From assembly GCA_050331735.1 (NCBI GenBank), contig JBHJGN010000037.1, forward strand, positions 1 through 64,000: a stretch of DNA of 64,000 nt, read 5' to 3'. The DNA is from Cyanophyceae cyanobacterium (GTDB lineage Bacteria; Cyanobacteriota; Cyanobacteriia; Cyanobacteriales; JBHJGN01). Below the pieces are notes generated by a model, which worked only from the letters and a program-made list of their open reading frames with translations, did not search any database and had not been told where the DNA came from. The position numbers were made by a program, and so were the translations under genes. Shown here piece after piece: positions 1-64,000 of the stretch; position 1 is the first letter of the stretch, and each line of letters begins with the position of its first letter.

Positions 1-56
1 GTGTTACTGTTTCGCCGTTAAAAGCTTATGTAGAAAAGCAAAACACCCCTGATTGA
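1..56 (+). CDS. tnpA: 3' end of IS200/IS605-family Y1 transposase TnpA (truncated by window edge)
   Basis: Frame from base 3 reads VTVSPLKAYVEKQNTPD*, matching the TnpA C-terminal (GG)VTV..L..Y(I/V)ExQ pattern that carries the catalytic Tyr. Confidence 0.75.
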   Translation, partial: VTVSPLKAYVEKQNTPD

Positions 57-140
57 TAACTTCCGCGTTCGCTTCAGTTATCGCGCTATCCTTCTCGACG
101 CTCACCTGTCGGTAGAGCGCGGGGCTGTCGCGACTAGCTC
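1..140 (+). mobile_element. End of an IS200/IS605-like element with subterminal hairpins
   Basis: TnpA tail followed by a GATAACT...AGTTATC inverted repeat (55-82) and a GC-rich imperfect palindrome CGACGCTC-ACCTGTCGGTA-GAGCGCG ending in GGGGCTGTCGCGA. Confidence 0.6.
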
Positions 141-267
141 ATGGCTGCCAGCCCTGATTGGAGCTATTCGCGTCTTCCTCCTTAATCATGGTTAGAATAA
201 ATACTTTGCTAATTTACTTAAAATTCAGACCGCATCATTGGTCAAGGATTGAGGAGTTGTTAAGGGT

Positions 268-1581
268 ATGTTTTTCGCTCAGGTAGCCACACCCCCTGCT
301 CAGGAAATCGTTCAACCACAGGAGATCCGGGCGTTACCAGGAGAACTCGATCAAACGCCAGTTTTCAACAGTAACAGCCCTGAATTAATCTTAGAAGAAG
401 GCATTTTACTTTCGACGTTTCCACCCTTTGGCGAAAATCCGGCGGTTCACTTAAATTTTCCTTTCTCCGGGCGTTTTGATATTTTTGCTCATCACGTTGC
501 CAAAGCTCCCGCGCCAGAAGATCTCCGAACGCTTTATTTGGGGATTCTGCTGCATAACCCAACACAAGCAACGGTCACGGTAGATGTGTTGGAAGCCGCG
601 ACTCATCTCAGTCAACCCGATGCTCCCTTTATTGAATTACCGGCGCAAGTCCCAACCCCGCAAGTTGACATCTATGCCGGACCGGGAAGCCGCGTCATGG
701 GGGACATCTTGTGGGGTCGCCAGCAAGAGATGTTTCCGGCTCAACTCAAGATTCCGCCGGGACAGAGCCGAATGTTGCTGAATGTCCCGATCCCAGTTGC
801 CACCTTAGACCCCCCGATTAACGGTCGTTCTACCTATATTCGGCTCAACAGTACAGACACCATTTATGCGGCGAGTCTCAGCATGTATGCACCGATAGGT
901 GAGGAGGGCCAAGAAAGAGCGCCGACTCTCCCGGAGTGGCAGCAGCTTTTAAACCAGGGAGAATTAGCTGGACCTCGCGATCGCCCGCCGACCCCCTTAA
1001 ACACTACGGGGAATTTGGTTTACGGGCGCGTCGCTGGAGTTTCTCAAGGCGGACAGTGGCAAACAACGCTGAGCGATCCTGGTTCTGTATCTCTGGCGAT
1101 TCCGACCTCCGGTCAAGCGTTTTCCTACGGCTTAAGTACCCTTGAGCAGGGAACGTTTGGAAGTGATCAAACTCAGAGCGCACCGATGTTAGTGCGCTAC
1201 CCCGATACTGCCTATCAAGCTCACGGCAACTACGGAGTCCAGTACAGCCTGACTCTGCCGTTAATTAACCCCACTGCTGAGACCCACACCGTAACGGTAT
1301 CGCTCCAAACGCCGATCAAAAAAAATGAAGGGGAAAGTCTCGAATTTTTCGACCCCCCTCCTGAACAGGTGTTTTTCCGAGGTCCGGTTCTGATTCGCTA
1401 CACCGACGATCGAGATTTACCCCGCACTCGCTACTTCCACTTGGTTCAGCAACGCGGACAACCAGGAGAACCGCTGGCAACGTTGACAATGCCGCCAGGC
1501 GATCGCCGTCTAGTCGAGATCGAGTTCCTGTACCCTCCTGATGCCACCCCGCCACAGGTTTTAACAGTGAGAACTCTCTAA
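268..1581 (+). CDS. DUF3370 domain protein (conserved cyanobacterial hypothetical)
   Basis: VFNSNSPE, GILLSTFP, AHGNYGVQY and YPPDATPPQVLT motifs. Confidence 0.85.
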   Translation: MFFAQVATPPAQEIVQPQEIRALPGELDQTPVFNSNSPELILEEGILLSTFPPFGENPAVHLNFPFSGRFDIFAHHVAKAPAPEDLRTLYLGILLHNPTQATVTVDVLEAATHLSQPDAPFIELPAQVPTPQVDIYAGPGSRVMGDILWGRQQEMFPAQLKIPPGQSRMLLNVPIPVATLDPPINGRSTYIRLNSTDTIYAASLSMYAPIGEEGQERAPTLPEWQQLLNQGELAGPRDRPPTPLNTTGNLVYGRVAGVSQGGQWQTTLSDPGSVSLAIPTSGQAFSYGLSTLEQGTFGSDQTQSAPMLVRYPDTAYQAHGNYGVQYSLTLPLINPTAETHTVTVSLQTPIKKNEGESLEFFDPPPEQVFFRGPVLIRYTDDRDLPRTRYFHLVQQRGQPGEPLATLTMPPGDRRLVEIEFLYPPDATPPQVLTVRTL

Positions 1582-1941
1582 TCATTAAGGACCGTTGGCT
1601 CACAGAGGCGAACTTGTTTGCTTGGCAGTCTGCTGATTTTTTCTTGGATCGAAAGAAAAGGAAAATGAAGCAAATCAGGGGGGCTTTTTATTGGGCGGAG
1701 CCAAAATCCAACACCATCTCTGGAAAGTAAAGCGACAAATGCGGTGTAGGGGGAAAATGGGAAATAGTTCCTGTCGGAGCGGAAAAAGGGAAAAGTTTTA
1801 GCTCTCTTTTGTTTGTATGGCAACACTATTAATCAATAGTATAAAGATTTAAGACTTAACAAGAATAGCTAAAATTATCGCTGTAGATAAGCCAGAATCT
1901 AACGCTTGTTTTGAGCTATCTGATTGTTTTTATGACGGCCT

Positions 1942-2136
1942 TTATTCTTCATTCCTAAAACGTTTAAACAACGATATAGGAACGACTACAACCCAGAAAA
2001 GCGCAGCTAAAATGAGTACCAACCAAGAAATAATATCTGAATTTGGCGTGGTTGTGTCTCTTAGAAAGAAGGTGAGATAAACAACAAATACTACTAAGGC
2101 GAAAAACAGATATGCTAGCAGGATAAATCTAAACAT
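1942..2136 (-). CDS. Small two-TM membrane protein
   Basis: 64 aa, two hydrophobic segments separated by DTTTP, ending LFWVVVVPISL. Confidence 0.6.
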   Translation of the reverse strand: MFRFILLAYLFFALVVFVVYLTFFLRDTTTPNSDIISWLVLILAALFWVVVVPISLFKRFRNEE

Positions 2137-2961
2137 AATTGCCGTTCTAAGGTAAACCTGTGTTGATCAAAGCAGCGGTTATTTTAAAAAACAGCTTTAG
2201 TGCTTCATTACATGACCGTACACTACGTATAGCTGTAGACAGCTATACTCGTCAGCCCCTTCTGGCGCAAATTCTCTGATTTTAGCTAAAAATTCAAGAA
2301 CTGCTGCTGTTTCGTGAAGTGTTAATAAAGCACGTTGCTATTTAAGCCCATCATGCTAAGCCGAGCTTGAAAATTATTCTTGAAAAATCTAGTGCTTCTT
2401 ATCGAAACAATTGAAATAGCGATATAATAGAAACTAAAAATAGCAGCATCGAAGATGCATTTTGTAGATTACAAACAAATAGTCTAATCACATAAGTTTG
2501 TTTGCCTCTATCTTCATTGTAAACGAGGCGCTCTTGCGATTGAGTTGGCTTTAGCAGCCTTTTTTATTTAATTCAAAGAAGCTTAAGTCAAATAAGGTAG
2601 TAGCGTCGCTTGTCACAGCTTCAGGCACATTAAATTAGCAGTAGACAAATCCTTAACGATGAGTGTACTTCCCAACCAGCATCAATCTGCTGGAAGCAAG
2701 CTCCTATACCTAGTTCTTTCTTGTCAAATTCGTTTGAGAAGCATTTTCAACAGCATTAGCTATCAGCAGGCTTATTGATAGGCAACCAGCACTAAATCTT
2801 CCTGGATACTAAAGTAGATACGCAAATTAGCGTAGTCAAGGGAGAATTTCCAAGTTCACCAATTCTTCGGCAAGAAAAGCCGATTTTTAAAACTTGTATA
2901 AAGAGTTACCATAGTATTTTCCAAAAACCATCAGCCAGAAAAGAACAATTACCGACTAAAA

Positions 2962-3436
2962 ATGACATCACCAACCAATATTTTTCTAGCAGGAGCCAGT
3001 CGAGGAGTTGGACGAGAAGTTGCTCAGCAGGCTCAACACAGAAGATTAATTGCTCTGCTGCGTTCAGAAACAGTACGCCCAGAATTAGAAGCGATGGGCA
3101 TTGCGGTGGTAGTGGGAGATGCGTTAGATGCTGCCTCAAGCGCTGCAAACGTTAGGCTCTGTTCTCGCTGAAAAAGAACAAGCGGAAGCCTACCTAATGG
3201 CTAGCGGGCTCACTTACGTTATTATTCGACCGGGAGGGCTAAAATCAGAGCCAGCCACTGGTGATGGAATGGTAACAGAAGATTATAGAGTAGCCGGAAC
3301 CATTCATCGTGCAGACGTAGCTCAGTTAATCTGGCGATGTCTTGAGAGTGAAGCGGCCAATAATAAAATTCTCTCAGCCGTCGATCGCACGATGACCTAC
3401 GTAGAATTCCCTATTGATGAGTTAGAGCTAGATTAA
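2962..3436 (+). pseudogene. NAD(P)-binding atypical SDR oxidoreductase with internal deletion and frameshift
   Basis: N-terminal GASRGVG Rossmann motif in one frame, C-terminal KEQAE..SGLTYVIIRPGGL..IHRADVA in another; the central part of the domain is absent (junction ~3130). Confidence 0.8.
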
Positions 3437-3548
3437 AGTTTCTGAGGAGCGAGGGGAAGATGTCGCTCCGCGACGGGGAAGGGGGAACGGGGAAACTGTC
3501 CCTCGAGATGGAACAGAACACAGGATCAAGGAACAAGCTAATTTATTG

Positions 3549-3620
3549 CCCCTTTACCCCTTCCCCTTTTCCCTTTCCCCGCAGCGCAAGCTGCTTTCTA
3601 CTTTTCTACTTTTCTAGCTT
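3549..3620. repeat. STRR-like short tandem repeats
   Basis: CCCTTTa/CCCCTT heptamer-like runs plus (CTTTTCTA)n; similar runs at ~8872-8902 and ~27893-27913. Confidence 0.6.
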
Positions 3621-3742
3621 TTAATGATTAACCTTACCAATTTGAGGTATATTACTGACAAAAATAGCGAAATAGATAAGCTTTTTAAGCTTTCGATACT
3701 ATCAAGATTGTTGGGAAAGAGCATTTCTAGCTAGCGGCCTCT

Positions 3743-4750
3743 ATGAATCAATTGCACAACGCTTTTACCCTGTTTATGAGCCTACTGGTGGAGGCAATGC
3801 CGTTCTTGCTGCTGGGAGTTGTGCTGTCTAGTCTGCTGTTGGTGTTTATTGATGAACGTCAGCTGATCACCAAGCTGCCACACAATCCAGTGTTAGGCTC
3901 TTTGATCGGAAGCTGTATCGGTTTTTTATTTCCCGTTTGCGAGTGTGGAAACGTCCCGGTGGCACGGCGACTTCTGATGCAGGGTGTACCCTCTTCGGTC
4001 GCGATTGGGTTTCTCTTGGCAGCACCAACCATTAATCCCATTGTCATTTGGTCAACGTGGGTTGCTTTTCGAGATCAGCCAGCAATCGTGCTGCTGAGAG
4101 TGCTGTTTTCTTTGATCATTGCTATTGTCATCAGTTTGGTGTTTGGGCTCCAAAAGGATCCGCAGCCATTACTACAGCCGCTTGTCGCCCGCCGTCGCCG
4201 GAGCTTAATGTCACGTTTCCTCTCTATTGAAAAACCACAGCCTGTATCTGCTCTCTTGCAGTCGGGGACGTATTTCCTGGGTCAATCTGAGCCACTCACT
4301 GAATTAGCGACTGCCATCGCCCCCTCTTCAGGAAAAGGGCGATCACAACAACGGCGGGATGTGTTTGTCAATAACGTGGTGCAGGAACTGCGAGAGCTAG
4401 GCGGCATGCTGATTTTAGGAAGTGCGATCGCTGCGTTGATTCAGGTATTCGTGCCCCGCGAGCTAGTGTTGAGCCTAGGGCAGGGAACTCTGAGCTCGGT
4501 AGTGACTATGATGCTTTTAGCCGCACTCGTTTCGATCTGCTCGACGGTAGATGCATTCTTTGCGCTTTCCTTTGCTGCTACTTTTACAACCGGTTCACTG
4601 CTGGCCTTTTTGGTGTTTGGTCCGCTTATCGACCTTAAAAGTATCGGCTTGATGCTGTCGATTTTTAAGCCGAGGATCGTCCTGTATCTGTTTGTGCTTG
4701 CTGCTCAGCTTACGTTTATTTTGGCTCTCTCCTACAGTTACTTCTTGTGA
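3743..4750 (+). CDS. DUF318-family permease
   Basis: FPVCECGNVP and SICSTVDAF motifs, multiple TM segments. Confidence 0.9.
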   Translation: MNQLHNAFTLFMSLLVEAMPFLLLGVVLSSLLLVFIDERQLITKLPHNPVLGSLIGSCIGFLFPVCECGNVPVARRLLMQGVPSSVAIGFLLAAPTINPIVIWSTWVAFRDQPAIVLLRVLFSLIIAIVISLVFGLQKDPQPLLQPLVARRRRSLMSRFLSIEKPQPVSALLQSGTYFLGQSEPLTELATAIAPSSGKGRSQQRRDVFVNNVVQELRELGGMLILGSAIAALIQVFVPRELVLSLGQGTLSSVVTMMLLAALVSICSTVDAFFALSFAATFTTGSLLAFLVFGPLIDLKSIGLMLSIFKPRIVLYLFVLAAQLTFILALSYSYFL

Positions 4751-4756
4751 TAGCCT

Positions 4757-5536
4757 ATGTCACCTGCTAAACTGCGATCGCTCAGCTCCAAATTTCCCTG
4801 GTTAGATGTCGTGGCTCTTCTCGCTTGGGGAGGATTGCTGTTAAAGTTTTGGCTCACGGGTCAGCTAGGCTTACTGATTCATCCCAACTACTTTGGGCTG
4901 GTTTTTGCGAGTGGGATTGTTTTGCTGCTCCTCGGGGTGCTAAAAGCTGGTCAACTACTCAAGGCACCAGGAACAGAAGTTGGTCATATTTCGCTGCTCC
5001 CTCCGGGATGGGGAAGCGGTTTGCTAGCGGTGACGGCTATTTTAGGCTTTGTCATTACGCCGAGTGTGTTATCGAGCCAAGCGGCTGTGCAGCGGGGGAT
5101 TACAGAACTACCAATGACTAGAACACAGCCGCAGTCTTTTCGGGCGACAACTCAACCCGAAGAACGCTCATTAATTGAATGGATTAGAACACTCAATGTC
5201 TATCCTGAGCCGGATGCCTACGCGGGACAGAAGGCAAACGTGACGGGTTTTGTGGTCCACTCGCCCAAACTTTCAGACAACTATCTGCTGCTCTGTCGGT
5301 TTGTCATTACCTGCTGTGCGGTGGATGCCTATCCGGTCGGGATTCCCGTTAAGCTCGACGTGAGCCGCAGTACCTATGCTCCCGATACTTGGTTAACCGT
5401 CGCGGGGGAAATGATCACAGAAACTCTGCCGCAAACAGATAGCATGTCGGACACCATCTCCAACAAACGCCAACTGGTTTTGTCTGCCAGTCGTGTTGAG
5501 ACAGTCCCAACTCCAGCCAATCCCTATGAATACTAA
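4757..5536 (+). CDS. TIGR03943/DUF1980-family membrane protein, partner of the DUF318 permease
   Basis: LLIHPNY, RFVITCCAVDAYP and terminal NPYEY motifs; 6 bp downstream of the permease. Confidence 0.85.
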   Translation: MSPAKLRSLSSKFPWLDVVALLAWGGLLLKFWLTGQLGLLIHPNYFGLVFASGIVLLLLGVLKAGQLLKAPGTEVGHISLLPPGWGSGLLAVTAILGFVITPSVLSSQAAVQRGITELPMTRTQPQSFRATTQPEERSLIEWIRTLNVYPEPDAYAGQKANVTGFVVHSPKLSDNYLLLCRFVITCCAVDAYPVGIPVKLDVSRSTYAPDTWLTVAGEMITETLPQTDSMSDTISNKRQLVLSASRVETVPTPANPYEY

Positions 5537-5634
5537 ACCAAACCAGCCGCTGAGGTAGCCGAGTCACCGAATACTTCGCTGTAAAACGACGGAGCCTGCG
5601 GTAACCGTTGGTCGCTTTCCCCGTTCCGGAGGCG

Positions 5635-7722
<2,088 letters not shown>

Positions 7723-7883
7723 CTATAGTACAGCCGTTCTTGTTCAAGCGGCAGGAGAGGGAAGCACTAACCTGTGACTAAAAATCTCTTGAGAGTAGCA
7801 GTATATCCAGAAGCACCCCGGCTGAAGTTTAAAATGAGCTTGGCCTGATCGATAAATAGCGACGCACACCTTAATTACTGCCG

Positions 7884-8765
7884 ATGCTTATTGTCATTTG
7901 TGGCGCTACGGCGACTGGTAAATCTGGATTAGGGTTAACCTTGGCTCAGCGGTTGCAGTCCAATATTATTAGTGCCGATTCTCGTCAAGTTTATCAGGAG
8001 TTTGATATCGGGACGGCGAAACCAACGCTTGTTGAACGCCAGCTCGTCCCTCATCATCTCATTGATATTTGCGCTCCGACAGACACATTGACTCTAGCGC
8101 AGTATCAGCAGATGGCCAACGGGCTAATTGCTGGGGCTTCTACCCCTCTTCTCGTTGGCGGTACAGGTTTATATATTAAGTCAGTAGTGCGGGGGATGAA
8201 AATTCCAATGGTGTCGCCCCATCCTGAGTTGCGATCGCAGCTTCAGTCTCTCGGACAGCGCCAGCTTTATGCTTTTTTATCCCAAGTCGATCCCCTAGCA
8301 GCACAAAAAATTCATCCTAACGATTCGGTTCGCACCTTGAGAGCCTTGGAAGTATTTTACGTCACCGGCTATCCGATTTCGCAACAGCAGGGAGAAGATC
8401 CGCCACGGTATCCCATTCTCCAAATCGGTTTAGACTGCGACTCCCTAGCGCTTACTCAGCGCATCGCACGGCGGACTGACAAGATGGTGAAGATGGGGTT
8501 TGTGGCTGAGGTAGAAACGCTCCTTCGCAAGTATGGTTCAATTCCGCTGCTGAACACCCTTGGTTACGGAGAAATCAAACAGTATCTTGCGGGTGAAATC
8601 TCTCTTGATGAGGCTAAAGAACTGACGATACTGCACACCCGCCAGTTTGCTAAGCGCCAGCGCACCTGGTTTCGAGCCGATCCTCAGATAGAGTGGTTCA
8701 ATACCGATGCCCCTGATTTGGTCGAGCAGGTGTGGGAGCGAATACAGAGATTTGTTAATGGTTAA
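7884..8765 (+). CDS. miaA: tRNA dimethylallyltransferase
   Basis: GATATGKS, SADSRQVY..DIGTAKP, VGGTGLY and AKRQRTWF motifs. Confidence 0.97.
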   Translation: MLIVICGATATGKSGLGLTLAQRLQSNIISADSRQVYQEFDIGTAKPTLVERQLVPHHLIDICAPTDTLTLAQYQQMANGLIAGASTPLLVGGTGLYIKSVVRGMKIPMVSPHPELRSQLQSLGQRQLYAFLSQVDPLAAQKIHPNDSVRTLRALEVFYVTGYPISQQQGEDPPRYPILQIGLDCDSLALTQRIARRTDKMVKMGFVAEVETLLRKYGSIPLLNTLGYGEIKQYLAGEISLDEAKELTILHTRQFAKRQRTWFRADPQIEWFNTDAPDLVEQVWERIQRFVNG

Positions 8766-8943
8766 TGGTTGATTGTTTCCTCGATATCAGTAGCGTCTGC
8801 ATTTCAGCAGAGCATCGTTTTCTGACAAACTGCTACACAGGTTTAGAACATAAAGACAAAACAATCTCTTCCTTTCCCCCTTGCCCTTTACCCTTTTCCC
8901 CTGTCTACTCTCTATAGAAAAAAACAAGAAAGTGAAGATTAAA

Positions 8944-9843
8944 CTAGTAGTTGGTAACTAAAATTTCTCGGATCGCTCCTCTTCTGTCAGCTTTAGAATT
9001 GATCGCCCGCGATGCCATGACCCGTTTAATCTTAAACTCTTTGTATAATTCATCAAAAAAAGGATCGTTTACATAATTAGTTGGATCTGAATTACTGAGC
9101 ATTTGCAAGGCTCCTTTGTGAGAAGCTGCCGCAAAAACGTCCCGCAAGCGACGCTGTTCGTCGTCATTAAATTCGGATGCAGCGTAGGAGTTAAAGCTAG
9201 CAGTTTTACTGATCGGTCGATAGGGAGGGTCGTAGTAGATAAAAGTATGAGAATCTGCGTATTTAAGGACTTCTGAAAAGTCCCTTTGTGCAATATGAGC
9301 AGATTGAAGTGCTTGACTAACTGCCTTTAGGTTTTGAGCATGACAAATTGTCGGATTTTTGTATTGACCAGCGGGAACGTTAAAATGGCCTTGACTGTTA
9401 ACGCGATACAGTCCATTAAAGCAGGTTCGATTCAGAAAAACTGTTAGTGCCGCTCGCTTTGCCCAGCTTTTAGAATAAGACTCGGTGTTTACTTGTTTGT
9501 TAAAGGTATTATACCTATCTCTACAGGAATAATAGAAAGTTTTCCTATAATGATTCTCTCGGTTTAGATAGCACTCTTCAAGCTTGGTTAATTCTTGAAT
9601 CAAAGTCTCAACATCTTTTTGAATAACTTTATAGAGAATAACTAGGTCAGCATTAGTATCAAACAAATAGGATTGTTGAAGATTAAAATTACTAACAACA
9701 TTAAAAAAAACGGCTCCTCCGCCCACAAAAGGCTCAATATACGTTGAAATACTGGCATTTAGCTCTGGCGGGTAGTTCTTCTCAATTTGTGGAAGGAGTT
9801 GAGTTTTCCCACCTGCCCACTTTAAAACCGGAGATGGCTTCAT
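8944..9843 (-). CDS. Dam/D12-class N6-adenine DNA methyltransferase (orphan)
   Basis: LKWAGGK, EPFVGGGAVF, FNGLYRVN and DPPY motifs; visibly AT-richer than flanking genes. Confidence 0.92.
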   Translation of the reverse strand: MKPSPVLKWAGGKTQLLPQIEKNYPPELNASISTYIEPFVGGGAVFFNVVSNFNLQQSYLFDTNADLVILYKVIQKDVETLIQELTKLEECYLNRENHYRKTFYYSCRDRYNTFNKQVNTESYSKSWAKRAALTVFLNRTCFNGLYRVNSQGHFNVPAGQYKNPTICHAQNLKAVSQALQSAHIAQRDFSEVLKYADSHTFIYYDPPYRPISKTASFNSYAASEFNDDEQRRLRDVFAAASHKGALQMLSNSDPTNYVNDPFFDELYKEFKIKRVMASRAINSKADRRGAIREILVTNY

Positions 9844-9936
9844 CTGTAGTTGTGCATCTAAGAGCTATAACAAGCAGTCTCACTAATAAAAAATAATTAT
9901 AATCAAATGTAATTGTACGTCTAACCGTTAACTGGT

Positions 9937-10557
9937 ATGAATACGATCAACTATGCGTTTATTCTGCGGCGACTAGCAACAATTAGTGCGATCGCCACTC
10001 TTGCCCTCAGCCTAACGGCAGCCGTGACTGGGGTACTGCTGTCTTTTTACTACGAACCTACCGCTGGAGGAGCCTATAATTCCCTAGAAATGATTACATC
10101 TCAAGTCTCGTATGGATGGCTAATCGATCGCCTACATTCGGTAGCTGGTAACGGATTGATTATCGTCTCTTTGATAGCGATTGTGGTGATGTTTCTCGGA
10201 GAAAGGTTTCGCCCTAGCTGGTTGGTAGCGTGGATTAGCGGGATTCTGTTAACGCTGAGTGCGATCGCCCTTAGCTGGAGTGCGATGCTCCTCGACTGGA
10301 CGCAGCTTGGCTATTGGCGTTTTAATATCGAGCTGGGCATTATTGAAGCCATTCCTTACTTCGGTTCAACTCTGCGAACCCTGTTAACCGGAGGAGGAGC
10401 GGTAAACACGATGACGGTGGCGCGTTTATACTCTTTGCATAGCTACATCCTCTCAGCAGGAGCGCTCATTCTCAGCATTGTTCATCTTGCTGGGATACTG
10501 CAACAGGAAAGAGAACAAGCCGCCCCAGATTCAGAAGAGCCTACTTACTCTTCCTAA
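9937..10557 (+). CDS. Stand-alone cytochrome b/b6 N-terminal domain protein (PetB paralogue)
   Basis: TGVLLSFYYEPT..AYNS, LDWTQLGYW, EAIPYFG and RLYSLH motifs. Confidence 0.85.
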   Translation: MNTINYAFILRRLATISAIATLALSLTAAVTGVLLSFYYEPTAGGAYNSLEMITSQVSYGWLIDRLHSVAGNGLIIVSLIAIVVMFLGERFRPSWLVAWISGILLTLSAIALSWSAMLLDWTQLGYWRFNIELGIIEAIPYFGSTLRTLLTGGGAVNTMTVARLYSLHSYILSAGALILSIVHLAGILQQEREQAAPDSEEPTYSS

Positions 10558-10576
10558 GCAAGAGGCTCAACCACGG

Positions 10577-12046
10577 CTAAGCTTTGGCCTTCTCCAGCAT
10601 CAGTTTTGACCGCTTTAACTGATTAGGAATGGCAATCGGGTAATCTCCGGTAAAGCAGGCCGAACAGAATTGATTGGGATCTTCTCCAGTCGCCAACAAC
10701 ATTCCCTCCCAACTAAGATAGGCGAGGGAATCGACCTCAATTTGCTCGGCAATTTCTGCTACCGACTTGGTAGAAGCAATTAACTGTTCTTGGTTATCGG
10801 TGTCGATGCCGTAGAAGCAAGGATGAGTCACCGGAGGAGAGGAGATGCGCATGTGCACTTCCGTCGCCCCGGCATCTCGCAGGGCTTTGACAATCTTTTT
10901 ACTCGTCGTACCGCGAACGATAGAGTCATCAACGATGATCACTCTTTTCCCCTCTAGTACATCTTTAAGGGGATTGAGCTTCATGCGAATTCCGGCTTCC
11001 CTCATGGTTTGGGTGGGCTGAATAAAAGTCCGACCGACGTAGCGATTTTTGATCAGTCCTTCACCGTAAGGAATCCCCGAGGCCCGCGAAAAGCCGATCG
11101 CCGCTGGAATACCGGAGTCAGGAACGCCCATGACCACATCTGCTTCAACAGCAGATTCTTTGGCCAACTGTTCTCCCAGGCGCAGGCGGTAGCTGTAGAG
11201 TGTTTCCCCGTGCATTTCACTATCGGGACGGGCAAAGTAAATCATTTCAAAAATACACAGCTTGCGCTCTGGTTTCTTGGCCCAGTGACAAGAGGCTATC
11301 CCTGCTTCGGTAATCCACACCACTTCTCCTGGCTCGACATCCCGCAGATACTCAGCACCGATAATATCGAGAGCGCAGGTTTCCGATGCTAACACGTAGC
11401 GAGTGGGGTTCTCTTTCAAAGTTCCAATAACAAGGGGGCGAATGCCGTTAGGGTCTCTCGCGCCCATCAACCCCACAGGAGTACCAATAGTGAGGCTGAA
11501 GGCTCCCGAACACCATTTGAAAGCGCTAATGGCCCCTTCGAGCCAGTCTTTACCGCCGTTAACTTCTTCAGCAATGGCGATCGCAATCATTTCTGAATCT
11601 GTGGTGGTTACGAAGTCGCAGTTGCGCTTCTGAAGCTCGGAACGCAGTTCGCCGGTGTTAACTAAGTTACCGTTGTGAGCTAAAGCCAGAGTGCCGAGAC
11701 GCGTAGACAGCACGGCAGGTTGAGCATTCACCACCAAACTAGAGCCAGTGGTGGAGTAGCGAGTATGTCCTACCGCCAGCTTGCCAGGAAGCTGCTGTAG
11801 AATTTTTTCATTAAAGACTTGAGACACAAGACCCATGTCTTTATGAACGTGTACTGCTTCTCCTGCAAAAGTCGCAATTCCTGCTGATTCTTGCCCGCGA
11901 TGCTGGAGCGCATAGAGACCAAAATAGGTTAGCTTAGCCACATCTGCTTCTGGTGCGTAAATTCCGAATACGCCACAGGCTTCTTCTGGTTTATCGGGGA
12001 CGGAGGAATCTTGAATTGAAGACGGATCGGGGGAAATAGCGCTCAT
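10577..12046 (-). CDS. purF: Amidophosphoribosyltransferase
   Basis: EEACGVFG, LQHRGQE, IVDDSIVRGTT and CSACFTG motifs. Confidence 0.98.
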   Translation of the reverse strand: MSAISPDPSSIQDSSVPDKPEEACGVFGIYAPEADVAKLTYFGLYALQHRGQESAGIATFAGEAVHVHKDMGLVSQVFNEKILQQLPGKLAVGHTRYSTTGSSLVVNAQPAVLSTRLGTLALAHNGNLVNTGELRSELQKRNCDFVTTTDSEMIAIAIAEEVNGGKDWLEGAISAFKWCSGAFSLTIGTPVGLMGARDPNGIRPLVIGTLKENPTRYVLASETCALDIIGAEYLRDVEPGEVVWITEAGIASCHWAKKPERKLCIFEMIYFARPDSEMHGETLYSYRLRLGEQLAKESAVEADVVMGVPDSGIPAAIGFSRASGIPYGEGLIKNRYVGRTFIQPTQTMREAGIRMKLNPLKDVLEGKRVIIVDDSIVRGTTSKKIVKALRDAGATEVHMRISSPPVTHPCFYGIDTDNQEQLIASTKSVAEIAEQIEVDSLAYLSWEGMLLATGEDPNQFCSACFTGDYPIAIPNQLKRSKLMLEKAKA

Positions 12047-12178
12047 GCGAGAGTTTGGCTCCTGGTAGCGGCAGTAGGTCGTTTAGTGGTCTTGCCAGAG
12101 CAGAGAGCTGTTCGTAACTCGCTCCGCTTAACCATTTCTTAGTGATTTTATAGTTTCACTATAACGGATTTGTGCTAT

Positions 12179-14482
12179 CTAAACTGATAATCTTTTCTCA
12201 ATAGCACTTTGCCAACACTGGGTAACGTTAACAATTGTAACGTCAACTAAAGAATCGTCACCGATTGAAATCCGTAAGTGCTCCTCACTGCTGACTCGGC
12301 CAACGGCTATCCAGTCCGCTTCTAGGTGTTGCTGAAGATAGCGTTCCCAATCAGCCTGTGCCTCCGGTCTGACAGAGACAATCACTCGACCCGCAGCTTC
12401 GCCAAACAGCAGTTCGTCGATTCTAGCAGCCTTCGGCAGGCGGACTGCTGCGCCAAGCTGTCCGCTGATGCAGCATTCGGCGATCGCCACTGCCAAACCA
12501 CCTTCAGCACAGTCATGAGCCGAACGAATCCACCCTTGGCGGATACCATAACGGCAAGCTTCTTGCACCCGCCGTTCCAGGTCAAAATCGACTCTAGGCG
12601 GTTTCCCCGCCACCTGATGATGTACGGTAGCGAGATATTCAGAAGCTCCAAGCTGGGGGGAGGACGACTCTCCCAACAGGTAAATTAACTCTTCTGGCCG
12701 TTGCCACCCTTGAGCGCATACCTGAGTAATATCCGGCACTAATCCCACCATGCCAATAACTGGAGTTGGATAAATCGGTTGGGGGTTTCCCTGCGCATCC
12801 AGGGTTTCGTTATACAGAGAAACGTTCCCTCCCGTCACCGGAGTTCCCAACTCCTGACAGGCTTCGGCAATTCCGCGACAGGCAGAGGCGAGCTGCCAAT
12901 ACCCGACCGGATTTTCTGGACTGCCAAAGTTCAGATTGTCCGTTACCGCCAGCGGCTCGGCTCCTACACAGCTTAGGTTGCGGGCGGCTTCTGCCACGGC
13001 AGCTTTGGCTCCTTCGTAGGGATCGAGATAAACATAGCGGGCATTACAGTCTACGGTAGCGGCAACTCCGCGTCGATAGTTAGCAAGGGGAGCGTTGCCT
13101 GCGGCAGGGCGAACCCGCACGACTGCCGCATCCCCATCTCCAGGAAGCAGCACAGTATTGTTTTGTACCTGATGGTCGTACTGACGGTAAATCCAACGTT
13201 TAGAGGCAATGGTGGGAGTTTCTAATAACTGGAGAAGAATCGCATTCCAGCTCTTGTTTTCTCCGTCAATCTCAATGCCCTCACGGGTACAGGGTGGCAG
13301 AGAATCTGCCGTCCATTGCCACGCCTGCTGGACATAGGCTGGAGGTTCTGCTATTAGTTCTCGATGGTACACTGGCGTGTCGTCGGCTAGAGCGGTTGCC
13401 GGAATTTCGGCAGCGACCTGACCTTGAAAGCGAATCCGCACAACAGGATCTTCTATCACGACTCCCGCAACGACGGCGTGGAGTTCCCAACGCTCGAAAA
13501 TATCGATTAATTCCTGTTCTCGTCCTTGCTGGGCAACGAACAACATCCGCTCCTGAGACTCCGACAGCAGATACTCGTAGGGAATCATTCCCGCTTCCCG
13601 TACCGGAATTTTGTCTAAATCCAGCTCAATGCCAACGCCTCCTTTGGCCGCCATTTCTGACGTTGAACAGGTAATGCCCGCCGCCCCCATATCCTGGGCC
13701 GCGACGACGGCTCCAGTTTTAAACGCTTCCAGGCAAGCTTCGATCAGAGATTTTTCTAGGAACGGGTCACCAACCTGCACCGCCGGACGGTCATCTAAGG
13801 AATCTTCCGTTAATTCTGCACTGGCAAAGCTGGCTCCTCCCATGCCGTCTCTTCCTGTTGTTGAGCCAACGTATAGCACTGGGTTTCCCACACCAGAGGC
13901 TCCCGACGTGACAATTTCTGGAGTTTCCATCAGCCCCAACGCCATCGCATTGACGAGGGGGTTGCCGGCATAAGCTGAATCAAAGTAAACTTCTCCGCCA
14001 ATGGTAGGAACGCCAACGCTGTTGCCGTAGTGAGCGATGCCTTCTACGACTCCTGCAAAGAGTCGGCGGGTGCGAGTATCGGCTAAATCTCCAAAGCGCA
14101 GAGAGTTGAGAATCGCAATCGGACGCGCTCCCATTGTAAAGATATCGCGGAGAATGCCACCGACCCCCGTTGCGGCTCCCTGGAACGGTTCAACGGCTGA
14201 AGGGTGGTTATGGGATTCAATTTTAAAGGCGAGGCGCATCCCGTCACCCAGATCCACCACTCCGGCGTTTTCACCGGGGCCGACCAGAATGCGATCGCCC
14301 GTTGTGGGAAACTGCTTCAGTAAGGGGCGGGAATTTTTGTAGCAGCAGTGTTCCGACCACATTACCCCAAACATGCCTAGCTCCGCTCTATTGGGATGAC
14401 GACCGAGCCGTTTGACAATTTCTTCGTACTCTTGAGGAGTCAAACCCTCAGCGGCAATTTCTTCGGGGGAGGAAGCAGACAT
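12179..14482 (-). CDS. purL: Phosphoribosylformylglycinamidine synthase subunit PurL
   Basis: [24 protein letters not shown] and GGNVSLYN motifs. Confidence 0.98.
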
Positions 14483-14710
14483 GAGCGCACACCATCAGAA
14501 ACAGCGTTTATTGTAGCGATTCTTACGCAGAGTTTAAATACCTTCAATGGGATGAGTAATTATAGTATTTGTCTAGTACTACAATCGGTACGTTATTTCT
14601 AGCCATAGGGAACAATCTTGTTCGTCCGGATCGAGCGACCACCCGCTCATAACCGTTCCTTGCCAAATCCTCCTTCAATTATTCATGCTTTAAGCCGCTT
14701 GGCGGAATTC

Positions 14711-16648
14711 TCAAACCGTTCCCTTGAGTAACCGCAAACCATTCAAGGTCACTAACAACGTCGATCCCTCATGACCTAATACCCCGGCTGGGAGGGTCAG
14801 ACTCCCCCAGAAATTGGCGCACAACAACAGACCAACCGAGACAAGAGCAATAACGATATTTTGCCGGATAATCCGTTGCGATCGCCTGCCAATGGTGATC
14901 GCTTGCTCCAGTTTCTCCAGCCGATCCGCCATCAAGACCACATCCGCCGTTTCCAACGCCACATCCGTCCCGGTTACTCCCATCGCTATTCCGATCGAAG
15001 CCTGAGCGAGGGCAGGAGCGTCATTAATGCCGTCGCCCACCATCGCTACCGTTTCATAGCGTTGTTGCAGGCGCTTGAGCACCGCTACTTTGTCCTCTGG
15101 CATCAGTTCTGCATAGACTCGCTCAATACCAATTAACCGGGCTACGCTTTGAGCCGTGACGGGATTATCCCCCGTCAGCATCACCATGGCTTCAACGCCC
15201 GTCTGCTTGAGGGTTTTCACTAACCGAGGGGCATCAGAGCGAATTTGATCGGCTACCGCAATCAGGCCCAGGACTTGCTGTAGCCGCACGACCCAGATGA
15301 CGGTTTTACCTTCGGCTTCTAGGCGCTGGCTTTCCAACTCTAGATCAGGTTTCCCGTTCGTTAACGCGGCTAAGGCAAAACGCCGCTTGCCTAAGCGGAG
15401 CGAGTCCCCCTTTAAACAGCCAGTCATGCCCTGTCCAACGTGCGCCTGAGCCTGAGTCGCCGGAATTAGGGACACCTTGTTTACCTGAGCTGCCCGGACA
15501 ATCGCCTGGGCAATAGGATGCTCGGAGTAGGCGGCAATCGAGGCGGCAGTCTGTAGCAGATCTTGGCGACTAGCGGTAGAAGCAGGAATCATTTCGCTCA
15601 CCTGCACCTGTCCAGTGGTGAGAGTTCCGGTTTTATCAAAGGCGATCGCCCGCACTCGTCCAAGCAACTCTAGCTGCGCTCCGTTCTTAAACAAAATTCC
15701 CTGTTTAGCGCCACGGGCAATCCCAGACAGGAGTGCAGGCATAATCGCCGCCATCAGCGCACAGGGGGATGCCACGACGAGGAAAATGAGGGCGCGGTAG
15801 ATGGTGGTTTCCCAACTCCAGTTCCACACCAAGGGCGGCAGCAGGGCTAATAGCACCCCGACAACCACAATCACTTTGGCGTAGCCCCGTTCAAAGCGTT
15901 CAATAAACTGCTGCGACGGGGGTTTCTCGGTCTGAGCCTGTTCTACCAGCCGAATCACTCGCACAATCAAACTACTTTCTGGTGGTTGATGGATCTGGAT
16001 CTGCAACGCTCCGTTCCCGTTGAGAGTGCCGCCAAACACCACTTCTCCTACCCCTTTGTCTACCGGCATCGACTCTCCGGTAATCGCCGCCTCATTAATA
16101 GTGCTATCGCCGTCTAAGATCACGCCATCGGTGGGAATTAACTCCCCTGGTTTCACCAGAATCACATCCCCAATCTGAAGACGGCGTATGGCGACCTGTT
16201 CTTCCCCGCCAGAGCGCAGCATCCGGGCTGTATCGGGAGTCAGACTCATCAAAGAGCGAATGCTCCGTTCCGTGCGCTGCATGGCGTAGTGTTCTAGAGC
16301 GCCGCTAATGGCAAAGATTAAAATCAGCACTGCCCCATCGACGAGCAGAAAATATTCCTGACGCCACAACCCTAGTCCGGCTGCCCCTAGTGCCGCCACG
16401 ATCATCAACAGATCGACATCGAGTTCTTTTTCTTGAAACAGCGTCGTTAAGCCTTCGCGGGCGCTTTCGTAACCGCCGATCGCGTAAGCCGCCATCAGAA
16501 TCAGGATCGCTAATCCCACCCCCTCGAAATTAAGGGCTAACCAGCCCAGGAATAGCAGCACGCCACAGACAATAGCCGCCAGGATCTCGCCGTGGTCCCG
16601 GCTGAAGGCAACGAGATGAGAAGCAGACGATCGCCTCAATTTCAGCAT
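14711..16648 (-). CDS. coaT: Cobalt-exporting P1B-4-type ATPase (CoaT/CorT-like)
   Basis: TGES, SPC, DKTGT, GDGINDAP and HEGST motifs; no N-terminal metal-binding domain; divergent from a coaR-like gene. Confidence 0.85.
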   Translation of the reverse strand: MLKLRRSSASHLVAFSRDHGEILAAIVCGVLLFLGWLALNFEGVGLAILILMAAYAIGGYESAREGLTTLFQEKELDVDLLMIVAALGAAGLGLWRQEYFLLVDGAVLILIFAISGALEHYAMQRTERSIRSLMSLTPDTARMLRSGGEEQVAIRRLQIGDVILVKPGELIPTDGVILDGDSTINEAAITGESMPVDKGVGEVVFGGTLNGNGALQIQIHQPPESSLIVRVIRLVEQAQTEKPPSQQFIERFERGYAKVIVVVGVLLALLPPLVWNWSWETTIYRALIFLVVASPCALMAAIMPALLSGIARGAKQGILFKNGAQLELLGRVRAIAFDKTGTLTTGQVQVSEMIPASTASRQDLLQTAASIAAYSEHPIAQAIVRAAQVNKVSLIPATQAQAHVGQGMTGCLKGDSLRLGKRRFALAALTNGKPDLELESQRLEAEGKTVIWVVRLQQVLGLIAVADQIRSDAPRLVKTLKQTGVEAMVMLTGDNPVTAQSVARLIGIERVYAELMPEDKVAVLKRLQQRYETVAMVGDGINDAPALAQASIGIAMGVTGTDVALETADVVLMADRLEKLEQAITIGRRSQRIIRQNIVIALVSVGLLLCANFWGSLTLPAGVLGHEGSTLLVTLNGLRLLKGTV

Positions 16649-16680
16649 AAGCAGCCCAATACGTCAACTTCGTTATGCTA

Positions 16681-16710
16681 AACCTTGACACTAATGTTAA
16701 TGTCAAGGTA
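16681..16710. promoter_or_regulatory. CoaR (MerR-type) operator palindrome overlapping the promoter
   Basis: ACCTTGACA-N10-TGTCAAGGT between the divergent genes, containing TTGACA on both strands; resembles the Synechocystis coaT operator. Confidence 0.88.
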
Positions 16711-16724
16711 AATCCTCAGATGCG

Positions 16725-17837
16725 ATGGATTACATCACCATTAAAGAATTGACCGATGCCGTCGGGGAAGGCATTACCCCCCGGATGGTTCGCCACTATC
16801 ATCAAATTGGTTTGATGCCTCAGCCGCCGCGATCGCCGGGAAACTACCGCCTCTACACCGAAGCCGACGTGCAGCGACTCAAGAGGATTGCGGCGCTCAA
16901 GCAACAAGGATTTCAGCTCGCCCAGATTCAGAACTTGCTAGAAGCGGATTTGAACGAGCCGGAGGTTTTGTTAACTCAACTACAGCGTCAGTACCAAATG
17001 GTGATGCAGCAGATTGCTCAGTTACGTCACACCGCCTCGGCACTGGAGCATCTATTGGGACGCGATCGCCACTGTCAGTCCGCGCAGGCAAAAGCTCTGT
17101 CCCACTTGAAGCAGCTAGAAGCGGAAACCCAGACTTATCTACATCGCTTTGATTGGAGCAACACGGATGGGGCAGTGCATCAGCATCCCGAAGCGTTTCA
17201 GGAGTCCCTATCCTGGCTAATGCCGGACTTAGGCAATCGCTCTGAGATTGAGATCGATCTATTGTCTAGGCTCGTGCTCGCCTGCGGGGATGTCAGTCTG
17301 GTATCGTTGATCCGGCTGAGTCGAAAGGCGATTGGCGAAGCCACCGCGCAGAGCGCGATCGCCGCCAGTCGAGAGGCACTCAAAGGGGGCTGTGCCGTTG
17401 TCGGAGATATTCCGACGGTAACGGCAGCACTCGATCAAACCCGATTGAGCCATTTGGGCTGTCAGACCACAACGTTAATAAACGACCCTCACATTACGGA
17501 TGCTATCGAGGCAGAGCAAGCCTTCTGGCAACAGCGTGGACAGGAATTAGCCCGTTGTCCCCAGGGCTGCATTCTGGTCATTGGCTATGCTCCATCGGTT
17601 CTGCTGGCGGTTTGCGAGGCGATTGAGCAGCAGGTCATTCACCCCGCTTTGGTGATTGGAATGCCCCTCGGCTTTAGCCATGCTCCTAGCGCCAAACGGC
17701 GATTGATGCACTCTGGAGTTCCCTTCATCACAACCGCCGGGTCAGTGGGGGGCGGTTTATTGGCAGCAACGGCACTCAATGCCCTTGCCGAGTCTTTGAT
17801 CGCAAAACCCAATTGTCATTGTTACCTATCCAAATAG
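16725..17837 (+). CDS. coaR: MerR-family regulator fused to precorrin isomerase (CbiC/CobH)-like domain
   Basis: N-terminal MerR HTH (RMVRHYHQIGL..NYRLY), C-terminal CbiC-like domain and terminal CHC motif. Confidence 0.88.
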   Translation: MDYITIKELTDAVGEGITPRMVRHYHQIGLMPQPPRSPGNYRLYTEADVQRLKRIAALKQQGFQLAQIQNLLEADLNEPEVLLTQLQRQYQMVMQQIAQLRHTASALEHLLGRDRHCQSAQAKALSHLKQLEAETQTYLHRFDWSNTDGAVHQHPEAFQESLSWLMPDLGNRSEIEIDLLSRLVLACGDVSLVSLIRLSRKAIGEATAQSAIAASREALKGGCAVVGDIPTVTAALDQTRLSHLGCQTTTLINDPHITDAIEAEQAFWQQRGQELARCPQGCILVIGYAPSVLLAVCEAIEQQVIHPALVIGMPLGFSHAPSAKRRLMHSGVPFITTAGSVGGGLLAATALNALAESLIAKPNCHCYLSK

Positions 17838-18057
17838 ACACTGTGTTGGCTTAAACCTAGTGGGCGTTGCCCAATCGGTAACGTGGGGGCAGTTGGTTAT
17901 TATACCAATTGGAAAAACTAATGAGAGAATTTGGTGAATGGCGTTAGTCGTTGCTCATCCACTTCACTGGAGTTTAGGTGAGAGTGTCATCAATCAGCCA
18001 CGCCGAATAGTAACAGCGGTTGAGGCGTATAGATAAAAACCTCTAGTGATAAAAGAA

Positions 18058-18296
18058 GTCAATTGATAATCTCTCAATTAGAGAAAATTAGCAATAAGTT
18101 ACTGAGAAGCTGAAGCATTTCTGAAGGTTTTCATCTTTCTTGAACACAGAAGTGTTTGCTCCAAGCTTTAGAGGAATAAAGCTTCTTACCCCCAGCTTTG
18201 CTTAGAGAATTAAACATTTGTTAAAAATGACAATTGCTATCAATAATCATGATAGTAGTACTATGATCCAAGTTAATGAGAAGTGCTCTTAATAGC
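18058..18296 (+). promoter_or_regulatory. Putative Fur boxes upstream of the feo operon
   Basis: AT-rich Fur-like elements ATTGATAATCTCTCAAT (~18062), AATGACAATTGCTATCAAT (~18226) and AATGAGAAGTGCTCTTAAT (~18275). Confidence 0.55.
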
Positions 18297-18349
18297 TGTC
18301 CGTGAGTCCTTCGCGGTATTGACGTTTCCAGAGGGGAGACTAAAGAACA

Positions 18350-18934
18350 ATGGATGACAAGCAGGGGAAGAACTACCGTCATCGACATCGACAAAAGCGT
18401 CTGGCTGACGGCTCCTCCCAAGAACGCTCCCTGATGATCCTGGCCAAGGCGCAAATAGGCGATCGCCTGTGGATTGCTGGCTACGAAAGTAAAGACGGCA
18501 TTAATCGTCTGCTGGGAATGGGATTAGCGCCAGGGATCGCCATTGAAGTCCGGCAAAATCTGGCGGGCAATTTTGTCGTTGCGGTTGGGGAAAGTCGTAT
18601 TGGCATCGATGGAGGCATGGCAAAGCGCATTCTCGTCTCCGACCGTCCCTTTGATTATCTTGTTGAAGTGGAAAACCAAGACATGAACCGTAAAACCACC
18701 CTCAGAGATTTAGAAGTCAATCAGCACGGGAAAGTGGCGCGTTATGAACTAAGCGACAGTCCGACCCAAAAAGCTTACAAAAAAAAGTTACTGGCAATGG
18801 GACTGACCCCCGGTACAAAGTTTACCGTGACCCGCGTGGCTCCTCTCGGCGATCCGGTAGAAATTCTGGTGCGCGGTTTTAAATTGAGTTTGCGCAAAGA
18901 CGAAGCAGCGGCACTCGTTGTTGAATTGCTCTAG
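18350..18934 (+). CDS. feoA: Ferrous iron transport protein A, tandem double FeoA domain
   Basis: Two FeoA repeats (RLLGMGLAPG; KLLAMGLTPG..APLGDP..LSLRKDEA). Confidence 0.93.
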   Translation: MDDKQGKNYRHRHRQKRLADGSSQERSLMILAKAQIGDRLWIAGYESKDGINRLLGMGLAPGIAIEVRQNLAGNFVVAVGESRIGIDGGMAKRILVSDRPFDYLVEVENQDMNRKTTLRDLEVNQHGKVARYELSDSPTQKAYKKKLLAMGLTPGTKFTVTRVAPLGDPVEILVRGFKLSLRKDEAAALVVELL

Positions 18935-19042
18935 AGGAAGCGGAGTGTAGAGGCAGAAAACCCAAAATCACCCTGAACCATCAATCATTAACAACAAACC
19001 ACTAACCCTCAAACTTTTATCAATGCATTATTCACAGAGACG

Positions 19043-21385
19043 ATGAAAAAACAAACGATCGCGTTAATTGGCAATCCTAACTGCGGAAAAACCACTCTCT
19101 TCAACGATCTCACTGGGGCCAATCAGCGCACGGGAAATTGGCCCGGTGTCACTGTCGATCGCAAAGAAGGAAAATATGTTCATAAAGGCGCAGAAATTAC
19201 GGTCGTAGACTTGCCAGGGGTGTATTCCCTAGATGCCGAAGATGAAGGCACAGGACTAGACGAGTTAATTGCGCGCAACTATCTGCTGTCTGGGGAAGCG
19301 GATTTAATTATCAACATTATCGATGCAGCGAATTTGGAACGCAACCTTTATCTGACCACTCAGATTATGGAAATGCGCGTCCCTATGGCGATCGCCATGA
19401 ACATGATTGATGTGGCGCGGGAGAGAGAATTAGACATTAATACCGATGTTTTGTCTGAGAGGCTAGGGTGTTTTGTCATTCCCATGAGTGCTTTTTTGGG
19501 AGAAGGAATCGAGATCCTCAGAAGCAAAATCAATGAACTGAGCGACAATCCGGGGAATTTGCCAACGGTGGTGGCATATCCAGCCGTGATTGAAGATACT
19601 CTCAATCAAATTGAACCCCTGGTTAAACAACAAGGACGCAATCAAAAGATTTCGACTCGGTGGATGGCTCTCAAACTTTTAGAATATGAACGGATTGCCC
19701 CGGAACTCAAAGGCAAAGAATTAGATCGCCTGGTGGTGGAAAATCGCCGTAAGATTCACCAGCTCTTGCAAGAAGACATCGACATTATTGTGGCGGACAG
19801 TCGCTATGGCTTTATTCGCAGCCTCATCCAAGGCTCAGTCCGACAGAAGAGGAATATCAGCACCACCACCTCCGACAAAATCGATCAGTTTGTGCTGAAT
19901 CGTTGGATTGGCATTCCGCTGTTTTTGGTGGTGATGTACTTGATGTTTTTCGTCGCTATTAATGTTGGCGGTGCTTTTATCGATTTTTTCGACATTGCCT
20001 TTGGCACCGTCTTTGTCGAGGCACCGCAAGCGTGGTTAGAGTCCCTTAATGCTCCAGGCTGGTTCATTGGCTTTGTCACCTCTATCGGCGGTGGCATTCA
20101 AACGGTGGCAACTTTTATTCCCCAAATCGGCTTGCTGTTTGTGATTCTCTCGATTCTCGAAGACTCTGGCTACATGGCAAGGGCAGCCTTTGTGATGGAT
20201 AAACTGATGCGTCTGGTAGGATTGCCGGGTAAATCCTTTGTGCCGATGCTGGTCGGATTTGGCTGTAACGTCCCGGCGATTATGGCGACTCGCACTCTTG
20301 AAAACAGACGTGATCGCCTGATGACCATCATGATGAACCCCTTCATGTCGTGCGGCGCGAGATTACCCGTCTATGCGCTGTTTGCGGCGGCGTTCTTTCC
20401 TCGGAACGGGCAAAACCTGGTGTTCGGTCTGTATTTAATCGGCATTGCGGCGGCAATCTTTACCGGAGTGGTGATGAAAAACACGATCATGCAGGGGGAA
20501 GCTTCGCCCTTTGTGATGGAGTTACCGCCCTATCACCTACCTAAGGTTAAAGGAGTACTGATTCGTGCCTGGGACAGACTCAAAGGATTTTTACTGAGAG
20601 CCGGTAAAGTCATCGTTTTGATGGTGATGATTTTAAGCTTACTCAACTCCATCGGAACCGACGGCTCTTTTGGACAAGAAGATAGCAGAAATTCTGTTCT
20701 GTCGGCGACAAGCCGAGCCGTTACCCCGGTCTTTGCCCCAATGGGCGTTCGCCAGGACAATTGGCCCGCGACCGTCGGCATTTTTACCGGCGTGTTTGCC
20801 AAAGAAGCAATGGTGGGGACTCTTGATGCTCTCTACGGTGAGTTAGCCGCAGAAGAATTAGGAGAAGTAGCTGAAGAGGACTTCGATTTTTGGGGCGATA
20901 TTGCGGCTGCCTTTGCCAGTATTCCGGCTAACTTAGCCGACTTAGGCAACCAGCTCCTCGATCCCCTTGGTTTAAATATTGGCGATGTCCAAGACCAAGC
21001 CACGGTGGCAGAAGAGCAAGAAGTCGCCGTTGGCACTTTTGGTCAGATGGCAAGAAGATTTAACAACACCGCCGCCGCCTTTGCTTACCTATTATTCGTG
21101 CTGATGTACTTTCCCTGCGTGGCTGCCACGGGTGCCGTTTATCGGGAAACGAATTTGGGCTGGACGGTGTTGGTGACGCTGTGGACGACGGGGTTGGGCT
21201 ATTGGGTTGCCACTATGTTCTATCAAATCGCCACGTTCGCGCAACATCCTGGTTTTTCTCTGGCTTGGCTGATTGGCGGCGGAGTAGCGATGGCGGGAAC
21301 CATCGTCTTGCTCAAGTCTCGCCGTCCCCCGATTGCGGCGGAGCGCGATCGCTCTCAGCCAACCCAAACCACTACCCGCGTTTGA
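19043..21385 (+). CDS. feoB: Ferrous iron transporter B
   Basis: GNPNCGKT, GNWPGVTV, DLPG, LEDSGYMARAA, GFGCNVPA and PFMSCGARLP motifs. Confidence 0.98.
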   Translation: MKKQTIALIGNPNCGKTTLFNDLTGANQRTGNWPGVTVDRKEGKYVHKGAEITVVDLPGVYSLDAEDEGTGLDELIARNYLLSGEADLIINIIDAANLERNLYLTTQIMEMRVPMAIAMNMIDVARERELDINTDVLSERLGCFVIPMSAFLGEGIEILRSKINELSDNPGNLPTVVAYPAVIEDTLNQIEPLVKQQGRNQKISTRWMALKLLEYERIAPELKGKELDRLVVENRRKIHQLLQEDIDIIVADSRYGFIRSLIQGSVRQKRNISTTTSDKIDQFVLNRWIGIPLFLVVMYLMFFVAINVGGAFIDFFDIAFGTVFVEAPQAWLESLNAPGWFIGFVTSIGGGIQTVATFIPQIGLLFVILSILEDSGYMARAAFVMDKLMRLVGLPGKSFVPMLVGFGCNVPAIMATRTLENRRDRLMTIMMNPFMSCGARLPVYALFAAAFFPRNGQNLVFGLYLIGIAAAIFTGVVMKNTIMQGEASPFVMELPPYHLPKVKGVLIRAWDRLKGFLLRAGKVIVLMVMILSLLNSIGTDGSFGQEDSRNSVLSATSRAVTPVFAPMGVRQDNWPATVGIFTGVFAKEAMVGTLDALYGELAAEELGEVAEEDFDFWGDIAAAFASIPANLADLGNQLLDPLGLNIGDVQDQATVAEEQEVAVGTFGQMARRFNNTAAAFAYLLFVLMYFPCVAATGAVYRETNLGWTVLVTLWTTGLGYWVATMFYQIATFAQHPGFSLAWLIGGGVAMAGTIVLLKSRRPPIAAERDRSQPTQTTTRV

Positions 21386-21406
21386 AATGTAGGAAAAAGG
21401 AGCGTT

Positions 21407-21529
21407 ATGCTCTCTCGAAAAACAATCGAGCGCCTCAACCAGCAAATCATGGAGTATGACGATTCCCCGTTTTTTTTACTTCTCCAGCCGCTAACAATGC
21501 CTCGCCAGCTAATCAGAATGAACTCATGA
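21407..21529 (+). pseudogene. Ferritin N-terminal remnant (40-aa ORF)
   Basis: Strong RBS (AAAAGGAG) then MLSRKTIERLNQQI, resembling the start of non-heme ferritin; similarity then stops; the stop overlaps the feoC ATG. Confidence 0.6.
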
Positions 21530-21912
21530 TTTTAAAAGAACTTCAAGACTTCGTTCTTGATTATCATCGCGTTTCTTTAGCCGAAATGGAACTGCACTTT
21601 CATATCGATGGAGACGCCCTCAGACATATGCTCAACAAGTTAATTTATAAAGGCAGGGTGCGAAAAGTTCCAACTCCAGAGAAGTGTCATGGCTGTACTT
21701 TCTGCAATCCTGATACGATCGAATTTTATGAATGGGTAGACCCTTCCATGAATTCTCCCCTGCCCAAGTCTACTCCCACGAAAGCTCAAATTCACAGCAT
21801 TCACGCTCTAGACGAAATTCCTCATTCTGAATCCACCAGGGTGAGCTATGCCGTCATTTTGCACATCGGTGAAGCAGCGAAGAATTACAAATCATCACCA
21901 TCAGGAAATTAA
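21526..21912 (+). CDS. feoC: FeoC-like winged-helix protein with an aberrant C-terminal extension
   Basis: MILKELQ..VSLAEM..KGRVRK..CHGCTFC..EFYEW; the residues after ~aa 72 do not belong to the domain. Confidence 0.8.
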   Translation: MILKELQDFVLDYHRVSLAEMELHFHIDGDALRHMLNKLIYKGRVRKVPTPEKCHGCTFCNPDTIEFYEWVDPSMNSPLPKSTPTKAQIHSIHALDEIPHSESTRVSYAVILHIGEAAKNYKSSPSGN

Positions 21913-22175
21913 AAACGAACTGGTTTCTTAAGCGATCGCCAACACCAGAAATTCAGTTACACATCGAAGATCTGCACTGCTCAATGTGCGCTCAAACCGT
22001 GAGAGAAGCTCTACAAACCGTTGCCGGAGTCAAAAAAGTTCGAGTCAATTTAAGACGAAAAGAAGTGGCGATCGCTGCCACTTCAGAAACGAAAATTGAA
22101 TCGTTAATAGAGGCATTAAAAGCTACAGGCTATCGAGCCAACCCAGCGGCAGCTAAATCCTACTCGTCTTCTTAA
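21873..22175 (+). pseudogene. HMA (CxxC) metal-binding domain fragment
   Basis: Open frame reads IQLHIEDLHCSMCAQTVREAL..GVKKVRVNL..GY; the first ATG lies inside the CxxC motif and an in-frame TGA is at 21870. Confidence 0.6.
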
Positions 22176-22231
22176 TCCTTTGTTGACCTAAAATCCATTT
22201 TTTCTTAACCTAAAGTAGGAGGAAAACAGCC

Positions 22232-22791
22232 GTGACAATAGCAACCGATAACAGTAGCCTCTCTAGGGAAGACGTCACAGCTCAGCTCGGTGCGTTCTTG
22301 AAGGAACATGGAGAGATAGAAGCAATTCTGCCTGTAGTCATGGGCGTTTTGGTCACGAGTCAGTTTAAATTACGAGGAGCCAACGCTCTGCTGGTTAACC
22401 TGTTGGTAAGCCAGTTTAGCTCGCCAAATTTTTACTCAGCTCAAGCAAGAGCAACCCTTGGCGATCGCCGACCATTATGCTGGGGCAACAGAAGAAATAG
22501 AAGCCTCAGAGAATCTTCAAGGCTATGTCATCGCTCATGCAATCCCTGGACGAGTTCGGTTGCGGATGCCTCAGCTTGCCATTGATGCTGACTTTGCTCA
22601 TCGCCTCCAACAGGCTCTCAACCGGGATGACTGTGTGAGTCACGTTCGCGTTAATCGCGCCGCCGCTTCGATCGCTACCACAATCAAGGACTGTCTGATT
22701 GGGAGTTAAGCGTACGCCTGATGACGATTATCAATAGCGTACAGCAAGTATCAATAGCGTACAGCAAGAACTCTCATCCCCACCTCATTAA
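22232..22791 (+). pseudogene. HMA2-domain protein broken by frameshifts
   Basis: Extra A at ~22408, then HAIPGRVRL..VRVNRAAASI, a second shift near 22680 and a 20-bp tandem duplication. Confidence 0.7.
22729..22768 (+). repeat. Perfect 20-bp tandem duplication
   Basis: TATCAATAGCGTACAGCAAG x2. Confidence 0.95.
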
Positions 22792-23016
22792 ACCCTAAGC
22801 TAAGTGTTAAATTTTGGCTCCAGCGGCATGGAGAGCCAACTGAATCGCACAATTTGCTTTGCCTTATTGACAATGGCAGCTAATTGTGCAATAGCTTATT
22901 CAAGCAACACGGATTGCTGAATCGAGTCTGCATAGGTCAAAGAAGCACAATTACCCAGATTCAAGTAATGGCTCTTTCAAATTAATGAAAAGACTTTCAA
23001 CTACTTGTCAAGAAGA

Positions 23017-24240
23017 TTAACCGGGAGCGCGGCGACGCTCGTACCACTTCATCAGCGGCGTGGCGCTAATCCCATGCCCAATGACAGAGAGAACAATCAC
23101 GATAAAGGTGATCCAGGAGATCTGCTCGGCAATGGCTCCTTCTACCCCGTGACCGAGAGCATAGGTTAGGTAATAGAGCGAGCCAACGCCGCGAATGCCA
23201 AACCAGCCAAACAACCAGCGCATCGCTGGCTGTAGAGGAGAGCCAAGCATACTGACCCAAACCCCCAGCGGTCGAATCACAAAGAACAGTAAACCAGCAA
23301 CGAGTATGGCTTGCCAGAGGTTTTGAAAGATTGGTTCGGCGATCAGCAGCGTTCCCAGCAGTAAAATGGTAAAAATCTCTAGCAGCTTTTCAATCTGTTC
23401 GGTAAATTCTAGCTGTTCTAAACGCTTTTCCTGATCGCGGTAGTAATGGCTTTGCACCACGTAACCCGCAACAAAAACCGCGAGGAAACCATAGCCGTTG
23501 ACTAATTCTGTGAAAGAGTAGGTGAGCAAAATAGTGCTCAGCGCTACAAAATCCTCGATAACATCATCCGCCGGGCGAATGCGCTGCAATTGCTTATCGA
23601 GCCAAACGATGGCCCTCGCCACCAGCATTCCCATCACAATACCAGCGGTAATGGCCCACAGCAGGTCGATTCCGACCCAGCTTTTAAACCAGTTGTCCCA
23701 GTTGCTATCTTCGAGCCAGTAGATACCAAGGTAAACAAACGGGAAGGCTAAGGCATCGTTGAGGCCGCCTTCTGAGGTTAGCCCAAAGCGGAGCTCGTCT
23801 TTATCTTCGATGCTCGCTAGCTGAACTTCTGATGCCAGAACGGGGTCGGTAGGGGCGAGAACGGCTCCGAGGAGGACGGCGGCTCCCCCCGGCATTCCCA
23901 AGAGCCAGTGAGCGATCGCTGCCATAGCAATAATCGAAATCGGCATTAAAAATCCGATCAGCCGCGCCGTTGTCTTCCAATCCCAGATGTTAAAGGGGCG
24001 GTTCATCTTTAAGCCGCAGCCAAAGACGGATACAATGACGACAAATTCTGCTAACCGCTCCAAAAACTCGGCATCAGGACGAAGCTCGATCAGGCCAAAG
24101 CCGTAGGGACCAAGCAGAACACCAGCAACGAGGTAGATCAGAGCATAGGAAAGGGGCAAACGGGAGATCCAGCCGGAGCCCAGGGTAATAATCAGCAGCA
24201 GTAAGCCAAGTACGAGAAGTTTAAGAATATAGGGGTCCAT
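23017..24240 (-). CDS. CPA1/NhaP-type cation:proton antiporter
   Basis: LAPTDPV, SEGGLNDALAFP and WFGIRGVGSLYY motifs. Confidence 0.92.
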   Translation of the reverse strand: MDPYILKLLVLGLLLLIITLGSGWISRLPLSYALIYLVAGVLLGPYGFGLIELRPDAEFLERLAEFVVIVSVFGCGLKMNRPFNIWDWKTTARLIGFLMPISIIAMAAIAHWLLGMPGGAAVLLGAVLAPTDPVLASEVQLASIEDKDELRFGLTSEGGLNDALAFPFVYLGIYWLEDSNWDNWFKSWVGIDLLWAITAGIVMGMLVARAIVWLDKQLQRIRPADDVIEDFVALSTILLTYSFTELVNGYGFLAVFVAGYVVQSHYYRDQEKRLEQLEFTEQIEKLLEIFTILLLGTLLIAEPIFQNLWQAILVAGLLFFVIRPLGVWVSMLGSPLQPAMRWLFGWFGIRGVGSLYYLTYALGHGVEGAIAEQISWITFIVIVLSVIGHGISATPLMKWYERRRAPG

Positions 24241-24431
24241 TGGTAAGCCTTGCCGGGTTGAGACAGTCAGGTTTTGCTACAGCATCAGGAAGCCACTATA
24301 ATTCATTGCCAGCGGTTTTGGCTGATGTTTTCTTTCTGCTTACCGCACGACTTGCTTTGCTGCGTCGCTCCCAGACCGTAAAAAGATGTACTTCCTAGCT
24401 TGACTTCAGCTCAGTTTAGGCTGCTATAGTG

Positions 24432-24968
24432 CTAGTCCGTTATCCCCAGTTGATGAAGATCGAGGAGAAAAACGGTTAAAGTCTTTCCTCGCTCGGTGAG
24501 CACGGCCATCTCGTCAACCAGCGCCAACAAACCTTGGCGTTTAAAGGTTTTGGGCAGATTGCGGATGCTGTTGTGGGGGATTTTGAGCAAGTTCGGTGGT
24601 TCATCTACAGGAATTGCGTACAGCTCTTCCTGGCAGTAGGCAATGACGAGAAAAGGGGGGACGGAGGGAGTTTGACGGACAAGAAGCGGTGCAGCGGTAA
24701 CTTCGCCACCGTCAAGATTTGGGGGCATTGGGGCAGCAACATCTGTCCCGGCAGCTTTCGCCACTAAAGCCGCGCTGGTTGGCAATTGCTCGTGCAGGTT
24801 AAGCAGGGGAATAGGCTGCTCGCTCAGATAGATAAATCCTGTCGCTGCTGACTCGTTGTTGACTAAAGGATAATTGACAACTTTCACGACTGCATGAATG
24901 GGGAGCGCTAACAGAAACTTGGCAACGGGAAAAACCACGAAAGAGTCTGCTTCAGGTGAATGATGCAT
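24432..24968 (-). CDS. CheW-like adaptor
   Basis: LALPIHAVVKVV..IPLLNL..AIPVDEPP; last gene of the taxis cluster. Confidence 0.8.
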   Translation of the reverse strand: MHHSPEADSFVVFPVAKFLLALPIHAVVKVVNYPLVNNESAATGFIYLSEQPIPLLNLHEQLPTSAALVAKAAGTDVAAPMPPNLDGGEVTAAPLLVRQTPSVPPFLVIAYCQEELYAIPVDEPPNLLKIPHNSIRNLPKTFKRQGLLALVDEMAVLTERGKTLTVFLLDLHQLGITD

Positions 24969-24993
24969 GGTGAGAAAGCCTAGGGAATTAGCT

Positions 24994-27765
24994 TCATTGT
25001 GTCAGCAAACCGGTAACCGTCGCTAGCAACTGCTGCTCGGGACAGGGCTTATTGAGATAGGCGGCTGCCCCAAGCTCGAGCGCCATCAAGCGATGCTGTT
25101 GCTCGGTTTTCGAGGTTAAAATAACGACGGGAATGTTTGCCAGGGTCGGAGATTGCTGACAAGTGCGCAAAAATTCAAATCCGTTCATGTGGGGCATTTC
25201 CAGATCGCAAACCACCACATGAATTTCTGCATTTTGAAGAGTCTGGAGGGCGCGATCGCCGTCTTCTGCCTGCATGACCTGAAAGCCAAATTTTTCTAGC
25301 GTCAGCGCGAGGTTTTGTCGCAGAGTCAGAGAATCATCGACCAGCAACACCGTCGCTGCCGACTCCGCCTCTGGGAGGCGAAGGGTATGAATGGGTCGCT
25401 GCTCGGAGGGGAGAATCGGTAACTGGGATACCGAGCTTTTCTGGGGGCGATTGCGCTCCAGCGCCTGCTTGGCCAGCGCGCCCCCATCGATGGCGAGGGT
25501 CAAACGACCATCAGGGAGAATACTGCCCCCGTAAACGTAGGGAGGCGGTACGATCGCCGCGCCTAGCGGTCGAATGACGAGCTCCTGTTCGCCGATAATT
25601 TGGTCTACTTCTATGCCCAACAGTTGCTCTTCCGACCGAAGCAAAATCACCATTCCTCCGGGCTCAGCGGCCATAGCAGCGGGGGCGATCACCGGCCCCG
25701 TATCAGGAGTCGTTGTCGGGGAGCTGTAGGACAACAGTTGCTCGAGTCGATAAATCCCGATCAGCCGTTCGCGCTCTTCTATGCGCCATTTGAGAGCTTT
25801 AACTCCCTGCTTCAGAAAAATTTGGTGTGGTTGAGGAACGAGCACTTGCTCGACGGCATCCGTGAGAAAAGCGTAAGTGGTTGAACCAGTCTGAGCCAGC
25901 AGCAGCTTAGACATCGTGAGGCTAAACGGAATCTGCAACACAAACGTCGTGCCTCGCTGCGGTTCAGAATAAACCGAGACAGCTCCCTGGAGAGATTCAA
26001 TGTGGGCACGGACGGCATCCAAACCAATGCCTCGACCGGACAGATTGTTAACCTGTTCTGTTGTTGAAAACCCCGGCTCAAACAAGATATCCATCAGTTG
26101 GGCTTCATCGAGCTGAGCAGCTTCCTGGGGAGACATCAGCCGTTCCCCGGCTCGCTGACGGATACGCTCGTAGTTAATTCCCTGGCCGTCATCTCGCACT
26201 TCTATGGTGAGATGGCTACCCTGATAGTACGCTCGAATGTCGATGGTTCCGGTTTGGGCTTTGCCCCGCTGCTGACGGACCTCGGGAAGCTCAATGCCGT
26301 GGTCGAACGCATTGCGAACTAAGTGCAGCAGCGGGTCGTACAGCTTCTCGGCGACTGCTTTATCAAGCAAAATGTCCCTGCCGTGGAGGGTGAGAGTCAC
26401 TGGTTTGTGGTGCAGCGTTTCTAACTGCTGTAGCAAAGGCGGTAAGCGACTAAAAATTTCCCCAAGCGGCATCATGCGAGCCTCCAGAAGCCGATCGAGG
26501 GTACTGGTAAACAAAATCCGCTGTTTCTCTCCCACCTGACTCGACCGGCGGCAGAGAGCATCGAGGGACTCGAACACGACTTCTAGTCCCTCGGCACTGT
26601 CTAGCAGAGGTTCAACGAAGGAAGGTTCGTCACTGCTCGATGCTGACGTCTCAAGCTTGAGCCGGGCTAGCAGATGCCGATGCTGCCCCCACCTGGCTAG
26701 CAAGGTTTGTACGGTACGCTGTAGCTGTTCGTCTTGAAGGGACTGGCGGTTCTGATTCGTGAGCAGTTCTCCAGCAAGATAATTGAGGCGCTCTAAATGC
26801 TCAACCTCGATGCGAACTGTGGGCGCCGGGGAAACCGGTTCTCTGGGAGGTGGTGCTTCGGCGGAGGGAGCTGACCATAGCTCCAGGAAAGCCTCTTCAT
26901 CGATTTCGTCTGCCCCAACATCGATAGCCTGAATAGACAAATCGAGCGGCTCTGCTTCCGGTTCTCGATCCTGTTCTAGTTGTGCCTCGGTAATCCACTG
27001 CTGGAGGTGGTTGAGCGTTCCACCGCAGGAGCGATCGCCGGCGAGAACGTCTGCCTGGGCCTGCTGGAAGTCGGCCCAGGCTGCTTCGGCAATCCTCATC
27101 ACCTGATCGGGATGGGAGGTCAGCGCCCTTGTCGTCGCCTGAGCGAGGTCACCAAATCCCGGCAAATTGAGGGACTGAGCTAACCCCAAAAATACCTCTG
27201 CCTGGGTTTGCAGGGAATCCGTCACCGCTTGGGGGTCGCCAGTGGCGATCGCCTCGGCAATCTGCTCGAGGCGCTGCGCTACTCCCACTTCAAAAATAGA
27301 CTGGGTAACATCAAAGCCCAGTTCTTCTGAAGTCGGCAAATAAGCTTCCTCTCCGAAACAGTCTCCGAGCTTTTCCTGGAGCTGGGTAAACACCACCGCT
27401 GCCCGGTCAAAGACATCCGAGTGATCGGTCTGACTGCCCGTCAGTTCCGCCATAAGCGGAATCCGTAAGCATTCGTACCCCTCCCGCAGCAGGGCTTCTG
27501 TTTCGGCATCAATGGTCGTATTGGGCTTACAGAGCACTTTAAAAATGTCCTCTAGCGAGTGAGCCACTGACTTGATGCTTTCCAAGCCCACACTGGCGGC
27601 AGCTCCTTTAAGAGTATGGGTTGTCCGCATCAGGGTATGAACTTTATTGATGCTCCAGTTTTCACGCAGATTGAGCAGTTCCTGCTCTAAAACATGAAGC
27701 AGTTCCGGCGCTTCCTGAAGAAAGTAAGCGTAGCTTTGATCGCGAATCGTTGGGTCAGTCGTCAT
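24994..27765 (-). CDS. CheA-like hybrid histidine kinase (Hpt-kinase-CheW-receiver)
   Basis: HTLKGAA Hpt, HLVRNAFDHGIE, GFSTT..SGRGIGLD, CheW domain and C-terminal receiver (DLEMP). Confidence 0.95.
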   Translation of the reverse strand: MTTDPTIRDQSYAYFLQEAPELLHVLEQELLNLRENWSINKVHTLMRTTHTLKGAAASVGLESIKSVAHSLEDIFKVLCKPNTTIDAETEALLREGYECLRIPLMAELTGSQTDHSDVFDRAAVVFTQLQEKLGDCFGEEAYLPTSEELGFDVTQSIFEVGVAQRLEQIAEAIATGDPQAVTDSLQTQAEVFLGLAQSLNLPGFGDLAQATTRALTSHPDQVMRIAEAAWADFQQAQADVLAGDRSCGGTLNHLQQWITEAQLEQDREPEAEPLDLSIQAIDVGADEIDEEAFLELWSAPSAEAPPPREPVSPAPTVRIEVEHLERLNYLAGELLTNQNRQSLQDEQLQRTVQTLLARWGQHRHLLARLKLETSASSSDEPSFVEPLLDSAEGLEVVFESLDALCRRSSQVGEKQRILFTSTLDRLLEARMMPLGEIFSRLPPLLQQLETLHHKPVTLTLHGRDILLDKAVAEKLYDPLLHLVRNAFDHGIELPEVRQQRGKAQTGTIDIRAYYQGSHLTIEVRDDGQGINYERIRQRAGERLMSPQEAAQLDEAQLMDILFEPGFSTTEQVNNLSGRGIGLDAVRAHIESLQGAVSVYSEPQRGTTFVLQIPFSLTMSKLLLAQTGSTTYAFLTDAVEQVLVPQPHQIFLKQGVKALKWRIEERERLIGIYRLEQLLSYSSPTTTPDTGPVIAPAAMAAEPGGMVILLRSEEQLLGIEVDQIIGEQELVIRPLGAAIVPPPYVYGGSILPDGRLTLAIDGGALAKQALERNRPQKSSVSQLPILPSEQRPIHTLRLPEAESAATVLLVDDSLTLRQNLALTLEKFGFQVMQAEDGDRALQTLQNAEIHVVVCDLEMPHMNGFEFLRTCQQSPTLANIPVVILTSKTEQQHRLMALELGAAAYLNKPCPEQQLLATVTGLLTQ

Positions 27766-27936
27766 AATCGCTCTGATTGGAGAGTAGTAGACATGGAGAT
27801 CAAAAGAGGGGGAAGCCGCGATCGCGGCGGAAAAAGGGAGCTTGATTAGTTTGTTCCTTATCTATATTTTTTCCCCGCCGCGATCGCGACAATTTTCCCT
27901 TTCCCCTTTCCCCGTCCCGCCGGGACTTTTTGCTGC

Positions 27937-30900
27937 TTATTCGACTTTAAATTGCTTGACGCTGGCCTGTAGGTTATGAGCTACTTTTAAGAGTTCCTCA
28001 AAGGAAGCAGATAGCTGAGTAGAATCGTCAGAGGTCGCGGAGGCGATGCTGGCCACGTCGCTCATAATGTGAGTCACCGATTCTGACTGTTCCTTATGAA
28101 TTTGCGTGGCTTCCGTAATGCTGGTTACTAGCCTGCTAATTTCGGCGGTAGCTGCCACGATGGCGGTTAGCTTTTGGCGAGCTTCATCCACCAAATCTGT
28201 TCCGGTGACGACCTGCTGACGTCCCGTTTCCATTTCTGAGGCCACCGCTGCCGTTCCCTCCTGAATTTCCTGCACCAGCGTACTAATTTCGGTAGTCGCT
28301 GCTGCCGACTGCCGAGCAAGCGAGCGTACTTCATCGGCGACTACGGCAAACCCCCGCCCGTATTCGCCAGCTCGGGTGGCTTCAATAGCGGCATTCAGGG
28401 CCAAGAGCTGAGTTTGGGTCGAGAAGCTGCTAATGAGGCTCACGACCTTAGAAATCTTCTGGGACGACTCGCTCAGTCGCTCTAGGCGCAGATTCGTTTC
28501 CGTCACGGTTTTCTGAATATCGAGGATGGCTTCGACGGTGCGATTCATCGCGACATCCCCTTGCTCGACCGTCTCGTTCGTACGCTGGGCCGCTGCTTCT
28601 ACCTGCTGAGCGTTGGTGGCAACTGCTTCGGTAGAATCACGCATCGCCTCGATCTGACCCAACGCCTGCTCAACGGACTGGAATTGTTTCTGGGCTTGGG
28701 CAGTCAGAGCGGCAAGGTCGCTTTCGCTAGACTGGGAAGTGTCGCTGACTTCCTGCGCCGCTTGCTGAAGCTGCACCACAATCTTTTTCATGCTTTGCAG
28801 AATGTTGTTGTAGGCGCTGGCAATGGTTCCGATCTCGTCTTCAGTAATGGGAACTCGAACGGTCAGATTGCCATCCAAAGCGGGTCTGACGGCAATCAGC
28901 AGGTCGCTCGCTCGCTGCTGAAGCTGTTCTTTGGCGGCTTTCTCTCGTTTAGCGACTTTGACTAGTTGCTCAGACTGACGGCGAATCTGGTTGACGTAAT
29001 CTGCCTGTTTCAACACCGCACCTACCTGGACTCCAACCTGAGCAAGAATACTCACTTCCGATTCTTCCCATTCCCGAGGACCGGAGTTTTGATAGGCTCC
29101 CAAAATTCCCCACAGGTGCTGATCCACAAAGACCGGAACGGTCGCATAGGCTCTCGCCTCCATCTGCTCGAGTAGTTCGATATGGCAGGGAGCATGGTCG
29201 GCAGCATAAATATCGTTAACGGCGAGGGTTTCGTTATGGCGATAGCGTCCGCCTTCCGTTTCTTGTAGATAGGTATCTTCGACCACCGGCACCATTTCCA
29301 TCAAGTAACTCCATCCCGCCGTGACGGATTCGGACACAAACTTACCGCTCCAGTCTGAGTTGAATTTGTAGAGCGCTACGCGCTCGACTTTTAGGAGCTG
29401 CCGCACTTCCTGGGCCATCGTTTTAAAGATGGTCTGAAAGTCCGACGAGCGCAATAGCCGATTGGTGAGTTTGGTGACGGCTCGCTCTCTAGATGCTAAT
29501 TGAGCGAGCTGCTCAGACTGCTGGTTAATCTGCTTCAAAGACTCCGCCTGCTGTAGGGCTACTCCCAAAGGACGGCTAACCTGAAGCATGATTTCTATTT
29601 CTTCAGATTTCCACTGACGCGGACCCGTGTTTTGATACACTCCCATCAAGCCCCAGTACTCTTCTCCTCGGTAAATCGGCACAATCACGTAGGCTCTGAC
29701 CTGGTATTTCTCCAGGTTTTCCAGGTAGCAGGGAGAAAATTCCATCTCATAGATATCGTCTACCCGAATGTATCCTTCTCCCCGGGCATAGATTTCTCCT
29801 CGTGTTTCTTTAATTTTGCTATCGGCATTAAAGGTGTTGGGAATTGCCAAGTCCTGTATAGGGCACTGGTCATAGCTGACCCGATCTCCCTGGAGGCTGG
29901 GATCGGTTTCCTCTAAACTCCGCAGAGGAGTCCAGCCAGCACCAACGGATTCGGCGACCACCCTGCCGCTCCAGTCGGGGTTGAAGCGATAGAGCAAAAA
30001 GCGATCGGCCCCGAGCAAGCGCCGCAGTTCTTGAGTGGTGGTTCTCAGTACGCTATCAATATCGAGAGACTGGCGTACGCGCTCGACAATTCTGGTCACG
30101 GTGCGCTCTCTTTCGGCAATTTGGGCAAGCTGCTCGGCTTTACGCTGAAGCTGGCGGCGGTCTTCGGCTTTTTGCAGAGCAATTCCCAAGGAAGTACTGA
30201 GCCGCAGCAATAAATCTACTTCCGCATCTTCCCAGTGACGGGGGCCAGAGTTTTGATAGGCGGCTAGCAACCCCCAGTATTGTTCATTTTGAAAAATCGG
30301 AACGAGAATATAGGCTTTAGCCTGATACCGCTCTAGCTTGTCTACATAGCAGGAGGTAAATCCCTGGGTGTAGATATCGTCAACGCGCTTAAACGTTTCG
30401 CCTCCTCTGCTATAGCCGCCGCCCTTGGTTTCCTGTAAATAGGTGTCCGTATCTATAATTGAGGGGGCTTCTAAATCTTTGAGGTTACAGCGGTCGGTAA
30501 CAACGAGATGGTCGGAGGTCAAAATGGCGTCTTTTTTCTGCTCCTCCATGACAGAAATCCATCCTGCCGCGACGGATTCAGCAATAAACTCACCGCTCCA
30601 GTTGGGATTAAAGCGATAGATGACTGCGCGGTCCGCTCTGAGCAACCGCCGCAGTTCTTCGGTGGTGGTTCTAAAGATAGTGCTTAAGTCAGAAGAACGC
30701 TGGATCTTCTCAATTACTGTGTCGAGAACTTTTTGCTGTTGAGCCTGTTGCTGGAGACGAACGTAGTAATCAGATTGCTGGTGTCGTAACGTCAGCTCGC
30801 TCACAAGCGCCGTGAGCAGGTTAATCTCTCGTTCCTGCCACTGACGCGGACCGGAACACTGCTGCACCACAAGTAAGCCCCAAACTTGGTTTTCGGTGAT

Positions 30901-31530
30901 AATCGGGAGGCTGAGGCTAGCGTGAACCTGAAACTTCTCTAGTAGCTGGAGTTGGTAAGGAGTCAGTCCAGCCTGACGGATATCGCTAATAACGACGGCT
31001 TTGTGGAGAGAAGCATCTGCCGATAGCCCAAAGGCCTGGACGGGTAATACTTCTCCTTGGCTCGGAGTATAGCCACTAACCAGCGATTCGGCGAGGACAA
31101 GGCCCTGCTCCTCGCTTTGAAAGCAGAACATTAGCGCACGATCGCAGCGCAGATAGGAGCGCACCTCATCAACGGCGGTGGTGTAGAGCTGTTCGTCTGG
31201 TGAGGAGCGAATAGCAGCGGCGGTCGCCTGGAGCTGTTGCCGCTCCTCCTGAATCAGTTGCTCAAAAGCAGCCGTTAGTTTCTCCTGGAATCTGCCGTGG
31301 AGAATTTGAGACAGTTTTTCAAACTGGGCCTTTTTGTGGTATTCCTTGGCGGGAGTCAATAATCCAGCCTCTTCGAGTTCGTTCTTGATGCTGATGATAA
31401 AAGTATTGTCTTGATGAATCGGAATCTGATAGTTAGGAACCCAGCCGCTATCGCTAGCGAGGGAAAGCGTCTGGTCCTGGGGCTCTTTGTCTGACGAATG
31501 ATTTGATTTAGATTGGTTAAATAACTGCAT
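27937..31530 (-). CDS. Soluble multi-GAF cyanobacteriochrome methyl-accepting chemotaxis protein (PixJ/PtxD-like)
   Basis: Four GAF repeats, HAMP-like segment and MCP signature [28 protein letters not shown]; no TM segment; start taken at ATG 31530. Confidence 0.93.
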
Positions 31531-31611
31531 GATTATTCTTGCTAGGGGGATTTTAAATAGTTTGAGAAGGTTCAGGAAAGAGTCGTAGAGGAGCTGCCTC
31601 ACCCTTGCTAG

Positions 31612-32121
31612 CTAGCTGCGGTGAGTCTGCCAAGCCGGGTAGCGGGCGATCGCCTCTGGGGCTAACACCACGCTGCCGTCTTCGGGTAAATAGCCTTGCA
31701 GAAATGGCAGTAAGCTTTGGGGAAACACCCCCGGCTCAGCCGGCTGAATGCGATGCGGCTCGTACTGCTCAACATCATCAACCGCTGGCACCACCGCTCC
31801 CAGAAACTGTTCGTTGATTTGAATGACCATAACCGAGGCAGTTTCGTCTTGGCGGTCTAGGGATAAATCACCAACCAAATGACTGAGATCGATCAGCCAC
31901 AGCATTTTTCCACGCCAGTTGTAGATGCCCAAGACACAGCTTGGCATTTCTGGTACTGGCAAAATGTTTGCTGTTTGGATCGCCAGCACTTCTGCTAACT
32001 GCTCGAGGGGAAGCAACCCGCTATCGGAGTTCCCCAGAGCGAAGCGCAAAAAAGCAGTCTGCGTTTGCTCCTGAGAGAGTTCAGTCAGGGTCGTCAGGTT
32101 AGAAATTAAATCAGAGTTCAT
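31612..32121 (-). CDS. CheW adaptor
   Basis: PVPEMPSCVLGIYNWRGKMLWLIDL motif. Confidence 0.92.
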   Translation of the reverse strand: MNSDLISNLTTLTELSQEQTQTAFLRFALGNSDSGLLPLEQLAEVLAIQTANILPVPEMPSCVLGIYNWRGKMLWLIDLSHLVGDLSLDRQDETASVMVIQINEQFLGAVVPAVDDVEQYEPHRIQPAEPGVFPQSLLPFLQGYLPEDGSVVLAPEAIARYPAWQTHRS

Positions 32122-32486
32122 CGGGAGACGAGCAACTGTTGGACCACGGGAATGAGTTGTTGCGGATCGACGGGTTTTGCTAAATAGGCACTGGCTCCGA
32201 GCATTGTTCCCCAGAGTTTATCCACATCGGTTCCCTTACTGGAATAGATTACCACCGGAATTTGTTTGGTCTCATCATTCGTCTTCAAGCTATGACAAAT
32301 TTCAAATCCGCTCTGACCCGGTAGCATCACATCAAGAATAACGAGATCTGGTTTTTGTGACTGTAGCTGGGTTAACGCCTCTTCCCCCGTCGTGACGCTA
32401 ATAATTGTTAACCCCATCTGTCGCAGGCAGCGGGTGATAACCTCCGAGTCGGTGAGGCTATCTTCAACAACAAGAACTGTACTCAC
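32118..32486 (-). CDS. CheY-like single-domain response regulator
   Basis: VLVVED, LDVMLP and YLAKP motifs; GTG start. Confidence 0.93.
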   Translation of the reverse strand: MSTVLVVEDSLTDSEVITRCLRQMGLTIISVTTGEEALTQLQSQKPDLVILDVMLPGQSGFEICHSLKTNDETKQIPVVIYSSKGTDVDKLWGTMLGASAYLAKPVDPQQLIPVVQQLLVSR

Positions 32487-32777
32487 GTCTCTCCTAAAAA
32501 TTTCAAAGGAATGTCTCTAAATGTTGAATTCAGACCTGCTGAGCCTGCTTTCTTAAAATTGTGCCAAAAATACTGACTTTAGGTCTAATTCAGCAAAAAC
32601 TGGAATTCAGAGGTCTGAAATAAGATTATTTGTACTCAATCAGTCTTCAGACTAACAGGATTTTAAAGTCTTTTTGACGGTTCCTGCGCCTCTATATGCT
32701 GCTCGGTAACACAGGCAGTAGTGACTGACGAGGAGAGCACGGCGGTTTTGGAGACGGGAGCCTGAAATAATTGGGTG

Positions 32778-34007
32778 CTAAGCATCGCTGGAATGATTTT
32801 GTTCTCGTCTCAGCCTCAGTTTAAGGGGATTGGCGAGCGGCAGATACTGTCGCAGAATGGCCAACACTTTTCTCTGGTCGATTGGTTTAGCCAGAAAATC
32901 TGTTGAGCGAACAATCCGAGCGCGAACCCGGTCGACAATCCCGTCGCTATTCGTCACAATAATCACGGGAATTTCTTTAAAAGCCGAAGTCCGCCGGATT
33001 TGAGCACAGATTTCATAGCCGTTGGCAATCGGCATCACTAAATCCAGAAAAATTAGGCTTGGCTTACTTTCTAGCAGCGTTGGCAGCGCCATGACCGGGT
33101 CTTGAAGACTTAAATACCGATAGCCTGCTTTCGTAACGATCTGTTCCATCACTCGACTATCTCTGGGACTATCGTCGATGTAGGCGACCAGGGGAGCAGA
33201 GGATTCTGGCTGAGCTGGCGTAGAAACATAAAGCGAGCTAGAGACCGCTGGTTGCGATTCTCCTCGCTCTAGATCCGCGACCTCGACTAACTGGACGATG
33301 CCTCGCCGGAGGAAAGGAACGAGCGAGCGAGCGAGCAGAGATGGCTCTTGCTTTAACTTGCAGGCTAAATCTCTCAAACTGTGCTGCCCGTCAATCAGGG
33401 TCGCCAGCTTTCGGTATACAGTAGCTGAAGCCTGTAGTTCAGCAGGTTTAACCAGAACAGGAGCGAGATTCGGCGAGCAGTCTTCTAACCCAGCCTCTTG
33501 CCAGAGTTTCCACGCCTGCTGTGCCTGGGTCCAGGCTTGGTCAGGAGCGATAAAAACTAGCGGAGAAGAGTAGAGAGTATCTTCTGGACGATAAGAGTAG
33601 AGCAATCGCTCACTAGTAGGGGAGGAGCGCAGCAGTGCCTCGCGCTGAATCAGATCGAAGAGAAGCTCTGTCACTCCGGCCCGGGTAATGCCAATCATCT
33701 GCTCGCGCCGGATACGGTGGAGCTTAACCTGTTTTGCTAATGTTGGGTAGTCGATAGTGTTGTATTGCCAGAAACTCGCTAGATCGCTTCCTACTTGTGG
33801 GCAGTGCTGAGAGATATTTCTGCGCCACCGCCGCAGCGGATGCTCTCCGCCAGATTCACCGATGAGATGGCCAAGCTGAAAATACAAGCTCCACTGCCGA
33901 CCGTCAAAGTCCCTAACTTCTAGTCGTCCTTTCGTGAGCTGTCTTTGGCTGAAAGCCCAGAGCCAATCAGACAGATTTTTCGCCATTGTTGGGTTAGTTG
34001 TCATCAA
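32778..34007 (-). CDS. PatA-family response regulator (PATAN + receiver)
   Basis: HPLRRWRR N-terminal domain and C-terminal receiver YIDDS..LDLVMP..FLAKP; first gene of the taxis cluster. Confidence 0.92.
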   Translation of the reverse strand: MMTTNPTMAKNLSDWLWAFSQRQLTKGRLEVRDFDGRQWSLYFQLGHLIGESGGEHPLRRWRRNISQHCPQVGSDLASFWQYNTIDYPTLAKQVKLHRIRREQMIGITRAGVTELLFDLIQREALLRSSPTSERLLYSYRPEDTLYSSPLVFIAPDQAWTQAQQAWKLWQEAGLEDCSPNLAPVLVKPAELQASATVYRKLATLIDGQHSLRDLACKLKQEPSLLARSLVPFLRRGIVQLVEVADLERGESQPAVSSSLYVSTPAQPESSAPLVAYIDDSPRDSRVMEQIVTKAGYRYLSLQDPVMALPTLLESKPSLIFLDLVMPIANGYEICAQIRRTSAFKEIPVIIVTNSDGIVDRVRARIVRSTDFLAKPIDQRKVLAILRQYLPLANPLKLRLRREQNHSSDA

Positions 34008-34523
34008 GCGAGTAGGATAGTCGTCTATCGGAAGATTGCGCCGTTGGGGGCAATCTTCACTAGAATTTTACCAGCATTATCAAAAAGGCAAGCTCTAACG
34101 CTTTCATCCTCTGGTTGTTAGTGACGGCACAAAATTTGGCGAAATCAACGCTTGAATTTCAAAGTAACATTTCGTTGGCAAGCTCCCCCTATAAAGTCAT
34201 GTCTAGCTGCTGAAAAGTAACAAGTTTGGACAGTTATTAGATTTGAGGAGAATACTTGTCATCGTCCTGACACGAAAATGTTGGTCAAGGCTGACCAAAG
34301 AGGATAGCCCTAAGAAGGGAGGCGAAATGAATGAGAAGAGGCAGGGGGCAGAAGGCATTCTCGCAGGAGGAAAGCAACGAAACACAACTAACACCGCTGC
34401 CTACCGGCTTTAGGTTTTCTGTGCGGACAGCTCACGGTAGTGACTCTGATTTGCCACCGGTGTCCTTGTCTTCGCAGCGTCCGGAGCCTCCATCTGGGAG
34501 CCAGTTGTGTCCTGGAACCGAAA

Positions 34524-35315
34524 CTACTTCCGGTGGAGCGTTGAGTTGATAATTGCGACTGAATCGAACCAATCGACCTGGAGGCGAGATTGGGCGCTAC
34601 CGCCGTTCACCGCCACTTCTACCCAGCCATGACTACCAGCCAGCGCGATCGCCTCTCCCGTGGCGACATCGCTGTAGGTTTGTCCGCTAGGAATGACGGT
34701 TCCTTTGATCGCCATAGCCCAGGAACCCTGAACCGCTGTGGCCGGAATCGTCGTAATCAAATTACCAAAAATATCAATATACTGAACGCAGCCTGTGAGC
34801 TGCGGATCTATAGAGCTTGGCAAGGATAGCTGGACTAAGCTATTGGGATTGATGACCGGTCCAAGGGCTTCTAAGGAAACGCCATTGGCGAGATGAGCTC
34901 CGACAGGAGCAAAAATATCTCGACCGTGAAAGGTTGCACTCGGAAATGGTGAGCGCCAGTATTGGGAATGAATCAGTTCTACCGCAGCCGAGGCTGGAGA
35001 TAAACTCAGAACGCCACTGAACAAGCCGTTGTCGGGTCCGACAAGATACCCTTGCGCAAACTTCACCGCTACGCCCCGCCGCGGACTACCCACTCCCGGA
35101 TCGACGACCGCTATATAAACCGTGTTGGCCGGAAAATAGGCGAAAGCGTTCATCAAGCAAAAGCGCCCTGCCGCTACGTTTTGCGGGGGAATCTGATGAG
35201 TCAAATCGATCACCGTTTGAGACGTGATAGTTGCGATAATGCCTTTCATCACGCCGACATAACTATCCTGCAGGCCAAAGTCACTCAGTAGGGCGATTAC
35301 TCTTTTCGTCATCAC
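34524..35315 (-). CDS. DUF62 SAM hydroxide adenosyltransferase / chlorinase-fluorinase family protein
   Basis: LSDFG, VVDPGVG, GPDNG, SATFHGRDIFAP and DIFGNLIT motifs. Confidence 0.93.
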   Translation of the reverse strand: MMTKRVIALLSDFGLQDSYVGVMKGIIATITSQTVIDLTHQIPPQNVAAGRFCLMNAFAYFPANTVYIAVVDPGVGSPRRGVAVKFAQGYLVGPDNGLFSGVLSLSPASAAVELIHSQYWRSPFPSATFHGRDIFAPVGAHLANGVSLEALGPVINPNSLVQLSLPSSIDPQLTGCVQYIDIFGNLITTIPATAVQGSWAMAIKGTVIPSGQTYSDVATGEAIALAGSHGWVEVAVNGGSAQSRLQVDWFDSVAIINSTLHRK

Positions 35316-35363
35316 TGATTAGTCGTCGTTAGTTGTGTTACTCACAGTATTTATATATTTTCT

Positions 35364-35377
35364 GTAACAAATAATAC
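35364..35377 (+). promoter_or_regulatory. NtcA binding site
   Basis: GTA-ACAAATAA-TAC, about 67 bp upstream of the pirA-like gene. Confidence 0.7.
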
Positions 35378-35443
35378 TTTCTGTCTCAAACCTGTTACTT
35401 TATAGAGAGTAATCACTGTTTATCTCAGCTATTTTTATTAGAA

Positions 35444-35605
35444 ATGAATAGAGATCGTCAGAGAATCTTAACACAAGCGGCTACGGCTCACCGTCAAAGC
35501 CTGCGTCAAAGCCTACAGCGTCGTCTAGAAGCGGCCAAAGCCAAAGGTAACCTCAAGTTAGTTGGGCAATTGGAGGCTGAAGCTTACTATTTAAAGCTCA
35601 AGTAA
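35444..35605 (+). CDS. pirA: PII-interacting regulator of arginine synthesis PirA-like small protein (53 aa; not in ORF track)
   Basis: MNRDRQRILTQAATAHRQSLRQSLQRRLEAAKAKGNLKLVGQLEAEAYYLKLK with the AHR..L..RLE.A.A.GN..L..QLEAE..YL pattern; upstream NtcA box. Confidence 0.8.
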   Translation: MNRDRQRILTQAATAHRQSLRQSLQRRLEAAKAKGNLKLVGQLEAEAYYLKLK

Positions 35606-35866
35606 ACGGCGCTGTCGGCGCAGGGGAAGGGGCAAAGGAACTTAACAGCGAGCAGTTAACTGAACTAGTCTGGTCACTGGTCACTGCTCATTGTTTTTCC
35701 TTTTCCGAAGGTGATGTCACTCACGGGTTCAGCAAGCTTGCCTTTCTAAATCGCCTATCCTGGTGCTTTCTAGGAGGTTCGCGGGTCGCTAGGGAGCGAT
35801 CGCTCTCTAGCTGTTCTAGAATTGTGGTGTCCGCGATTCCCCATGCTCGGTCCACTTTACCCACAC

Positions 35867-36313
35867 CTAAGCAGCTTCTCGCTCTAGCAATAGCGTGACC
35901 GGACCATCATTTTCAATACTGACCTGCATCATCGCCCCAAACTGCCCCGTTTCTACGTTTAATCCGCTCTGGCGCAGCTTAGCCACGAAAGCCTCATAGA
36001 GCTCCCGGGCGCGGTCGGGAGCCGCAGAACTGCTAAAAGAGGGGCGGCGGCCCTTCCGACAGTCGCCGTAGAGAGTAAACTGACTCACGACTAATAATTC
36101 GCCTCCTAGGTCTCGCACCGACTTTTCCCAGCCTTCCTGTTGGTCGGGAAATAACCGCAGCTCGAGACACTTGCGCACCATCCAGTCTAGTTCAGCTTCT
36201 GTATCAGTCGCCGCAATGCCAACCAGCAAATTTAGTCCCCGGCCAATCTTGCCGATAATTTTGCCCTCCACTTCAACAGCAGAAGATTTAACTCGCTGGA
36301 CAATAATACGCAT
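35867..36313 (-). CDS. dtd: D-aminoacyl-tRNA deacylase
   Basis: [20 protein letters not shown] and NDGPVT motifs. Confidence 0.97.
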
Positions 36314-36415
36314 CTTTCAACAGTTATCGGTGACCAGTAAGCAGGACACAGTTAATTAGGCAATTCTGGTGACTAGTAACCGACTAAGCACTATCAATCG
36401 GTCACTGGCCACTGC

Positions 36416-37495
36416 TTATTTGCCGAATCCTTTGCCTCGATTAGCGGAGGGTAAGCAGACGCAGTTTTGGATTTGCTGGCGGAGTTTGTCGTGGTCTAGA
36501 TTTTGTCCAATGAGCACTAATTGGGTTTTGGGCTGTCCTTTCCACTCGTCGTCTTCGATAGCAAAGCGTTTCCCGCTGAGATGAAAAATATGGCGACTGG
36601 GGCTTTCGTCGAACCACAGCACTCCTTTAGCCCGGAAGACGTTTTCCGGTAGCTGATTGTCAAGAAAATACTGGAACTTGCGAATGGCAAAGGGTTTGTC
36701 GCTCTCAAAGGAAACGGAGGTAAAACCATCATTTTCTAGGTGATGAGAATGATGGTCGTGGTCGTTATGGTCGTGGTCGTGATGGTCGTGGTCGTGATGG
36801 TCGTGGTCGTGGTGCTCCTCCGATGCCTGCTCAAAGTATTGATCGGATTCAAAAGCGCCAATACTGAGAATGAGAGGCAGCGGCACTTGCGATTTCTGAG
36901 TTCGCAGCACTCTCGCTCCTTCTTTAATATCACGGATGCGGATCTCTAAAGCATCGACATCCGCTTCATCCACTAAATCGGTTTTATTCAGAATGATGAC
37001 ATCTCCATAAGCAATCTGGCTGTAAGCCGCTTCACTGTTGAAGAGATCGAGGCTAAAGTTGGCTGAATCGACTACTGTCACAATTGAATCGAGACGCGTC
37101 ATATCTCGCAACTCTGTCCCGAGGAAAGTCAGGGCAACGGGGAGCGGATCGGCCAGTCCGGTTGTTTCTACCACTAGGTAATCAATTTTTTCTGGGCGTT
37201 CTAAAACTTTGTAGATTGCCTGGACTAAATCCTCGTTAATCGTACAGCAAATACAGCCGTTACTCAGTTCCACCATGTTGTCTTCGGTGGTGACAATGAG
37301 CTCGTTGTCGATTCCGATTTCGCCAAACTCATTAACGAGAACAGCCGTTTTTACTCCTTCTTGGTTACTTAAAATATGGTTGAGCAGCGTTGTCTTCCCG
37401 CTGCCCAAAAACCCAGTGATGATTGTGACGGGTAAACCCTGCTTTGGGGTATCGAGTCCTGGAGAAGCTTGGGGCTGGTTGTTTACTGTTGGCAT
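36416..37495 (-). CDS. COG0523/CobW-family metallochaperone GTPase with His-rich linker
   Basis: GFLGSGKTT, GCICC, ETTGLADP, NKTD and an HHDHD repeat tract. Confidence 0.95.
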   Translation of the reverse strand: MPTVNNQPQASPGLDTPKQGLPVTIITGFLGSGKTTLLNHILSNQEGVKTAVLVNEFGEIGIDNELIVTTEDNMVELSNGCICCTINEDLVQAIYKVLERPEKIDYLVVETTGLADPLPVALTFLGTELRDMTRLDSIVTVVDSANFSLDLFNSEAAYSQIAYGDVIILNKTDLVDEADVDALEIRIRDIKEGARVLRTQKSQVPLPLILSIGAFESDQYFEQASEEHHDHDHHDHDHHDHDHNDHDHHSHHLENDGFTSVSFESDKPFAIRKFQYFLDNQLPENVFRAKGVLWFDESPSRHIFHLSGKRFAIEDDEWKGQPKTQLVLIGQNLDHDKLRQQIQNCVCLPSANRGKGFGK

Positions 37496-37646
37496 AATTT
37501 AAGCGAGGAGAAACGTCAGAATAGAATAGGAGTTGTGAGGTTGGTTCTTCACGTTTATACTTATGTACCTATTATTGCTCATTCTTCACTCGTGATTGCT
37601 GTTTGCAGCAATCCACGATCGCTGCTAATCCCCTCTCTAAAAATCT

Positions 37647-39080
37647 ATGTCTTTAGTCCTCGCCAACACCCTCACTCGTCGTCAAGAACCCTTCGAGCCG
37701 CTTGAACCCGGTAAGGTGCAGATGTACTGCTGCGGCATGACGGTGTATGACTATTGCCATGTCGGTCATGGACGGACCTGTTTAGTGTGGGATGTCGCCC
37801 GCCGCTACCTAGAATGGCGCGGCTACGCGGTTAACTATGTGCAAAATTTTACCGATATTGATGACAAGATTCTCAAGCGGGCGCAAGCGGAGGGAACCTC
37901 GATGCAGGATGTCGCCGAGCGTTTTATTGCTGCCTATTTTGAAGATATGGAACGGCTGCATATTCGTCCGGCAGATGCCTATCCCCGCGCCACCCATACC
38001 ATCGACGGCATTAAAAGGCTGGTGCATCAGCTAGAGCACAAAGGCTATGCCTATCCGGCTGAGGGCGATGTCTACTATGCTGTCCGCCAGTTTGCAGGCT
38101 ACGGCAAGCTATCGGGACGGAAGTTAGAGGAAATGCAGGCAGGAGCCAGTGGACGGGTGACAGAAGCCCCTGGAGAAAGAGCCAAAAAAGACCCTTTTGA
38201 TTTTGCCCTTTGGAAAGCCGCTAAGCCCGATGAACCCGCGTGGTCCTCAGATTGGGGAGAGGGCCGTCCAGGCTGGCATATCGAGTGTTCAGCGATGATC
38301 CGCGAGCATCTGGGGGAAACTATTGATCTGCACGTCGGGGGTAGCGACCTGATTTTTCCCCACCACGAAAACGAGATTGCCCAATCGGAAGCCGTGACCG
38401 GAAAACCCTTGGCACGATATTGGCTGCATACCGGCATGGTCAAGGTGGGCGGCGAGAAAATGTCTAAATCGCTGGGTAACTTTATTACCATTCGAGATTT
38501 ACTTGACCGGGTTGACCCGATGGCGGTGCGGCTCTTTATTTTGCAGGCGCACTACCGCAAGCCAATCGACTTTACCGAGGAAGCGCTACAGGCAGCGACT
38601 CACGGCTGGTACACTCTTAAAGACGGGCTGCTGTTTGGACATCAGTACGGTGAACGCTTGAGCTGGCAATCGGCTGATGCAGTTGATGATCGGATTATCC
38701 AGCGGTTTCAGGATGTTGTGGATGACGACTTCAATTTTGCCGGCGGCTTGGCGGTTCTGTTTGAAGTGGCTAAAGAATTGCGCCGGGAAGGAAACTTGCT
38801 CGTTCATCAGGGGAAAACCGAGTCCTCACCACAAGTGCTACAGCAGCAGTGGCAAACGCTTGTGCAGCTAGCCGGAATTTTAGGCTTTGAAGCACAACCG
38901 GAAACAACTGAGATAAGCGGACTCAGTGATGCTGCCATTGAAGCGCAGATTCAACAACGAACTCGGGCGCGTCAGGCTAAAAATTGGGCCGAGAGCGATC
39001 GCATCCGCGACGAACTGCACTCCCAGGGGATTGCCCTCATCGATCAGCCTGGTGGCCTGACGAAGTGGTATCGACAGTAA
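37647..39080 (+). CDS. cysS: Cysteine--tRNA ligase
   Basis: HVGH, PGWHIECSAM, FPHHENE and KMSKS motifs. Confidence 0.98.
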   Translation: MSLVLANTLTRRQEPFEPLEPGKVQMYCCGMTVYDYCHVGHGRTCLVWDVARRYLEWRGYAVNYVQNFTDIDDKILKRAQAEGTSMQDVAERFIAAYFEDMERLHIRPADAYPRATHTIDGIKRLVHQLEHKGYAYPAEGDVYYAVRQFAGYGKLSGRKLEEMQAGASGRVTEAPGERAKKDPFDFALWKAAKPDEPAWSSDWGEGRPGWHIECSAMIREHLGETIDLHVGGSDLIFPHHENEIAQSEAVTGKPLARYWLHTGMVKVGGEKMSKSLGNFITIRDLLDRVDPMAVRLFILQAHYRKPIDFTEEALQAATHGWYTLKDGLLFGHQYGERLSWQSADAVDDRIIQRFQDVVDDDFNFAGGLAVLFEVAKELRREGNLLVHQGKTESSPQVLQQQWQTLVQLAGILGFEAQPETTEISGLSDAAIEAQIQQRTRARQAKNWAESDRIRDELHSQGIALIDQPGGLTKWYRQ

Positions 39081-39175
39081 AAAAAGCTAATCGTTAATAG
39101 CTTGGAGCCGGAAATTCCTGCTCCCGATCATCCCTTGTTAAACTGTGTTAAGAAATAAAAATTAACACTTACTCA

Positions 39176-39865
39176 ATGCTTAGACTGATCACTGACTTTG
39201 ATGGTCCAATTGTGGATGTTTCAGAGCGCTACTACTCTGTCTACCAGTACTGTTTAAACACTAGCAAACGTTCTGAGCAAGCGGTGCGCCAGCTATCGAA
39301 GTCGGAGTTTTGGCAGCTAAAGCGCTCTCGCATACCGGAACGCCAGATCGGTCTTTTGTCTGGGCTAGACGAGGAGCAGGCAAAAGAGTTTGCTCTTCTG
39401 CGTCGACGAACGGTTCACAGTCTTCCGTATCTGGTTCACGATCGCCTGTTGCCAGGTGTTCGAGAAACCCTAGAAAAACTGCAGTATCTCCAAGTAGATG
39501 TTGTTGTGATGACGATGCGCCGAGTGCGCGAGCTCGAAACCGCTTTAGAAAGCTTCGACCTGCATCAGTTTTTTCCATCTAACCGCCGCTATTGCCTCAG
39601 TAACGAGCATCAAAAATCTACTGACGTTGAAGACAAGACTCAGTTGATGAAACAGGCTCTGCAAGAACTTCCCGCTCGTGAAGTCTGGATGGTTGGCGAC
39701 ACAGAAGCTGATATTGTCGCCGCCAAAACCTACAACGTGAGAGTGATTGGCGTGTTGTCTGGCATCCGCGATCGCCTTCAGCTCGAGCGCTACGAACCCG
39801 ATTTCATCGTCAATAACTTTAGTGAAGCTGTCGCTCTCCTTAGTACGCCACAAACCAGCCGCTAG
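39176..39865 (+). CDS. HAD-family hydrolase
   Basis: DFDGP and MVGDTEAD motifs. Confidence 0.9.
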   Translation: MLRLITDFDGPIVDVSERYYSVYQYCLNTSKRSEQAVRQLSKSEFWQLKRSRIPERQIGLLSGLDEEQAKEFALLRRRTVHSLPYLVHDRLLPGVRETLEKLQYLQVDVVVMTMRRVRELETALESFDLHQFFPSNRRYCLSNEHQKSTDVEDKTQLMKQALQELPAREVWMVGDTEADIVAAKTYNVRVIGVLSGIRDRLQLERYEPDFIVNNFSEAVALLSTPQTSR

Positions 39866-39874
39866 GCTGAGATA

Positions 39875-40495
39875 TTAGCGCACAAAACTACTGCTTAACC
39901 AAAAAATACAGAAGGTCACTAATACTGTAAACTGCTCGCTTTCTAAACTAACTCCTCCACCTTGAGTTCCCAAAACACTGGCTAATCCAGAACCAACCGT
40001 AATTCCTACCAGCAAGCCAGCTAGCGAAATGAGAAGTGAGCGCCCAAATCGCTGCTCTTTACGATTAAGGAAGTAAATGTTGGCGCCAAACCCTAACGCA
40101 ACTAGCAACGGCAGCAAAGAGCCTTCGGGGTTTTGGTAAAAAACTGCTACACAGGCGAGGGCCAAAAACACCGCCGCTGACGCTAAAATGTCCGAGCGAG
40201 AAGGCGTATCAATTAACTGCTGTAACCAAGTGGGACCACTCGGCGATGCCGGTGTCGGATTCGGGGGAGCTTCAGTTCTTTCAGGGAAGCGAATGCGTTC
40301 GGGGACTTTAATTCTGCCTTCCTGACGCATTCTCAGTCGATCCATAATGACAGCATCATAGGCAGCCTCAATGCTTTCTACGGCCTTGGCATCGTCACGG
40401 TACTGTTGACTCAGGCGTTTTTTAGCATCTTGAATTTCTTCAAAGGAAGCATTTTCTGTTACCCCAAGCTTCTCATAGGGATTTTGCTCGCTCAT
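39875..40495 (-). CDS. CPP1-like (J-like domain) membrane protein
   Basis: NPYEKLGV..ASFEEIQ..IEAAYD..RLRMRQEG.IKVP; start taken at ATG 40495. Confidence 0.88.
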   Translation of the reverse strand: MSEQNPYEKLGVTENASFEEIQDAKKRLSQQYRDDAKAVESIEAAYDAVIMDRLRMRQEGRIKVPERIRFPERTEAPPNPTPASPSGPTWLQQLIDTPSRSDILASAAVFLALACVAVFYQNPEGSLLPLLVALGFGANIYFLNRKEQRFGRSLLISLAGLLVGITVGSGLASVLGTQGGGVSLESEQFTVLVTFCIFWLSSSFVR

Positions 40496-40994
40496 CGATA
40501 AACCTCCTTCGATCCTCCCTCTCAAATTGAACACGTTCAGCAGTCAGTAACAAATGGCGAAAGCGGATGCCTCAGTTAGCTAATTCCCCTAGGTTTTCTA
40601 GATAAGTGGTCCTCATTCAAGCCTAAATTGCTACTCTCTCTCAAGCTAGTTTAACTTGAGAATTCGTTTCTCAGCGTTTTTCTCTTAAGACTTGTGATCT
40701 GCTTTTCTATTTAACTTTACAGCGAATTGTTGAATTGCTAAAAAACTTGATTCGGATGGGGGTGGCCGTCTAAAAGTTACCCTCAGCTTAGCAGGCTGTA
40801 GTTCAGGCAAGAGCAAAAAGTCAGTGAGCCAACCGCTCCTGGAAAGCAACGAGTAAGACGGTTCGGCAAGTATTACAGTTGTATTATTGGCAATCCCTCA
40901 GTAATGCTTCGATAATTGACTAAGCCATTGAGTGTTATCATCATTGTCCTCATCTTAGGCTTTTAGCGATCATTTAGTTTTAGAGCCAAAACCT

Positions 40995-41699
40995 ATGGAT
41001 ACGCCCTCGACTAAAATCCTCGTTGTAGACGATGATTCTGCAATCCGTAACTTAATTTTGCGCTTCCTCGCTCAAAAAAACTACCAAGTAGAATCTGCTG
41101 AAGACGGCAAGTCTGCCTTAAGTATTTTTGACCGCTTTGCCCCGGATCTGGTAATTTTAGACGTTAACTTGCCAGATGCTTTAGGTTACAATCTCTGTGA
41201 GGAGATGCAGAGTCGTACCGACGTTTATATTCTTCTCTTAACCAGCCGTGCCGATGCGGCGGATAAAAAAGAAGGATTTTTAAAAGGAGCTGACGATTAT
41301 TTAACCAAGCCTTTTGATCTGCAGGAGCTAGAATACCGAGTTAAGGCTATTTTGAAGCGTCGGCGCACTATTTCATCGGCTAGTCAGCCTCAGCTCATTT
41401 TTGGTGATTTAGCGATTAATCCGACCAGTCGTCAGGTCAAAATCAAAAATAATCTCATCGAACTGACCGCCCTGGAGTTTGATTTGCTTCATTGTTTAGC
41501 TAGTCATCCTGGTCGGGTGTGGCGACGGACGGAACTGCTTCAAAACGTATGGGACTACGATTATGTAGGCGATAAACGAGTAGTCGATGTCCATATTGGC
41601 CAGATTCGCAAAAAAATTGAACCCCACATTACTGACTCCTCTCTAATTCAGACAGTGAGAGGAGTTGGCTACAAGTTTGAATTGTCGGCTCAAAATTGA
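40995..41699 (+). CDS. OmpR-family response regulator (orphan)
   Basis: Receiver domain plus winged helix (LTALEFDLL, VDVHIGQIRKK, TVRGVGY). Confidence 0.95.
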   Translation: MDTPSTKILVVDDDSAIRNLILRFLAQKNYQVESAEDGKSALSIFDRFAPDLVILDVNLPDALGYNLCEEMQSRTDVYILLLTSRADAADKKEGFLKGADDYLTKPFDLQELEYRVKAILKRRRTISSASQPQLIFGDLAINPTSRQVKIKNNLIELTALEFDLLHCLASHPGRVWRRTELLQNVWDYDYVGDKRVVDVHIGQIRKKIEPHITDSSLIQTVRGVGYKFELSAQN

Positions 41700-41784
41700 C
41701 CGCGCTAAGACCCCATTGTTTCACAACAATGTCTTGGCTGCGCTAGAGAGAATTTGAGCCATCAAAGACAATGGCTTGTCGTTC

Positions 41785-42042
41785 TCAGCCATTAGCCTGG
41801 GATTCTTTATCCGTCACTGCTGATGATTTATCTTCAAGCTGGGCATTCATCTTCACAGAGTCTTCAAGCTGTTGGGCTTCGCGTTTAAATTCATTTTCAA
41901 ATTCTTTAGAAGCATCCTGAAAACCTCGAATTGCTTTACCAAGACTGCGGCCAATTTCCGGTAACTTTTTCGGGCCAAAGACGAGTAGAGCGATGACCAG
42001 AATTAAGGTCATCTCCGGTAAACCAATCCCAAAAACGTTCAT
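41785..42042 (-). CDS. tatA: Twin-arginine translocase subunit TatA/E
   Basis: FGIGLPE..LLVFGPKKLPEIG motif. Confidence 0.95.
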   Translation of the reverse strand: MNVFGIGLPEMTLILVIALLVFGPKKLPEIGRSLGKAIRGFQDASKEFENEFKREAQQLEDSVKMNAQLEDKSSAVTDKESQANG

Positions 42043-42077
42043 AATTTTCCTCGATAGATTCCGCCTTTATTATGACG

Positions 42078-42100
42078 AAAAATCCCGGACAAGCCGGGAT
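42078..42100 (-). terminator. Intrinsic terminator downstream of psbH
   Basis: ATCCCGG-N5-CCGGGAT stem followed by a T-tract on the minus strand. Confidence 0.6.
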
Positions 42101-42126
42101 GCCTACAGGATCTAAGGATTAACCAG

Positions 42127-42330
42127 CTATTGTCCGAGGCTTCTCCAGTCCACATCGAAGCTGTTGAGAAGCAGTGAGGAATTATAGATTTGCAGAATAA
42201 TTAAGAGAAACACGAAAAATAACCCCATAAAAACAGCCATGAGCGGGGTTGTTCCCCAACCAGGGGCTACTTTACCATATTCAGAGTTTAAGGGTCTCAA
42301 GATATCCCCTAACCGAGTCCGTTGTGCCAT
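42127..42330 (-). CDS. psbH: Photosystem II protein H
   Basis: [18 protein letters not shown] motif. Confidence 0.98.
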
Positions 42331-42414
42331 AGGTCAACCGTAATGGATTTAAATGAATTTTTGTAATGTTCTGTAATATTATATAAGTAATAGGAATTAT
42401 CAGTAATTTGAAAT

Positions 42415-42546
42415 ATGGAATCTGCAACAGTTCTTAGCATCGGTATTGGTGCGGTCGTGATCGCGATTACGGCTTTATCCATTTACACCTCTTTCGGACC
42501 GCCATCGGCTGAACTGGGCGATCCCTTTGAAGATCATGAAGACTAG
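42415..42546 (+). CDS. psbN: PsbN (43 aa; not in ORF track)
   Basis: MESATVLSIGIGAVVIAITALSIYTSFGPPSAELGDPFEDHED, divergent from psbH. Confidence 0.96.
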   Translation: MESATVLSIGIGAVVIAITALSIYTSFGPPSAELGDPFEDHED

Positions 42547-42572
42547 AGCCTCATCGGTAGAATAGACATAGC

Positions 42573-45500
42573 TCATTTGAGTGGATGTGCCCTCAGCCTC
42601 AAACTGGTAATTTTCCAGGGCTTGACGGGCAAATATGGCTTGCTCTCCGCTGAGGGAAGGGGCCGTTCTAACCCATCGACTCGGGAAGTAATCTCCCAAT
42701 CAAGATCGCCCGTTACCGCAAGCTGTGTCTCTTCTCCCCAGCATTCGTAACAGCGCATCACCCATTCATGGGCGGTTCCCTCCGACTGCTTGAGCGCCAT
42801 TAAAACCACATTGTTTGAGGACAAATTGAGAAACTGGTGAGTGGGAGAGAGTTGAGCATCCGCTGTGCGGCCTGCTTCCCTGACCTGAAGGGGAATATTC
42901 AGCTCATAGCCGGCACGGACGGTCTGTGCTGCTTGCCAGTCCCCTTGATGGGGATAAAGGGCATAGGTAAAGTGATGAATTCCGCGGTCGGCATTGGAAT
43001 CGGGCCAGCGAGAAGCCCGCAGGAGGGTGAGTCGCAGCGACTGAGGCTGGCTATCGTAGCCGTACTTACAGTCGTTGAGTAAACTGACTCCGTAGCGGTA
43101 ACGAACATCGGTTAAATCTGCCCACCGGAGAGCGGGTATTTCCCACTTTGCTCGCTCCGCAGGCGTCTGTGGCTGCGTGGGGCGCTGAATGGCCCCGCAG
43201 GGAATTTCGCAGGTGACGGTATTGCTGGTAATGCTCAGGGGAAAAGCCGCTTTGACTAACACGTGACTTTCCTGCCAGTCTACCGTCGTGGCAATCTTGA
43301 GGAGTGGCGATCGCGCTTGCAGAATATAGTCTTGGCAAAACTCCGACTGTCCGAGCCGTCGCCTGACTCGCACCCGCCACTGCACTGGCCCCTGGTCGAT
43401 CCACTCAATGGAAATTAGTTGCGCTGGGGGTAAAGGATGCTGAGCGTAGTCGGGGTCAATATTCCAAGCATCCCAGTACTGACCGCGATCACGAAAAGCC
43501 TGAAGCTGATTGCCTGGGCCTCCCAGCACTTCCCGCTGCTCAGCTTGATCAAATATGCTATCTAGGTTTCCGGTGACTGGATTAATGACTACCCGCAGCT
43601 TCTCGTTTTCTAACACAAACTCTCGGTTGAGGTTCAGTGGTTGCGTCTGTTGCAGAGACGGGCAAATCCAGTAGAGACGGTAGCCTACTGAGGGAGTTTC
43701 TGCCACAAACAGCAGCGACTGTTCGCTGCACTGGGTCGGTATCTGATTCCCCTCGAGATCAATCACGGTCCGGTTGTTTTGAGCAATCGGATAGGCGACA
43801 ACCTCAGTACGCTGCCAGTTAAGGGCATTGAAAACCACCACAGGCTGAGCCTCTGGGTGAGGCGGTTGGGGAAAGGCAATGTGGGAGGCGATCGCCTCGA
43901 GAGACTCGGACACTATTTTGGTTCCTGCCTGGACGACGGCTTGCCAAGCTTGATTGGCATCGACGAATACTTCTGGAATCGACGTACCGGGGAGAATATC
44001 GTGGAACTGATTAAACAGTAACTTTTTCCAAGCTTGCTTTATTGGCTCTTGGGGATAGGAATAAGGCGCAGCAGTACTGGACGTGCAGATGGCGGCCAGA
44101 GTGGCCCACAGTTCGGCTTGGTAGAGCAACCCTTCCCCATAGCGATTGAAATATTTTTGCTCTGCATGAGTCGTATAGCAGCCACGATGCAGTTCTAGGT
44201 ACAGTTCATCGTTCCAGGTAGGAAAGGAGGAGGCAGTGACTAGTGCAGGAGAAGGCGGGGAGGAAGATTGAGGCTCAGCACTGGCAATCTGTTCCAGATA
44301 TTGGGTGGCCGTGGTCCACTGGAAACGGGGGAAGAAGGGAGATTGGGCTGCGCGTTGCTGCACCTCCAGCATATCTCGACTCGGACCACCGCCGTGATCG
44401 CCAACGCCGGGTAGCCAGAAAGCATCTTTTAAGTGAGTTTGTTGCTCCCAGTCCACGGCATAGCGAGACATAATGACTGGATTAGTATCCATCACCCCGG
44501 CCAGATTCGGTGGCGACATCAGCGTAAGTAGCCGGGTACCGTCGGGAGACTGCCACCAAAAAACACCGTGGGGAAAGGGAGTGCTGTCGTTCCAGTGCAG
44601 CTTTCCGGTGACGAAGTATTCAATGCCACCCGCTTTCAGAATTTGCGGCAGTTGCCAGGTAAACCCGAAGCTATCTGGTAGCCAAGCAACTTTAGTAAGC
44701 TGGCCAAATTTTTCTTGGGTGTAGCGCTGTCCGTAGAGGAGTTGCCGAATTAAGGATTCTCCGCTCAGTAAGTTCGCGTCTGGCTCGACCCACATGCCTC
44801 CTACCACTTCCCAGCGTCCCGCCATCACTGCCGCTTGCACGGCTTTAAACAATTCTGGGCGATGCTCCTCGATCCAGGCGTAGAGAGCAGGGGTTGAGTG
44901 ACAAAAGGTTAGATGAGGAAACTCCTGCTGGAGACCGAGCACAGAAGTAAACGTGCGTTCCGCTACCTCCCAGGTTTCCTCGACTGGCCATAGCCAAGCT
45001 AAATCGAGATGGGCATGACCGAGTAAATGCAGACAGCGCTGCTGAATGCCCGCAGCGAGGGGAAGGAGACGGTGACGGAGTTGCCGCAGCGATCGCTCAA
45101 ACTGCTCCGCATTCGTGACCAGCTTCCAATCAATAGCAGTCAAAATGGTAGCTAAGGTTGCTAACTTTTCCGGTGCAAACGCTTCTAGATAGTTGTGTAA
45201 CACCGTGAGTTCATCGGCAACAAAACCAGGATCGACCAATTTTAAGTCTTGACTATCGGGGTCTTGTGGCTTTTCTGTTTCGTAAACACACCTCGACTGC
45301 ATCAGCGCCCCAATATCGTGGCCTGGACTGACAAGGCGCAGGGTCACGATGATGATGTTGCCAGGAGTGGCAGCATCAGTCAGCAGCACTCTGGCTGAAG
45401 AATCAAATAAGTCTCCTTCCTGCACCAGTTGCCCGTTAACATAGATTTTTGCCTCTTCTGCCCACCAGGTCAGAACGAGCCGCAGGGAGAGACCCGCTAA

Positions 45501-45764
45501 AGGATAACCCTGTAGATGCTGAGGAATCACAAACTGCTGGGCCAACCAGCGAACGCGGCGACCGGCTGGCCAGGTAATGTATCTCTTGTCATTGAGTGGA
45601 GACAGTTGCCAGTCTGAAGGTTTAATGACCTGCGCTGGACTCGTTCTATCAGCAAAATTGAGTTCGCCAGCATAGCAATGCCACCCAGCTTGGACATCAA
45701 CCTGAGTGAGCTGGCGAAGATTCTCAATGGTTTGGGAAATAGCGTGAGCAGGTGAGTGATCCAT
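42573..45764 (-). CDS. GH38 alpha-mannosidase
   Basis: GHAHLDLAWLW, WLPDSFG, GVGDHGGGP and NQFHDILPG motifs. Confidence 0.95.
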   Translation of the reverse strand: MDHSPAHAISQTIENLRQLTQVDVQAGWHCYAGELNFADRTSPAQVIKPSDWQLSPLNDKRYITWPAGRRVRWLAQQFVIPQHLQGYPLAGLSLRLVLTWWAEEAKIYVNGQLVQEGDLFDSSARVLLTDAATPGNIIIVTLRLVSPGHDIGALMQSRCVYETEKPQDPDSQDLKLVDPGFVADELTVLHNYLEAFAPEKLATLATILTAIDWKLVTNAEQFERSLRQLRHRLLPLAAGIQQRCLHLLGHAHLDLAWLWPVEETWEVAERTFTSVLGLQQEFPHLTFCHSTPALYAWIEEHRPELFKAVQAAVMAGRWEVVGGMWVEPDANLLSGESLIRQLLYGQRYTQEKFGQLTKVAWLPDSFGFTWQLPQILKAGGIEYFVTGKLHWNDSTPFPHGVFWWQSPDGTRLLTLMSPPNLAGVMDTNPVIMSRYAVDWEQQTHLKDAFWLPGVGDHGGGPSRDMLEVQQRAAQSPFFPRFQWTTATQYLEQIASAEPQSSSPPSPALVTASSFPTWNDELYLELHRGCYTTHAEQKYFNRYGEGLLYQAELWATLAAICTSSTAAPYSYPQEPIKQAWKKLLFNQFHDILPGTSIPEVFVDANQAWQAVVQAGTKIVSESLEAIASHIAFPQPPHPEAQPVVVFNALNWQRTEVVAYPIAQNNRTVIDLEGNQIPTQCSEQSLLFVAETPSVGYRLYWICPSLQQTQPLNLNREFVLENEKLRVVINPVTGNLDSIFDQAEQREVLGGPGNQLQAFRDRGQYWDAWNIDPDYAQHPLPPAQLISIEWIDQGPVQWRVRVRRRLGQSEFCQDYILQARSPLLKIATTVDWQESHVLVKAAFPLSITSNTVTCEIPCGAIQRPTQPQTPAERAKWEIPALRWADLTDVRYRYGVSLLNDCKYGYDSQPQSLRLTLLRASRWPDSNADRGIHHFTYALYPHQGDWQAAQTVRAGYELNIPLQVREAGRTADAQLSPTHQFLNLSSNNVVLMALKQSEGTAHEWVMRCYECWGEETQLAVTGDLDWEITSRVDGLERPLPSAESKPYLPVKPWKITSLRLRAHPLK

Positions 45765-45864
45765 GATAAGAGGGGACAGAGGAAGAGGGATTAAGTTTCT
45801 ATTCCTTTATTTCCATACCACATTCAACACGCTATATCTGTTTGGTTTATTAGTCACTGATCGC

Positions 45865-47628
45865 TCACTGTCTTGCTTCACTCGTCAATTCCTGATTGAG
45901 GGGAGCTTTTTGCCAGTGGTTTTCATGAACGACGGTATGCACTTGCCAGTCGGGGGAGGGGTGAGGGTAATCGGTGCGGTAGTGTCCACCGCGACTTTCT
46001 TGACGAAAAGCAGCGCTTTTAAGAATCAAATAGGCAATATCGAGCAGATTAAAAGTTTCTGCGGCAGCTTTTACCTGTTCTGCGGCGGCTTCTTCCAGGT
46101 CAACGCTGTGGGTCGGTGACAGGAAAAGATACTGAGCTAACTCAGAGATGGCTACCTCCTCTCGCCAAGACTGGACTCGAGCGATCGCCTTTTCCAAAAG
46201 GACTTGAGAGCGGCAAATTCCGGCACTTTCCCACATCAATCGGGGTAACTCGGCCCGGACGACCCTCAAGGTTGCTAGCTGTGCCTCTAGCGGTCGGTGC
46301 CCAGTGGTAGTAGTGACGTCGCCTACAGGAACGTCAGCGGCTTCTAGTTCCAGATGAGCCAACTGCTGTGCAAACACCAAACACTCTAGGAGAGAGTTGC
46401 TGGCTAAACGATTGGCCCCATGAACGCCAGTGCTGGCAGTTTCGCCGATGGCGTATAGCCCGGGAATCGACGTTTGATTCGTTATGTCAGTGGCAATGCC
46501 TCCCATCCAGTAGTGGGCAGCGGGAGCAACGGGAATTGGTTCTTTGAAGACATCAATGCCCCACTGCTGACAAACCTTGATGATGTTGGGAAAGCGGCGA
46601 CGAATGCGTTCTGGCTCGATGGGTTGCAAATCTAAATAGACATGAGCGCGTTCAGGATGAGCCGCTGTTTTCTGGAGGTGACTAAATATGGCGCGACTGA
46701 CGACATCTCTGGGGGCTAATTCTCCGGCAGGATGATAGTCAAAAGCAAAGCGGGAGCCGCTGGCATCGATTAGGGAGGCTCCTTCGCCCCGCACCGCTTC
46801 GCTGATTAGAAACCGCGGCGCACCTGGCTTGGTTAAAGCCGTGGGGTGAAACTGAAAGAACTCCAAATCGCGCACTGCTGCCCCAGCGCGCCACGCCAGC
46901 GCCACGCCATCTCCGGTACTGACGGCTGGATTGGTGGTTTGGGCAAACACCTGACCGCCGCCTCCGGTGGCTAAAATCACGGCACGACAGCGCAGCCACT
47001 GAATCTGATTACGGTAAAGAAAACTAATTCCTTGACAGCGACCCCGATCCACCCACAAACTTAACGCTAGCGCCTGCGACAGGACTTGAATATTGGTTTG
47101 CTCTAGCACTCGTTCGGTAAGAGTGCTGACAATCGCTCGTCCGGTGGTATCGGCAGCATGAAGAACGCGAGGGTGAGAATGGGCTGCCTCTAGAGTCATG
47201 GCTAGCTGGGCGCCTTGACGGTCAAAAGCCACGCCTAAATCCACTAACGAGGCGATGGCTGCTGCGGCACGATCCACTAGAAATTGAACCGCAGCGCGAT
47301 CGCACAATCCCCCTCCTGCTTTGAGAGTATCTTCCCGGTGCAGTTGGGGAGAATCGGCTGGACTAATGGCGGCGGCAATGCCTCCTTGGGCCCAGTCGCT
47401 TGCCCCAGTATGCAAAGTATCTTTGGTAATCAGCGCGACGCGCCAACGAGCGGGTAAACAGAGCGCGGCATACAGTCCCGCGGCTCCAGTACCTACGACT
47501 AGCACATCAAACTGGGTGGCGAGCCGTTGAGAGTCAAGTGGAAGTGGCGCTTGAGAAGAATTCAATGAGCTACGGTACAGAACTAAAATTTTAGTAAAAA
47601 CCCACCCCGCTGTGGAGTGGGTGAACAA
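45865..47628 (-). CDS. nadB: L-aspartate oxidase (true start probably downstream, near 47565)
   Basis: GTGAAG, WAQGGIAAA, FQFHPT, SEAVRGEG and HGANRLASNSLLE motifs. Confidence 0.96.
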   Translation of the reverse strand: MFTHSTAGWVFTKILVLYRSSLNSSQAPLPLDSQRLATQFDVLVVGTGAAGLYAALCLPARWRVALITKDTLHTGASDWAQGGIAAAISPADSPQLHREDTLKAGGGLCDRAAVQFLVDRAAAAIASLVDLGVAFDRQGAQLAMTLEAAHSHPRVLHAADTTGRAIVSTLTERVLEQTNIQVLSQALALSLWVDRGRCQGISFLYRNQIQWLRCRAVILATGGGGQVFAQTTNPAVSTGDGVALAWRAGAAVRDLEFFQFHPTALTKPGAPRFLISEAVRGEGASLIDASGSRFAFDYHPAGELAPRDVVSRAIFSHLQKTAAHPERAHVYLDLQPIEPERIRRRFPNIIKVCQQWGIDVFKEPIPVAPAAHYWMGGIATDITNQTSIPGLYAIGETASTGVHGANRLASNSLLECLVFAQQLAHLELEAADVPVGDVTTTTGHRPLEAQLATLRVVRAELPRLMWESAGICRSQVLLEKAIARVQSWREEVAISELAQYLFLSPTHSVDLEEAAAEQVKAAAETFNLLDIAYLILKSAAFRQESRGGHYRTDYPHPSPDWQVHTVVHENHWQKAPLNQELTSEARQ

Positions 47629-47679
47629 GGCTATTGGCAGATTGCGATGCAGGCGACAGGCTCTGATGACGCTAAACGA

Positions 47680-48102
47680 TTAATAGTAACCGGGATTATA
47701 GCGATCGCCGCCTTCGGTAAAGACGTCGGCAGGAGGAGTCAGCGTAAACTGCTCGAGATTGGCCTGTAAACGCTCTTTTTGGCGATCGCTCAAACCCGGA
47801 ATGTTGAGCACGTCCTCAACATTCTCATACGGAGCGTTGTCAACAATTTTACGAGCTAAGTTGGGGTAAAAGCCCCGCAGATCGCGAAACAGACGCACAT
47901 TGGCGTTGTTGAGATCGATTTTTTGACCGTACTCGGTACTCAGCTTGAAGTCTGCCGGATTGCGCAACTGAGACTCAGCCGCCAAAAAAATGGACGATGA
48001 TGGCACAGTCAAACTATTGAGGCTGGCTGCTTGGGCTGAGCCGCCTACCCAAATGCCTAGAATTGCTGCACACGTCACTAATACGTACACCAGTTTTTTC
48101 AA
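47680..48102 (-). CDS. psbU: Photosystem II 12 kDa extrinsic protein
   Basis: Signal peptide, KIDLNN..GFYPNLA..APY and DRYNPGYY motifs. Confidence 0.96.
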
Positions 48103-48435
48103 TTTTATTCCTCCTTGTTAATCAATTGTGTATTTTTCCTTCTGTTGCGATCGCTGCTCAAAAGAATCAGGATAATGAAGCAGATACCACAGTTCAAAGG
48201 ACTTTATGCTTTTGTTTAGTATTTTTTATACTATCGCGTTCCGGGATGATGCAGTCAAGGACAACGGCGAAAAACCTAAACGACGGCACTAACAGTCATT
48301 CATGATTGGTAATGGTTGACGCAGAGGGAACTAGCTTGGCGAGTTTTTTAAACACCGAAAACCCGATCGGAAAACCGTAGTTTTATGGCAAAATCAAAGA
48401 AAGTGTTTCAACAAATTGATTAGGAAGATTGAATT

Positions 48436-49071
48436 ATGTCTCTTCAACTAGGCGATACCGTCCCAGATTTCAAGCAGGCTTCGAGCGAAGGCGAAGTTTC
48501 ATTCTACGACTGGGCTGGCGATGGCTGGGTGGTGCTGTTTTCTCACCCGGCAGATTATACTCCCGTTTGCACCACTGAGTTAGGCGAAGTGGCTAAGCTC
48601 AAGCCAGAGTTTGATAAGCGTAACGTTAAAGTGATTGCCCTCAGCGTTGATGACGTAGACTCTCATCAGGGCTGGATCGGCGACATCAACGAGACTCAGC
48701 AGACCAACATTAACTACCCCATTTTGGCGGATGCCGATAAAAAAGTGTCTGACCTCTACGGCATGATCCACCCTAACGCCAACGATAAAGTCACGGTACG
48801 GACAGTCTTTGTTATCGATCCAGAGCGCAAACTCCGCTTAACTTTGACCTATCCTCCCAGTACGGGACGTAACTTTGACGAAATTCTACGAGTGATCGAT
48901 TCTCTTCAGCTAACCGATAATTACAGCGTCGCTACTCCAGTAAACTGGAAAGAGGGAGATGATGTCGTCGTTGCTCCTTCTATTCCAACCGAAGAAGCCA
49001 AGCAAAAATTTTCTAAGGGAGTGACAGAGATTAAGCCTTACCTGCGGATGACTCCTCAGCCTGATAAGTAA
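48436..49071 (+). CDS. 1-Cys peroxiredoxin (Prx6)
   Basis: SHPADYTPVCTTE and GRNFDEILR motifs. Confidence 0.96.
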   Translation: MSLQLGDTVPDFKQASSEGEVSFYDWAGDGWVVLFSHPADYTPVCTTELGEVAKLKPEFDKRNVKVIALSVDDVDSHQGWIGDINETQQTNINYPILADADKKVSDLYGMIHPNANDKVTVRTVFVIDPERKLRLTLTYPPSTGRNFDEILRVIDSLQLTDNYSVATPVNWKEGDDVVVAPSIPTEEAKQKFSKGVTEIKPYLRMTPQPDK

Positions 49072-49099
49072 AAGGGCGTTGGTCTTGGTCGTAAAATGA

Positions 49100-49128
49100 G
49101 TAGGGTGGGCAAGGCCCACCTTATTTTG
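49100..49128 (+). terminator. Hairpin downstream of the peroxiredoxin gene
   Basis: AGGGTGGGC-AAG-GCCCACCTT followed by ATTTT. Confidence 0.55.
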
Positions 49129-49172
49129 CAGATTACTGCAGAGATGGCCCCGTTACACCGTAAGCTATAGGT

Positions 49173-50153
49173 ATGGATATTAAAGACGGTTTTGTAGGTA
49201 CAGTTGGCAACACTCCTTTGATTCGGCTTCATAGCTTCAGCGAGGAAACGGGGTGCGAAATTTTAGGCAAGGCAGAATTTCTGAATCCTGGAGGCTCTGT
49301 CAAAGACCGGGCTGCTCTCTATATTATTCAAGATGCCGAACGAAAAGGTTTGCTCAAGCCAGGAGGAACCGTTGTCGAAGGCACGGCAGGCAATACGGGC
49401 ATTGGTTTAACGCACATCTGTAATGCCAAAGGGTATCGCTGTCTCATTATCATTCCCGAAACTCAGTCCCAAGAGAAGATCGATACGTTAAAAACTCTCG
49501 GAGCCGAAGTTCGGACTGTTCCGGCTGTCCCTTATCGAGATCCCAACAACTATGTCAAGGTATCGGGGCGATTAGCCGAGGAGATGGAGAACGCCATTTG
49601 GGCGAATCAGTTTGACAACTTGGCAAACCGCCAGGCGCACTACGAAACCACCGGTCCAGAAATTTGGGCGCAGACGGACGGCAAAATTGATGTTTGGGTG
49701 GCCGCTACCGGAACTGGCGGAACCTACGCCGGAGCCGCTCTGTTTTTTAAAGAAAAAACTCCTGATATTCGCTGCGTGGTGGCAGATCCAATGGGTAGCG
49801 GACTTTACAGCTATATTAAAACGGGAGAAATTAATCCCGAAGGTAGCTCCATTACCGAAGGCATTGGCAACAGCCGCATCACCGCCAATATGAAAGGAGT
49901 GCCCATCGATGATGCGGTGCAAGTAGATGACCCTGAAGCAGTCCGGGTTATCTACCAGCTCTTGCAAAAAGAAGGACTATTTATGGGAGGCTCAGTGGGC
50001 ATCAACGTGGGTGCTGCCGTTGCCCTTGCCAAGGAAATGGGACCAGGACATACCATTGTGACGGTGTTATGCGATAGCGGGCAGCGGTATCAGTCGCGGC
50101 TCTACAACCGAGAGTGGCTATCGTCTAAAGGACTCCTGCCTGAAGGACTATGA
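49173..50153 (+). CDS. cysK: Cysteine synthase
   Basis: NPGGSVKDR, EGTAGNTG and GTGGT motifs. Confidence 0.92.
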   Translation: MDIKDGFVGTVGNTPLIRLHSFSEETGCEILGKAEFLNPGGSVKDRAALYIIQDAERKGLLKPGGTVVEGTAGNTGIGLTHICNAKGYRCLIIIPETQSQEKIDTLKTLGAEVRTVPAVPYRDPNNYVKVSGRLAEEMENAIWANQFDNLANRQAHYETTGPEIWAQTDGKIDVWVAATGTGGTYAGAALFFKEKTPDIRCVVADPMGSGLYSYIKTGEINPEGSSITEGIGNSRITANMKGVPIDDAVQVDDPEAVRVIYQLLQKEGLFMGGSVGINVGAAVALAKEMGPGHTIVTVLCDSGQRYQSRLYNREWLSSKGLLPEGL

Positions 50154-50443
50154 GCAACCCCATTAAAACAGTATTAGTGTGTCAAAACCGGACCTGCCGC
50201 AAGGATGGTGCTAAGAAAGTTTTGGCAGCTTTTAAATCCCATGACGTGCCGGACGTAAAAATTGTTGCCTGCGGCTGTTTGGGACAGTGCGGCAGTGGTC
50301 CGATGGTGCTCGTAGAGCCGGAGCAGGTGTGGTACGCTCAGGTACAGCCAAAAGAGGTTCCCGTCGTCGTTAAGTCTCATTTGCGAGGCAACTGTCCGGT
50401 TAAAGCAATGCTCTACCCCAAGTTTCATCGTCATCAGGCTTAG
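50150..50443 (+). CDS. Thioredoxin-like (2Fe-2S) ferredoxin
   Basis: CQNRTC...CLGQCGSGP; ATGA overlap with cysK. Confidence 0.88.
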   Translation: MSNPIKTVLVCQNRTCRKDGAKKVLAAFKSHDVPDVKIVACGCLGQCGSGPMVLVEPEQVWYAQVQPKEVPVVVKSHLRGNCPVKAMLYPKFHRHQA

Positions 50444-50471
50444 CACCTATCGATAGGGAAATTGTAACAGA

Positions 50472-50735
50472 ATGACCAACAGCAATCATCAGTTGGAGGC
50501 GGTCAGAAATATCCTAACTTCGTTAGCTGCCCTCGCTACTATCCTTGCTATCTTCTATGGTGGAGTTTGGTTTCTAGTCGGAGTTCAAGTTGGCAGCATC
50601 AAAACTCAGATTCAGGATTTGAAAGGTACTATCTCTACCAAGATCGAAGCCTCAGAAGCCAAGTTAAGAGCAGAGATTCAGATAGCCAAGGTAGAAATTC
50701 TTCAACAAGTTAGAGAAAAAAAGGGAGAGCCGTGA
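50472..50735 (+). CDS. Hypothetical single-TM coiled-coil protein
   Basis: 87-aa ORF with a hydrophobic segment followed by a heptad-like tail. Confidence 0.55.
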   Translation: MTNSNHQLEAVRNILTSLAALATILAIFYGGVWFLVGVQVGSIKTQIQDLKGTISTKIEASEAKLRAEIQIAKVEILQQVREKKGEP

Positions 50736-50895
50736 ATCTGAGCTATACGAGCTGATTACCCTCAAATGAAATGGAGAAATTATGGAAACTAATGCGTTAC
50801 TCCCAGAGTTGAGGAGTAAAATAGCAGCGATCGCACTTCCTCTGCGCCAGCGAGAAGCTGCAATAAGCGATAGCGAGCCTCCGGTCATCTTCTTT

Positions 50896-50931
50896 CTACA
50901 GATATTACACTAGCTACAGATATTACACTAG
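50896..50931 (+). repeat. Perfect 18-bp tandem duplication
   Basis: CTACAGATATTACACTAG x2. Confidence 0.95.
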
Positions 50932-51086
50932 CTGCTGGAGTGTAATCGCGATTGCTACCGTATGCTCTCTGAACTCTACAAAGCTGGAGAAACGACTGGT
51001 GTAAAGAACCTTCTTGAAGAGAGCGGTGCGATCGTTTTCCACTCCAGCGGATACTGACAAAGAGCCGTAGCAAACTAATAGCAAGT

Positions 51087-52424
51087 TTAACCCTTTTTAT
51101 TAATGACCATTTTGACTCTACCTGACGGAGCAAGGGTCACGCCTCGTCGCTGCGGTTGTTCCGGTTTACTGCCAACCAAATCTAGCTCATAGTGTTTCAG
51201 GATTGTTGCTAGAACGAGCTTCATTTCCAACAGCGCTAGCGCATCGCCCACACAGCGACGAGAACCGCCACCAAAGGGCAGAAACTCCCAGTTGGCATAC
51301 TGGCGTTCTAGAAAGCGCTCTGGCTGAAACTGTTTGGGATGGGGATAAAGCTCTTCACGCTGATGCACTAAGTAAATACAGCCCATGACTGCCGTTCCCG
51401 GCTCGAGCGGATGACCCATCAGCTCGACTGGTTCTTGAGCAATTCTGGGAAACATGAGCATGGCTACCGGATAAATTCTTAAAGTCTCCTGACAGACGGC
51501 GGTGAGGTAGGGAAGTCGCGCGATGCTCATCGGGTCTTCATCAGCGCTAGCTAGCTCCTGAAGTAATTGTTCTTTGACTTCTGGCAAAAAGTGGCTCCAG
51601 TATAGCGCCCAAGCCATTGCTGTTGCTGTGGTTTCATGTCCAGCAAACAGCAGCGTCATCAGCTCGTCGCGCAGTTCCTGGTCGGTCATGGGGTTTCCCG
51701 CTTCATCCCGCGCCGATAACAGGAGAGAGAGAATGTCTTGGCGTGTTGACTCAGCCTGGGCGCGACGCTGGGTAATTTCAGCGTAAAGAAGTTGATCGAG
51801 CTGCTGCCGTTGATGCACGAAATATTTCCAGGGATTCCAGGGGAGAAAATCCTGCTGGAGAAAGCGAAAGAAGAGAAAGCTGGAGGTTAGGGGAGAGCGA
51901 AAGATCTCGGTCATTGCAGCGAGCAGTTGCTTGAGCTGCTGGCTGGCCTCGCCCTCATGGAGTCCAAAAACAGCTTCGAGAATGACCTGTAAAGAAATCT
52001 GCTGCATCACCGATCGCGCTGAGCAAGGCTGACCGACCTCTAGCTGATTCATCACCGACTTGGTGATGTGGCAAATCAGCTCGCCATAGGTTCGCAGCCG
52101 TTCTCCATGAAAAGGAGGCATGAGTAGCTGCCGTGCTCGCCGATGGCGATCGCCTTCGCGCATGATGACTGAATACTCCCCCACCAAAGGCTCAATGAGG
52201 CGGTTAGCGTAACCAGGAGCTAAAAACGTGCGGCGCTCCTGCATTAGTTGCTGAATGGCCTGGGGATGGCTAACAAACACCAAGTCGCCAAGGGTGAAGC
52301 CAATTTTGGCGGTGAAAAAATCGTCGTAGCGCTTTGCGGCTCCTTCCATAAAGCCGACGGGATTAGCGATCCAATGGGCAAGCTGGACGGGAGCAGGAGA
52401 TGATAGCAGGTTAGGAGAGGGCAT
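51087..52424 (-). CDS. Cytochrome P450 (CYP110-like)
   Basis: AGHETTA, ETLR, PERF and FGGGSRRCVG motifs; start taken at ATG 52424. Confidence 0.95.
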   Translation of the reverse strand: MPSPNLLSSPAPVQLAHWIANPVGFMEGAAKRYDDFFTAKIGFTLGDLVFVSHPQAIQQLMQERRTFLAPGYANRLIEPLVGEYSVIMREGDRHRRARQLLMPPFHGERLRTYGELICHITKSVMNQLEVGQPCSARSVMQQISLQVILEAVFGLHEGEASQQLKQLLAAMTEIFRSPLTSSFLFFRFLQQDFLPWNPWKYFVHQRQQLDQLLYAEITQRRAQAESTRQDILSLLLSARDEAGNPMTDQELRDELMTLLFAGHETTATAMAWALYWSHFLPEVKEQLLQELASADEDPMSIARLPYLTAVCQETLRIYPVAMLMFPRIAQEPVELMGHPLEPGTAVMGCIYLVHQREELYPHPKQFQPERFLERQYANWEFLPFGGGSRRCVGDALALLEMKLVLATILKHYELDLVGSKPEQPQRRGVTLAPSGRVKMVINKKG

Positions 52425-52551
52425 AGGCTCTGTTAAATCAGGTATCAGTAACCAGTTATTGGCGAGCAATTCATGAAGTTAACTAGTCACTCACTAAGCA
52501 CTATAGCTGAACACTCAGCACTGTCCATCGGTAACTGCTCACGGGTCACTG

Positions 52552-53922
52552 TTAAATTGAGCTAACGGTAGCCTGAGTAGAGGGGTGAGAAACGCGATCG
52601 CCCGTCACCACTAGCGGCACCTCGTTGGCTGGGGCAATGGTTAAGCCGCGCCGCGCTGCCTTGATGGGCTTATTGTCTCTCAGAGCAAGCTGGTAACGGG
52701 AGAGAACGGTCGCCAACACTAGGGTCATTTCTAACATAGCAAGGGCCGCTCCTAAACAGCGACGATTGCCGCCACCGAAAGGCAGAAATTCGTAAGCAGA
52801 ATACTGACGCTCAAGAAAGCGCTCTGGCCTGAACTGCTTGGAGTCTGGGTAGAGGTCTTTGCGGTGATGAATTAAATAGATGCAGGGGAAGAAGAGCGTA
52901 TTCGCTTCATACTGGTGTCCCATTACTTCTACTTCAGAGCGAGCAATACGAGGAAACGTCACCGGAACCACGGGATAGATGCGCAGCGTTTCTTGGCAGA
53001 CAGCGGTCAGATAGGGAAGACGGGCGATCGCCATTGGGTCTTCTACTCCATCTAGTTCTTGCAGCAGCTTGTCCTGGACTTGAGGATGCTGGCAAATCCA
53101 GTAGAACGCCCAGGCAAGAGCCGTTGCCGTGGTTTCGTGTCCGGCAATGAGGAGCGTGAGCAGTTCGTCTTGGAGTTCTTCGTCGGTCATGGCTTCACCC
53201 TGCTCATCTCGCGCCGCCATCATCAGGCTAAGCACGTCTGTACCGCTGCTATGGCAAGCGCGGCGCTCCTCAATTTCTGCTTGCAGCAGAGCGCGAATTC
53301 GCTGCTGGCGCTGCTGAAACTGCTGCCAAGGACTCCACGCCCCCCACTTTTTTTGCAGCCAGGGAAAGAATAGGGGACTAGAGCGCAGAGGCGAATCGAA
53401 CATATTGAGCATTGCTGCCAGTAGTGGCTTGAGCTGCTCGTAGCGATCGCCTTCGGCCAGGCCAAATACCGCCTGAAGAATTACCTCTAAGGTAATCTCC
53501 TGCATGGCAGCGCGAGCTTCAAACGGCTGCCCCACCTGCCACTGACTCGCTACCTGCTCAGTAATCTGGCAAATAATATCGCTATAGGTGCGAATACTTT
53601 CACCATGAAAGGACGGCATCAGCAGTTTGCGATCGCGGCGGTGGCGATCGCCATCGAGCACTATCAAAGAGTTTGCTCCCACTAGCGGCTCAACGATATC
53701 ATTACCCCGTCCAGCATCAAACTGTCTGGCATCGACACTGAGGATTTCCTGGACCCCTTGAGGATTACTCATTAGTACAAAGGGTTCAAAGTTGGCTAAG
53801 CGCAGGGTAAAGGTATCGCCATAGCGTTTGGCACACCTCTCCAAAAAATTTAACGGATCGGCGACCCAGTAGATGAGCTGCAATAGGGAAGGAATTCTGG
53901 GACCACTTGGTAAATAACTCAT
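52552..53922 (-). CDS. Cytochrome P450 (CYP110-like)
   Basis: AGHETTA, ETLR, PERF and FGGGNRRCLG motifs. Confidence 0.95.
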   Translation of the reverse strand: MSYLPSGPRIPSLLQLIYWVADPLNFLERCAKRYGDTFTLRLANFEPFVLMSNPQGVQEILSVDARQFDAGRGNDIVEPLVGANSLIVLDGDRHRRDRKLLMPSFHGESIRTYSDIICQITEQVASQWQVGQPFEARAAMQEITLEVILQAVFGLAEGDRYEQLKPLLAAMLNMFDSPLRSSPLFFPWLQKKWGAWSPWQQFQQRQQRIRALLQAEIEERRACHSSGTDVLSLMMAARDEQGEAMTDEELQDELLTLLIAGHETTATALAWAFYWICQHPQVQDKLLQELDGVEDPMAIARLPYLTAVCQETLRIYPVVPVTFPRIARSEVEVMGHQYEANTLFFPCIYLIHHRKDLYPDSKQFRPERFLERQYSAYEFLPFGGGNRRCLGAALAMLEMTLVLATVLSRYQLALRDNKPIKAARRGLTIAPANEVPLVVTGDRVSHPSTQATVSSI

Positions 53923-54023
53923 CGTTGTTCTTTCTGAGGTCAGTATCTCTCTCTAATCTAACGAACCAGACATAGACAAAAAAGGTCTACAAAATTGGGG
54001 ACAATCGCTGAAGTGCCCAAGCG

Positions 54024-56750
54024 CTAAATACTGTATGATTTTGGTGCTTCGCAACATACGCGAAAGCCGAAGGTGAAGTCGCGGCTTATATGCGTTAGGT
54101 AGAAGCGAAAAGCAGAACGGCAAGATTCTGGACCATAGAACCAGCAACCGCCTCGCAGCACCTTTCTATTGTCCGCCGTATTTTTTTCTAGCCATGTCCT
54201 GCCGTCTTCTGGTGCTCCTTTGTAATTACTATGCCAGTCATCTTCGCACCACTCTGATACGTTCCCATGCAGATCGTGTAATCCCCAATGATTGGCAGGA
54301 AAGCTTCCTACGTCAGTTGTTTGTTCCCGGTATTCGCCTTTCGGACTACCTTTGTAGGTAGCGTTTCCATTGTAGTTAGCGAGGTTTGTCGTTATTATTC
54401 TACCGAAGTGAAAAGGAGTATTTGTTCCGGCTCGGCAAGCATACTCCCACTCTGATTCACTGGGTAAGCGATAGTTTTTTCCTGTTTTGGCTGACAACCT
54501 CCTACAAAACTCTACTGCCTCCTCCCAACTCACCTCCTCTACCGGATGATTGTCTCCTTTAAAGTGAGATGGATCGAAGTCAAGCGCTCGATCGATTTGT
54601 GACCAGGCAGCGACAATACGCCACTGTGCCTGCGTTATTGGGTAACGTCCCAGGTAAAAGGCTGACAGAGTTACCTGATGTCGAGGTTGTTCCCGGTCAC
54701 AATCAAGTTCTACGCCTTCAACTTCATTTCCTGGGGCTCCCATGACAAAGGTTCCACTTGGTATAGAGATCATTTCTAGTCCAATCTCTTCATTAAGAAC
54801 TTCAGTGTAGCCCCAGTTAGTAGCGCGGCGGCGAACGATTGCTAATTGTCCAACTTGACTAGAGGGGGAACTGAACGAGCCTCCACGTCCTTGCCATTCT
54901 ATCTGGGCTGTCTCAAACTCGAATCGCTCCAATATATGGGTAATTTTGGCTGGCTCGTACTCAAAATCTTGTAAAGGCGGAAAGTTAATGAATTCGGCGA
55001 CTTCGTATTCAATATCTTCGAGGGGAAGCTCTTTGGTCGTAGTTGTGTTTCCATTGAGGAGAGAATAACGACGAGCCAGAGTCGCATAGTCGCCTCCAAG
55101 ACGGCAGAGCGTATTAAGACCTACCCGTGCAAAGGGCAGCGCAGCTTCGCCCAAATTATGCTCTGACTCCTGCAAGTAAACAAGAAATGCTTCAAAACTG
55201 TTGAGGCTGAGACCCGCTTTCTGACTGATGACCTGCGATAGACGATTGAGGACGCTAACGGCTTTGTCTTCCGGCAATCCATCCAGGAGCAAATAGCGCA
55301 CGCGATCGCTCGTATCTGTTGCTCCATCCCCGAAAAACTCATAGTGAGTTTCCTCATCTTCTGTATCGCAGCGCCGCAGTAACCCGCTCAGCAATACTTC
55401 TGCAACATGGGCTTGCTGTGCTTCTGGGAGAAACTCATCCCGCAGGAGGTCGATGACGGGCAAACTGACAGAGGTTGCCGCCATCAATCCGGCCAGTTTC
55501 TGCGCCGTTTGGGATGCCGTTGCCTGAAACAGGGCAACCCGCTGCCGTGCCGTCCGGGATGTCAGTGATTGCAAAGCGGGAGTTTCGGTAGCACGTTCTC
55601 GCACAAACGCCAGTTCAAAAGTTCGCCCAGGGATAGGTTCTCCTGTCCCTGCCACTACCTGTGCCCAGCGATGAAGAGGATTCGGATCGAGGGTAACGAT
55701 AGGCAGCGTCAGCAGGCGCTTGTCTATGGGTTGTAAGGACTCTTCCTCGTCTTCTGCCCACTCATCCCTGTCATCGAGGATTGGCAGCCCGTACACCTCT
55801 AGCTTGGCGTTGGGCGTTCCTGGACTGATTGAGCTTAATTGCACTCGATATCCATCGCTCAGTGCCGTTCGTCCCCATAGCCGCTCCGGGAGCATCTGTA
55901 CAATGGCAATGGGCTGCACCTCCGACCATCGCCGCAGGGTTTCGTGAATTAGCCCCTGTCGCCACAGCGCTGACGTACAGTCAGTGACGAATAGCACCAG
56001 TCGTCTGCCGCTGGGGTCGAGGATTTCTTTGGGGTTCCGGGGGCGTTGACTCGTTTTGGATTGAGTTTTGAAGGTATTCCAGCGGGGAAAAAGTTGGACT
56101 GTGCTATTTTGTGCTTCGAGTCGCCAGGTTCGTACTGTCCGAAAGGCGCCGTGGTATTCGGTGAGATGTTGCAGCTCAGCAATCGCTCTTTCCCACAGTA
56201 CTGTCGTCTTTGAGCCTTCTACGACCAAATCTAGGTCAAGCCAGCGTTCGGGACGGGGGCGTTTTCTAGGCATCCACACGCGGGTTTCGGCAATTTGCGT
56301 GACGGTTTCCTCTTCATCGAGGTCGAACCTTACTTTCGACGGGACTTTTCGCATCAGGGGCTTGAGAGATCGCGCTAGGTCGAGGCGCGTCCGTAGCGCT
56401 GGCGCTGCTGTGGCTGGAAACGGCATGCCTGTGGGTTGTTCTGCTGAGCGATCGTCCTGAACTGAGGCTGGCTCTGAAACTGATTCCGATCCAGAGGGTC
56501 TGTCTGTGACTAGAGCGAAGTCTGATTGCTCGGCGGTTGACGTTTCAGTTATTTCAGGGAGTGGCGTTGTCTTCTCTCTCTTGGTTTGCTTATTGTCGAT
56601 GTCCTGACGCACTGCTGCTCTCGGCTCGATAAACTGAGTGAGCCAGAGGATATCGGCAATATCTACGGCGTTAACGTCTAGCCCAGACTGCTTTAACCTG
56701 GACGCGAACTGTCCGATTGTTGGTCTTCGCTGCTGCTCAAATGTTTCCAC
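54024..56750 (-). CDS. SAV_2336-type vWA-like N-terminal domain fused to a C-terminal FGE-sulfatase (CLec) domain
   Basis: IADILWL, LARSLKPL..LDEEETV..PERWLDLDLVV, LFVTDCTS..W and LPERLWGRT, then RLPSESEWEYACRAGT..DLHGNVSEW..LRGGCW..GFRV. Confidence 0.88.
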   Translation of the reverse strand: METFEQQRRPTIGQFASRLKQSGLDVNAVDIADILWLTQFIEPRAAVRQDIDNKQTKREKTTPLPEITETSTAEQSDFALVTDRPSGSESVSEPASVQDDRSAEQPTGMPFPATAAPALRTRLDLARSLKPLMRKVPSKVRFDLDEEETVTQIAETRVWMPRKRPRPERWLDLDLVVEGSKTTVLWERAIAELQHLTEYHGAFRTVRTWRLEAQNSTVQLFPRWNTFKTQSKTSQRPRNPKEILDPSGRRLVLFVTDCTSALWRQGLIHETLRRWSEVQPIAIVQMLPERLWGRTALSDGYRVQLSSISPGTPNAKLEVYGLPILDDRDEWAEDEEESLQPIDKRLLTLPIVTLDPNPLHRWAQVVAGTGEPIPGRTFELAFVRERATETPALQSLTSRTARQRVALFQATASQTAQKLAGLMAATSVSLPVIDLLRDEFLPEAQQAHVAEVLLSGLLRRCDTEDEETHYEFFGDGATDTSDRVRYLLLDGLPEDKAVSVLNRLSQVISQKAGLSLNSFEAFLVYLQESEHNLGEAALPFARVGLNTLCRLGGDYATLARRYSLLNGNTTTTKELPLEDIEYEVAEFINFPPLQDFEYEPAKITHILERFEFETAQIEWQGRGGSFSSPSSQVGQLAIVRRRATNWGYTEVLNEEIGLEMISIPSGTFVMGAPGNEVEGVELDCDREQPRHQVTLSAFYLGRYPITQAQWRIVAAWSQIDRALDFDPSHFKGDNHPVEEVSWEEAVEFCRRLSAKTGKNYRLPSESEWEYACRAGTNTPFHFGRIITTNLANYNGNATYKGSPKGEYREQTTDVGSFPANHWGLHDLHGNVSEWCEDDWHSNYKGAPEDGRTWLEKNTADNRKVLRGGCWFYGPESCRSAFRFYLTHISRDFTFGFRVCCEAPKSYSI

Positions 56751-57775
56751 AGTCGTTCGATGAGGTCGTCTGGAGTATGAACATTGTCACTTACGTTGGG
56801 TGCTCGTTCGCGGGTAACCAGATAGATAGCGTTGAGGAGCTGGTCTGTTGCTAAGTCGCCTTTGCTGCGGTCGTTGCGCTTGTTGACAAACCGCGTGATC
56901 AGCTGCTGGATCAGTTCTTCCGATTGGGCAATTAGCTTTTCCCCATCCTTTTCCTGCTTGAGGTGAGCTTTGACAATGGCTTCGAGGCGCTCTTCGTCGG
57001 GTTCTGCCATTGTTAGCCGCACGCAGCGACGTAAGAAGGGAGGCGGAAAGTCTCGCTCGCCGTTACTGGTTAGAACCATCAGCGGAAACTGCTGACTGGT
57101 AATTTTGCCCCCCTTAATAGTTGCTGTCGTATCGGCAAAGGTAAATTCTTGTTTGTCTTTATAAGCTGTTCGTACCGTCACCTCTGGCTTTTTCTCTTCA
57201 ATTCGCACCAGTTCCGGTATTTCAAACTCCCCTTCTTCAAAAACGGTGAGCAGATCGTTGGGCAGGTCGATATCGCTTTTGTCGATTTCGTCTACGATTA
57301 ACACGCGGGGCTTGTCAGAGGGGAGAAGGGCAGTTCCGAGGGATCCCAGACGAATATAGTTGCCGATATTGTCGAAATTGCCCCGCTCTTTCTCGCCAAC
57401 ATCCTGCAAGCGCGCGATCGCATCGTAGAGATACAGACCGTCCTTGAGGGTAGTCCGGGTGGTGATCGGCCAGTAGAGCACCTCTCCGAGGTTCAGTTCG
57501 CGGGCGATCGCATAGGCGAGGGAGGTTTTGCCGCTGCCCGGTTTGCCCGTTACAAGCAAGGGTCGCCGCAGATACAGCGCCGCATTCACTAGCTCGATTT
57601 CCTGGGGCTGAGCCTGAAACGTTTTTCCCCGTTCCTGCTTGCGACGGTCAGACTGTCTCCAGGGAGGGGGAGGAGGTAGATGGGCGAGCGGGTCTAAGCC
57701 TGGATCTGGATTGGGTTCTCCGGTTCCTTTGAAGATGGGCTGAAAAATTGGCTGAATCTTAGGCTGGTCGTTCAT
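56693..57775 (-). CDS. MoxR-family AAA+ ATPase
   Basis: LRRPLLVTGKPGSGKT, YDAIARL, LIVDEIDKSD, TSNGERDFPPPFLRRC and ATDQLLNA motifs; start taken at ATG 57775. Confidence 0.93.
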   Translation of the reverse strand: MNDQPKIQPIFQPIFKGTGEPNPDPGLDPLAHLPPPPPWRQSDRRKQERGKTFQAQPQEIELVNAALYLRRPLLVTGKPGSGKTSLAYAIARELNLGEVLYWPITTRTTLKDGLYLYDAIARLQDVGEKERGNFDNIGNYIRLGSLGTALLPSDKPRVLIVDEIDKSDIDLPNDLLTVFEEGEFEIPELVRIEEKKPEVTVRTAYKDKQEFTFADTTATIKGGKITSQQFPLMVLTSNGERDFPPPFLRRCVRLTMAEPDEERLEAIVKAHLKQEKDGEKLIAQSEELIQQLITRFVNKRNDRSKGDLATDQLLNAIYLVTRERAPNVSDNVHTPDDLIERLWKHLSSSEDQQSDSSRPG

Positions 57776-57779
57776 GACC

Positions 57780-59570
57780 TTAACAAGCCTCCTGATCAAA
57801 TTGCAGGTCCATCGTGGGCGGCACAATCTTCGCATCTTCCCAAACTAGACTAAGATGACCCCCCAGGCAATGGTTGTCATCTTCCCTCAGTGCGTCGAGC
57901 CTTTCTTCATAAATTCGCTGAGGGAGTTCGGCTACGGTGCGGTCTAGGATACGATCAACTTCATGACATAGTTTTGAGTGTCTTACCCACAGTGCAACAG
58001 GGAGTGCTGTTTTTCTAGCGATAAATTCAAAGACGCTCTCAACTTGCTCTGCTGATAAATTTTCCAGGATTGCCATCTCAGCAGTCTTTAATCCCAACAG
58101 TTCTGCATTTTTTGTTGTATCAACCCAGACGAATGTTTCCCGCGCAGTATGTTGTGATTTCGCTTCTATATGCTGCCATTTATCTTGCCAGCGCCTAAAG
58201 TACTTCTTCCCCGTCGGTGATTGGTTGAGATCGGTTCGCATTACCACTTTATACTGACTTCCCAGGGTTAAATCTGACAACGTTTTAGAGGAGTCGAAAT
58301 CGCGATCGAGCCAAGCACGCGGCACAAAAAAGTGAACCATTGGCTCGTTTAAGGTCGATTTCTCTTCTAGGCAAGTTTCAACGAAGTCTGGCAAATCTGC
58401 ATAGGGAAGAGTATGTTCTTGCAGCAAGTAGGGCAATGGTTCTTGCGGGTTGTAGGTATGGCGATCGCTAATCTCCCACATTGAGATCCAAACCTTTTCC
58501 TTGTCTTTTTCGTCTGGTCTCACTTCTACCACTAAATGTTCGGACGAGTCAGCGGAAGAAACGTTGCGCTCTCGTTTTTCTAAGATGGCGCGGCTCTGCA
58601 AGCTATCGAAGTAAAATCCGCGATACTCAACCCAATTTTTAATTTGTTGGTACATGGAACCCGATACCGCATCCATTGTTGCCAGAAAAATTGCAAACTG
58701 TGTCAGTCGATCAACGTTATCCCAACCGCGATTTCCTAACTGGCTCAAGCTTAGCAGCCGCGACTGCAACATCTTTTTCTCCCCCCAGACAGAACCAGAA
58801 TCGCAGAGGCGAAAGGCGGTGGCGATCGCACTGCTGAGTTTCTGCTGGTTGTCATTAGAAAGTTGTTGCAGATGGTTTTCGATCAGATCGCACAGGCTAT
58901 AAACACTAAGTTTTTTGAGAACGCCGTCTAGCTCTTTTTTCGGAATGGCGTATGCCTTGCTTCTTTGCTCATCTCTGGAGACTAACGCCGTAGCAATCAT
59001 GCCAATGACGCAGGTTCGTTGTTCATTCCAAACAGGTGCGCCGCTAAATCCTGCTTGAATTGTTTCATCGTTGGGATTACCTGCTTTATAAAACTGAAAG
59101 CGTCCTCCAGCAGTGCGTATTTTGGGAATGTATGCATCTGAGCGCTCACCGTTTTCATTGCTAAAGCCATAAACAGAATGTTCGTCGTTTTCAATATCTG
59201 ACAAACTGACTTGAACAAGCGGAATTGGCTTAGATTCACTCGGTTCCGCTTTGAGTAGTTTTAACCCAGCAACATCCCCTCGACTGACGCTATAAGGGAG
59301 CCAAGCTACCACTTTTGCCTTAATTTTGTCCCCGTCAGCGAGAATAGGAAAATCGAGGAATACCAGTTCTTTAACGACTTCTTTGTAAGAAGCAGATTTT
59401 TGTTTGTCAAAGTCGATACCGACCGCCTGTAAGACAACGTGGGCGCAAGTCAGCACGTAACCAGGAGCCACTAGGAATCCCGTCCCGATCGCCGTCTCTG
59501 TGTCTTGGTAGAAAATCCGCGCAATAGATTGTTCGTAATCTTCCCAAGTGAAAGTCACTTCTTCTGCCAT
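57780..59570 (-). CDS. Trypsin-like serine peptidase fused to vWA-MoxR-associated protein (VMAP) domains
   Basis: Intact triad motifs LTCAHVV / DVAGL / GFSGAPV; C-terminal LPVALWVR..HLSLVWED typical of VMAP-C. Confidence 0.85.
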   Translation of the reverse strand: MAEEVTFTWEDYEQSIARIFYQDTETAIGTGFLVAPGYVLTCAHVVLQAVGIDFDKQKSASYKEVVKELVFLDFPILADGDKIKAKVVAWLPYSVSRGDVAGLKLLKAEPSESKPIPLVQVSLSDIENDEHSVYGFSNENGERSDAYIPKIRTAGGRFQFYKAGNPNDETIQAGFSGAPVWNEQRTCVIGMIATALVSRDEQRSKAYAIPKKELDGVLKKLSVYSLCDLIENHLQQLSNDNQQKLSSAIATAFRLCDSGSVWGEKKMLQSRLLSLSQLGNRGWDNVDRLTQFAIFLATMDAVSGSMYQQIKNWVEYRGFYFDSLQSRAILEKRERNVSSADSSEHLVVEVRPDEKDKEKVWISMWEISDRHTYNPQEPLPYLLQEHTLPYADLPDFVETCLEEKSTLNEPMVHFFVPRAWLDRDFDSSKTLSDLTLGSQYKVVMRTDLNQSPTGKKYFRRWQDKWQHIEAKSQHTARETFVWVDTTKNAELLGLKTAEMAILENLSAEQVESVFEFIARKTALPVALWVRHSKLCHEVDRILDRTVAELPQRIYEERLDALREDDNHCLGGHLSLVWEDAKIVPPTMDLQFDQEAC

Positions 59571-59872
59571 TTCAGCGTTATTTCGTAATTTGCCTCTCCG
59601 CCAACCTTGGTGAGTACCGCCCCTACTTCACCGTTGAGCTTAACACTAAACTTTACCTCTACCTCGTCTGTCGGCTCGATGACTGCATCTAGCTTTTTCT
59701 TGACCGATTGAATCATAGGCAGCAGGTTATCTAAAGCCTGAGCGAAAGTTTTTCTCGCAGTTGCAGCTATCTCGTTGGGCGCCCTCGAAATCGGTCGAAT
59801 TTCTTCGACATCTTCAACTTCAACAAGAATTCTTCCGCCTTCACCCGTGTCGAATTCGACAAGCTGTGCCAT
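59555..59872 (-). CDS. CU044_2847-family / Trypco1 (trypsin co-occurring) small protein
   Basis: ILVEV..PTDEVEVKFSVKL..EANYEITLKW; overlaps the peptidase start. Confidence 0.85.
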   Translation of the reverse strand: MAQLVEFDTGEGGRILVEVEDVEEIRPISRAPNEIAATARKTFAQALDNLLPMIQSVKKKLDAVIEPTDEVEVKFSVKLNGEVGAVLTKVGGEANYEITLKWQKK

Positions 59873-60023
59873 TAGCTAAACGTCTCCTGAAATCACTTCG
59901 GCAGTAATACCTCAATAGTTTATACAGTAGTTGCCCCTGAATTTCCGTATTTTTTCTCAAAGGAGATCAAAAAATAAATCGACTCGCCGTTAGGTGAGAA
60001 ATCAAAGGACCAAGAGAAAAGGG

Positions 60024-60899
60024 CTAAAGTGCCTGAGCGCCAAAAGTCCTCGGCATCTTGCAACACACTCGAACACCGATATCTTTGAGGCGGTAGTCAC
60101 GCAAATCCCCGTAGCGGTTAGTAGAACGGCAATTCTTCGGATACACGAGCCAAGAACCACCCCGCAGAAGCTTATCAGTATCTGTCGCGTTCTCCTCTAT
60201 CCATGCGCTTCCATTCACTGGTGCTCCTCTATAGCTATCATGCCAATCATCTTGACACCATTCCCAGACATTTCCGTGCATATCGTGTAGTCCAAAATTA
60301 TTTGGGGGAAAGATACCTACTTCTGTCGTTTCTCTTCGGTATTTTCCCACTATGCCTTTCCCGTAAGTTCCTTTATAAAGAGTATCGCCAATCTTTTCGT
60401 CCTGAGCGCGATAGTTTGCTAGTTCGTCACTCAGTGTTTCGCCAAAATGAAAAGGAGCTTTTGTCCCCGCTCGACAGGCATATTCCCACTGCGCCTCGCT
60501 GGGCAGGTGGTAGGTTCTACCTGTTTTGACTGATAATCGCTGACAAAACTCTATCGCCTCTTCCCAAATCACATTTTCCACGGGACGGTTGTCTCCTTTA
60601 AAGTGCGATGGATCTGAGTTTAGCTTGCACTTGTCTTTGGGCCAGTTGGCAACGATGCGCCATTGAGTTTGGGTGACAGGATATCGCCCCATCAAAAACG
60701 ATGAAACTATGACTTCATGTTGCGGTCGTTCATCGTTGTAACTTTCCAGTTCATCTTCCGGTGCTCCCATCAGGAATTTGCCACTAGGAATCAGCACCAT
60801 ATCCAAGCTAACTTCGTCACTGAGGGTTTCGATGAAGTGTTTGCCCCTGCGCCGATAGCGGCTGACGAGAATACGTTTTTCGGCGGTTTCTTCTGCCAT
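60024..60899 (-). CDS. Stand-alone FGE-sulfatase (CLec) domain protein
   Basis: LPSEAQWEYACRAGT, DMHGNVWEWC and LRGGSW motifs; start taken at ATG 60899 (frame open to 60974). Confidence 0.92.
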   Translation of the reverse strand: MAEETAEKRILVSRYRRRGKHFIETLSDEVSLDMVLIPSGKFLMGAPEDELESYNDERPQHEVIVSSFLMGRYPVTQTQWRIVANWPKDKCKLNSDPSHFKGDNRPVENVIWEEAIEFCQRLSVKTGRTYHLPSEAQWEYACRAGTKAPFHFGETLSDELANYRAQDEKIGDTLYKGTYGKGIVGKYRRETTEVGIFPPNNFGLHDMHGNVWEWCQDDWHDSYRGAPVNGSAWIEENATDTDKLLRGGSWLVYPKNCRSTNRYGDLRDYRLKDIGVRVCCKMPRTFGAQAL

Positions 60900-61085
60900 T
60901 TGTTGGAGCTGCGTTTTGGACCGGACCACTGAATTTAATGTCCGGTTGGATAACTCTTGGGAGTTTCCTACCAAGAAGCCCTAATCTTACCTTAAAGCGC
61001 TGGCGAATGAATTGGTGGACTACAAACCGTAATCCGCTATTAGAGTTTCCAATTTGAGGAAAGCGATCGCCCTGAGAAGTATATA

Positions 61086-61439
61086 TTACGGCTGCTGCTC
61101 TCCTGCTAGCCGAGAGAGCGATTGAGCAATGCTAGCCATGTTCTCAGCAAGCGTAACTCTATCTTCATTGAAACCTTGAATGATTTCAAACATAGTTGCT
61201 TGATGAGCTGTTAATGCCGAAACATCTCTAGTTAACTGTGCTATTTGAGCATCGGTTCGCCGACGGTCACGAACGACATCTGAAGTTAAAGCCTCAATGG
61301 CCTTAGCATTAGAGTTAATCCTGGCATCAGTCTGAACCGACTGCTGAGCCAATTGCTCTAGCAAAGCTTCTATTCTGTCGAGGCGATCGCTTGGCGTTCC
61401 CGAAGGGCGATCGCCTCCATCGGGATTAGTTATCGGCAT
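61086..61439 (-). CDS. Hypothetical coiled-coil protein
   Basis: 117 aa, DRLDRIEALL..NAKAIEAL heptad pattern, GGAG RBS upstream. Confidence 0.7.
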   Translation of the reverse strand: MPITNPDGGDRPSGTPSDRLDRIEALLEQLAQQSVQTDARINSNAKAIEALTSDVVRDRRRTDAQIAQLTRDVSALTAHQATMFEIIQGFNEDRVTLAENMASIAQSLSRLAGEQQP

Positions 61440-61594
61440 ACTCCTAGCAATGTTTACTGTCTGATTGTTGTCTATTTCCTTGGAGATAGCGATCGCCTTC
61501 AGAAGGTACGGTCTCGTATGTTTTCATCCTAATGCTTTCTAAAAAAAATTAGACTCGTCTAACGGCGAGATATCAAAGGGCTAACCCCTAAAAG

Positions 61595-62437
61595 CTAAGG
61601 GCTAAAGTGAAGAATCCTCGGCACCTCGCAACACACACGAAACCCAATATTGCCGTAGCGGTAGTAGCGTGGATCGCTGCGGCGGTAAGCAGAACGGCAA
61701 TACCACGGAGCGCTGTTCCAAGCACCGCCCCGCAGCAGCTTGTTAGTCTGCGTTCCGCCTGCTCCCAGCCACGCCCTACCGTCTACTGGTGCCCCTTCAT
61801 AGCTATCATGCCAGTCATCTTCGCACCACTCCCACAGATTTCCATGCATGTCGTGTAATCCCCACCGATTGGCTGGAAAACTTCCTACATCCATCATCCC
61901 ACCTCGATATTTTCCTTCGAGGCTGCCGTTGTAAGTTTTCGTAGTGTCGTAGCTCGCCAACTCTGCCGTAATCATTTCGCCATAGTGGAAGGGCGTTTCT
62001 GTTTCTGCCCGACAGGCGTATTCCCACTCGGCTTCACTCGGTAGGCGATAGCTTCTCCCCGTTTTCGCTGATAGCCGCCGACAAAATTCCTTAGCGTCTT
62101 CCCAGCTCACCTGCTCTACAGGTCGATTCTCGCCTTTAAAGGTCGATGGGTTTCGCTCTAGCTCCCGCTCAACTAGCGGATAACCTGCCACCACGCGCCA
62201 CTGCGCCTGAGTCACCGGATACCGCCCCAGCAAAAACGACTCCAGCTTCACTCGATGTTGCGATCGCTCGGAGCCACTACTTTCTGGCTCACTCTCTGGT
62301 GCGCCCATCAAAAACTCACCCGCCGGAATAAGCATCAGCGTCAGGGTTACGCCCTCAGCCAGTTGTTCGTGCAGGCATTTATTTCTCCGTCTGTACCGAT
62401 GGAGCATTAGGCCAGAACTGGCAGGAGCGTTAGTCAT
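61595..62437 (-). CDS. Stand-alone FGE-sulfatase (CLec) domain protein
   Basis: RLPSEAEWEYACRA, DMHGNLWEWC and LRGGAW..GFRV motifs. Confidence 0.93.
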   Translation of the reverse strand: MTNAPASSGLMLHRYRRRNKCLHEQLAEGVTLTLMLIPAGEFLMGAPESEPESSGSERSQHRVKLESFLLGRYPVTQAQWRVVAGYPLVERELERNPSTFKGENRPVEQVSWEDAKEFCRRLSAKTGRSYRLPSEAEWEYACRAETETPFHYGEMITAELASYDTTKTYNGSLEGKYRGGMMDVGSFPANRWGLHDMHGNLWEWCEDDWHDSYEGAPVDGRAWLGAGGTQTNKLLRGGAWNSAPWYCRSAYRRSDPRYYRYGNIGFRVCCEVPRILHFSP

Positions 62438-63060
62438 CTACCAGCCCTTAACACTTGTTCAGCCGTCAGTTTCAAATCCGGGAAGGTTGGAGAGACAATG
62501 GTTTGCTTACCCCGAAGTTTCTGAATTTCATACTCCTCATTCACTAGCATACAAACAGAGAGGGTAGGCTGTTTGGGCTTGCCAATATGTCGAGTACCAC
62601 CTAATCCGGCGTAGTCTGCAATCCAATATTCGGGAATACCTAAAACCGCGTAGTCTTCGACCTTACGGGCATAATCATTTTGCCAGTTGCTACTAACGAC
62701 TTCCGCTACAAATTTAATCGAACTACCCAGCGTCAGGATCGACTGGTCAGACCAAAGCAGTTCTTTAGTCAATTCATCTCGATCAACAACTGCAACATCA
62801 GGTCGAAATGCTGTCATGCCAGTATTAGAGGGGCGAAATAGACCCCGCTGAAGAACAAACCAATCTAAGCCTATGCTGTCGATGTGAACACAGACCTTTG
62901 CGGTAATGAAGGCTGCAACCTCTTCGTGCAAGCCTGTTGGTTCCAAGTCGAACACCTCTCCATCGATCAGTTCATAACGGTTATAGCTACCATAACAAGC
63001 AAGAAACTCGTCAAAGCTAAGTGGCTTTTGCTGTATTGGTTGATTGATCGCAAGGGTCAT
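62434..63060 (-). CDS. Uma2-family (DUF820) PD-(D/E)xK endonuclease-like protein
   Basis: YELIDG, RPDVAVV, EVVSSNW..DY..K..Y..LGIPEYWIAD; ATGA overlap with the FGE gene. Confidence 0.92.
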   Translation of the reverse strand: MTLAINQPIQQKPLSFDEFLACYGSYNRYELIDGEVFDLEPTGLHEEVAAFITAKVCVHIDSIGLDWFVLQRGLFRPSNTGMTAFRPDVAVVDRDELTKELLWSDQSILTLGSSIKFVAEVVSSNWQNDYARKVEDYAVLGIPEYWIADYAGLGGTRHIGKPKQPTLSVCMLVNEEYEIQKLRGKQTIVSPTFPDLKLTAEQVLRAGR

Positions 63061-63285
63061 AGGTCAAATTAGCCTAATTATTGCCCTCAGTCTACCAAAT
63101 TGAACATAGGGCAATTGAACTCCCGCTTTAGTCGGTGTGCGTAGGCATGAACGAACGCTATGCCACCTAATAGCTCACGCTTAACTACTTGATATTAAAT
63201 ACTGATCGCGATTCGATTCCGCGTACCACCCCAGCAAACTGTAAGATTTACTTAATACTTGCAGCTAGAAGAGGTATTTGAACCG

Positions 63286-64000
63286 ATGACCGTTGCCAGC
63301 GCAACCCCTGCCTTTTGTCAAGGAATTCAGTATTTTAGTGAAACTCTGCCCCAACTCGACCAATATGGAACAGAACCAGTAATCAAGCAAGGAGAGACCA
63401 AAATTGCCTCTGCCACCGATCCAGGAGCCGTTTATCAAACTCTCCTCGCTGCCGATGCTTTGCGCTATTTAACTCTACAAACCACCGCAAGCAAAGCATC
63501 AGGGCATCCCGGCGGCTTTGCCAGTATTGCCGAGGGCATTGCGTCTCTAGTGATGTTGGGCTACAAAAACCTGATTACCGAAGTCGGCCATCATGCCCCC
63601 GGTTTCTACAGCAATATGTTTTTAGACCGCTCCCTAGAAGAGATGGGCATTGAAACCGTACAGCAGCTACGGGAACGGTTTCGGGAAATGCACGGTCTTC
63701 TGGGGCATCTTTCTGGGCAGATTCCCGGTTTGCTCAGTCCCGCCGGACCACTAGGGCAGGGGCAGCATTTTGCGATGGCGGGAGCGAAACTCCATCCCGA
63801 CGTTCTCTTTCCGGTCACTATTGGCGATGGCGGCATCGGTGAACCCTACGTAATGAGCAGCTTCGGGCATTTTCATACTGCGTATCCCCACATCACCAAC
63901 TTTCTGCCGATTCTGGTTTGGAATGGCTACTCTCAAGAACACCACAGCATGGTTTCGACTAAACCTAATGAGGAGATGATCGAATACTGGGAGGGGAACG
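63286..64000 (+). CDS. Phosphoketolase/transketolase-family TPP enzyme, 5' part (runs off the window; not in ORF track)
   Basis: MTVASATPAFCQGIQYF..SGHPGG..EVGHHAPG..GPLGQG..IGDGG..WNG (TPP-binding GDG..N motif). Confidence 0.88.
   Translation, partial: MTVASATPAFCQGIQYFSETLPQLDQYGTEPVIKQGETKIASATDPGAVYQTLLAADALRYLTLQTTASKASGHPGGFASIAEGIASLVMLGYKNLITEVGHHAPGFYSNMFLDRSLEEMGIETVQQLRERFREMHGLLGHLSGQIPGLLSPAGPLGQGQHFAMAGAKLHPDVLFPVTIGDGGIGEPYVMSSFGHFHTAYPHITNFLPILVWNGYSQEHHSMVSTKPNEEMIEYWEGN

Follow-up and report, generated by a model that had tools for sequence, protein, structure and literature searches.

This locus raises the question of whether three genes that end in DGR-like variable segments are still rewritten by a DGR, were rewritten only in the past, or have never been its targets. 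The genes, named A, B and C here, are located in 64,000 nucleotides of a cyanobacterial metagenome-assembled genome with 99 contigs and a completeness of 99.98% (GCA_050331735.1), and this whole stretch of DNA is referred to as the window. In a preliminary description based on the letters of the window, their 3' ends were regarded as variable regions (VRs) and as remote targets of a DGR at some other place in the genome. The genes of the locus are as follows.

54024..56750, minus strand: gene A, long sensor component, 908 aa; SAV_2336_NTERM-type region at the N-terminus, FGE-sulfatase domain (C-type-lectin fold) at the C-terminus
56693..57835, minus strand: MoxR-like AAA+ ATPase, 380 aa (PF07728 AAA_5, E 3.3e-09)
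57780..59570, minus strand: trypsin-like peptidase fused to VMAP-M1 and VMAP-C (VMAP component), 596 aa
59555..59872, minus strand: Trypco1 adaptor protein, 105 aa (PF19493 Trypco1, 3.7e-22; NF041216 CU044_2847 family, 3e-18)
60024..60974, minus strand: gene B, short sensor paralogue with the FGE-sulfatase domain only, 316 aa (PF03781, 5.3e-53)
61086..61439, minus strand: ORF between C and B, 117 aa, function and system membership unassigned
61595..62437, minus strand: gene C, short sensor paralogue with the FGE-sulfatase domain only, 280 aa (PF03781, 2.4e-50)

The PF03781 matches of A, B and C covered positions 4-253 or 5-253 of the 255 model positions with 172-181 bits (cut-off 23.3). In gene A this domain was found at residues 659-898 (E 5e-51) and NF041121 (SAV_2336_NTERM) at residues 29-513 (397.6 bits; cut-off, 200), while Pfam vWA had no match in residues 1-650 even at E<=10. 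The 596-aa protein was matched by PF20028 VMAP-C (2.4e-26), PF13365 Trypsin_2 (3.5e-12) and PF19963 VMAP-M1 (4.6e-06), and thus both the MoxR-like ATPase and the VMAP components of the VMAP-MoxR ternary conflict system were identified at the window locus by Pfam. For the 117-aa ORF there was no Pfam family, and its best NCBIfam match was below threshold (E 0.0095). A, B and C probably supply the ligand-binding C-type-lectin-fold (FGE-sulfatase) domains of this VMAP/MoxR 'ternary' conflict-type system, the binding role being predicted; this assignment belongs to the explanation preferred below and has the same standing. According to the published prediction for the family, the FGE domains would sense invader-derived ligands and signal via the ATPase to the protease.

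The codon strings, LRGGxW anchors and coordinates given for the three ends in the preliminary description were all correct, and all three were C-terminal ends of PF03781 domains. It had also been stated that the variable codons change mostly at positions 1 and 2 and tend to keep C or T at position 3. This was confirmed by comparing the 24 codons from GGxW to GFR with the rest of the same FGE domains: pairwise differences at codon positions 1, 2 and 3 were 42, 36 and 25 of 72 in the segment versus 163, 134 and 341 of 615 in the rest. The resulting ratio (p1+p2)/p3 was 3.12. Sliding a 24-codon window over the other parts of the domain gave 212 values, all of them lower than this (maximum, 2.0). 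Codons ending in C or T accounted for 19/24, 18/24 and 21/24 in the segments of A, B and C, compared with 46%, 46% and 37% of those in the remaining domain sequence.

Such a pattern might also be expected from ordinary paralogues without any DGR mutagenesis, if selection acted for binding loops rich in Tyr, Asn, Asp, Ser and Phe (NNY codons) together with a conserved CRSxxR scaffold. Many of the variable residues are Y, N, D, F or S, which forces their codons to end in C or T, and the non-DGR-like paralogue H also has 17/24 codons of this kind. However, the excess was also present among residues of three- to sixfold degeneracy in the variable columns (18/25 ending in C or T versus 76/180 elsewhere, Fisher one-sided p=0.005), and it is therefore more than an amino-acid effect. 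Moreover, the position inversion was not seen in paralogues G and H, whose differences were 13/11/14 of 24. An origin by ordinary paralogy is considered unlikely. It could nevertheless account for the finding that the scaffold codons are identical even at wobble positions. The quoted letters are right, yet as proof of one shared TR this identity is weak and was rejected, because TGCCGTTCT is the commonest scaffold in the whole family (6/22 TRs, 11/46 VRs and 22/83 others); where A, B and C share the same residue, the codon was identical as well in 5/9 columns of the segment versus 24/95 in the rest (p=0.07). The median fraction of C/T wobble was 0.88 in 46 verified VRs versus 0.84 in 83 FGE ends without a TR in the fetched locus. 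Therefore, a VR-like signature alone should not be scored as an active DGR.

Homologous loci provided further evidence. Three relatives of the same order (G006, G012 and G022) have a long FGE target with an RT and a TR beside the targets, and their TR/VR mismatches are adenine-biased. In G006 and G012 the ATPase is also found upstream and the TR is followed by a short FGE target, and in G006 a 619-aa ORF occupies the position of the trypsin-VMAP gene. The architecture of the window locus is that of these RT/TR-bearing loci, which argues against ordinary paralogy. The VR-type segment at the 3' ends of the C-type-lectin-fold (FGE-type) genes A, B and C aligns with the verified VRs and TRs of the relatives, and the variable codons fall on AAC/AAT codons in the TRs of all three, in agreement with the AAC/AAT-rich template suggested earlier. 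As a positive control, adenine-biased TR/VR pairs were obtained at 25 of 80 related loci, their mismatches numbering 7-23 within 61-133 nt; therefore, a live TR would be 80-90% identical to its VR. The equivalents of the VRs in the window were scored with a TR profile (nhmmer).

54042..54163, minus strand: VR-equivalent of A, strongest decay (33.9 bits)
60042..60171, minus strand: VR-equivalent of B, intermediate decay (46.5 bits)
61607..61740, minus strand: VR-equivalent of C, best preservation (64.1 bits)

Scores of 41 verified VRs of relatives ranged from 41.0 to 85.7 with a median of 61.8, which places A under all of them, B in their lower 15% and C near the median. The non-coding 3' flank motif of verified VRs (..AGG|AYTYT..TAGCCCTT) was kept by B and C and largely lost in A. 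The flank of B retained CCGAGGACT...TTTAGCCCTTTT with an insertion, and that of C (CCGAGGATTCTT..TTTAGCCCTTAGC) was similar to verified-VR flanks. This likeness of sequence behind the stop codon is a further point against ordinary paralogues, and with these flanks, which are IMH-like, B and C might have kept the capacity to receive cDNA from a cassette, were one provided. The energy of the downstream hairpin (median -5.3 in verified VRs and -4.3 in others; -2.5, -3.9 and -3.8 in A, B and C) did not separate the groups. The alignments and flanks support a DGR-type ancestry for the variable segments of A, B and C.

The absence of RT, Avd and TR noted for the window was found to extend to the whole assembly. 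The sole PF00078 (RVT_1) match was an RT-Cas1 fusion on contig C26, and tblastn of the DGR RTs of the three relatives against the genome returned this gene only. Its fusion to Cas1, its location next to type III CRISPR genes and an identity of no more than 26-30% to DGR RTs spoke against this gene as the RT source, and it was discarded. No PF05635 (Avd) match was present in the assembly. Searches of the genome for a TR by blastn (word size 7), scaffold regular expression, AAY-codon scan and TR profile HMM found FGE genes only: the profile matched eight FGE 3' ends and nothing else, and the best non-self blastn match to A, B or C was a paralogue (78% over 59 nt). Scanning for AAC/AAT-rich stretches of 28 codons gave scattered windows with 9-10 such codons (median in real TRs, 11), none of them at an FGE-like site. 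For a spacer RNA in the window, the best nhmmer hit of a local search had an E of 2.4, and the best covariance-model match, at 60950-60990 just upstream of the start of B, was regarded as noise (6.1 bits, E 5.7). Hence the assembly offers no DGR of which the three ends could be remote targets, as had been proposed, and, with no TR or RT in it, A, B and C count as relics. The view that they are DGR-type VRs holds by homology, by signature and by the RT/TR loci of relatives, but not for present-day targets, as the cassette is absent from this assembly.

Because the genome is a metagenome bin, a functional DGR (RT, TR and spacer) could be missing from it, on an unbinned contig, plasmid, prophage or other episome, and still rewrite A, B and/or C in trans. 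The typical VR score of C and the VR-type 3' flanks of B and C would fit such a DGR. However, RT, TR, Avd and spacer are all absent in spite of the high completeness, and A scores below every verified VR. In the three relatives the cassette adjoins its targets, but here both FGE/VMAP loci, in the window and on contig C1, are contiguous on contigs of >100 kb without a cassette. Furthermore, A, B and C are only 62-68% identical to each other over 116-187 nt and differ at many sites that would not be adenine in any shared TR. Their third positions differ at 25/72, far above the 6/72 of the C1 paralogues D, E and F, and they are therefore unlike VRs that are now written from one template. A rewriting DGR outside the bin is considered quite improbable.

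Population variation was assessed on Logan contigs, which drop rare variants, from three runs of one study; this limitation and the binned origin of the genome are the main caveat of the present reading. Only one run, a stromatolite metagenome and possible source of the genome, contains the stretch: one contig spans all of it with 0 other letters, and no variant letters are listed in the three VRs. In the contigs of the three runs, no contig with a likeness of 80% or more, apart from the genome's own, was placed on the VR bins of either A or B. In the other two runs, coverage is restricted to conserved portions of the FGE and ATPase genes and stems from other organisms; these runs are uninformative on this organism. 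These results speak against rewriting from outside the bin, but a clean single contig over the VRs is weak evidence against ongoing diversification, since rare variants are dropped from contigs.

The paralogous locus on C1 has three VR-like ends (D, E and F) that are cleaner than those of A, B and C. Their pairwise differences at positions 1, 2 and 3 were 38, 22 and 6 of 72, all 17 codons of degenerate residues ended in C or T, and the VR 3' motif was intact. Furthermore, a relic of a DGR spacer (~75 nt) was found at C1:123223-123296, ending ~30 nt before the ATG of the short target E, and the full-length covariance-model match reached ~10 nt before this ATG; in the relatives the spacer also lies upstream of their short target. 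The relic is a weak match outside the window (nhmmer E 0.008 genome-wide; covariance model 16.5 bits, E 0.011), but its presence at a sister locus is not expected if the genes were ordinary paralogues. As judged from these sequences, the C1 locus appears to show the same history as the window locus in a fresher state, and the freezing of its copies may be so recent that polymorphism for the cassette could persist in the population.

The similarity among these ends could also be ascribed to gene conversion among paralogues (concerted evolution), which would keep scaffold codons and wobble alike with no retroelement. In agreement with this, identical codons at residue-invariant columns were enriched when six paralogues were compared (4/9 in the segment versus 3/56, p=0.005). 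However, gene conversion would even out all three codon positions, whereas positions 1 and 2 of the segment are the most divergent of the domain (58% and 50% different), and it leaves the C/T wobble bias and the match to the AAY template codons of relatives unexplained. It is considered very unlikely.

The 3' ends of A, B and C are thus probably best explained as orphaned, decaying former DGR VRs whose cassette was lost in this lineage. In an ancestor, a DGR RT would have copied an AAC/AAT-rich TR with adenine-specific errors into the last ~125 nt of the three genes, a process that would have rewritten codon positions 1 and 2 and left the C/T wobble; we infer that these very genes were diversified in this way. 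The RT-TR-spacer cassette would later have been deleted from the lineage and the sequences of the binding sites thereby frozen. A, B and C would now drift as ordinary DNA, with the least decay in C, more in B and most in A, and active diversification of the sensors seems to have given way to a frozen state. More tentatively, and with somewhat less than even confidence, a single TR lineage could once have supplied the six FGE sensors at both VMAP loci, a receptor set under somatic diversification that the loss of the cassette would then have converted into a fixed 'germline-encoded' repertoire of six specificities with graded decay (E, then C/D, F, B and A). If this is true, the genome would hold a natural record, ordered in time, of how DGR-written binding sites change once their writer is gone.

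According to the available text of Kaur et al. (2020, eLife, PMC7159879) and Dore et al. (2024, PNAS, PMC10907252), cyanobacterial DGRs diversify FGE/CLec domains of VMAP-MoxR ternary systems, with RT clade 5E in the latter. The window locus resembles these systems in its Trypco1, trypsin-VMAP and MoxR-like ATPase genes, the long target with C-terminal FGE domain, the short FGE-only targets, the placement of the variable segment, the AAY-derived codon pattern and the VR 3' flank motif, but it is without RT, TR and spacer. Approximately 80% of the VMAP ternary systems in cyanobacteria and gammaproteobacteria have a DGR link in the same text of Kaur et al. (2020), and the window locus belongs to the unlinked minority. 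A remnant or remote variable-protein paralogue, all3226 of Nostoc sp. PCC 7120, has already been published with its remnant TR-VR homology, as far as described in the available part of Vallota-Eastman et al. (2020, PMC7517822). It is likewise a case of CLec/FGE paralogues with VR-like ends and no proximal RT. However, its genome still has two DGRs and all3226 keeps TR-VR homology; with neither RT nor TR in the present genome, a TR-VR comparison is impossible here. For VMAP/MoxR biology, the present case would provide a whole-genome example of cassette loss that left six frozen sensor paralogues.

RT-less loci of this kind are common. Among 31 loci homologous to the long target with enough flank, a full RT lay downstream in 15, fragments in two and none in 14, so that RT-less loci are about as frequent as RT-bearing ones in this sample. 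Four of five genomes with RT-less loci had no DGR RT at all with the query used, and the fifth had a broken one. The DGR RT beside the homologous long target of Leptolyngbya sp. PCC 6406 is split in two by TGA, and at another locus (L018) an RT piece of 61 aa is left together with part of the spacer. These decaying loci keep RT remnants, whereas the window locus keeps none and the C1 locus only its spacer relic. The DGR codon signature, which can be read from raw sequence, would thus outlast the retroelement, and the TR-spacer and VR-flank motifs extracted here can serve as a practical probe for live and dead cyanobacterial DGRs.

The three FGE-sulfatase genes of the window with variable-region-like 3' ends (A, B and C) lie in one cluster on the reverse strand:

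61595-62437, reverse: gene C, 280 aa, FGE-sulfatase only
between genes C and B, reverse: ORF of 117 aa without family
60024-60974, reverse: gene B, 316 aa, FGE-sulfatase only
59555-59872, reverse: Trypco1 gene
57780-59570, reverse: fusion of trypsin-like peptidase, VMAP-M1 and VMAP-C
56693-57835, reverse: MoxR-like AAA_5 ATPase
54024-56750, reverse: gene A, 908 aa, FGE-sulfatase at residues 659-898

Residues 29-513 of gene A matched NCBIfam SAV_2336_NTERM (397.6 bits), and a Pfam vWA domain was looked for in this gene and not found. Two tandem paralogues of about 460 aa are located immediately downstream of gene A (51087-53922, reverse), both with the motif FxxGGGxRRCxG, which we take to be the haem-binding motif of cytochrome P450. 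The cluster architecture is that of the 'VMAP ternary' conflict system, as outlined by Kaur et al. (2020; PMC7159879), and the lectin-fold domain has been re-interpreted as its sensor by Dore et al. (2024; PMC10907252). In the published prediction, a ligand would be bound by the lectin-fold domain, the signal would be passed on by the MoxR-like ATPase and the output would be the trypsin-VMAP protease.

The preliminary description had ascribed to A, B and C the adenine-mutagenesis codon signature of the variable regions (VRs) of diversity-generating retroelements (DGRs), and its quoted codons and coordinates were exact on re-check. Eight of the nine FGE domains of the genome were aligned by codon; the ninth, on contig C15, diverges most and was omitted. 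Across the 24 codons from GGxW to GFR, pairwise differences among A, B and C at codon positions 1/2/3 were 42/36/25 of 72, compared with 163/134/341 of 615 in the rest of their domains, so that the usual codon-position pattern is inverted in this segment. The ratio (p1+p2)/p3 was 3.12, compared with a maximum of 2.0 across 212 sliding 24-codon control windows. Codons ending in C/T amounted to 19/24, 18/24 and 21/24 in A, B and C and to 37-46% elsewhere in the domains. Since Tyr, Asn, Asp and Phe end in C/T by necessity, the test was limited to 3-6-fold degenerate residues in variable columns, where the excess was still found (18/25 vs 76/180, p=0.005). The inversion was absent from two further paralogues, G on C11 and H on C62 (13/11/14 of 24). 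Taken together, these results establish that the signature in A, B and C is genuine. It is degraded, third-position differences still being 25/72. The shared scaffold TGCCGTTCT, which had been stressed as further support, is simply the most frequent variant of the family. Neither does the C/T-wobble fraction separate live from orphan copies (median 0.88 in 46 VRs verified in relatives by adenine-biased mismatches with a template repeat (TR), vs 0.84 in 83 FGE ends without a TR in the fetched locus).

A second VMAP/MoxR locus with three FGE genes (D, F and E) was found on contig C1 (C1:115134-124143; L002:5135-14144). Its genes are:

trypsin+EAD1
EAD1+VMAP-C
AAA_5 ATPase
gene D, long FGE protein, 896 aa
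genes F (290 aa) and E (272 aa), short FGE proteins

Here the signature is far sharper than in A, B and C: differences were 38/22/6 of 72, all 17 degenerate-residue codons ended in C/T, and 25 of the 28 variable nucleotide columns contained A. At both loci, short FGE genes have genes for putative Uma2-family (PF05685) endonucleases as neighbours: one overlaps the start of gene C (62434-63060, reverse), and three adjoin gene F (L002:3178-5093).

Among 30 genomes of the same order, three relatives with a DGR cassette were studied in detail. In G006 the order is a 619-aa ORF (placed as the trypsin-VMAP equivalent by position alone), ATPase, 971-aa FGE target, reverse transcriptase (RT), TR and 272-aa FGE target; G012 and G022 have equivalent arrangements. 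The TR/VR mismatches of these three relatives were adenine-specific (e.g. 13/13, 18/20 and 20/23), and in alignment with the three TRs the variable codons of A, B and C coincide with AAC/AAT. A, B and C are thus DGR-type variable regions by descent. A wider scan yielded 77 cyanobacterial loci, 26 of which had a DGR-type RT match, and the pair test gave A-biased TR/VR pairs in 25 of 80 loci (7-23 mismatches over 61-133 nt). These pairs served as positive control and calibration: a live TR is expected to be 80-90% identical to its VR, and therefore to be easily detectable by the blastn, regex, AAY and TR-profile searches used below.

It had been proposed that A, B and C are remote targets of a DGR elsewhere in the genome, to be revealed by blastn as a TR with an adjoining RT. 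The assembly (5.57 Mb, 99 contigs, 99.98% complete) contained no DGR RT, TR or Avd, which argues against this. The PF00078 search of the assembly gave one gene only, an RT-Cas1 fusion (C26:836-1456), and tblastn with the DGR RTs of three relatives gave no match beyond it (26-30% identity). This gene extends off the contig end and adjoins large type III-like CRISPR-associated genes (L001, C26:1-8000). In blastn of the genome at word size 7, the 3' ends of A-F matched paralogues only, the best non-self match of A, B and C being 78% over 59 nt. A genome-wide scaffold regex returned seven FGE genes and nothing else, an AAY-rich window scan nothing conspicuous, and the Avd family (PF05635) had no match in the assembly. 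Matches of a profile HMM from 22 relatives' TRs were restricted to eight FGE 3' ends in the genome (E 88.7, C 64.1, D 63.6, F 58.3, B 46.5, A 33.9, G 28.1 and H 22.7 bits). Against 41 verified VRs (41.0 to 85.7, median 61.8), C is typical, B belongs to the bottom 15% and A scores lower than any.

The preferred reading is that A, B and C are orphaned VRs undergoing drift within a known kind of system, in a metagenome-derived assembly without a DGR writer; this metagenomic origin is the main caveat. Only a single run contained the stretch: a stromatolite metagenome, possibly the one from which the assembly came, in whose contigs it appears as one 9687-nt piece with zero differing letters. Across the contigs of three runs, nothing else with 80% or higher similarity covered the VR bins of A and B; because rare variants are dropped from contigs, this uniformity is weak evidence.

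RT-less loci of this kind are common. Of 37 long-target loci, six had too little flank; among the 31 counted, each with at least 2.5 kb downstream, a full RT was present within 3 kb in 15, RT fragments in two and no RT in the downstream flank in 14. With a single query at E<=1e-20, no DGR RT was found in four of five genomes with RT-less loci, one of the four being a complete chromosome. The fifth, Leptolyngbya sp. PCC 6406 (G032, L031), which has a long FGE target without adjoining RT, carries a DGR-type RT split in two by an in-frame TGA (G032:C3:95779-97325), an intermediate stage of DGR decay. About 80% of cyanobacterial and gammaproteobacterial VMAP ternary systems are DGR-linked according to Kaur et al. 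(2020; PMC7159879). A paralogue with remnant TR-VR homology has been described previously by Vallota-Eastman et al. (2020; PMC7517822), who proposed removal of the diversifier after selection.

The last bases of verified VRs are ..AGG, after which come ACTCT..TAGCCCTT and CT-rich repeats; at this boundary TRs part from them and run into a conserved spacer (CACTCTTC...GAAGAGTCCAGACC...). The VR flank is still recognisable at B and C and mostly missing at A; at D, E and F it is intact. At the end of gene F (region C1:115134-115293) a 10-nt insertion after GFR shifts the frame and the ORF stops early, yet the downstream TGGCGCGAGGACTCTTCAGCCCT is still conserved with D and E. This suggests that the flank is conserved as DNA, in the manner of an IMH-like cis element, rather than as protein. 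The spacer profile built from relatives had a single match below 0.01 in the whole genome, at C1:123223-123296 (L002:13195-13314; nhmmer E 0.008), with about 30 nt separating its end from the downstream ATG of E; the relatives' spacer likewise lies upstream of the short target. Applied to 83 kb, the covariance model recovered the same site (16.5 bits, E 0.011), with its first helix degenerate; its best match in the window was 6.1 bits (E 5.7), nothing comparable. From its apt position, this weak match can be read as a probable relic of a deleted cassette. The C1 locus is a better site than the window for seeking recent DGR activity.

The spacer itself, about 140 nt long and strongly conserved after cyanobacterial DGR TRs (CACTCTTC...GGGAAT...GAAGAGTCCAGACC...GCATCCGAAAA...GGTAGCTTGGTAG; regions in L003-L080), has predicted nested helices and is a usable probe (model R1). 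Partial copies also occur in L018, L061 and L081.
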